Source: the human T2T-CHM13v2.0 reference genome, Homo sapiens. Taken from it: a DNA stretch of 64,000 nucleotides. The notes under the pieces are model-generated. The model ran no database searches and had not been told where the DNA came from. It worked only from the letters and a program-made list of their open reading frames with translations. The stretch lies in assembly GCF_009914755.1 (NCBI RefSeq), contig NC_060925.1. One strand, written 5' to 3'. Below are positions 1 to 64,000 of this stretch, one piece after another. A program made the translations under genes and the position numbers. Numbering within the stretch: position 1 is the first letter of the stretch; each line of letters starts with the position of its first letter.

Positions 1-547
1 AATCCGAAGCCACATTTCTGGGCTTTCCTGTAGCATACCCACCTAACTGGAAAATCTAAAAGTAAATACATTTTGAAGAGAGAGAGAGAGAAAAAAAAAA
101 AATAAGTTCCTGCTGCTCTCAGATGAGGCCTTTGCAACCTGTGAATGATGTTATCATTTTTTTGCCTGTACAAAAAATAGACAGCTTTATTTTCACTTTC
201 TTCTAAGTCATTTATGCGACTACAAAGGTGGTAGTGGGAGTCTCTGAGAATTGTTTTATAACACTGTGGTGCCCTCCTTTGAAAAACAAAACCAAATTAT
301 CCATGTATAGCACTAAGTGAGGTGGACCTGAGCAAGGCATAGCAATGTTTGCTTTCTGCAGACATCTGAAGTGGGAGCCATGGTGACCAGGCATACCTGA
401 TGGCCACACAGCTATCCCCCAGCACTCAGAGGAGCCATCACAGGGATATTAGATCACATTAACATTTTAAAACCTACTAATGCACTTATCACACTTACTC
501 AACTTGTCCGGTGGATCTGGTATTTCGATCAAAAGAGTTCTAAATAG

Positions 548-657
548 TAGGGGGACCAACTGTCTTGGTTGCTGGGGAATGAGGGATTTCCTGGGATGTG
601 AAACTTTCAGTAAAACAGGGACAGTCCCCCACAAACTGGGACAGTGGTCATCCTGCT
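548..657. mobile_element. Short hAT-Blackjack-like MITE (MER81/MER94-like)
   Basis: Termini TAGGGGGACCA...TGGTCATCCT resemble TAGGGTGACCA TIRs; internal GGGACAGTCCC. Confidence 0.55.
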
Positions 658-740
658 AAAGAGTGTCCCATTTTCCTATTGCTGATGCCAACAAAAAATG
701 ACAAGGCGAAGAGTAGAGACAGCACGACCCCTTCTTTAAA

Positions 741-1078
741 GCAGTGATTATCGAACTTTAGCCTGCCTCAGAATCCCTTGGAGGGCGCAGGAAAGTGGCT
801 TGACTAGAATTTCTGACTCAGTAGATCTGGGTAGGACCAAAGAATGTGCATTTCTAATGAGTCCCCACATGAGGCTGATACTGCTCGTCCAGGACTACAT
901 GTAAGAACCACTGCTCTAAACACTGGGTTCTTAGCTGCACATTGGAATCACCTGAAGACTTTTTAAAAAATGGGTGCTTTGATCTCACCCCTTAGAGGTT
1001 TTGATTTAATAGCTATGGAGGTATTTTTCAACCTTTCCAGGTAATTCTAATGTGCAACAAAGTCTGAGACCACTGCCC
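741..1078. mobile_element. Two adjacent MER5-type hAT-Charlie MITEs
   Basis: TCTGACTCAGTAG..GCATTTCTAA..AGAACCACTG and GCACATTGGAATCACCTG..TTCTAATGTGC..GAGACCACTG motifs. Confidence 0.75.
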
Positions 1079-1129
1079 TAAAAGGCACTGAATTCAGGAA
1101 ATGACTCGATTGACATTTGTTTCCTGACA

Positions 1130-1730
1130 TTTGTTCATTTGACATTCAACATGTACTTGTTGAGCAACTACTATGTGCCATGCACTATGACAGAGGCTGT
1201 CTGGTTAGACTATATATGATCCCTTCCTCAAGGAGCTTACTGTTTCAGGGAAAACACAAGAAAAACAAGTCAACGAAAAATAATATACAATTAAAAATTG
1301 AGATAAGAGCCCTGGAAAAAAAAAGAGCAGGGACCTAGGGATCTAGGGGAATAAGGGTATGGGGAGAACTATTCTGGACAGAGATGTCATTGAGGATGTC
1401 TCCAAGATGACATTTAAGCCAAAACCAGAAAAATGAAGGCCAGCCATCCTGCGTATGGAGAGAAAAGCACTCCAAGGAAGAGAAAAAGTTCTCAGAACTG
1501 TCGGTCGGGAGGGGAGTGCTCCTGGAGGCAGAGAGCTGGGCAGGGCGACCTGAGACAAGGTCATGGGTGGGGTGGACAGGGCCACATCCCTCCTAGACCA
1601 TGGGAACCAGCTGAAGTCATATTCTAAGTGCACTGGCAAGCACTGAGGGAGAACATTTCTGTTTTCATTTTATATTTGAAAGTATATACATTTTTAAGGC
1701 TGCCATGTGGAAAAGAGATTGGAAGCCTCT
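1130..1730. mobile_element. L2 3' fragment
   Basis: CATTCAACA..TTGAGCAACTACTATGTGCCA..AAGGAGCTTAC L2 tail signature. Confidence 0.65.
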
Positions 1731-3585
1731 GAACCCAGGTTCTTCACCAAAGACAGATGAGAGCGAGGGATTCAGATGGTGACGAGTCATGAGAATGTCT
1801 CCCAAGGGTTGCTGAGAAGGGCTGCATGGGGTACACCGTGTGCGGCTGTAGCTTTCGGGAGAAGAACTGTGAGTGCCAGTCACATACGGTGGCTGAGTGC
1901 ACGTCTCTTGTGCACTGCGTGGGCGAACTCACCAGATATTAAGTTACAGGCATCAGTTTAGCACCTCCACCTCTTTTCAGTGTGGACTTGGGCTGCAGGC
2001 TGTTCTAATGAGGGGCTGGCTTTACAGTTCCCTGTTAGATGAACTGGAGGTTCCAAGGCTGTCAGCCAAGCAGGGAAGTCCAACTCCAGGTCCTGCAGCC
2101 CAGGGATTCGGGACTCCCAGGTGCACGGCCATCTGCAGTCGCCCTTTGCATTGTGGGGGATTTTTAATCTGTTGGCCAGATGGAGGGTCGGAATAAATGG
2201 TTCTGGCAGTAACCAGACACCTGAGGTGGGAGGACAGCATGGAGGACGGTCTGTGGAAAAGCCTGTCCTGAGTAAGCAGGTGCAAACTCCCTCAGGACAA
2301 GAGAAGGGAGCTGTCTTGCAACACATACACGAACTCTTTGTCACTGTGAAATCCTTGCAGAATGCATTTGAGCTGAAACAAAATCCTCCTAAAGAGTACA
2401 TTAATAGTCCTCATGAGGCCTTTCACAGCTAAGAACCTCCACCTGGTCCTAAACTGCATGCAGGGGAAGGAAAGAAGGGCAGGCCTTGCTTCAGAGTTTT
2501 ACAGCCAGGGAAACAGAAATGGGGAGGAAGTGCAGGGCTGCCAGGGAAACGGAGACTTGGAGGAGGGCTAGTACTGCCTTAGGCTTAGAGGATGAGGACA
2601 TCAGAGCAGATGCCTAGGCCCCTGTTCTCAATGCTATCCTAGGACCCATACATTGCCTCCCTTGGGGATAGGAAGGATTTTGTGCCAGAGGATGCAGCTC
2701 AAGAAACCTTATCTCGGGGTGGAAGTGGGGCAGGATTGCATCCCATGCAATAACAGGGCTAAGGCAGAAGAGAACCTGAAGCCTGCACTGAGCACCTCTG
2801 AGATGAAATCGCTGTGCACTGGGTTTAAATAGGGATGACACCAGGATCGTCCCTATTTAAGCAACATTCAGGGGAGATGAGTGAAGATGGGCCTGAAAAA
2901 TGAGTCCAATAATGTTCTCAACAATAAATATTTACTAAGGGCAACCCATGTGCTAAGTACTGGGCTAGATGCCAGGAACAAGAGAGATCCTGACCTAGGT
3001 GAGGGAAAGAGACAGGGTAGCTACTTGGGCACAAAGGTTATATTTTATTTATCTCTGTATTATTCATGCCTGGCACTCAGCATATGGTTATTGAAAGCAA
3101 TGACTTAATGACTTAATAAATTAACTGAAGCAGGTCTGGCTATCAGTGGGCACTCCATGTCTATTTCTAAACAAATGAATGTGTTGCTTCTACAAAGGAC
3201 TCTGTGTACAAGATCTCTGGGAAGAAAGGTGGCAGATAACATAGGCGAGATGATGGAGGTTTGGAAAGAAAAGAATGTGGCAAGGATCAAGGCAAATAGT
3301 ATGAGGAAAAAGAAAGAAATGTTGAAACTAGGGGCAGAGAAAAGCTAGAGAGGAAAAGAAATGTAATCATGGCATAGTGCATACTTATTCTGGGGTCAAC
3401 AGTAGTTCAGGGTCATAAAAGCCTAGACATTATATTAGGAAGATGGAAGAGAAGAGCTGAGAAGCGTCAGTGTGTGAAAGAGTTACCTACCATTGCGGAA
3501 AATAAATAGATAATGTCCAAAATTGGTAAGTGAAGAAAAAGCACTAGAAGTTTATGTTTCGGGCATATGAAGGACAAAGAGTTAA

Positions 3586-3857
3586 AACGCGGTGGCTCTT
3601 GCCTGTAAACCCAGCAGTTTGGGAGGCCGAGGCGGACAGATCACGAGGTCAGGAGATCGAGAGCATCCTGGCTAACACGGTGAAACCCCGTCACTACTAA
3701 AAACACAAAAAATTAGCTGGGTGTGGTGGCGGGCGCCTGTAGTCTCGCTACTCGGGAGGCTGAGGCAGGAGAATGGCATGAACCCGGGAGGCAGAGCTTG
3801 CAGTTAGCCAAGATCGTGCCACCGCACTCTAGCCTGGGAGACAGAGAGACTCCATCT
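3586..3857 (+). mobile_element. AluY lacking poly(A) tail
   Basis: AluY-diagnostic ATCACGAGGTCAGGAGATCGAG..GGCTAACACGG; G-rich tract follows instead of A-tail. Confidence 0.9.
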
Positions 3858-4769
3858 GGGGGCAGGGTGCAGGGGGCGGGGCGGAGGGGGGAGTGGTTAC
3901 CCTCAGGCAAAAGGACAGGAGATGCCCTAAAAACTCCCCCGACTCTTTGGTTAGTCTGATTCCCTCCCCTGGCCCTAACAGCCTCCCCTGCTTAGATCCA
4001 AGTGGCAATAGGACCTGAGTCCCTTAGGCAGCCAACCCCACCCAAGCAGAAAGAAGAGACCAGGACATGAGCTGTAAAATGGAAAACAAGAACAGGCTTT
4101 TGAATAGAGAGGGATCGTGAGGCACCCCAGGCAGCTGTGAGGCTAACTTCCAAAGTCAGGATCTTTTAAAATGGTATTTGATTTTCTGGGTTGAATGGGA
4201 CACTTCAACCAAATATAAAAATCTCTTCCTTGGGCAACAGCTGAAATAATGAAGGAAACCACAGGAGGGAGGAGGGGGTCAGGGCAGGATCAAAGCTAAT
4301 CTCCTGGTTGCTCCTTGCTTAGATGGCTCGGTATGCCCCAGACCAATTCAGTCTCACGCTGCTCAAAGACAAGAAGAGGCTCTTAATAAAGAGAAGCATA
4401 ACATAGAGGTAGAGAACAGAATGCCAGGGCTGGAACTGGTCTCAGCAACCATCTTGTCTGACTCCCCCTTTGCATGAAAAAGGGGGTGGTAAAGTTCAGT
4501 GGGATTGGGCCATCTGTCTAAGGGCAATAGAGGCAGACAGGACAGTCAGGGCAATGCTGTCAACAGACTTTGCATGTTCTGACTCCTGTCCACCTGTCTA
4601 GTTCTCTTTTCCCTGGCTACACCATTAACAAGAAAGATAAGCAGAACAACCATCTCTATAGTGAGCACTGGCTGAGAATCAGGAGACCTGGATTCCAGCC
4701 CCAGCTCCATAGAAAATCAATTGTTTAACCTTGGAAAAGTCACTTAACACTACCCTGAATTTTTTTACT

Positions 4770-7700
4770 TGTGGGCTAGATGGCATTTCAGGAGGTTCCG
4801 GTTCCACCCTCACAAGGCAGGTTCCAAGTTTGGAGAGAGAGATTTCATACTCATGTTATGCTCAAAAGGTCTAATTCAATACCTAGATCACCAAGGCGTA
4901 CATATAGAAGCCCAGATTCCACAACTAAAGAATCAGGTTTTATACCTAGAGAGGCAGGATTCACATCAGGAGCTACTTTCCAACCCTGGAAAGTCAGGTT
5001 TCATAATTGGAAACCCAATTTCCATGTTTATAGAGCCAGGTTTTATGCGGAAGAGCAGAATATATATGCATAAAAAGGCAGGATTTACACCTAGGAGAGC
5101 TAAATATATCTCTGAAAGTCCATGTTTCATAAATGGAGTACAGGTTCCATGTTTATATGGTCAGGTTCAATGGCTGGGGATTGATATTCCATACACAGAG
5201 TGCCAGATTCCGTATCTGGGAGACCAGGTTCCATGCATGTAGAGTTGGCTTCTGTGACTCAAATGCCAGTTTCCATGCCCGGAGTTTTAGCTAGAGTGAC
5301 AGATTCCACACTTGTAAGGGTATGTTCCATATTTGGAGATTGAGAATTCATATACACAGTACCAGTTTCCGTGTTTGTAGGGGTGGGGCTTATATGGACG
5401 TCCCAATTAATGAAATGCCTGCAAGTCTAGGTTTCATACATGGAGTGCAAGATTCCATGACGGTAAGGCCAGTTTTCATGGATGGAGTTTTGAGATTCCA
5501 TACATATAATGCTAAGTTACTTGCTTTTAGGGCCAGGTCCCGTGGTTGAGTATTGAGGTTCTTATACAGTAAGTACCAATTTCAGCATTAGTAGTTCAAG
5601 TTTCACACTCAGAGACTGAGAGTTCATTCATGCATTGCCAGGTTCCATGCCTGGGGAAATAGGTTTTTAAGGCTTGGAGAGCCAACTTCTATGACTAAAA
5701 CCCAAGGTTTCATGCCTGGAATGCCAGATTCCACATTTATAAGGCCACGTTATACTAGAAGATTGAGATTCCACACATGGGGTGCCATGTTGAATGCTCA
5801 TAGGGCCAAGTTTCATGCTTTAAGTATATAGATTCTATGCTTGGAGATTGAAATTCCATAAATGCAGTACCAGATTCCATGTATGAACTGCAAGGTTAGA
5901 TGATTATTGAAATCCATACATGCGGTGCCAGATTCTATGCTTGTAGGGCCAAATTCCATACCTAGATATTGAAGTATCATACATGGATTCCTGGGTTCCA
6001 TACTTGTATGACCATGTTCCATGTTAGAGTTGAGATTCCAAACAGCTGGTGCCAGGTTCATGGTTTGGAGGCCAAGCTTCATGTTTTAGTGAGCAAACTT
6101 CTACAACTGAAACTCTAGGTTTCATGTCTGGGGTGACAGGTCACACACTTGTGAAGCCATGTTCCATGCTTAGAGTTAGAGATTTAATCCATTGAGTCCC
6201 AGTTCTGTGCTACTAGGGCCAGGTTCAATTTTTGGAGATTGAGTTTCCGTACATGGACTGCCAGTTTCCCTGTATGGGAAATGAGGTTCCTGATCTTGGA
6301 AAGCCAAGATCTATAATAAACATGCCAGGTGTCATGACTGGAGTGCCAGATTCCACACTTTTAAGGTCATGTTCCATGCTCAACACTGAGATTCCAAATA
6401 TGAAATGTTAGGTTTTATGCTTGTGGGTCTGTTCCATGTTGAAGATTGAGATTCCACACATAGAGTGCCATGTCCCATGCTTGTAGGGCCAGATTTTATG
6501 CATGGATATTGTGATTCCATATGGAGTCCCTAGTTCTATGCCTGGCATAACAGATTCCATGCAAGGAAATCCAACTTCTGTGAATGGCACACAAGTTCTG
6601 TCTGTGCAATTTCAGGTTTCAGCCTATTACGATTTTCCATGCTTTGAGATTTTGATTCTGAATATGGATTGCTAGGTTCCATGCTTGTATAGTCAGGATC
6701 CATCCTTGGAGGTTGAGATTACAGTCATGGTGTGCCAGGTTCTATACCTGGAGGTAGAGTTTTACAAATGGAGGATGAAGTAATAGCTTGGAAGTTTACA
6801 TTTCCACACTCTGCAAGACAGGTTTTACCTATAGATGGTAAAGTTCTTGCAATAGTTAATTTTATGTGTCAACTTGACTGAGCTAAGGAATGCCCAGATA
6901 GCTGGTAAAACATTATTTCTGGGTGTATCTGTGAGGGCATTTCTGGAAGAGGTTAACATTTAAATTGATAGACTGAGTAAAGAAGACCATTGTCATCAAT
7001 GTGGGTGGGCATCGTCCAATCCACAACGGCCCAATAGAACACAAAGGTTAAGAAAAGACAAAGTTGCTCTCTCTTATTGAGCTGGAACATCCATTTTCTC
7101 CTGCCCTTAGACACTGGAGCTTCTGCTTCTCTGGCCTTTGGACTCTGGGACTTAAATATATATCCTATTGGTTCTGTTTCTCTGGGGAATTCTAACTAAT
7201 ACAAATCCCAACATGAAGAGTAAGATTCCACTTCTGTAGATCAGGATTCATTACTTTCTTGGCCATATTTCATGCCTAGAAATACAGATTCCATAGTTGG
7301 AATGTCAAATTCTAGGCCTAATGCCCACCACATTGTATAATTGGAGGTCCAGATGATTGCCTTATGATTCGGGTTCTATAGAACATGTTTCATGATGGCT
7401 AATCCTTATTTTATACTTGGAAGTCCGGGTTCCATATTTGGAGAGTAAGATTCCAGGCCTGGATGGTGAGATTCAATACCTGGTAGGCCAGATGACATTA
7501 AGTTTCTACCCAAATTCCACAGAAGGCCAGGCCAGGTTACAAACTGAAAGAGAGAAATTTCACACAGTTTACAATGCATGCCATGCTTAAAGCCTAATTT
7601 CATGTCTACATGGCCTGAATCCACACATAAAAGCACTGGTTCCACACCTACTGTGCAGATTACATGCTGGTAAACCAGTTTCCGTGCTTGGAGAACCAAA

Positions 7701-9805
7701 TTCTGTGACAGAAGTGCCACGCTCCATATCTGAAGCTCCAGTCTCTTTGTGTGTATGGTCATGTTCCATGCTTGAACATTAAGATTCAGGTTCATACTTG
7801 GAAGGCCAGTCTCCACGCTTAGAGATTGAGATTCTACACATGGCGTGCTAAGTTCCAGTTTTATTAGTGGAGTCTGAAATTACCTTGATATTTACCTTTC
7901 TGCTCACAGAAAATCAGATTTTTTCCCATTTTAGGCCAAGTTCCTTACTTGGAGAACCAGATTCCTCTTCTACAGATCAGTTCTCATGAATGCAAGGTCT
8001 TGTTTCCTACTTAAAATTCCAAGTTCCATACTTGGAAGGTGAGATTTTGTGTCAAGTTGGCTAGATTCCATACCTGGTGGGCCAGGTGACATGCCATGAG
8101 ATTCGGGTTCCAACCTAGAAGGTCAGGTTCCAAGCCTGGAGAGAGGGATTTCTCACAGGCTCCCATGGCATGCCTGGAAGTCCTAATTCCATGCCTAAAA
8201 GGTCAAGTTCCATATCTAAAAGTAAAGGTTTCAATCCTAGAGTGTCATATGTAATGCCTGGGGAAGATCACAACTGGGGAGACTCTTCATGGCTAGACAT
8301 TCAGAATCCATGTGGGAAGGCCAGGTTCCATGTTTTAAGGGCCACATTCTACATAGAAGGAGCAAGTATTTATGCTTAGAAGTCTAGGTGTCATGGCCAG
8401 AGGTTCAAGTTCCATGCCTGTAGGGTTGGGGCTCATGGATTTCTACATTATATACTTGGAAAGGTAGACTTCACATCTAAAACACGTAAATCAGTTCCAG
8501 CTTTCCTACATGGAATGCCATATTACATGCTTTTGGGGCCAGATTCCCTGCTCAGAGGTTGAGATTTCTTTCATGGAATGCCAAGTTCCATGACTGTTGC
8601 ATGTTTCCAGTCTTGGATATTCTTGGATTCTATACATGAAGTGCCATCTTCCATGCATGGGGAGCACCAGGTTTCATGTCTTGGGCGACCAACTTCTATG
8701 ACTGAGACACAAGCTTAATGTCTGGAGTGCCAAGCAATATACTTATTAAGCCATGTTCCATATGGGGAGATTGAGATTCCACATATTGTGTTCCATTCCA
8801 TTCCTGAAAGTTTAAATTTCATGCTTGGAGATAGAGATCCTTACATGGGGTGTCAGGTTCCATGCTCTTAGGGTCAGAATCCATTCTGGAAATTGAGATT
8901 CCATACATGGAGTGCCAGATTTCATGCTTGTAGAGCCAACTTCCATGTTTGGATATTGGGATTCCACACATAGAGTGGCAGATTCTGTGCCTGGAGGCAT
9001 GGTTTTACCAATGGAGAGTCAATTCAGTGCCTGGAAGGCTACATTTCTACTCAGAAATTCAGGTTTTACCCACAGATGGCCAAGTTCCCAAAGTGGAGAG
9101 CCATATTACATTTCTTTGAATCAGGTTTCATGCTCATAACTCCATGTTTCATCTCTAGAAGTACAGATTCCATACTCGGAGGGTCATGGAACACCTGGAA
9201 GATGGCCAGGTTCCATACCTGATGGGCCAGACGCCATGACTTGCGGTTCAGGTTCAACCCACGGAAGACCATGATCCAACTTAGACAAAGAGGTTTCATA
9301 AAGCAGTAACTTATGGCATGCCTAGAAGGCCTGATTCCATGCTAGCGGCCCAGGATCCACATATAGAAGCCCAGGTTCCACACACACACATGTCGTATTT
9401 TATGCCTGGAAAGGAAGGATTCACACCTGGAGAGATATTCCATGTTTGGAAAGTCAGATTTTATATATGGAGGGACAGGTTCTGTGTTTAAAGGGATACA
9501 TTTTATACCTGTGTTGCAAGTTTTCATGCTTAGAGGCCTAGGTTCAATGCTTGGAGGTCCAGCCACTGGACCTGTACAGTGGCTTCTCATGTGGAGGACC
9601 AGATTGTATGCTTGGAAAAGGAGAAATAACACCAAGAAGACCTAAATCAGTTCCTGAAAGTTCAGAGTTCATATAGGACTTCAGGTTCTGTGTTTGGAGA
9701 TTGAGATTTCACATATGGATTGTCAGTTTCCAGCCTTGGAGAACAGGTTCCATATCTTAGATTTTTTAGAGAATCAATTTTCAATTTCCTAAATTCCAAA
9801 GGTAC
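4770..9805. repeat. Degenerate ~21-bp tandem array (consensus ~CCAGRTTCCATGCTTGGAGRG) with higher-order cassettes
   Basis: GGTTCCAT/GATTCCAT cores recur about every 21 nt over ~5 kb; interrupted by an MLT2 LTR. Confidence 0.88.
6848..7203. mobile_element. MLT2 (ERVL) solo LTR inserted in the 21-bp array
   Basis: Starts TG..GTTAATTTTATGTGTCAACTTGACT and ends CCTATTGGTTCTGTTTCTCTGG..CTAATACA, typical MLT2 termini. Confidence 0.88.
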
Positions 9806-9806
9806 T

Positions 9807-10425
<619 letters not shown>

Positions 10426-11129
10426 TGTTTCTTAAAATTAATATGTCTTATTGCATATGTGAGGTCAAGGTGTCATACTGTCTCATCATTTCCACCTCCT
10501 CTTTCACAATTCCCATTCTCCATTTTATTAAAAATGAATGAATGAATAAATGATTATCACATGTTTAAGGCTTCCTGAATTTAATTATGGGGCATTCCAC
10601 TGGGGTGTAATTACCTGCAGCATGATATTGTAGAACAACTCAATATATGGAAGCCTCCTTTAGTCAAGAAATTGTAATCCTACACTAAGGCTACATGTTT
10701 TTGTCTTTATATTTTTGATAAGGGTGCAGCATAATATAGAAACAAGGTATTTGGGGACATCCTGAATTCATGTATATTGAGGAGTGAAGTGGCAGGAATT
10801 ATGGCAAATTTTGTTGAAGGGTCTTGCCTTTTGCATTGCCTAATTATGATCAAATAATGCATTGCTACTATAGGAGAGTTCTGAGAGGGCAAAGTAGAGA
10901 GGCTCAGTACAAAATACAGAACTTACCAGAGCTCATTCCATCCTGGAGACAAACTTATGACAAGACTCTGTGCCTTATCCACCTCCCTGCCTCCTTTCCT
11001 TCCTGTCTTTTTATCCATCTTAGAATTAAGATATTTAAATTTTGTCTGAAGCATGTCAGAGAATAACAACATGCTATAAAATTTCACTTGTGTTCACCCA
11101 TGTGTCAGCTGAGTATTTTGCATTGTTAC

Positions 11130-11283
11130 ATTTTTATTTTACTGTATTTTATTTTATTTTTTTTTGAAATGGGGTCTAGCTATGTTGCAAACTCCTGGCC
11201 TCAAACTCCTGGGCGCAAGCAATCCTCCTGCCTTAGCCTCCCAAAATGCTAGGATTACAGGTGTGAGCCACTATGCCCTGCCT
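11130..11283 (-). mobile_element. Alu monomer (FLAM-like)
   Basis: Left-arm-only antisense Alu. Confidence 0.75.
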
Positions 11284-13521
11284 ATTTTGCATTATTTCAA
11301 AGAGAAGGTGAGGTCACACATTTACTTCCAACAGATCAACATTATATCTTCAAGTTAGCAAAAGCAATTGAAAGTAGGTAGTGGCATTCTATATTTCCAT
11401 AAATGCTCCTTTAGACTTGTAAAAAAATTGTCATTAATTTTGGCCAAAAGCTTATTGATGTCATAAAACCATACTCAGTTTTTACTTGGACACATTCTCC
11501 TGCTGTTCCTCATCAACCACTTTGTGGGTTTAGTCATTCAAAGTATGTACTTACTAGATTTAGATTAATTCAATGGAGATATGTTGTGAATTCAACTGAA
11601 AATAATGCACTTAAATAATAATTACTGTATCTTTTGTAATCAGCACACTTACCAGAGCTTCAACACCTGCCTTTCCTTTTGCTATTTATTTCCACAAGAT
11701 AGATTAAACTACATTTTTAACAGTAGAACATTTACTTATGTAGAACAAAATGTTCCTAAGCTGTAAACTACTGTGTAATGACCTGAACACTCTAGAAAGC
11801 CAGCTTCATTACATTTGTTTTGGGAGTGCGCACATAAAATGTTGAAGGACCACTGTATTAAAAGGCTATTAGCATAATCTCTAGGAGACACAACCAGAAA
11901 ACCAAGCATAGAGGCTGAGCAGCCAGAACCAATACTGCTACCGCTGTCCCTGCCACTCAACACAGGCCGAATAGTGGGCAGGGATGCTATGCCAAGCCCC
12001 TGCCTTGATTCTCTCTGGAAACTGGATGTATCTTTGCTGCCTCTCTGCTGTCACCTGAAGGGATTCCCTCAGGACCCCGTCTTCATGACTTCAGTCTTCC
12101 ACACTGAAATCACATGCAGGAGCACTGATTGGTGGAGTCTGTGCCACAATTTTTCCTCACTTCAAGGGAATCTGGGAAAATTTGGCCTCTATTTTCAAAA
12201 GGCAGACTCACTAGATGGGAGAGTCCCAAATATAAAGAGTATTCAAAGCAACTAGAGAGCTTAGAAAAAAAAAAAAGAATGACAAATGCTATCACACAAA
12301 GTATATAATAACACATGATTTTAAAAACAAATATTTTCTTTAATTCATTACATGATCGAGGATTGCATTTATGATGTTCATTTTACTCTAATGCTTTACT
12401 ATAACACTGAGCCAGTTTTATGTTTCTCCCCATTCAAAAAATGATGCATGCTCCTCAAATTTACTTTAAATTAATTGCATGAAAAAGGATGATTAGTCAA
12501 TAAATAAGTCTTGAAAAGACATATTCTATAGTGTTCGGTTTGGGGTTTTCATATTAAAATACACATTGAAATTTACTACATGATATAACAAGAAAAAAAC
12601 TACTTTCAAGGCCTGATATTTGATTCTTCTATCTTGTATTTGAGAAACCAATGTATTTTACAGATTTTTACAAAACAAAGTAGACATTAATTCCACTTTT
12701 AGGGATGTAAATCCCCCAGGGTAACATGGTAAACCTGTCACGGATCATGACCCACTGGATAGGAAACACTGTTTTACTATTCTCTGGGAGGTATGTGAAT
12801 CTCAACTTCCTGTTGCTTCCTGAATCTACTTGTGACACAGTCACAACTGGAGTGGCAGTAGCTAATCCCGGACTGTCCCTGCTGCTTGAGATCATCTAAT
12901 CAGTCACTCCTCCACCTCATCTTTGTCTGTTTGATGTTGAAATTGTATTACATGCTTGAACTGATCAGCAATTAGATGGCTAGAGACCATTTTGACTGGC
13001 TGCCTCCCAGTCCTGCAATAAAACACAACAAAACTGTAAAACTAACCCAACCCAAGAAACCAGAGAACTAACCCAACCCAAGAAACCAGAGGACTCCCTG
13101 CGCAAGAAATCCACACTGGCCCTAGAGTGTCCCACGCAGGTTTGAACAGCAACCCTGGACCTGTGCCGCAAACTCAAGTGCAAGGGGACTCCGGTGGACC
13201 CTGTAATGGCCTATCTGATTTGGCTTCTCATTTACAGAGAATGGAGACTTTACACACCACAATGTATTATTTGCTTAAAGGTGCTTAGAAAGAACAACCT
13301 GAAACCTTTTAATCTTATTTGTTCATGTAGAAATGAAACCGTTGAGACCTTATCTTAATGCATATAGTATTCCAGTTGTAATCAGCAACCTTTTAGTTAA
13401 AGGAAAGTAACAGCAGGTTGAGATTGTTACTTTTCCTTTTACCAACCCATCAAATGGAGACAAGGGACTAGATTAAATACTAAAACAGGGAACTAATCTT
13501 TCAGCAGCCCTATAGGAGTTA

Positions 13522-15658
<2,137 letters not shown>

Positions 15659-16309
15659 GGTATATTCCCTGGGCCAGGTTTTCTCTCTCTGTTTATCTGG
15701 CTAACTCAAATTTAACCTTTAGGGTTGAGATTAGATCTTACTTCTCCCAGGAAGCCTTTTCTGATCTCCTAAGTCTGCATTAGATGTCATTCCTCTGTGC
15801 TCCGACAGATCCTGTATTTCCCCCATCATCACAGCATTTACAGTGTGCATTGTCATTGCTTGGTTACAAGGCAATTTCCTTTGCTAGTCTATAACTTCCA
15901 TGGGGTAGGGACCATGTCTGTAGTTCACTGTCGTTTGGTGCCAAACAAAGTACCTGATACCTGGTAGGCACTCAATTATTTGTTGTTTGAATGAAATAAT
16001 AAAGGCACAAGAATAGTGCTGCCATGTACCTAAAAGAGGTGGAAAATTTTCATGGTGGAGGGTGGCTCCCTGAGGCCAGGCCTTGGTATAGAGGCTGATG
16101 GACAGAACAGTAGCTCGTGGATTTCGGGGGCAGTGATGGCTTCAGACAGCCTGATACGTTAGGAGGAGAGAGGATACCAAAACAGCACCTTCAAAGTCAG
16201 GAGCTACATGGAAACAGAATGGAAGACATCAGCTAAAAGACACCCTAGGGACTTCTGCCTCTCCTCACCCTCTAGCAATATAAGTGGGGAAGGAGAAAGT
16301 CCCCAAATA

Positions 16310-18478
16310 CAGTGATGCACCACTTAAAAATGCATTCTGAGAAGTGCATTGATAGGTGATTTTGTCATTGTGTGAACCTTATAGTATGTGCTTACACAAA
16401 TGTAGATGGTGGAGCCTACTACACACCTAGCCTGTATGGCGTTGCTTATTGCTCCCAGGTGGCAAACACGTATAGCATGTTACTGTACTGAATACTGTAG
16501 GCAATTGTAATACAATGGTCAGTATTTGTGTATCCAAACATATCTAAACATAGAAAAGGTACAGTAAAAATATGGTATATGTGATATTTTGGTATACATA
16601 TTGGCTTTCGTCCACAGCTCCTGACTCATAACTCCCATAGCCCTTGTTATATAATGTTGGGGTGCTTCAGGCCTCAGAAAACAGAATGTCTGTCTCTCTG
16701 GCCTTCCGACCACCTCCTGCCCTCCTTTTTCTCCCCAAGGCAGGACTCTTCTCTCACCTCTCTTGGAGCTGACCATAAAGAAATTCTCTTACCTACCCTA
16801 TCTGACTGTAGGTCATAAGAACCCCCAATTCAGAAGGAGTCCTGCCCCACACCCAGGAGGAACAAATGCTGCACAGAGATGCCAAGAAGAATCTGAACAG
16901 ACAGGCCTTGCTGGGTTTCTCCACTCAGTCTATTAGTATTAGACCATACCCTTCTTGCCCATTTCTGCATGGTTGTCAATCATGACTACCCAATGAAGTC
17001 TCCACAAAGGCACAAGAGGACTGGGTACAGAGTATTTCCAGGTAGCTGAGCACATGGAGGTTTCTGGAGAGTGGCACACCCAAGCAGGGCATGGAAGCTC
17101 CGAGCCCCTTCCCCATACCTCGCCCTGTGCGTCTCTGCATCTGCATGCTTTGTGGTATTCTTTATAATATATAATTTTTTGTGTATTATAAAGAATATAT
17201 AAATGTGTTTCCCTGAGTGCTGTGAACAGCACTGGCAAATTAATTGAGCCAAAAGAGGAGGATGTAGGAATCTCAACTTAAAGCCAGTTGGTCAGAAGTT
17301 CCAGAGGTCCAGACTTCTGACAGGTATGTGAAGTAGGGGCAGTCTTGGGGACTGTATGATCTGACACTATCTCCAGGTAGAGAGCATCAGAATGAATTGA
17401 ACTGGAGGACACCAAGCTAGCGTGTCTGTAGAATCGACTGCTTGCTTGGTGGTGGCGAGAAACCGCCATACATTTGGTCTCAGGAGTCTTTTGTGGTTGT
17501 GATGTGAGAGGAGAGTAACAACAGTTTTTGTTTTTTCCACTAAGTATAAAAGATAAAAACGTATACTCCTGTATAGGGCACTTACCATAAATAGAGTTTG
17601 CAGGACTCAACGCTGTTCTGGGTGAGTCAGTGAGTGAGTGGTGAGTGAATGTGAAGGGCTAGGACATTACTATACACTACTGTGGACTTTATAAACACTC
17701 TATACTTAGGCTACACTAAATTTAACACATTTTTTTCTTTAATAAGAAATTAATCTCAGCTTACTGTAAATTTTTTACTTTATAAACTTTTTAATTTTTT
17801 AAACTTTTTGACTCTTTTGTAATAACACTTAGCTTAAACACAAACACATTGTACAGCTGTACAAAAATATTTTCTCTGTTTATATCTTTATTCTATAAGC
17901 TTTATTCTATTATCTTAAATTTTTAATTTTTTCTTTTTTTTTTGTTAAAAACTAGGACACAAAGACACACATTAGCTTAGGCCTACACAGGGTCAGGATC
18001 ATCAATATCACTGTCTTCCACCTCCACATCTTGTCCCACTCGGAGGTCTTTAGGGACAATACCATGCATAGAGCTGTCATCTCCTATGATTACAATGCCT
18101 TCTTCTGGAATACTTCCTGAAGGACCTCCCAGAGGCTGTTTAACAGTTACCTTTTTTTTTTCAATAAGTAGGAGTACACTCTAAAACAACAAAATATATA
18201 GTAAATACATAAACCAGTAACATGGTCATTTATTATCATTCTCAAGTATTATGTACTGTATATAACTGTATGTGCTAGACTCTTATATGACTGGCAGCAA
18301 GTGGGTCTGTTTATACTGGGCATCACCATAAACACATAAGTAATGCATTGTGCTAGGACTTTATGACAGCTACATGGTTATTAGGCTACAGGAATTTTTC
18401 AGCTCCGTGATAATCTTCTGGGACCCCATCATATATGTGGTCCATTTGGCTGAAATGTCACTATGCAGTGCTTGACTA
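16310..18478. mobile_element. Tigger3 (GOLEM)-family non-autonomous DNA transposon, split by an LTR
   Basis: TA-flanked CAGTGATGCAC...GTGCTTGACTA termini; Tigger3 internal sequence resumes after the LTR. Confidence 0.82.
16580..17543. mobile_element. MER21-like solo LTR nested in Tigger3
   Basis: TG start; CACAGCTCCTGACTCATAACTCCC..GGAGGGTGG-like..GGAAGCTC MER21 motifs; (G)TATA on both flanks. Confidence 0.75.
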
Positions 18479-18972
18479 TAATCCTGCTTGCAGCATTTTG
18501 TACCCCAACCATACCCTCAGGATGATATGCCTGGAGAAATGCCAGTCACACCTGGCCGTACCACCCACAGTCTTGGTTCATGTTCTCATCATCACAGTTG
18601 CATTAGATGCCTTAATGATCACCCTCCTCTATTTGGGCCATGGAGCCCTTTGAGAATCCAACAATAACTCTGAACCTCTCCACAGAAGAATCACATGGTC
18701 ACACAAGCACAAAATTTTACATATAACAGACAACCCTTAAAAGCTAATCTACAGACCCTAGCTCTCATCTTAATCTTTTCTAAATTTTTCTCCATAGCGC
18801 TGCCAGGGTGAACTTGAAAAATAAATTTTATTGCATTGTTGGATTTTTATTAACTTCAGGGAAGACTTCAAGCTCCCTAGTAAAGTACATGAGACACCTC
18901 CCACATACTGCTCACGTTCCTTACCTACCTTTTTTACTCCATCACTGCTACAGCAATGAGCTGGTGTGACCC

Positions 18973-20102
<1,130 letters not shown>

Positions 20103-20107
20103 ACAGT

Positions 20108-22485
<2,378 letters not shown>

Positions 22486-22489
22486 TTTT

Positions 22490-22785
<296 letters not shown>

Positions 22786-24329
22786 ATTTTTTTTTTAAAT
22801 GACCTCTCCCCAATTTTCATTACCTGACCTTCCTCTAGGATCTCATGGTCCTGGGCTCCCCTCTTCATAGCACTTACTGCTGAGCTGTAAATATCCATTT
22901 ATCTGTTGCCTCCCTCACTGGACTGTAAAATTCTTGAGGCAGAACCAGTAGGTTTTATCTATTTATCCTTCTCAAGCCTAGGACAGTGCCTGAGACCTTG
23001 AAACTCGGTGATTGTTGGTTGACAGGTTGAATGAGTGATCTATGAGATTTCTGAATCAAGCCTGGTGCATTTAATCTTTGGGTCTTGATAACATCTGGAT
23101 CTGAATGAATCTGGGGGAAAGTCTAATTGAGCTTGATTTCCCTGTGACCTGCAGAGGCAGGAGTCCCAGCTTGACTGGTAGAGTGGGTGGGGAAGGCCTC
23201 TTCTACAGCACAGCCATAAAAAATCTGGAATTGTGACACTTTCCCCTAATGGGCCTCCTGGGACTTTACATGTCCTGTTGTGGGGAGTTGATTTTAACAC
23301 AGAATCTGTCAATGCTTTATCCTTTTCAGGTCCAGCTTCATAAAAATATTCAAGAAATCATGTCTTCTGATTTTGCTTGATGATCCCTCTTGGGAGCCAT
23401 ATTTGAAAGGTTACAGTTTGCATTTTCGACATTAAAGTTTACTTTTTAATTTTTAAAAAAGTTACAAAGATGTAGGACGTTTGGCTTCTTCAATACTTAT
23501 TTGCTAGAAGACTTTGGGCAAGTTACCTAAACTCTCTGGGCTTCAATGTCCTCCCATACATGTAAGCTAAATGTTCCAGGGCCACCTATGCCCATGGGTA
23601 ACAGGCCAGCACAAGAATATGCTGACCAATTGATTCCTGGCTGCATAACCACAGAATCTCCTCTGTTATTTCTAGGTGCCTAGAGGAAGTCTCTCATAGA
23701 TGCTCACGTTCTCTCGACAAGATATTTGGGGAGGACCCCTGGCTACTGTCACTGCTGCCATGCCTGCCAGGAGGAGGCACCTTCCTGACACTTCACTGCT
23801 GCTGCTCAGCAGGCCTGCCAAGTGGTTCTGCTGTGTTCTAGGAGAAACAGGAAAAATGCCTCTCCTCCCACTTTGCACTGTGCTTTGTCACCTGGGCCCT
23901 AAAACACCATTGCCTGCCCCTGACGCCCCAACAGCTCCCTCTACCAAACTGAGGCTGGGCTGGGAGACTAGGCACCACACCATTCCATTCTCCCTTCTCT
24001 TCTTCCATTCTCCCTTCCCTCCCTCTCTTCTTCCCACTGCCTCCAAGACACCTGTACTGGAACTTTGTCCATTCTTACACTCACACACACACACATGCAC
24101 ATGCATATGTGCACACACAAAAGTCTCTTGTCCATCAGATCATACAAATATATGCTTGGGACAGGGGTGATCACATGCCCCACATGCCCAGTGGACATTT
24201 AGGCTCAGATAGGACAATTCTTTCACAAGGATGACAAAACCTACCTTCCGTGGTTGCTGTGAGAACAAGAAATTGTACATACAGTGCCCATTCTGCAGCA
24301 AACCCAACAATGAATTAAAATCCACAATA

Positions 24330-25270
<941 letters not shown>

Positions 25271-26204
25271 AAGTCTAGGGGATTCACCGCTCAGCAGGCC
25301 ATCCTGGCTATCTGGGCATAACCACCACCCAGAGTGTAATTTCTTCTAAGGCAATCACCCAAGTCTTTCACATTTTATACCTTCACAGCCCTCACAAAAA
25401 CTACTACATAATAAACACTAAACAAATGCCTATGAAAGGCAAGAAGGACGTAAGAGAGGGAAAGAAGCAAAGAAATGAACAATCGTAGCACCTGAGGCCG
25501 GATTAAAGAAAGGAAAAAAGCTTGTATGGGTCTTTTCATATTGACAAAGCTTTAGTGGAACACTCTTTTGGTGGGTTTTCAAGGGATCAGAACGTTTGGA
25601 CAGAAAACAGAAAAATACAGACATAAAGAAGAGACCTAAATATATAAGCATAGCATTGGGAAAAAGCCTTTTCAGAACTGCAACTCATGCCTTATTCGAA
25701 CATGTTCTGAACAAGGTCTCTTATCCAAAGTTGTTTCTGGCTTCAGACAGCAGGTGGCAGCAGAATCAAGCTTTCTGGTTGCAGAAACTTCTGGAGCCAG
25801 CCAGCTGTATAAAGTTTCAAATGGTTTTCGGAGGAGAAGCAGCTTTTGAGTAAAAACCTTTAATCTAAAAATCTAAACTCGACACAAAACAAAAACAAAA
25901 CAGAGTGAGGAGCTGGTGCCATTGGCCCCTGCCACGACAGATCCTGATGTCATTCCCTGCCTGCCATCTACAGAGCCACACCTTGTCCTTCGAAGAAATT
26001 CTGGGATTTCTACTGGCAGCGGCCAGGAAAGGAACCCAAGGTTGGTCTGTCCTGTTCTGACGTTGTCCTTGTCACATGTGGAAGCTGGTTCGCCAGGAAA
26101 CAGGCTCTGGTCAAGGCTGGGCTCACTGGAGAGGTCAGCCCAAACTCAAAACTCATTTATGGGTAAAGGAAGCGTTTTTTAAAAGGAGACTTTGCAGGCA
26201 ACAA

Positions 26205-26812
26205 AAAGAAATATAGTATTGATATATGCCACAATGTGGATGAACCTCAAAAACATCATGTTAAGTCAAAGAAATCAGTCACAAAAAGACCACATAACGC
26301 ATGAAACCATTTATAGGAAATCTTCAGAATAGGCAAATCTAAAGACAGAAAATAGATTAGTGGTTGTCTAGGGCTCAGGAGGTGGTGACTGGGGAATGAC
26401 TGCTAATGAGTACACAATTTCTTTGGGGAGTGATGAAAATATTCTATAATTAGATTACAGTGATGATGCACAATTCTTTAAATATACTTAAAAACCATTG
26501 AGTTGTACGCTTTAAATGCGTGAACTTTATGGTATGTAAGTTATCTCAATAAAGCTATTAAAAAAGGAAAAAAAAAAGGGCCCAGCACTTTGGGAGGCTG
26601 AGGCTGGAGGATTGCTTGAAACCAGGATTTCAAGACCAGCCTGGACAACATAGTGAGACCCCCCATCTCTACAAAAAATAAAAACTAGCTGGGCATGGTG
26701 GCTCATGCTTGTATTCCTGGCTACTCTGGAGGCTGAGGCTAGAGGACTGCTTGAGCCCAGGAGTTCGAAGACACAGTGAACTATGATTGTGCTACTGCAC
26801 TTCAGTCTGGGA
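26205..26812 (+). mobile_element. L1MB-type 3' end followed by truncated AluJ
   Basis: GGATGAACCTC..AGATTAGTGGTTG..CTCAATAAAGCT; Alu body from ~26580. Confidence 0.8.
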
Positions 26813-27757
26813 TAACCATTCAATGCTGGGGGGGTGGGGAGAGAGAGAGAGAGAGAGTCTATGCAGTTGCTACAGAAAAGAATTGGAGATTGGTTAGAGA
26901 TATGACAGGTACATTGATGAATTTTACTTTTTGATCAGATTGTGATATGATGGTAGCATAATTCGCTTCCTGATTTGGTCACACACACTTCCTATCCCTA
27001 AGAACTGCAAATACTTACCTGAAAGAGTGGATGAGGTGCGTTGCCATCTCACTTTTTTAGGGGATGGTGCTCTCCCTGGAAAGAAGGCAATAACAGGCCA
27101 GTGAAATGGCAGACATCTGAAGTCACACAGACGTGGTTTCAAATTCCGGTTCTTCCTCTTATTAGCTATGAGCCGTCAGCTTCTTTTCCATACCCACATC
27201 TCAAGGTTAAGTAAGAATTATAACATAAAATATAAAAGTGCCCAACCCAGAGTAAACTTGAAATTTATTTAATATTCTTGGAATTTCCATCCTGACCAGT
27301 AAGATGACATTTTATCTCAAAACACAGCTGTATCATGTTTTGCTATTGGTACACCTCTAAAGATCTTCTCCACCGCCCTCTGCCCCCACCCCAAGTCCAT
27401 GTGCCATGAATAACCTTACTTATTATCACTTTTTACAACGATGAGCAGCCTCTGAGAATGGAAAAATAAGTCAATGGTAATACTGTGTTAGGAAGGATCT
27501 GAGTAGGAGGGAACCTGTCCCCTGGCTACCAGAAACACAGGACTAGACCCAGTAATACACACCTAGAATATAAGCCTGGATAACAACATTGCAGGGGAAA
27601 CACTGTCCTCACCAGGATAGCTTTTATATGCAAGAATTTAGGTATTATAATCAGAAACATTTCTAGAAACTATGAAATATTAGGGAAAAAAGCCAACACA
27701 TTAGCCAACATTGTACTTTACATTTATGCAAATTTTAAACTCTATAGGAACCTCCTA

Positions 27758-28143
<386 letters not shown>

Positions 28144-28491
28144 CTAGGCTGCCTTATTTCACAACCTTGGCTCTGTCTCCTATGAAACCAGGGCAACTAT
28201 TTAACCCCTCCGTGTCTGAGTTTCCTCATGTGTAAATGAAGGGAGCAATAGTACCTAGCTTATAAGGCCATTATAAGGATTCTAAAAGTTAATCTAAAGT
28301 GCTTAGGACAGTGTATGGCATAGAGCAAGCACTCAGTAAATCCATTCATTCAATAAATGTTTATTGAATATAGGTGTGGCTGCTGTTTTGGCTGATGAGT
28401 ATACTAAAGTCAGTGAAACAGACGAAATCTGTGGAGCTTTCTTCCTTGGGGGAGGAGGCCAACAACAACAACGAATACACACAGAGGAAGA

Positions 28492-29224
28492 GCAATGGAA
28501 TGAATTGTGTTCCCTCCCCTCCCAAATTCATATGTTGAAGCCCTAACTGCCAACGTGATGGTATCTGGAGATGGGGCATTTGGGAAATAATTAGATTTAG
28601 AAGAGATCATGAAGGTGGGAGACTCGTGATGGGGATTAGTGCCCTTTTAAGAAGAGAAAGAGTCAGGTGCAGTGGCTCTTGCCTGTAATCTCAGCACTTT
28701 GGGAGGCCAAAGCAGGAGGATCGCTTGAGCCCAGAGTTTGAGACCAGCCTGGGCAACATGGTGAGACGCCATCTCTATAAAAATAAAAATAAAAAATTAG
28801 CCCAGTGTGGTGGCACACACCCATAGTCTCAGCTACTTGGGAGGCTGAGGCGGGAGGTTGAGGCTGCAGTGAGCTATGGTTCTCATCAGTGCACTCCAGC
28901 ATGGGTGACAGAGCAAGACTGTCTCAAAATGAAAGAAAAAACAAGAGAGAGAGAGAGATACACCAGGGCTCTCTCTATGTCCTGTGAGGACACAGCAAGA
29001 AGGCAGCTGACTGCAAGCCAGGAAGAGAGCCCTTACCAGGAACTGAAGCTGTCAGCACCTTTATCTTGGACTTCCCAACCTACAGAACTGTGAGAACTAA
29101 ATGTGTGTTGTTTAACAGACATTTTGTCTATGGTATTTTGTTTGTTGTTGGTATTTGTTGATATTTTGGTATTGGTGTGTTGTTTGTTGGTATTTTGCTA
29201 TCAGCAACCCGGCAGACTAATATA
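28492..29224. mobile_element. MLT1A-type MaLR LTR with AluJ (~28661-28950) inside
   Basis: CCAAATTCATATGTTGAAGCCCTAA..GGACTTCCC..AGAACTGTGAGA..AGACTAAT motifs. Confidence 0.82.
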
Positions 29225-30472
29225 GATTTATATGTAAACATATATTTGAATAGGAACCCTGCAGAAGCCACATAGCTGGTTTTACTGATGCAAAGAGCCC
29301 TATGCTACAGTATGATGAGGTGAAGGGCTTACATTTCCCTTTCAGCAGTGGTATCCACTCTCCACAGCGTAGACTTGGAGAAGCCACTTGACTCTCATCT
29401 TAGATTCCTGCATCTGTAAAATGATGAACTAGATGATACCCAAAATTTTAGATTCTATCCATCTTATGGTTGGAATAACAGCCCACCTTCTAGGTCAATT
29501 ACACACACAGGTGTGCTGATGCTTAGGGTGGCAGAGAGGGTGTCCCACAAGTAGACACTGATTATCCTAACTGTAACTTTCAAATGGAAAATTAATTAAA
29601 TCTCTAAATTTGGATTTGGCTTCCTAGTTAGCACTGTTTCCTTCCTGGAAAAGAAATAGTTATGTGTCAGACAGAACAGCCCCCTCTGATCATTTTTTTC
29701 CTTCTTCCTTGCATTATTGTTAGCTCTGACTGTGCAGCTCTCCTGGTGTCTCTCCCTTTCTAGATAACAGCCTAGAAAAAGGAGCTTATGGTTTCCCTGA
29801 GGTTCTTTTGATAAATGGCTGACATTTGATTGAACCATTCTCATTTCACTTATTTTTCACTTTCACAGAAAAACTGTAGTAGGTATAACAGCACAAGGTA
29901 ATCATTTTTAAATTATTCAGACATTTTTAAAAATTTGATTCTGCTTCTCTCACCTCTGAAAGATGTTACTGGGGTGTCTTGGTTGCAAAGATTCATTCAA
30001 GTTCTTTTGCTTTTGGATTCTCCATATTCTCTGAGGAAGTGACTGCATCTAAGACTGTGTCCAAGGAAGCATCTTATCACTTTCATCCTTTGATCCCTGA
30101 GTGCCTTTCACTACCAGATATACTAAAACAAAAATCTTCTCTTAGCTCCCTGGTGCAGTGGAGTTGAGGGATAACCACAAAGAATTCAGAGTACATCACA
30201 TAACGGAACTGTCAGGAAGCTTTTGATGGCAGAAACATATTTTCCTGGTGATGAGATTAGAAGGATCTTCATATAACCATCAGATATATTATTGTCACTT
30301 CTGAACAATGCTTTTTATAGCAGATTGTTTCTCAAAAAGGAAATAGAAATGCGATTTTAAAATATGAAAAATATGTTCAATCTCATTATTAAGATAAATG
30401 CAAATACAAATTATAAGAGGACTTAACAGATTGGCAAACATCAGAAAAGTGAGCAACCTCCTCCGCTGGCAT

Positions 30473-30730
<258 letters not shown>

Positions 30731-32898
30731 AGTATAATTTGCTGTATGGAGGGCAATTTGACAGTATCTATCAGATTTTATAATGTACAGAGCCTTGAAT
30801 TCAGTAATTCTACTTTTAGGAACTTATCCCACAGATATTCCAGACATGCTCAAAGATGTAGGTACAAAGATTTTATTGCAGTATTATTTGTAAGAGTAAA
30901 AAACCAGTCCATGAGGAAGACTAGTTCGATAAGTTAATAATCTAGAATATATCGATATAATGGAATACTATCAAAGAACAATTTTCACAATGTATTGTTA
31001 AGAGGGGGAAGGTACAGAAACATATGTAAGGAGTTTCATTTGTTTAATATACAATTAGTGACACAGGTTGCATCTGGGGAGGAAAATTAGGGAACAATTT
31101 TTTGTTGTACACCTTTATCTTTCATTGTATCTCTTTCAAAACCTTTTGTACCATTTGTGTGTATTGTGTATTTTAAAAATTAATTTAAATTTCAACAACC
31201 GTTATAGTGATGCAAAAAACCCTATAGAAATAACAGTTTACATTCAATTTTGCTATATGTCAGGTACTGATTTTTCAACCACAACCTTGTAAGATACGTA
31301 CTATTATCATCCCCACTTCACAGGGGGAAACCTGTGGTAGAGAGAGGCTGAATAACTTGTACAAGGATTCATACCTAATCAGTAGCAGAGCTCAGATTTG
31401 AACCCAGGCAGCCTGTTTCCAGAGACCATACTTTACCCACCATTCTATACTGCTCTGAGGTCACAGACCTCCATGATGAACTCTTAATTGAGTGCAGTCA
31501 ATAGGAAACTCAGATAAACTCAGATGTACAAGAAATATCTCACTTCTTCATTTGCTTTTCACCTACTTAACTCTGACTCTGAGTCCCCATCCAGCTTGAT
31601 TGGCAGAAATTGTAATCTCAGTCATTATTTGGACTCTCCACTGCAAGGGTTTTGCAAGGTCCTGGAATCTTACATGGCACCAAAGCCTGGCAGAGATCCT
31701 GCCAGTTGTCAATACATACTGGTTACCACTGACATGTCCATTGCAGTCCAGTACTCTCCTGCGGCCATGTGTAGTCCTACTCACCCTCACCCATAGACTG
31801 AAAACTTCCTTATATTCTTGGGAAATTTTCTCCTTTCCTTTTCCTGCTGCCTTCAAAGACATTGATAATACTATCTTCATTGAGTTCAGGTTTTATCTAC
31901 AGACAGCTAGATCATTCTGCAAAATATCTCTAAGGTAAGAAATTACTAAGGGCCTACCTAACTCACTTAGATCAAAGGGGTAGAGAAAGTACGGAAAGTG
32001 GACAAAGAAATTAATATTTCAATAGATTATCCTGCCACAGAGTCATAGCCATGAAAAACAATAACTTTGGATTTGGAATTTACCTCCTACCTCAAGTTTC
32101 CCTCTGCAAGTGTTTGGACTTGCGTGTTATGGAATGATGATTGTAATGAACCATGCCTTCTATTGGTAGCAGATTTTGACTGAGATATAGGACAGTTAAC
32201 AACTGCAGTTTGAATGCAAAGGCAGACAGAGTACACTTTGCACAAGGGACAAAGAACTGATAGGGAAACAAGGACAGTCTCCTTTTACACCTTAAAAATC
32301 CTCAAATAAGAACCTGGCTTCTGCTCAGCTAACCGACACATAAGTGCAGAAAAAAAGACAAGATTGGAATCCAAGGAAGGAAATGTTAGAATCCAAGGGC
32401 CAGGAATCAAAGAGAATATATTTAAATAGAAACCAGGTTGATACCAGAACTTTGGGATGCCTAGAGTAGGCGGGAAAAAGATGTATGATCTAAGCACAGG
32501 ATATTTCGAATACAGGAGCTTGGATAAGAAGTCTATCCCAAATTCCATCTGCCACCAATGAAAGCAGAAAGGAAATATGTAATGAGAGCCAAGCCATGGG
32601 GAAATAGTCCAAGATGGGTGTGCCTCCTGTGTATTTAGTAATCATGTCCAGCTCAGCAAATCTGAGTTTCTTTATTCCTTGAGCTACTGTCCATTTTAAT
32701 GAACAGGGAACATTTGATCTCAAGCAGCTTCAGAAACTCAATTTTCCCCCAGCCTTTGTCTAGGTTTTATAGAGGAAAAGGTATAGTTGCAGTACTGGTT
32801 GATATTTGCTTGTGAGAGCTCTTGGGCAGCTAATTCCTGATCCTTTGCTCCACCTAGTGGATTTCCAGGCTAGAGAGACTCTGGAAAAGAGATCAGTG

Positions 32899-33077
32899 AT
32901 CAGAAGGGTGTACATTTGCTGATAAATGAGACTTACCAGTCAGTTTCTGGATTATCGTTTCTGGATTATCGTCCGTTTCTTTACTGACGATACCCGATTC
33001 CATCCCAAAGTGTCCTTGTTTGAATTGATTGAAATCTTTCATTTATTTCCATTAATGCCAGATGTGTAGCTGTAAGT
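32899..33077 (+). repeat. Left arm of long inverted repeat
   Basis: Reverse-complement match to 36203-36367, ~11 mismatches plus a 14-bp tandem duplication. Confidence 0.93.
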
Positions 33078-33590
33078 CATCAAAATCTAATGCATTCCTT
33101 TTCTCTCTTCTTAATATATAAATAACATTATATAATCAGGAGACCCATATCAGCACAAGAAAGCATATTCTACTTATAATTATATCCTCTGAGGGCCAAA
33201 CACACTCAAACCTCAACAGAGTCATTTAATTAAACAATGACCTACCTGCTTAACACTTTGGGGACTCCTTTGAACAATAATTGGTTAAAGAGTCATAGGA
33301 CCCTTTCTCAAGAAGTTTCACATCCAATTATAAAAACAGATGAAATAACACTGGAAAGCAGGGCGACGCTGAAAAATTTCAGGTAGAAGAGAATTCAGAG
33401 CTGACTCTTACACAATATCCATATGTGGAGATAAAATTAGTGTTAATGTAGCTTTAAGCCATTAGAGTTACAACATAAATTTGACAATCTATGCTTACTT
33501 GCTGGCTGACCATGTCCCTGTCAGTTACCAGCCTTAAAGGCTACCAAGGCATTATTCTTTATTCCTTACCTATATTTAATACTTACTTTT

Positions 33591-33998
33591 TGTTATGGGT
33601 TGAATTGTGTCCCCCAAGTATTCATATGTTGAAGTGCTAACCCTCAGTCCCTCAGAATGTGACCTTATTTGGAGATAGGGTCTTTATAGAGGTAATCAAG
33701 TTAAAATGAGGTCATTAGGGCATCTCTACTCCAATATGCCTGCTATCCTTATAAAGAGGGGAAATTTGGAGACAGATGCTCACAAAGGAAGAACACCATA
33801 TGAAGATGAAGATGGCCCTCTACAGGCCAAGGAGAGCAGCCTGGAATGGATTCCTTCCTCACTTCCCTCAGAAAGAACCAACTCTGCTAATACCTCGATC
33901 TTGGGTTCCCAGCCTCCAGAACTGTGAGAAGATAAATTTCTGTTGCTTAAGTCACCCAGTTTGAAGAACTTTGAATGGCAGCCCTAGTGAATTAGTTC
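33591..33998. mobile_element. MLT1B/C-type MaLR LTR
   Basis: TGTTATGGGTTGAATTGTGTCCCC..GTGACCTTATTTGGAGATAGGG..CAGCCTCCAGAACTGTGAG. Confidence 0.85.
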
Positions 33999-36202
33999 AA
34001 TTGCCTCTGGCAAATGAATAAGAAGCTCACTGCAAAAATGAAATTAATCCACCGAGTGCTAGAGTTGGACGGGATCTCAGAAAATGTATTGCACAATCCC
34101 CTTGTTTTGAAATAAATGCCCAAGGTCACACAGCAAGTTGGTGACTTAGTCACTCTTTTAGCTCAACTTTCAGTCCATCAATGTTCTATCACAGTCTGCC
34201 AACTATTTCAAAGATGGTGGCAAAATCAGCCAATGATGGTGATTAGATCCAAAACTTAGTTGCAAATAATTTTTCGGGGAACTATATGCAAGCATAGGTC
34301 CTTCCTAAATATTTGCTAATGGAAGCATGTGCTAAATAGGATGCCTACCAGAAGACTGATACCCAGCAGAATAGCTAGACAGGTAATTTGACCTCTGGCT
34401 GGGCCCGTAGGATTCATCATCCCTCCAGACAAGCACTTGGTTGTGGTAAAGATCTGGCTCTGGTTGGAAGCCTGCCCCATCCCACTGAGGGTGATTCACC
34501 AGAGCAACTTAATCATCTATGGATCAGAAGCTCAGGTTCATGTGAGCAGGGTGGGGGTTAAGGGAAAGAGAGTCTGAGTAATGCTTCACAGTGGGTGTGG
34601 GGACTTGTTATAATAGTAGGCACGCTGTTGATTAAAGTACATGACAGAAGTAATTGCCAGAGATCCCAAACCAGCCATCACCTAGCATTAGAGATGTATC
34701 TAATATCAGACAGAAAGCCTAGTTTCAACTCTGCAGCAGAGGCCTTTGAAAAGTCTCCAGAAGTAATTGGCACTTAATCAATGCAATCATTATTACAGCA
34801 CATGGCTACTGCAGCTTCAGGCCCTCTTGCAACCACTGAACTGCAAAAGAGGAGACTATGTCTGTAGAATTTTACCACCAACACAACATTTGATTCACAA
34901 TCTCAGACTAGATAGGAGTGAACATATTTTCATATTTATATATTTTAGAAATACAGGTTCACTGTCAATAAGAATTCAGTCTTGTATAAATGATGGTATA
35001 AACAGGGAGGGGCATTTTCCCTTTACAGAGGCTTAATCAGCATTAATTTTGAGAGATAGGAAAGCAAAATCTACAGCAGGCTGTTAAGCATTTGTTTTTC
35101 ATCTAATCTTCTCAACCCTCCATTCAGTATTTGGGGGAGTATGACTGTTTATCACTTGCTGAGATATGCAAGGTGCACATGCTGCTTATAATTAAGGAAC
35201 AAAGAAATGTTGACTTTGCTCTTGGTCTTGCTTCATAAAGTGTTACCACTGGGCATCAAATTGGGTGTTTAAAGGAGAATATACCTCTCTTGGAGAGTAG
35301 ACACGATTTTTAGGCCTAGATCGTCTCTTCTTTTCCCCGCAGGAGTTCGTAGTTAACTTTCCATCACTCTGTAAAAGGCAATTGGAAAAAAGAAAAAGCC
35401 CAAGTTCCCCTCTTGGCATCTTGCAGAAGTCTTTCATGCATAATGGATGAGAGGAAATGGGGAGAAAGAAAAGAAACATCCTGAAATTTAAGCACCCGTA
35501 AATGTTTTCATAGATGTTGGTAGTTTATTTCAGTGTTTTTCAAAGGATATTCCCAGATTAACCACTTCAGGATAAGCTGCATTGTTGACAATGCAGATTG
35601 CCAGGCCTCAATATTAGACCTGAATCGGAATTTATGGGACTAGGACCCTGGAATCTACATTGTTAGCAAGTGTCTCCAGGGATTCCTGTATACACTGAAA
35701 TGGAGCCTACTCATCTATCTTCCATAGTCTAAACAGTGCTGTGCTCAGTATCTCCCTCCCTACACCTCTCCCTTGTTAATCAAATCAAGTCTCTCATATT
35801 TAAATGTCTTTTTGTATGCAGATGGCTCTCAAATTTATATCTACAGCCCACACCTCTTCCCTAAAACTCCAGAATCCTATACCCTACTGCCTGATTGACA
35901 TTTAATAGGCATATTCAAAAACAAACTCTTGAATTTTCTCTCCAAACTTGTCCTTCTTCATCTCCATAAATAGCACCATGATTACCATAAAACCTTGAAG
36001 TCACTGTTGACTGCATCCTTGGCATCTTCCTCACTTTCTCTCATATTCATTTCCAATCCATCAGAGTACTGTCAGCTCTACTTTCAAAATATGCCCCAAA
36101 TCTTCCTCTATCTCGAAGACCAGATAGGAGGCTGCTATCAAAATATGATGTTTTGATTATATAATATATATTATATTATAGACTTGATATATTATATTGT
36201 AT

Positions 36203-36367
36203 ACTCACAGCTACACATTTGGCATTAGTGGAAATAAATGAAAGATTTCAATCAATTCAAACAAGGACACGTTGGGATGGAATAGGGTATCGTCAGTAAA
36301 GAAACTGACAATAATCCAGAAACGGGCTGGTAAGTCTCATTTATCAGCTAATGTACACACTTCTGAT
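36203..36367 (-). repeat. Right arm of long inverted repeat
   Basis: Reverse complement of 32899-33077. Confidence 0.93.
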
Positions 36368-36399
36368 AGCAGCCTCTTATCTGGTCCCACTGCATGTTT

Positions 36400-37330
36400 T
36401 CTGTATCAGCCAGAGTTCATTTGCAGATAACAGAAGCCATTCTAGCTATTTGAAGCAGAAAAGGATTCAAAACAGTTGTGGTAGATTGATGTTACAAAAA
36501 TCGTTCCTGTTTCACACACCTTTTTGCAATTGCCACAACTCCCATAAAGAGATGAAGTCTATTTTTCTCTTCTTGTAAATCTGGGCTAGCCCTCGGTTTA
36601 ATTCTGACCAATGGAAAGAGGCAGAACTGATGCTGTGTCACTTCCAGACCTAGCCTTAAGAGGCTTTGCGGCTCCCACTCTCACCCTCTTAGAAGAAAGC
36701 AGCCATCCTGTAAGGAAGCTCAGGCTAGATTACTGAATGATGAGAGACCATAGGAGAGAGAGGTCTCAACATTTCAAGGCATCCCTGCCAAAATCCTAGA
36801 CATGCGAGTGAGACAAAGTAGGGCCACTGACAGCTGAATACACCCACATATGTGGGGCCAGGCAGGATCAGCAGAATTGCCCAGCCAAACTAAGTTTTTG
36901 GGGTGCTTATTACACAGCAAGAGATAACTGAAATGTCACTAAATTTAGGGATTGCAAAACCATTGGAGGGTTGGTGGGGCAGGCTGTAAATGTGGCCTCC
37001 AGGAATGACTCACAGAATAACACCGCAGAACTGGCCTGTTAGAAGAATCGCTGCTCCTACCATAGTCTGGAAGCTAAGGATCAAGAAGCCATCAACCACT
37101 TTCTAGCTTCAGAAACACACTATCTTAGTCATGCTCTGGACATCAGGAAGTCTCCACAAGTCTGTTGGCTTCAGAATCATACCACAGATCAATTTTAGAT
37201 AGCAAAATGGATAAAGTGCTGTGACCACCTTTTCCCCACTGAAGTTTGTTCTGAAATCAAGACTTATGCAAATGCATATAACTAGCAAAAAGTAAATTAT
37301 ATAAACCCCTAGCTGCAAGAGAATCTTTTT
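36400..37330. mobile_element. Nested old MLT1 LTRs
   Basis: TGTGGTAGATTG..CACAGCAAGAGATAACTGAAA inner element inside an older MLT1-like sequence. Confidence 0.6.
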
Positions 37331-37334
37331 AGCT

Positions 37335-43395
<6,061 letters not shown>

Positions 43396-43784
43396 TCAAA
43401 CCACACTAGTGTCATGAATATATTTCTTTAGATAAAACTTTATTAATCAGCTTTCTGTTTAGAATTGGCTTTCCCATAATCCAGTTAACCAAAGGTAGTT
43501 GAGTAATTTGAAATATTCCCCAGCTGGAGTAGAATCACATTTGGGGCTTGCTTCAATCAGTGCACCTCTGTCTTGCTTTTGCTTTTCAGAGAGACCCTAG
43601 GTCAACCATAGCCTTTGAAGGCATGAGCTGAACGGAAACCAGATGAACTCTATTGAATTTTAAATTTGCCACATTTCCTAGTCTAGTATTAAACTTTTCT
43701 TCTCTAGTTGAGCAAGTTAACCAAAGAAGTATATATATATTTTTTCTCTTATAGATTATGCTCACCTAAGAACTTGAGGTTACA

Positions 43785-43812
43785 ACACACACACACACAC
43801 ACACACACACAC
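43785..43812. repeat. (AC)n microsatellite, ~14 units
   Basis: Direct reading. Confidence 0.95.
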
Positions 43813-44434
43813 CCAAAAAACCAAATCGCAAAACAAATTATTCCATACTCATTCCATTGGTTCTTTTGATGGCCTTCTGTCAGTGTTAATGGTTGGTGTG
43901 AAAGATTTTTGGAAACGTTTTCCAGGAGGGAGTAATAGCATTTCCTGAAGCACCTTTTATCTTGGTTTGTGGCAAATGATTCTTTCAATGCCCTCAGGTC
44001 ACTTATACCCTAAGACCCTGCATGAGTTTATTCAACCTTCAAATCAGTCACTTCTGCCCTCATCTAGGGCACATAACAATGTAGTTAGTTACCCAGCAGG
44101 TATCCCGGCTAAGTAAGACCATAAATAAATCATATGAGCAGGAGCTTTTGGAGTCAGTCTTCTGTCTGAGCACCTCTAACCGGTTATGCTACCTTAAACA
44201 AATTACTTAACTTCTCTCTGTCTCACCTGATTTACCAGTTTAAAAAAAAAGGAATAATAATGGTACCTACCTCATAGGTTTGTTGTGAGGAGTTAAACGT
44301 CTAAAGCACTTAGAACAGTGTCTGGCATATGGTAAGTATTCAATAAACATTAGCCTTATATTCTATACTTTAAGTACTATTTATTTATATTTTTACATAC
44401 AATATGTGGGCATAACAAAAAATTAAAGGAAGAA

Positions 44435-45460
44435 TGGTCATTTTTAGAAAAAACTTTATTTACAAAACCACAACTCAGTCTGCTTTGGTATTGACAAAAT
44501 CCCTACAACTGAGATATTAAAGAGATACATTTATTTTAGAGTTACATAAAACCAGAATCCAACACTACCCTACTTTCCTATTCCTTTGTGGCTCTGAATG
44601 CAGCTTTAAAAAAACAAAACAAAGCAAAGCAAAGCAAAACAAAACAGCTCTTTATAATGTACAATGGCTTAAGCAAATCGCTTTAGTTTTTTTTCTATTT
44701 AAGATTTAGGACAGACTACTCGTCTAAAATTCACTATTTACAGAGAAGGTCCTAGGGAACAGGATAACTTATTTAGGTTTAGCTCTCATAATACAATATC
44801 CATAATGGCTTTAGAAGAATGTAAATAAATAACATTGGTAAACAGCGTATACTGATATTTTCTGACAAACTCATTTATCTAACATCATGCTGAGCAATCA
44901 AGAGGATTCCTCTATATATTTTAAATTTTAATTTATTCTATTTCCTGATTCACAAACTCTTGCTCCATGTTAAAGCAGTTATCACCAATAGAACCTATGA
45001 GAACCAGTGCCCATGGAAACCTAACAGCTTGTTTTTTTAATCCCCTATTAAAACTCGGTTGAACTTGATATATGCATGGTTGAAATATGCGTGGGTACTA
45101 GGCCTTTATTCAGGAATGTAAAATTAATGGTATCTGGTATCAAGTTGTAAGAAAAACTCCCCCAGATTGGGAGGTAACTGAGTGATATGTGAAAGAATCT
45201 TCCCCTGTCTGAATTTAAGAATACACCTACACTGGGCAGAAAAAGGTCGGGGAGAGGAAGTAGAAGTAGAGGAAAAGCACAACTTCACTGGCTTCAATCA
45301 AACTGAGGTAACTAATTAGAGACGGAAAATAAATAAATCAACAAATGCCCCATTTTTGTTTTCCAAAAAAGATCACTGGCAACTAACAATTTTAAAGTTG
45401 ATCCATTAATATATTTTTAAATAGAAAAAAGTTTGTATATCATATATATCATAATTCCAT
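44435..45460 (-). other. FAM72A: FAM72A 3' UTR (~1 kb, AU-rich) with AATAAA at 44460-44455
   Basis: Largely repeat-free AU-rich sequence after the stop; minus-strand AATAAA at 44460-44455; cleavage site estimated. Confidence 0.7.
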
Positions 45461-45604
<144 letters not shown>

Positions 45605-45734
45605 TCAGAACACGAATTACGAAACTTTATATGTTAATATTCTTATGTAAACCATAGTGTTAGCAGTAAAAAGAGTAGCTATTGAAGAATGTACTGCAAA
45701 TAAAATTACCTAATATTATCCATCTAGGACATAA

Positions 45735-50122
<4,388 letters not shown>

Positions 50123-50140
50123 TTGCTAAAATAATTAGTA

Positions 50141-53402
<3,262 letters not shown>

Positions 53403-53905
53403 TACAACATACTTTATACTTTGGTGTCAAATATTTCCCTTGACTAAAATTCTGTCATAACGTATTAACATAGATGTCGAAATGTCTGTTTTTATTCTGA
53501 AGCATCACCAAATACAGAGGTTACTTAGTCCTCCTCCTCTCAACTCCCATTGCCCTAGGCCTGGCCTCTCCCTTTCTTACACACACACACAGACACACAC
53601 ATGCATTAGACTATCAAATCTAAAATCTTCAAAAATTCTCTGGAGTCAGAATATGTATCAAGGCAGCAGTTAAGAGCAATTATAATATTCATTTTAAAAG
53701 ACCAAGAAATTCAGCCAAGTTTGAGGCCTTAAGTACAAGGATGAACATAGAAATGACAATGAATTTTGCCTAATAGTTTTCATAAGTGAATGTCTGGGAA
53801 AAAAGAATTGAAGTTTCACTCTAGCTAATCCAGCTAAGAAGATCTAAAAGGAATCCTGAAATGATCTATTGGGAATTTTACTCAGGTATTGATAGAGAAA
53901 TGTTA

Positions 53906-54148
<243 letters not shown>

Positions 54149-54240
54149 TTAGATCTCATTTCCTAACAACTTTCATTGCTGAGATCTTTGGGATGGGATG
54201 GGGGTGCAGTTCTACCATCAAGTGGGAAAGCAGTCTTTAA

Positions 54241-57590
<3,350 letters not shown>

Positions 57591-57991
57591 AGGAGTAATA
57601 ACCTAGAAATTAAATAAGAAAACAGAGGTTCAGCAGTTTAGAGGCTAAAGGAGTTCACTCAAGATCACATAGAGAGTAAGGGTAGGGTCAGACCTCAAAC
57701 ATGATTTTTATTATTGTAAATCCAGGTGTTTCTCCCCCCTAACCTACATTGCCTTGTTCTGAAAATTGAAGCGGATACTGTGAATACACTTTGAAAACTG
57801 TAAAATTATATACTAATGTGAAGCATCAGAAAACCCTTTTAAAAAATAGCTCTAAGTAATAAGTAATTTTTCAATGGCTCATTGCATGCTTTATACCAGT
57901 CCTTGTTGCAGCCCACTGAACCTTTCTCTATGCTTTGGTGTCAATATCCATCTTCCAAACCCAGAGCTATCCAGAATAGTGCCACAAATTA

Positions 57992-58120
<129 letters not shown>

Positions 58121-60058
58121 TTAATTGTGGCAAAAAATTAACAAAATTTACCAACTTAACAAGTTTTATGTGTGCAGAGCAGATGTGCTAAATATAATCA
58201 CATTGCTGTGTAATGAATCTCCTGGGTTCAAGTGACCCTCCTACCAGAGTTTCCTGAGTAGGTGGAACTATAGGCGCCCTATACCACATTTTGTTTATCT
58301 GTTCATCTGTAGAATCAATGGACATTTGGATTGCTTCCACCTCTTGGCTATTGTGAATAATGCTGTTAATGAACATGGGTGTGCAAATATCTCTTCCAAG
58401 ATCCAGTTTTGAATTATTTTGGATATGTACCCAGAACTGCTGGATCAGATAGTAATTCTACGCTTGATTTAGCACAAATTTTGTCAATCCAAAGAGCTGA
58501 AAGCTAACATAGAACTATAGTATATTTTTAAAGAGTCAGTTCATATTTGTGAGCTCAACATAAACATCTGACAAATTTTCCATTAAAAAAATTTTTATGT
58601 GTTCATTGATTCACATACATCTTAGCACGCTAATTCATTATTATTTTAACCCCTACAAAGAAGGGTAGAAAATAGGAAAAACATGATTCTATTCTAGACT
58701 TGGGTCTAACCTGTAACAATTCACCTAGCCTTCCTTATGACTGCCCTATTACTTACCATAGCTATTGCAAAGATGAATGGGTTAATATTTTAAATTTGTG
58801 TATGAGCTACTAAAAAGAAAAAGCAGTGGACAATGAATCACAGAACTTTGTAGCAGTAGGTTCTATGATTTATTTTCTAGTGTTTTCCCTTTTTTGAAAT
58901 ACATATACGATGTACACACACACAAATGTAAAATATTAACTTAGAATTTAAAAAAATTAAAAAGATTTTAAAATAACACATTTATCTCTGCAATAAATGA
59001 GAGCCTTTGGCTTTGCTGTTAGACATGATTACACTTAGACCAATTCAGAAAAGATTTCAAGAAAGGAAGAGTACACAGCTTTACCTGGGTAAATCAAAAA
59101 ACTTGTAAAGTTTCTATCATTATCATGAAATTCATTTAAAATGAATTGTGGTTATTAACCTGCTTCCTCTGGCTCTATATCCAAAGACTTAGAGAATAAC
59201 TGTCCACTCATATTTTGGATAATTACTTTCCTTTTAATAATAAAATTTCAATAAATAACTAAATTTTGAAGATTCATGTAGGGCATATATATGTTGATTA
59301 TGGAAAGGGAAAGTACCATTTAGAGCTAGAAAGAGGTTTATTTGAGTCAAATAAAATGGCTATTTTACCAAATAGGAAGCAAATTCTTAAGGACTCTACA
59401 CCCAAAAGCAGTTAGTGGCTGAAAACAAACAGATTTTAAAAGGGTTCAATTATGGGAACAAATGTGTAATGTCCAAAATAGTCTTTATTGGAGATAAGGA
59501 TTAAGGCTAAGTCTCTATTTTTCATCCCATAAAAATCTATTTACATCTCTTTCAGAGAGAGAGAGTTTTGAGGAAAGAAAACTGAATTTGATGAACAACG
59601 GATCTGATTTAGGATGCCAATTGCAAATAATGATAGAAAACGGATTTTTTTTTTTTTGGTGCAAAATTTCATGGATAAAAATGAAAAACTTAAATGACCT
59701 CTCCTCTCCAACAGTACGGAAAATTTTGCCTGAATTTACCTAAAGTCTACGCCACGGACTTGATTCAGTGAAATAGGATGGTTGGGCAGGGCACTGAACC
59801 AGGGATCAAACTTAAGAGATGTGTGGTCGCATGACTGCAATTGAACTAGAAGCATTACATCAGGACTGACCACCTTGGCTAAACCACAGACTTTGTCCAG
59901 ACAGTCTGCCCACTTAGATATATTCCAAGGGGATCATCAAACTGGTGGGAGTGGCTGAAACACCGAAATGATAACCTCCTTGTTGACTCCCACAGATCCA
60001 AGCCATAAGTGTTCCCATTTAGTTAAAAGCTACCGTTGCCCGCCACTAGCATGACTTA

Positions 60059-61060
<1,002 letters not shown>

Positions 61061-61077
61061 CTCCAACCCGGTATCAG

Positions 61078-61669
61078 TTTGAATTGCCAGCGCCGCGCAC
61101 CGATTGGAAGAACTAGAGTTAGCCCCAGTCCCTCATTGGAAGGCTCCGGGGCCTCCCCTCACGAGAGCTTAGTGGCTTGAAGACCGTAGGCACCGCCCCA
61201 GTAACGGTGCTGAGATCAATTCGGCTTTCTGGTTGGCTGAGCTTGGCTCCGCCTCCGATCTCATTGGCCGGCTTCGGGAGGTTTCGGCAAACCCTGCCTT
61301 CGCCCTAGTGAAAGTGGCAAGGCACGCCCTTCCCGCTTCTTATTGGAAGAGGTTCTACAGTCTCCACCGGTCTCTACTCTTTATTGGTTAAAACTCCCCG
61401 CAACACCCCTCCTCTCTACCCCGGCCCAATTGGCCGTGCCTTAGCTCAAGAGTTTGTGTTTGGTCGTCGGTTCCACCTTAATCCCGCCCATCAGTTCTAC
61501 TTAGGGGTTCAACAACCCGGGGTGGAGCTTAATCTGTGACCACGCCTCGGCAGTGCTAGTCACACCTCCAAGTTTTGCCAGCTCCTCCCCCTCATTCCGG
61601 GCCTCTCGGGATCAGCTCTTCCTATTGGCTATGGGCCCCATCGGTCGATAGAAAACGGGCGGTGATTGG
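61078..61669. promoter_or_regulatory. CHR-like TTTGAA plus array of NF-Y CCAAT boxes
   Basis: TTTGAA 61078-61083; ATTGG at 61103, 61135, 61263, 61342, 61383, 61429 (CCAATTGG), 61624, 61665. Confidence 0.75.
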
Positions 61670-61724
61670 TAAAGGGGTGGGCTCTACTTCCCGGCGGGGT
61701 CCTGCGGAGTTGGCGGAGGCTCCT

Positions 61725-61836
61725 CCAGGGACTGGGGCACCGATCTGCGTAGAAACGGGTGGCGGGGAAGAGAGGGGAGGAGAGCTCTGAGTGGGAAGCG
61801 GAGCCGGGGGCCTGGGACCCGTCGCGTCAGAGCCAG
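61725..61836 (+). other. SRGAP2: SRGAP2 non-coding exon 1 (5' end approximate)
   Basis: Strong donor CAG|GTAAAG at 61836/61837 just downstream of CCAAT boxes; SRGAP2 is the established head-to-head partner of FAM72. Confidence 0.7.
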
Positions 61837-63615
61837 GTAAAGGCTCCTTCCCTCTTCCTTTTCTTCCTCCCGGCCGCCGGGCTGGAGCCCTGACTGAACA
61901 AACCGGGGCTGGGGCGGGAAGGAGAGGGCGCGGATGCTGCTCGCGGCATCGCCTTAGCGGTGCCGCCCGGAATCCCTCAGACCGCCCCCCCTCCACCCTC
62001 TCCAAATCTCCCAGTACAGCCCATAATACTTCTCAGGACTGCGAGTCTCTCCGCCCATCACTGTACAGCCTGGGACTCCGTCCTGGCTCACGGACCGCAG
62101 CGCAGCCGGCACCCAGCCGCCTCTCCCTTTCCTCCGCACACGGGCAGCCGCGGTCCACCGTAGGGCAGTCGTCGTTGGCATCGCGCGTAATCATCGGCCG
62201 GCCTCCTCCAGTGTCTCCCAGCCCTGGCGGACAGCCCGGGTCCCAGCCTAGGACCCAGGAGGATGGGTGTTCCGCGCAGCTTCCGGGGCTCTCCCCGAGT
62301 CCCACCCCCCGGCCCGCCCCGATGGACTTCTCTTCGCCCACTCCCATCCCTAAACCACATCTCGGCCCCCACAGTTCCTGACATCCTTGCGCTTCACGCA
62401 ACATCGCGGCCCATGATCATGCCCCAATTCCCCTCACCTCTAAGGCAGCCTTCTCCTTGCCGCCTCCCGCCTTCCGAGCGTGTGCAACTCCAATTGTCCC
62501 CGGGCTCCCTTCCAGCCTCAGGACCCCATCTCACACCCGCCTCTCGCTTCCCGCTTCCCGCTCGCCTGAACCCCGCCGCCTCTGCTCCCTGTCTTGTTCC
62601 CTCAGCGTGGCCCCTTCCTCCAGCCGCGGGAAGTGGGAGACGCTAGCGGGAGCTTCCTCCTCCCGGCGCTCGGAGGAAAAGGAAAGACCAAGTAGAAAGG
62701 GTCGCCGCTGCGGCACGCGAGGGAGCTAGTCGCCGGGCTCCGCGCTCCCGCTTGCGTCCCTCCAGCCCCCTGGGCCTCGTCCGGGGCCGGATCTTCTCGG
62801 GCACCGCCTGGTGCGAGGAGTCAGGACTGCGACCTCACCGACCTCCTCCCATCCCCAGCCTGGGATTGGGTGGGATATCTGGGATCTCTGAGCTTGGGTG
62901 TCAAAAAAATATTGGGGGTGGCATTTATAGTCACTATCGTCCCTAGCTTGAGGGAGGCGACGGCTGCCTTCCGCTCGCCGCCCCCCGGTTTTCCCGGCTC
63001 CGACCCTATCCTCTAACCCGTTTCCTGCTTCAGCTGACCACATTGTTTTCCTGGATGTGTCCCGTGCCGAGCAGGCTTTTTCCTGCAGATTTGCCCCCCC
63101 CCCCCATCAACATTTTGCTGCCAAGAGAAGCTAGTAACCAAAAACAAAACAACTGGGAGGAGGGGCGGGAGAGGAAGAAAAGTTGTGCCCTGGTGGCTTA
63201 TCCCTCCCCGGCTTTGATCCCCTTTGATGTACAGGGAGGTGCCCCGGCCGGGGGTCTGGGGCCACGTCGGGGGCTAGGTCGGGAGGGCTCCCTCGGGCTG
63301 GCCGCTGCCCAGCGCTGGCGGGGCTCAGGAGGCCGCCGAGGTGCCGCAGTCCCCGCCTGGTGCCCCGCGTTCCTGCAGTCCCCGCCCGGAGCCCGCGCAG
63401 GCGGCTGCTCCAAAGTGTTTTCTTTCAGCCTTAAAATCCGGAGGGAGCTTCCTTCCTCCCCACCTCGTAGCGCCAGGCTCTGCGGGCGGGGAGACGTTAA
63501 GCGGACAGGAATGGGCCCAGGGCGGGCTCGGAACGACGTCCCCTACCCCACCCCCGCCGCGATTAGGATCTGCGCTCTGGCTGATCGCCCCCTCCCCCTT
63601 TTCCTGCATTTACAG

Positions 63616-64000
63616 GCAAGTGAACCGGAGCAAACGACTTCCGATCCAGTCTGCGCTGTTGCGGCTCCCGTTTGGGATTTGATTTGCAGCATCTTTGAGC
63701 CTCTACGACAAAAAACCGCGAAGCACGCCCAGCCCTCCCCCGGCACCCCGAAAAGCACCCACTCCCTCCCGGGGACACAGCTGGGCGCGTCCACACCCCC
63801 GCAGCCCCACACCATGTTGTGCGGAAGGACTTCCACTCCCCGCCTGTGTCGTTGATGTCAGACCCCAGGCCAGCCTCCGGGCGCTGCAGTTCTCCCGGCT
63901 AATGCTGAGGCTGCGGCTCCGGCTCTAGCACAGGCACCAGCCGCCGCCGCACCCGGCCCCAGCGCCCACCGTCTGCATGTGCCCGCCGTAGCCGTCTGCC
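63616..64000 (+). other. SRGAP2: SRGAP2 exon 2, 5' UTR portion (runs past window end; coding ATG not in window)
   Basis: Polypyrimidine tract CCCTCCCCCTTTTCCTGCATTTACAG| at 63615; GC-rich leader with several uATGs. Confidence 0.72.

What the first reader, a model, noticed from the sequence alone, without database searches (positions are those of the whole stretch)
4770..9805. ~5 kb ancient 21-bp tandem array that reads as heptapeptide repeats: fossil coding exon or single-locus satellite
Seen: a 21-nt period (e.g. CCAGGTTCCATGCTTGGAGAT / TGAGATTCCATACATGGAGTG / CCAGATTCCATGCTTGTAGGG) runs for ~5 kb with heavy divergence. Minus-strand ORF fragments give M-E-x-G/Q-x-P-x heptads: MEHGHTS MEPRNPC..MEFGPTS IESGTAC (5813-6082), LESYSPN MEPGLPS (7406-7816), VESQYPN MEVGSTS MKSGTPC MESQF (8812-9000). 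It matches no repeat family I recognise. Inference: either the decayed remnant of a large repetitive coding exon (a lost gene beside FAM72A) or an old locus-specific satellite. A period divisible by 3 alone does not prove coding.
Basis: partly seen in the sequence, partly recalled or inferred. Interest (0 to 1): 0.8.

Follow-up and report, generated by a model that had tools for sequence, protein, structure and literature searches.

The report
Decayed 21-bp satellite, two human loci
This 5-kb stretch is the worn-down remnant of an old non-coding tandem repeat with a 21-base unit; it has one sister array on chromosome 8, it shows no sign of ever having coded for protein, and it is an ordinary if unusually old piece of repeat DNA.

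Summary
A 21-bp period runs from about 4768 to 9805 (lag-21 match 0.394 against a 0.256 background). That is roughly 220 head-to-tail units in one orientation, with consensus CCAGGTTCCATGCTTGGAGAG. An LTR-like insertion interrupts the array at 6839-7206.

The array has higher orders. A 63-bp triplet unit appears locally. Four macro-units of about 1.15 kb each join a specific 'B' part to a regular 'A' part.

It is not single-locus. A second array of about 7.8 kb and about 326 units, with the identical consensus, lies at G000:C8:91,887,050-91,895,000. Macro-units are about as diverged within chr1 (70%) as between chr1 and chr8 (67-69%).

BLAST with about 9 kb of array sequence and a genome-wide degenerate pattern scan found no third array.

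The fossil-exon reading is not supported:
- All six frames carry stops about every 20 codons.
- Unit-length variants are mostly ±1-2 bp, not ±3.
- No Pfam family matches.

Best reading: a relic composite satellite, roughly 100 My old (inference), decaying neutrally. Orthologues and Dfam could not be checked here.

The parts
4768..6838 (+). Left part of the 21-bp array. It holds macro-unit 1, which starts in mid 'B' part and carries a long 'A' part of 21/63-bp units, plus the start of macro-unit 2.
   Evidence: Lag-21 match is 0.36-0.48 per 300 bp. PWM hits are all forward. 4768-4846 matches 8074-8152 at 80%, and 4772-5011 matches 9223-9471 at 68%.
6839..7206 (.). Inserted LTR-like interspersed repeat, not part of the array.
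   Evidence: Genome BLAST gave 4512 first-look candidates, of which 40 were scored; one was the query itself and 39 were copies at 77-82% identity over query 2070-2388. The insertion splits a macro-unit cleanly: 6636-6846 matches 8880-9087 and 7206-7307 matches 9086-9186. Lag-21 falls to 0.21 here.
7207..9805 (+). Right part of the array: the rest of macro-unit 2 (to about 7860), macro-unit 3 (7893-9000) and macro-unit 4 (9040-9790).
   Evidence: 7893-8498 matches 9040-9654 at 67% over 625 bp, a shift of 1147 bp. The global alignment score is 370, against 39-75 for generic array stretches. Lag-21 is 0.33-0.44.
8826..8985 (+). Best-preserved stretch, with a 62-63-bp (3 x 21) higher-order unit.
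   Evidence: TRF: period 62, 2.6 copies, 76% matches, score 166. The 63-column wraparound profile shows one sub-unit of type ...CAGATTCCATACATG and two of type ...CCAGGTTCCATGCTTG.
4661..4770 (+). Fragment of a MIR-like SINE that abuts the left edge of the array and is cut off there. It is a flank, not part of the array.
   Evidence: A profile built from 7 independent copies matches 4661-4770 at profile positions 101-215, E 1.8e-7. The 3' half of the profile was not found at 9700-9810 or 10434-10900. The name MIR is recalled.
9806..10446 (-). Two Alu elements that bound the array on the right. They are a flank.
   Evidence: TRF: period 311, 2 copies, 9812-10430. Rfam gives a sub-threshold Metazoa_SRP match at 9830-9977 on the minus strand, E 1.4e-7. 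There are no array units beyond them.
5350..5462 (+). First exon of the predicted lncRNA LOC105372873, which lies inside the array. A decayed unit supplies the splice donor.
   Evidence: The hub annotation gives exon 5350-5462. The sequence reads ...CCATGACG|GTAAGG at 5462/5463. Transcription was not tested here. No paper holds the gene name.

Best explanation
The stretch is a relic of an old, non-coding, composite tandem repeat (a satellite or minisatellite).

Proposed history. A 21-bp unit (consensus CCAGGTTCCATGCTTGGAGAG) was amplified head to tail, and its copies drifted apart. Blocks were then re-amplified by unequal exchange, giving a local 63-bp triplet unit and macro-units of about 1.15 kb. 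At about the same time a copy of this structured array came to lie on a second chromosome (now chr8:91.887-91.895 Mb). Homogenisation then stopped, and both arrays have decayed like neutral, methylated bulk DNA. They picked up LTR and Alu insertions. One decayed unit now serves as splice donor of a predicted lncRNA.

Shown here: the period, the single orientation, the higher orders, the second locus, the absence of a third, the insertion order and the lack of any coding signature.

Inferred: the amplification mechanism, the age (order of 100 million years), neutrality, and how the second locus arose.
For: Period and orientation:
- Lag-21 self-match is 0.394 against a median of 0.256.
- PWM hits are 131 forward against 6 reverse in the window.

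Hierarchy:
- TRF reports a 62-bp unit.
- 7893-8498 matches 9040-9654, a shift of 1147 bp, at 67% over 625 bp.
- The B-part alignment score is 370, against 39-75 for generic array stretches.

Second locus:
- chr8:91,887,2xx-91,895,0xx has lag-21 values of 0.31-0.46.
- It has 148 forward and 6 reverse PWM hits.
- Its consensus is identical, and the frequency matrices correlate at r = 0.991.
- Window 8843-9556 aligns to chr8:91887420-91888124 at 66.7% over 726 bp.

Equal divergence within and between loci: 0.703, against 0.671 and 0.694; K2P 0.38-0.44.

Only two loci:
- Five BLAST searches, with queries from both arrays, hit only chr1 and chr8.
- A degenerate 30-place pattern with up to 2 mismatches gave 70 genome hits: 22 in the chr1 array, 16 in the chr8 array and 32 scattered singletons. 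The reversed-pattern control gave 19.
- Of the 32 singletons, 10 were fetched, and none is an array.

Older than its insertions:
- The window LTR splits a macro-unit at adjacent positions.
- The chr8 array holds a full-length high-copy repeat whose 39 best scored copies are 73-77% identical to it.

Neutral look:
- GC is 0.42-0.43 and CpG observed/expected is 0.13-0.14.
- A and T positions are kept at about 0.77-0.90, with two exceptions (positions 14 and 20, 0.37-0.41). C and G positions are kept at about 0.46-0.69, mostly lost by transitions.

No coding signature. No Rfam family lies in the array.
Against: - The longest open frames (156 codons on +, 157 on -) exceed the 95th percentile of mononucleotide shuffles (131 and 135), though not their maxima (201 and 158). 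I put this down to a consensus that has no stop in any of its six frames, which can be read directly from the consensus.
- Positions 2, 5, 8... of the unit vary most. This gives an excess of 'synonymous' changes in the + frame RFHAWRA (0.353 against 0.194 expected) and the - frame LQAWNLA (0.410 against 0.276). The effect is the same on both strands. Stops are not clearly depleted (0.065 against 0.094; 0.105 against 0.106). The three-base periodicity is not significant (P 0.07-0.10).
- Transitions about equal transversions in the macro-unit alignments. The alignments are therefore noisy or saturated, and the age is rough.
- Only two loci is unusual for a satellite family.
- Neutrality and age were not tested against other species. 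No Dfam or RepeatMasker library was available, so a named family cannot be excluded.
Confidence: 0.75

Rival explanations
1. The arrays are what is left of a low-copy mobile element, or of a satellite derived from one. Its body was a tandem-repeat region; the 1.15-kb macro-unit would be the element or its internal repeat block. It inserted at two places.
For: - Two unlinked loci share a structured macro-unit, not just the 21-mer.
- Divergence within and between loci is equal, which fits a single burst.
- The SINE at the left edge of the window array has lost its 3' half, as expected if something arrived or rearranged there after the SINE.
Against: - Only two loci exist in 3.1 Gb.
- Apart from Alus, no shared flank, terminal repeat or other homology was found between the first 16 kb of the window and 20 kb around the chr8 array.
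- No Pfam domain was found in the 12 of 31 array ORFs that were scanned.
- The SINE remainder is not on the far side of the array, so a clean insertion into the SINE is not shown.
- The chr8 edges carry SINE pieces of a different part and orientation.
Confidence: 0.12
2. The arrays are kept, or have been reused, for a function as repeated DNA or RNA motifs: for example a platform of protein-binding sites, or the promoter and first exon of a lncRNA.
For: - A predicted lncRNA starts inside the array and uses a unit as its splice donor (hub annotation; sequence).
- Two arrays have survived for a long time without being deleted.
Against: - Units are only 66.5% identical to their consensus on average. 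This is the figure for the 119 of 252 units that have all 21 columns matched.
- Decay follows base type, as expected for mutation bias, rather than any motif.
- CpG is depleted as in bulk DNA.
- No Rfam family matches.
- The lncRNA model is only predicted, and its name is in no paper searched.
- No expression, binding or conservation data could be consulted.
Confidence: 0.07
3. The array is the decayed remnant of a large repetitive coding exon with heptad repeats such as M-E-P-G-x-P-S on the minus strand. The chr8 array would be a paralogue.
For: - The period is divisible by 3.
- The consensus is open in all frames.
- Minus-strand fragments read as heptads.
- The longest open frames lie above the 95th percentile of shuffles.
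Against: - Each of the six frames carries 22-50 stops per 689-866 codons.
- Open frames of 60 aa or more are equally common on both strands: 16 on + and 15 on -.
- Spacings other than 21 bp are mainly ±1-2 bp. In the window, 73 are of 19, 20, 22 or 23 bp against 7 of 18 or 24 bp. On chr8 the counts are 92 against 9.
- In the proposed frame the third positions are the most conserved class, and the synonymous fraction is 0.160 against 0.225 expected.
- No Pfam family reaches its cut-off.
- The array abuts a truncated SINE.
Confidence: 0.03

Closest known systems
Classical satellite and minisatellite DNA with higher-order repeats (for example alpha-satellite higher-order repeats; general knowledge, recalled)
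   Same: Head-to-tail units in one orientation. Nested periods (21 bp, 63 bp, about 1.15 kb) of the kind unequal exchange produces. Presence on more than one chromosome.
   Different: The arrays are tiny (5 and 7.8 kb). They are interstitial and found at only two loci. Units are about 66% identical to the consensus, so homogenisation stopped long ago. TRF detects only 160 bp of the array.
Human HSATII/HSATIII (GGAAT)n-type satellites (recalled)
   Same: The conserved core ATTCCAT of many units resembles the (ATTCC)n motif.
   Different: The period is 21 bp, not 5 bp, and the rest of the unit (GCTTGGAGAGCCAGG) is unrelated. BLAST with the array hit no other satellite locus. Membership could not be tested against a library.
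Tandem-repeat coding exons (mucin-like and other heptad or short-period protein repeats; recalled)
   Same: A period divisible by 3 and a consensus without stops.
   Different: There is no privileged frame, no in-frame bias of length variants, no third-position relaxation in the proposed frame, and no protein family match.
The 8q21.2 VNTR/macrosatellite of chromosome 8 (PMC8099727; search listing and abstract only)
   Same: It is a tandem array on 8q21.
   Different: It is a different place and scale. As I recall it, that array has units of about 12 kb spanning hundreds of kb at about 86 Mb. The sister array here is 7.8 kb of 21-bp units at 91.89 Mb. No relation was found or sought beyond this.

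Membership tests
Tandem satellite/minisatellite DNA | Head-to-tail copies of one unit, all in one orientation, with a stable period | tested here: met
   The lag-21 peak is 0.394 against 0.256. 133 of 235 spacings are exactly 21 bp. PWM hits are 131 forward and 6 reverse.
Tandem satellite/minisatellite DNA | Higher-order periodicity from unequal exchange | tested here: met
   TRF reports a 62-bp unit. A shift of 1147 bp gives a 625-bp alignment at 67%. The alignment score is 370 against 39-75 for controls.
Tandem satellite/minisatellite DNA | Ongoing homogenisation, meaning high identity between neighbouring units | tested here: not met
   Mean identity of units to the consensus is 0.665. TRF detects only 8826-8985. 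The array is therefore a relic, not an active array.
Single-locus ('locus-specific') satellite | No related array elsewhere in the genome | tested here: not met
   The chr8:91,887,050-91,895,000 array has the identical consensus.
Fossil protein-coding repeat exon | One reading frame with fewer stops, or longer open stretches, than the other five | tested here: not met
   Stops per frame are 31-37 in the left part and 22-50 in the right part. The longest open stretches are 156 codons on + and 157 on -.
Fossil protein-coding repeat exon | Length variants between units biased to multiples of 3 | tested here: not met
   In the window: 19 bp 19 times, 20 bp 32, 22 bp 15 and 23 bp 7, against 18 bp 4 and 24 bp 3. 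The chr8 array shows the same pattern.
Fossil protein-coding repeat exon | Third codon positions most variable, with an excess of synonymous differences in the proposed frame | tested here: not met
   In frame SPSMEPG the synonymous fraction is 0.160 against 0.225 expected, and its third positions are the most conserved class (information sum 6.54).
Fossil protein-coding repeat exon | Similarity to a protein family, or an intact orthologous ORF in another species | tested here: inconclusive
   Pfam: none of the 12 ORFs scanned (of 31) is above its cut-off. Orthologous intervals in other vertebrates could not be fetched with these tools.
Transposable-element internal repeat | Many dispersed copies with shared termini or target-site duplications | tested here: not met
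   Only two loci exist. There is no shared non-Alu flank between the first 16 kb of the window and the 20 kb around the chr8 array.
Named human repeat families (Dfam/Repbase) | A significant match to a library consensus or HMM | not testable with these tools
   No repeat library is on hand. Six core strings of the unit, searched in full text, hit only 11 unrelated papers, which looked like primer or other incidental matches judging from the listing.

The most novel reading that the evidence does not exclude
The two arrays are the last recognisable relics of a satellite family of the early eutherian (or older) genome, for example a once-abundant heterochromatic or centromere-associated satellite with a 21-bp unit and a 1.15-kb higher-order repeat. 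In that case the family may still be abundant in some other mammalian lineage, and the two human sites would mark ancestral satellite blocks.
Probability: 0.15. Interest if true: 0.5.

Novelty: new member of a known kind. Interest (0 to 1): 0.25.

Why it matters
The practical value is for annotation. About 13 kb of human DNA at two loci is structured repeat that TRF-type tools largely miss: TRF found 160 bp of the 5 kb here. According to the hub's note, NCBI's file masks no long stretch inside it. Such sequence can be mistaken for a fossil gene because its consensus is open in all six frames.

If the age estimate holds, this is a rare example of a satellite that can still be traced after about 100 million years without homogenisation. 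It also has a built-in internal comparison, because macro-units within a locus and between loci are equally diverged. It does not change what is known about FAM72A, SRGAP2 or AVPR1B.

Tried and rejected
- Strict two-unit pattern, up to 3 mismatches, genome-wide: only one hit, inside the window array. The pattern was too strict to be informative.
- Eight exact anchor patterns tested in a script: almost none matched even the known arrays, so they were not sent to the genome.
- BLAST with the whole array: swamped by the inserted LTR (4512 candidates). It was repeated with TE-free pieces.
- A sequence-only covariance model of 52 63-bp units: the own-genome search does not accept such a model.
- 'The array splits a MIR element': the 5' part of a MIR-like SINE ends at the left edge, but its 3' part was not found on the right. 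Not supported.
- 'The 21-mer derives from the SINE': the best PWM score on the SINE consensus is 8.9, below the 95th percentile (9.4) of random 240-bp pieces. Not significant.
- A first iterative SINE profile was contaminated by the flanks of its own seeds. It was rebuilt from 7 independent copies.
- Pairwise identity of the SINE copies as an internal clock: 0.445, but the columns included non-SINE flanks, so it was not used.
- Literature:
  - FAM72A / AVPR1B / tandem repeat: nothing relevant in the listing.
  - Motif strings: nothing relevant.
  - Ancient satellite / 21-bp terms: nothing relevant in the listing.
  - The T2T repeat preprint, main text searched for '21 bp' and related terms: 0 relevant passages. 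Its supplements are closed and might list this array.
  - Relic-satellite / 8q21 terms: only the unrelated 8q21.2 VNTR.
  - LOC105372873: 0 papers.
- Rfam on 4400-10000: only Alu-derived sub-threshold matches at 9830-9979.
Full report
OBSERVATION

The 21-bp period is real and strong.
- Over window 4770-9805 the fraction of bases that match the base 21 positions on is 0.394. At lag 42 it is 0.352 and at lag 63 it is 0.325.
- The median over lags 1-1500 is 0.256 (sd 0.012). Four control stretches of the same window give 0.263-0.274 at lag 21.
- In 300-bp bins the signal starts in bin 4801 and ends in bin 9601. One gap, bin 6901 (0.21), interrupts it.
- Tandem Repeats Finder reports only 8826-8985 (period 62, 2.6 copies, 76% matches) and 8896-8946 (period 21). 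The array is therefore too decayed for routine detection.

A wraparound alignment of 4700-9860 to a cyclic profile converges on the consensus CCAGGTTCCATGCTTGGAGAG.
- It used 5013 matched columns, 148 insertions and 244 deletions. The aligned stretch includes the inserted repeat and about 125 bp of flank, which adds a little noise.
- A matrix from that alignment scores above 10 bits at 131 forward and 6 reverse sites in the 64-kb window. Of the forward sites, 126 fall in the bins from 4501 to 9501+. A shuffled array gives 0.
- Nothing of the kind lies beyond the two Alus at 9806-10446 or upstream of 4768.

The first and third are approximate. The quoted minus-strand peptides are there.

ANATOMY

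All units point the same way. At 6839-7206 sits an interspersed repeat.
- BLAST of the whole array against the genome gave 4512 first-look candidates. Forty were scored: one was the query itself and 39 were copies of this piece alone, at 77-82% identity.
- From memory it looks like a MaLR-type LTR. I could not test the name.
- It splits the array cleanly. 6636-6846 aligns with 8880-9087, and 7206-7307 aligns with 9086-9186. The two sides of the insertion are therefore neighbours in an undisturbed copy.

Above the 21-mer there are two further orders.
- A 62-63-bp triplet unit appears locally. One sub-unit is of type ...CAGATTCCATACATG and two are of type ...CCAGGTTCCATGCTTG. It adds only modestly to the fit over the whole array.
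- Macro-units of about 1.15 kb each consist of a 'B' part of about 600 bp and an 'A' part. The B part is made of degenerate 21-mers with a specific sequence. The A part is made of regular 21/63-bp units and varies in length.
- 7893-8498 aligns with 9040-9654 (shift 1147 bp) at 67% over 625 bp.
- The global alignment score of these two B parts is 370. Against generic A-type stretches of either array it is 39-75.
- The left end of the array starts in mid B: 4768-4846 matches 8074-8152 at 80%, and 4772-5011 matches 9223-9471.
- I read four macro-units: 4768-6760, 6760-7860 (holding the LTR), 7893-9000 and 9040-9790.

A SECOND LOCUS

BLAST of window 5650-6750 against the window's own assembly (3.1 Gb, 24 contigs) hit one other place, G000:C8:91,887,5xx-91,893,9xx, at 67-74% identity.
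- The fetched 20 kb shows lag-21 values of 0.31-0.46 from about 91,887,200 to 91,895,000. There are two interruptions.
- It has 148 forward and 6 reverse matrix hits.
- Re-estimating the unit on the chr8 array gives the identical consensus. The frequency matrix correlates with the chr1 matrix at r = 0.991. It holds about 326 units in 6.9 kb. The estimate started from the chr1 matrix, which favours agreement somewhat.
- The relation goes beyond the 21-mer. Window 8843-9556 aligns with chr8:91,887,420-91,888,124 at 66.7% over 726 bp, and several B-part pieces recur on chr8.
- Apart from Alus, nothing in the first 16 kb of the window matches the 20 kb around the chr8 array.
- One chr8 interruption (91,892,488-91,892,886) is a full-length high-copy repeat. 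It had 5361 candidates. Forty were scored: the query itself and 39 copies at 73-77% identity.

IS THERE A THIRD LOCUS?

- Five BLAST searches hit only these two loci. Three used TE-free pieces of the window array and two used chr8 pieces, about 9 kb of query in all.
- The tool warns that its first look is coarse, so I added a scan that does not depend on it. This was a 30-place degenerate pattern spanning one and a half units, with up to 2 mismatches.
- That scan gave 70 hits in the genome, against 19 for the reversed-pattern control. Of these, 22 are in the chr1 array, 16 are in the chr8 array and 32 are scattered. None of the 32 lies near another (the closest pair is over 1 Mb apart).
- I fetched 3 kb around 10 of the 32 singletons. 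Each has at most 2 matrix hits. The only raised lag-21 values there come from unrelated (GGAA)n-type simple repeats.
- So, at a sensitivity that gives 22 and 16 hits for the known arrays, there is no third array of comparable size. Small or more decayed remnants cannot be excluded.
- No high-identity copy exists elsewhere on chromosome 1. The array therefore lies outside the human-specific SRGAP2/FAM72 duplications. That these duplications exist is recalled, not tested here.

CODING OR NOT

The consensus has no stop codon in any of its six frames, which can be read directly from it. Open stretches on both strands are therefore expected without any selection.

Observed:
- Each of the six frames has 31-37 stops per 689-690 codons in the left part and 22-50 per 865-866 codons in the right part. 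Mononucleotide shuffles average 41 and 50.
- The longest open stretches are 156 codons on the + strand and 157 on the - strand. These lie above the 95th percentile of shuffles (131, 135) but not above their maxima (201, 158). They do not single out a strand.
- Stop-to-stop ORFs of 60 aa or more number 16 on + and 15 on -.
- Spacing between successive units is 21 bp in 133 of 235 cases. The other short-range spacings are 20 bp (32), 19 (19), 22 (15) and 23 (7), against 18 (4) and 24 (3). There is no preference for in-frame changes. The chr8 array behaves the same way: 191 spacings of 21 bp, 92 of ±1-2 bp, and 9 of 18 or 24 bp.
Single-base differences from the consensus are synonymous in 0.160 of cases, against 0.225 expected from the base-substitution spectrum.

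One result points the other way.
- Positions 2, 5, 8... vary most. This gives a 'synonymous' excess in the + frame RFHAWRA (0.353 against 0.194) and the - frame LQAWNLA (0.410 against 0.276).
- The two frames share their third positions, so the effect cannot choose a strand.
- Stops are not clearly avoided (0.065 against 0.094; 0.105 against 0.106).
- A permutation test of the three-base periodicity gives P = 0.096 (lowest class) and 0.073 (range).
- The variable positions are largely those that distinguish the sub-units of the 63-bp repeat.

The 12 longest of the 31 ORFs have no Pfam match above a curated cut-off. The best is EPO_TPO, at 15.2 bits against a cut-off of 25. I conclude that nothing supports a coding past, on either strand.

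STATE OF DECAY AND AGE

- Of 252 units, 119 have all 21 columns matched, and these are on average 66.5% identical to the consensus.
- Retention follows base type. A and T positions are kept at about 0.77-0.90, apart from two weak positions. C and G positions are kept at 0.46-0.69.
- Losses are mostly C to T (0.239) and G to A (0.270).
- GC is 0.42-0.43 and CpG observed/expected is 0.13-0.14, as in the flanks.
- This is the look of long neutral decay in methylated DNA. Neutrality itself is an inference.

Global alignments of B parts give identity 0.703 within chr1 (macro-unit 3 against 4) and 0.671 and 0.694 between chr1 and chr8. Kimura distances are 0.38-0.44.
- Transitions about equal transversions in these alignments, so they contain noise or saturation, and the distances are rough.
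- Taking about 0.2 substitutions per site per lineage, and recalled values for the human lineage since the early eutherian ancestors, the last amplification is of the order of 100 million years old. This is inference.
- Units are further from their consensus (33%) than macro-units are from each other per lineage. This implies that the 21-mers had already diverged before the macro-units were copied.
- Two relative dates are firmer. Both arrays predate the interspersed repeats inserted in them.
- At the left edge of the window array a MIR-like SINE keeps profile positions 101-215 and stops at the edge (4661-4770, E 1.8e-7). Its 3' half is not found on the right side.
- Retroposed SINEs normally keep their 3' ends (general knowledge). 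So something, either the array's arrival or a deletion, happened there after the SINE landed. This is inference.

WHAT IT IS AND HOW IT AROSE

My best reading (0.75) is a relic composite satellite.
- A 21-bp unit was amplified by slippage or unequal exchange and diverged.
- It was re-amplified in 63-bp and about 1.15-kb blocks.
- It was copied to, or shared with, a second chromosome at about the time of the last amplification. The evidence is the equal divergence within and between loci.
- It was then left to decay without further homogenisation.
- How the second locus arose is open: ectopic exchange, a small segmental duplication whose flanks have since been lost, reintegration of excised array DNA, or a mobile carrier.

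The main rival (0.12) is that the macro-unit belonged to a low-copy mobile element. Two unlinked sites and a single burst fit this. Only two copies, no termini and no shared flank do not.

A maintained function (0.07) has only the predicted lncRNA in its favour. Its first exon, 5350-5462, lies in the array and ends at a unit that has mutated into ...ACG|GTAAGG (hub annotation). No paper holds the gene's name.

The fossil exon gets 0.03.

COMPARISON WITH WHAT IS KNOWN

The array works like ordinary satellite DNA with higher-order repeats, but it is dead, tiny, interstitial and confined to two sites.
- Its ATTCCAT core recalls the (ATTCC)n satellites (recalled). The period and the rest of the unit differ, and BLAST linked it to no other satellite.
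- I could not compare it with Dfam or Repbase. Full-text searches for the unit's core strings and for related terms found nothing that describes it. The supplements of the T2T repeat preprint are closed and might list it.
- Per the hub's note, NCBI's file masks no stretch of about 300 bp or more inside the array.

VERDICT

The fossil-gene reading is not supported. The 'single-locus' reading is wrong, and the 'old satellite' reading is right. This is a new member of a known kind, of modest interest (0.25). The open points are its name, if it has one, and its age. Both need a repeat library and other mammalian genomes.

Noticed in passing
window 6839-7206: LTR-like interspersed repeat inserted in the array. 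It had 4512 first-look candidates in the genome, and the 39 scored copies are 77-82% identical to it. Compared with those copies, this one seems to lack an internal piece: the matches to query 2385 and 2389 lie about 115-265 bp apart in other copies.
   Followed up: partly
L011:2488-2886 (G000:C8:91,892,488-91,892,886) and L010 about 8270-8870: Two interruptions of the chr8 array. The first is a full-length high-copy repeat (5361 candidates; the 39 best scored copies are 73-77% identical), and it looks older than the window's LTR. The second was read but not identified.
   Followed up: partly
window 4661-4770: MIR-like SINE fragment that ends exactly at the array's left edge. Its 3' half is missing from both sides of the array.
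   Followed up: yes
window 5350-5462: Exon 1 of the predicted lncRNA LOC105372873 lies inside the array, and its splice donor (G|GTAAGG at 5462/5463) is a mutated repeat unit. No paper mentions the gene.
   Followed up: partly
window 5327-5336 and 7432-7441: Decay of the unit core CCATGCTTGG has produced CCATATTTGG twice. This fits the CC(A/T)6GG form of a serum-response (CArG) box as I recall it. It is probably chance.
   Followed up: no
window 9806-10446: Two tandem Alu elements on the minus strand form the array's right boundary. Rfam gives sub-threshold SRP and Alu-derived miRNA matches at 9830-9979.
   Followed up: yes
window 4770-9805 against the rest of chromosome 1: No high-identity copy of the array exists elsewhere on chromosome 1, so it lies outside the human-specific SRGAP2/FAM72 duplicated segment. 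The duplication boundary within the window was not mapped.
   Followed up: partly
G000:C13:45334651-45334680 and C15:70712845-70712874; C18:10783143-10783172 and C18:12377599-12377628: Among the chance pattern hits, the 30-mers are identical in the first pair and differ at one base in the second. Each pair presumably comes from copies of some other repeat or duplication.
   Followed up: no

What the first reader, a model, noticed from the sequence alone, without database searches (positions are those of the whole stretch)
63814..63928. Three SRGAP2-leader uORFs chained by stop-start overlaps (TGATG, TAATG)
Seen: uORF1 63814-63855 (ACCATGT context; MLCGRTSTPRLCR*) ends in TGA whose A starts uORF2 63855-63902 (MSDPRPASGRCSSPG*). 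Its TAA overlaps the ATG of uORF3 63902-63928 (MLRLRLRL*). The three tile all three frames with no gap, and no ATG precedes them in the inferred spliced leader. Established: UAAUG/UGAUG overlaps are the signature of termination-reinitiation coupling in some viruses and in bacterial operons. Inference: a possible ribosome relay that sets SRGAP2 dosage and would also be carried by duplicated paralogues.
Basis: partly seen in the sequence, partly recalled or inferred. Interest (0 to 1): 0.7.

Follow-up and report, generated by a model that had tools for sequence, protein, structure and literature searches.

The report
Three chained uORFs in SRGAP2 leader

Summary
uORF1 is 63814-63855, uORF2 is 63855-63902 and uORF3 is 63902-63928. 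They are linked by TGATG and TAATG and lie in SRGAP2 exon 2.

The main ATG lies at 64158, just past the window. Longer annotated leaders carry one earlier ATG, at 61631.

The chain is not rare. It appears in 0.22% (1-nt overlaps only) to 2.3% (ATGA overlaps included) of 20,000 dinucleotide shuffles of the leader. It also occurs at three other places in this same window.

All three human-specific paralogue copies carry it unchanged, but they are too young for that to be informative.

Published HeLa 40S footprinting lists all four uORF stop codons. 40S builds up in DENR knockout cells at the uORF2 and uORF4 stops. Main-ORF translational efficiency (TE) falls only about 0.3-0.4 log2 and is not a hit.

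No TURBS motif lies near either overlap, and uAUG2-4 have weak Kozak contexts.

Best reading: an ordinary multi-uORF leader working by leaky scanning and conventional reinitiation. Stop-start coupling is untested and unlikely. Conservation across mammals could not be tested here.

The parts
61727..61836 (+). SRGAP2 non-coding exon 1 of NM_015326.5; holds no ATG
   Evidence: Hub annotation; ATG scan; sequence
63616..64000 (+). Part of SRGAP2 exon 2 inside the window. The exon runs to 64224 and the main ATG is at 64158, both beyond the window.
   Evidence: Acceptor ...ttacag|gcaag at 63615/63616; rest of exon and main ATG read from L001
63814..63855 (+). uORF1, 13 codons plus TGA; A at -3, T at +4. 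This is the only uAUG in a good Kozak context.
   Evidence: 40S at its stop is listed in HeLa but does not rise in DENR knockout (log2 -0.505).
63853..63857 (+). TGATG: the uORF1 stop shares its A with uAUG2
63855..63902 (+). uORF2, 15 codons plus TAA; T at -3, T at +4 (weak context)
   Evidence: 40S builds up at its stop in DENR knockout HeLa (log2 1.757, hit).
63900..63904 (+). TAATG: the uORF2 stop shares its A with uAUG3
63902..63928 (+). uORF3, 8 codons plus TAG; C at -3, C at +4 (weak context). An in-frame CTG lies at 63884.
   Evidence: SPECtre call for 63884-63928 in SH-SY5Y in 1 of 4 libraries. 40S at its stop is unchanged in DENR knockout (0.172).
It ends 166 nt before the main ATG.
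   Evidence: 40S builds up at its stop in DENR knockout HeLa (log2 1.856-1.886, hit).
61631..61651 (+). 6-codon ATG uORF upstream of the RefSeq exon 1 start. It would be present only in leaders with a longer exon 1.
   Evidence: Only ATG in 61400-61836. The uORF index numbers and positions in the Ensembl SRGAP2B and SRGAP2C models fit it; this link is an inference.
63813..63960 (-). Alternative FAM72A first exon on the opposite strand; it covers the whole uORF1-3 chain
   Evidence: Hub annotation; a minus-strand GT donor fits AC at 63811-63812

Best explanation
This is an ordinary multi-uORF 5' leader, and the stop-start overlaps are incidental.

On the full-length leader, a scanning 43S complex first meets uAUG1, 308 nt from the cap and in a good context (A at -3), and most complexes start there. 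uORF1 is short (13 codons). After termination at UGA, part of the 40S subunits therefore stay on the mRNA and move on without initiator tRNA.

Reinitiation in place at the overlapping uAUG2 should be rare, because ternary complex must first be reacquired. uAUG2, uAUG3 and uAUG4 are all in weak context. They are reached mainly in three ways:
- by leaky scanning;
- by conventional reinitiation after a spacer (uAUG3 lies 46 nt and uAUG4 121 nt past the uORF1 stop);
- on transcripts that start inside exon 2.

All four uORFs end at least 166 nt before the main AUG at 64158 (A at -3). The main ORF is therefore reached by reinitiation and leaky scanning. The net effect is a moderate, largely constitutive damping of SRGAP2 translation, shared by SRGAP2B, SRGAP2C and the third copy.

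Post-termination 40S recycling at the uORF2 and uORF4 stops needs DENR-MCTS1.

Shown: the sequence layout, the contexts, the distances, and 40S on the stop codons in HeLa.
Inferred: the routes ribosomes take and the size of the effect.
For: - Layout, contexts and distances.
- Chains of this kind arise in 0.22-2.3% of 20,000 shuffles and at other places in the same window.
- No TGGGA within 180 nt upstream of either overlap and none inside a uORF.
- RNA fold of 63790-64000 is not more stable than shuffles (z = -0.86). No Rfam match in the region.
- Review passages: reinitiation after short uORFs needs time or distance to rebind eIF2 ternary complex, and a 1-nt overlap 'likely precludes' it. Preferred spacers are tens to hundreds of nt.
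- HeLa 40S footprinting: all four uORF stops are among the 9,982 listed. uORF2 and uORF4 are among the 891 with DENR-dependent build-up; uORF1 and uORF3 are not.
- TE in DENR knockout: SRGAP2 -0.38 and -0.36, SRGAP2B -0.36, SRGAP2C -0.32, none among the 517 hits. This fits partial dependence on reinitiation.
- Mouse Srgap2 TE is unchanged on Denr knockdown (-0.083, adjusted p 0.79).
Against: - uORF2 shows clear termination-linked 40S build-up despite a weak uAUG2 context. This is what a relay from uORF1 would also give.
- The 40S signal at the uORF2 stop sits 2 nt from uAUG3 and cannot be told apart from an initiating 40S.
- Reads map equally to all four gene copies (identical values for SRGAP2B and SRGAP2C), so the source gene is unknown.
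- No initiation-site profiling, no start-site data for brain, and no cross-species alignment could be consulted.
- The damping effect on the main ORF is inferred, not measured.
Confidence: 0.6

Rival explanations
1. True stop-start relay. After uORF1 and uORF2, the post-termination 40S stays held by eIF3/eIF4F still bound after so few codons. It reinitiates in place on the overlapping AUG. DENR-MCTS1 or eIF2D may evict the last tRNA and deliver Met-tRNAi without eIF2. Each ribosome would then pass through up to three or four termination events, and the main-ORF yield would be the product of the reinitiation efficiencies.
For: - Exact 1-nt overlaps twice in a row.
- uORFs of 13, 15 and 8 codons, short enough for factor retention (passages on eIF3/eIF4F after short uORFs).
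- DENR-dependent 40S build-up exactly at the TAATG junction.
- DENR-MCT-1 and eIF2D can load Met-tRNAi when an AUG sits at the P site (review passage).
- Cellular precedents under discussion: SLAMF1 and GAD UGAUG.
Against: - No TURBS core near either overlap.
- Weak contexts at uAUG2 and uAUG3.
- No DENR effect at the uORF1 TGATG junction (-0.505) or at the uORF3 stop (0.172).
- Main-ORF TE change in DENR knockout is small and not a hit.
- The layout is within chance.
- The review judges a 1-nt overlap unfavourable for short-uORF reinitiation.
Confidence: 0.12
2. Start-site choice, not ribosome relay, decides which uORF is used. Transcripts starting at about 63813 put uAUG1 next to the cap, where it is skipped, so uAUG2 comes first. 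Transcripts starting at about 63860 have uAUG3 first. Transcripts starting further downstream carry few or no uORFs. The chain would then be three alternative first uORFs of a broad CpG-island promoter.
For: - ENST00000419187 begins at about 63813.
- ENST00000605610 / NM_001300952.1 begins at about 63860.
- An older description gives SRGAP2 22 exons, that is, starting with the present exon 2.
- Exon 2 lies in CpG-rich DNA (CpG observed/expected 0.72-0.90).
- An antisense FAM72A exon starts at 63960 (hub table), which suggests initiation activity here.
- Inefficient use of cap-proximal AUGs is recalled knowledge, not taken from any call.
Against: - The 5' ends of these models may be incomplete cDNAs.
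- The selected RefSeq model splices exon 1 to a good acceptor at 63616.
- The paralogue models place uORF1 more than 500 nt from the 5' end.
- No CAGE or long-read 5' end data were available here.
Confidence: 0.2
3. The uORF peptides themselves are functional micropeptides or nascent-peptide stallers.
For: None beyond the ORFs being open and visited by ribosomes.
Against: - The peptides are 13, 15, 8 and 4 residues of low-complexity, GC-driven composition.
- They fall below the length at which the tools here can compare peptides.
- No conservation data are available.
Confidence: 0.02

Closest known systems
TURBS-dependent termination-reinitiation (calicivirus VP1/VP2, influenza B M1/BM2)
   Same: The stop and restart codons share bases (UAAUG, AUGA, UGAUG), and the frame changes at the junction.
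   Different: The viral cases follow long ORFs. They need a structured TURBS with a UGGGA core complementary to 18S rRNA helix 26, at a fixed short distance upstream. Here the upstream ORFs are 13 and 15 codons. The nearest TGGGA is 180 nt upstream and lies outside any uORF.
Human SLAMF1 long-isoform leader (four uORFs, the last overlapping the main AUG by UGAUG)
   Same: A cellular leader with four short uORFs and a 1-nt UGAUG overlap, raised as a possible hybrid of short-uORF and TURBS reinitiation (review passage).
   Different: In SLAMF1 the overlap is with the main ORF and a UGGGA-like core was reported. In SRGAP2 the overlaps join uORFs to each other, and every uORF ends at least 166 nt before the main AUG.
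Shank1 dendritic mRNA leader (uORF0 stop overlapping uAUG3 in UGAUG)
   Same: A neuronal mRNA in which one uORF stop overlaps the next uAUG in UGAUG.
   Different: In Shank1 the tested logic is bypass. Ribosomes translating uORF0 read past uAUG3 and then reinitiate at the main AUG. Coupling at the overlap was not the mechanism.
GCN4 / ATF4 delayed-reinitiation leaders
   Same: Several short uORFs, with access to the main ORF by reinitiation whose timing depends on ternary complex.
   Different: ATF4 relies on a last uORF that overlaps the main ORF. No SRGAP2 uORF overlaps the main ORF, so a stress switch is not built in.
DENR-MCTS1-dependent uORFs (Bohlen 2020)
   Same: 40S builds up at the uORF2 and uORF4 stop codons in DENR knockout HeLa cells.
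   Different: The penultimate codons here are GGC and CCG, not the ATG, GCG or CTG named in the paper's text. The main-ORF TE drop is not a hit.
Bacterial and archaeal translational coupling at ATGA/TGATG
   Same: The same overlapping letters (abstract of PMC6728339, listing).
   Different: A prokaryotic mechanism between long genes in operons. It does not apply to cap-dependent 40S scanning. The resemblance is only in the sequence.

Membership tests
TURBS-mediated termination-reinitiation | Stop and restart codons overlap or lie within a few nt | tested here: met
   TGATG at 63853-63857 and TAATG at 63900-63904
TURBS-mediated termination-reinitiation | UGGGA core (motif 1) at a short, fixed distance upstream of the restart site, inside the upstream ORF | tested here: not met
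   TGGGA occurs only at 61792, 61813 and 63673. The nearest is 180 nt before the first junction, and none lies inside a uORF. Feature definition.
TURBS-mediated termination-reinitiation | Motif 2/2* stem presenting motif 1; structure beyond background | tested here: not met
   With no motif 1 there is nothing for a stem to present. The fold of 63790-64000 has z = -0.86 against 200 shuffles.
TURBS-mediated termination-reinitiation | Downstream ORF expression depends on termination of the upstream ORF | not testable with these tools
   Needs reporters
Reinitiation-permissive short-uORF leader (GCN4/ATF4 type) | Two or more short uORFs ahead of the main ORF, the first short enough to allow reinitiation | tested here: met
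   Four uORFs of 13, 15, 8 and 4 codons
Reinitiation-permissive short-uORF leader (GCN4/ATF4 type) | A last inhibitory uORF that overlaps or abuts the main ORF, so that delayed reinitiation switches the main ORF on | tested here: not met
   The last uORF ends 166 nt before the main ATG. The ATF4 layout is described.
Reinitiation-permissive short-uORF leader (GCN4/ATF4 type) | Main-ORF translation rises or resists when eIF2-alpha is phosphorylated | not tested
DENR-MCTS1-dependent uORF mRNAs | 40S build-up on the uORF stop codon in DENR knockout | tested here: met
   Published table: uORF2 1.757 and uORF4 1.856-1.886 are hits; uORF1 -0.505 and uORF3 0.172 are not. 891 hits among 9,982 uORF stops. 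Reads are multi-mapping.
DENR-MCTS1-dependent uORF mRNAs | Main-ORF TE significantly reduced in DENR knockout | tested here: not met
   SRGAP2 -0.38 and -0.36, SRGAP2B -0.36, SRGAP2C -0.32, hit flag 0. Mouse Srgap2 -0.083, adjusted p 0.79.
DENR-MCTS1-dependent uORF mRNAs | Penultimate codon of the DENR-dependent class named in the text (ATG, GCG, CTG) | tested here: not met
   Penultimate codons are CGT, GGC, CTC and CCG. The main text does not mention GGC or CCG. The full codon ranking is in figures I could not see.

The most novel reading that the evidence does not exclude
The two overlaps form a DENR-MCTS1/eIF2D-served relay. A 40S that has just terminated on uORF1 or uORF2 has the next AUG within two bases of its P site. 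It is recharged there without scanning, so SRGAP2 output, and equally that of its human-specific antagonist SRGAP2C, depends on the reinitiation factor DENR. DENR loss itself disturbs cortical neuron migration (Haas 2016, abstract seen). That would tie a human-specific gene-dosage system to a specific translational control step.
Probability: 0.08. Interest if true: 0.65.

Novelty: new member of a known kind. Interest (0 to 1): 0.3.

Why it matters
SRGAP2 and its truncated human-specific copies act by dosage. SRGAP2C is reported to antagonise SRGAP2 (passages).

All four copies share an identical uORF1-3 chain. Whatever translational damping these uORFs give therefore applies equally to the gene and to its antagonist, and it cannot by itself shift their ratio.

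The practical value of this check is threefold:
- It gives a complete uORF map of the leader: four uORFs, or five with the longer exon 1.
- It shows that rows for these uORFs already exist in published 40S footprint tables.
- It gives a sharp reporter test that separates a relay from leaky scanning.

If the ordinary reading holds, this is one of many multi-uORF leaders.

Tried and rejected

Papers or supplements not obtainable:
- Duffy et al., human brain Ribo-seq: journal version not held. The preprint appears in the listing; I did not ask for its supplements, which the task text says are closed for preprints.
- Lee 2012 GTI-seq and Chothani 2022: not held.
- Fijalkowska 2017: supplement too large to read.
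- These sets may hold initiation-site or brain footprint data that bear directly on the claim.

Supplement searches with no uORF rows for SRGAP2:
- Ji 2015 eLife: 0 hits in 3 files; the tables may be keyed by transcript id.
- Chew 2016: 0 hits in the 1 small file held.
- Ruiz-Orera 2024: only gene-level rows in the 12 of 14 files searched.

Literature searches:
- SRGAP2 + uORF gave 1 paper, which does not discuss the leader.
- SRGAP2 + ribosome profiling + UTR gave 8 papers. The 7 listed were judged from titles and abstract starts only, and none is about this leader.

Other checks:
- Paralogue comparison as a test of constraint is uninformative: 0 variable sites in the 115-nt chain against 0.81 expected, P = 0.45.
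- RNA structure as a coupling element is rejected (z = -0.86).
- Rfam gave only a sub-threshold chance match elsewhere, at 62944-63015 on the - strand.
- The 266-aa genomic ORF 63055-63855 is rejected as a gene. It runs through the intron and exists only in unspliced DNA.
- Cross-species conservation could not be tested. No non-human vertebrate genome is within reach of these tools.

Full report
**Observation**

- uORF1 runs 63814-63855 (MLCGRTSTPRLCR, then TGA).
- The A of that TGA begins uORF2, 63855-63902 (MSDPRPASGRCSSPG, then TAA).
- The last A of that TAA begins uORF3, 63902-63928 (MLRLRLRL, then TAG).

Neither exon 1 of NM_015326.5 (61727-61836) nor exon 2 before 63814 holds an ATG.

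I fetched the rest of exon 2 from the window's own genome as locus L001. It shows a fourth uORF at 63977-63991 (MCPP). The main start is at 64158 (gaaaacATGa, MTSPAKFKK...), followed by a GT donor at the annotated exon end.

The statement that the ORFs 'tile all three frames' adds nothing. It follows automatically from two 1-nt overlaps.

**Is it more than chance?**

I shuffled the 652-nt spliced leader 20,000 times, keeping dinucleotide content.
- A chain of three or more ATG-ORFs joined by 1-nt (TGATG/TAATG) or 4-nt (ATGA) overlaps appeared in 2.3% of shuffles, and a chain of two in 26.5%.
- With 1-nt overlaps only, the figures are 0.22% and 8.8%.
- The shuffles carry on average 6.0 ATGs against 4 observed.

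The 64-kb window itself gives the same picture.
- Strict chains of three or more occur at four separate places on the + strand (12315, 14965, 16024 and this one) and none on the - strand.
- With ATGA overlaps allowed there are 28 chain heads on + and 11 on -, several of them inside repeats.

For one leader this is a 0.2-2% event. Across all human leaders, many are expected with no function attached to the overlaps.

**Paralogues**

The own genome holds three further copies of the exon-2 region, at 121.20 Mb (+), 143.05 Mb (+) and 144.22 Mb (-) of the same chromosome. By recalled map positions these should be SRGAP2C, SRGAP2D and SRGAP2B. No call here confirms the names.

Over 3,385 aligned bases there are 26 variable columns. 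Exon 2 has one (63959, C in SRGAP2 and T in all three copies), and the uORF1-3 chain has none.

The copies are too young for this to show constraint: 0 variable sites observed against 0.81 expected, P = 0.45.

**Which leaders carry the chain?**

The selected RefSeq model places uAUG1 308 nt from the cap. Published tables reveal other annotated 5' ends.
- ENST00000419187 begins at about 63813. This is worked out from the stated uORF position 72 for the CTG at 63884.
- ENST00000605610 (= NM_001300952.1) begins at about 63860. There uORF4 is at position 118 and numbered as the second uORF.
- In the SRGAP2C and SRGAP2B models, uORF1 sits at positions 514 and 505 and is numbered second. This fits a longer exon 1 that includes the only other ATG in 61400-61836, a 6-codon uORF at 61631.

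A review of the FAM72-SRGAP2 pair counts 22 SRGAP2 exons and a 4-kb intergenic region between the coding sequences, which matches the older model beginning with the present exon 2. The whole stretch from 60500 to 64000 is CpG-rich apart from a dip at 63000-63250.

I had no CAGE or long-read 5' end data. The share of mRNAs that carry all four uORFs is therefore unknown.

**Ribosome evidence in print**

Searches for SRGAP2 with uORF, and with ribosome profiling and UTR, found no paper that discusses this leader. Rows for it do exist in supplementary tables.

Bohlen et al. 2020 (PMC7494916; passages and supplement rows read) measured 40S footprints on 9,982 uORF stop codons in HeLa cells. They found 40S build-up in DENR knockout at 891 of them. 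Reads cannot be assigned among the identical copies, so the SRGAP2-family values below are pooled.

| uORF | Last two codons and stop | log2 ratio | Hit? |
|---|---|---|---|
| uORF1 | TGT CGT TGA | -0.505 | no |
| uORF2 | CCC GGC TAA | 1.757 | yes |
| uORF3 | CGG CTC TAG | 0.172 | no |
| uORF4 | CCG CCG TAG | 1.856-1.886 | yes |

In the same study, main-ORF TE in DENR knockout is -0.38 and -0.36 log2 for SRGAP2, -0.36 for SRGAP2B and -0.32 for SRGAP2C. None is among the 517 hits.

In mouse NIH3T3 cells with Denr knockdown, Srgap2 TE is unchanged (-0.083, adjusted p 0.79; Castelo-Szekely 2019, supplement row).

Rodriguez et al. 2019 (PMC6528255; passages and supplement rows read) list one SRGAP2 uORF in their 5% FDR full set. 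It is the CTG-extended frame of uORF3 (63884-63928), with the start site revised to ATG. It is scored in 1 of 4 SH-SY5Y libraries (SPECtre 0.162) and does not appear on any sheet other than Full Set.

Taken together, ribosomes terminate on at least uORF2 and uORF4, and there is a weak periodic signal in the uORF3 frame. None of these data show how ribosomes reach uAUG2 or uAUG3. The 40S signal at the uORF2 stop lies 2 nt from uAUG3.

**Mechanism**

The Kozak contexts are as follows.

| Start codon | -3 | +4 |
|---|---|---|
| uAUG1 | A | T |
| uAUG2 | T | T |
| uAUG3 | C | C |
| uAUG4 | T | T |
| Main AUG | A | A |

Distances from the uORF1 stop are 46 nt to uAUG3, 121 nt to uAUG4 and 302 nt to the main AUG. 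uORF4 ends 166 nt before the main AUG.

Review passages give three relevant rules.
- Reinitiation after short uORFs needs the 40S to rebind eIF2 ternary complex while it traverses a spacer.
- A 1-nt overlap 'likely precludes' this mode.
- In-place restart in viruses depends on a TURBS element with a UGGGA core paired to 18S rRNA helix 26. Preferred spacers are given.

The leader has TGGGA only at 61792, 61813 and 63673. These are at least 180 nt before the first junction and outside every uORF. The region folds no better than shuffles (z = -0.86), and it matches no Rfam family.

I therefore read the leader as a conventional multi-uORF damper.
- uORF1 takes most scanning ribosomes on full-length leaders.
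- The weak uAUGs are used by leaky scanning, by spaced reinitiation, and on transcripts that start inside exon 2.
- The main ORF is reached by reinitiation and leaky scanning.
- DENR-MCTS1 clears post-termination 40S at two of the four stops.

I give this reading 0.6. The relay gets 0.12, since uORF2 termination despite a weak start codon, and the DENR signal exactly at TAATG, keep it alive. A start-site-choice reading, which overlaps with the first, gets 0.2.

**Comparison with known systems**

The closest cellular parallels are two.
- The SLAMF1 leader has four uORFs, the last overlapping the main AUG in UGAUG, and its mechanism is unresolved.
- In the Shank1 leader a uORF stop overlaps uAUG3 in UGAUG, and experiments showed bypass rather than coupling.

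The leader fails the defining TURBS test. It also lacks the overlapping last uORF of ATF4. It meets one of three DENR-target criteria.

It is a new member of the known kind 'multi-uORF leader', in a gene of high interest.

**What is left open**

Mammalian conservation, brain start sites, initiation-site profiling and reporter tests are all untested here. Several potentially decisive supplements could not be read.

Noticed in passing
window 63977-63991: Fourth ATG uORF (MCPP, then TAG) between the chain and the main ATG. Its stop is one of the stronger DENR-dependent 40S build-up sites in the published HeLa table, at ranks 619-641 of 9,982.
   Followed up: yes
window 61624-61669 and 61426-61433: Inverted CCAAT boxes (ATTGG at 61624 and 61665; CCAAT at 61426 and ATTGG at 61429) lie just upstream of SRGAP2 exon 1, in the promoter shared with FAM72A. 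A 6-codon ATG uORF at 61631 sits between them.
   Followed up: partly
window 63813-63960 (- strand): The alternative FAM72A first exon lies antisense over the whole uORF chain. Its boundary at 63813 coincides with the 5' end I worked out for the SRGAP2 model ENST00000419187. This may reflect a real start-site cluster or a strand or 5'-end artefact in annotation.
   Followed up: no
window 63094-63105: A long C run in the intron differs among the four gene copies (63098 C/G; an extra A after 63101 in the 121.20 Mb copy).
   Followed up: no
L002 and L003 (own genome, 144.22 Mb and 143.05 Mb): These two copies are identical at all 26 variable columns of the 3.4-kb alignment, while the 121.20 Mb copy differs at several. 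This fits a very recent split, or gene conversion, between the two.
   Followed up: partly
window 8510-9222 and 12286-12391 (+ strand): Clusters of chained short ATG-ORFs (many chain heads close together), probably produced by tandem or interspersed repeats. They show how easily the stop-start pattern arises.
   Followed up: no
window 62944-63015 (- strand): Sub-threshold Rfam match to a plant-virus cap-independent translation element (23 bits against a gathering score of 40, E = 0.15). Taken as chance.
   Followed up: no
window 63055-63855 (+ strand): A 266-aa ATG-ORF in unspliced DNA runs through the intron/exon 2 boundary and ends at the uORF1 stop. It is a mechanical consequence of GC-rich, stop-poor sequence and not evidence of a gene.
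   Followed up: partly
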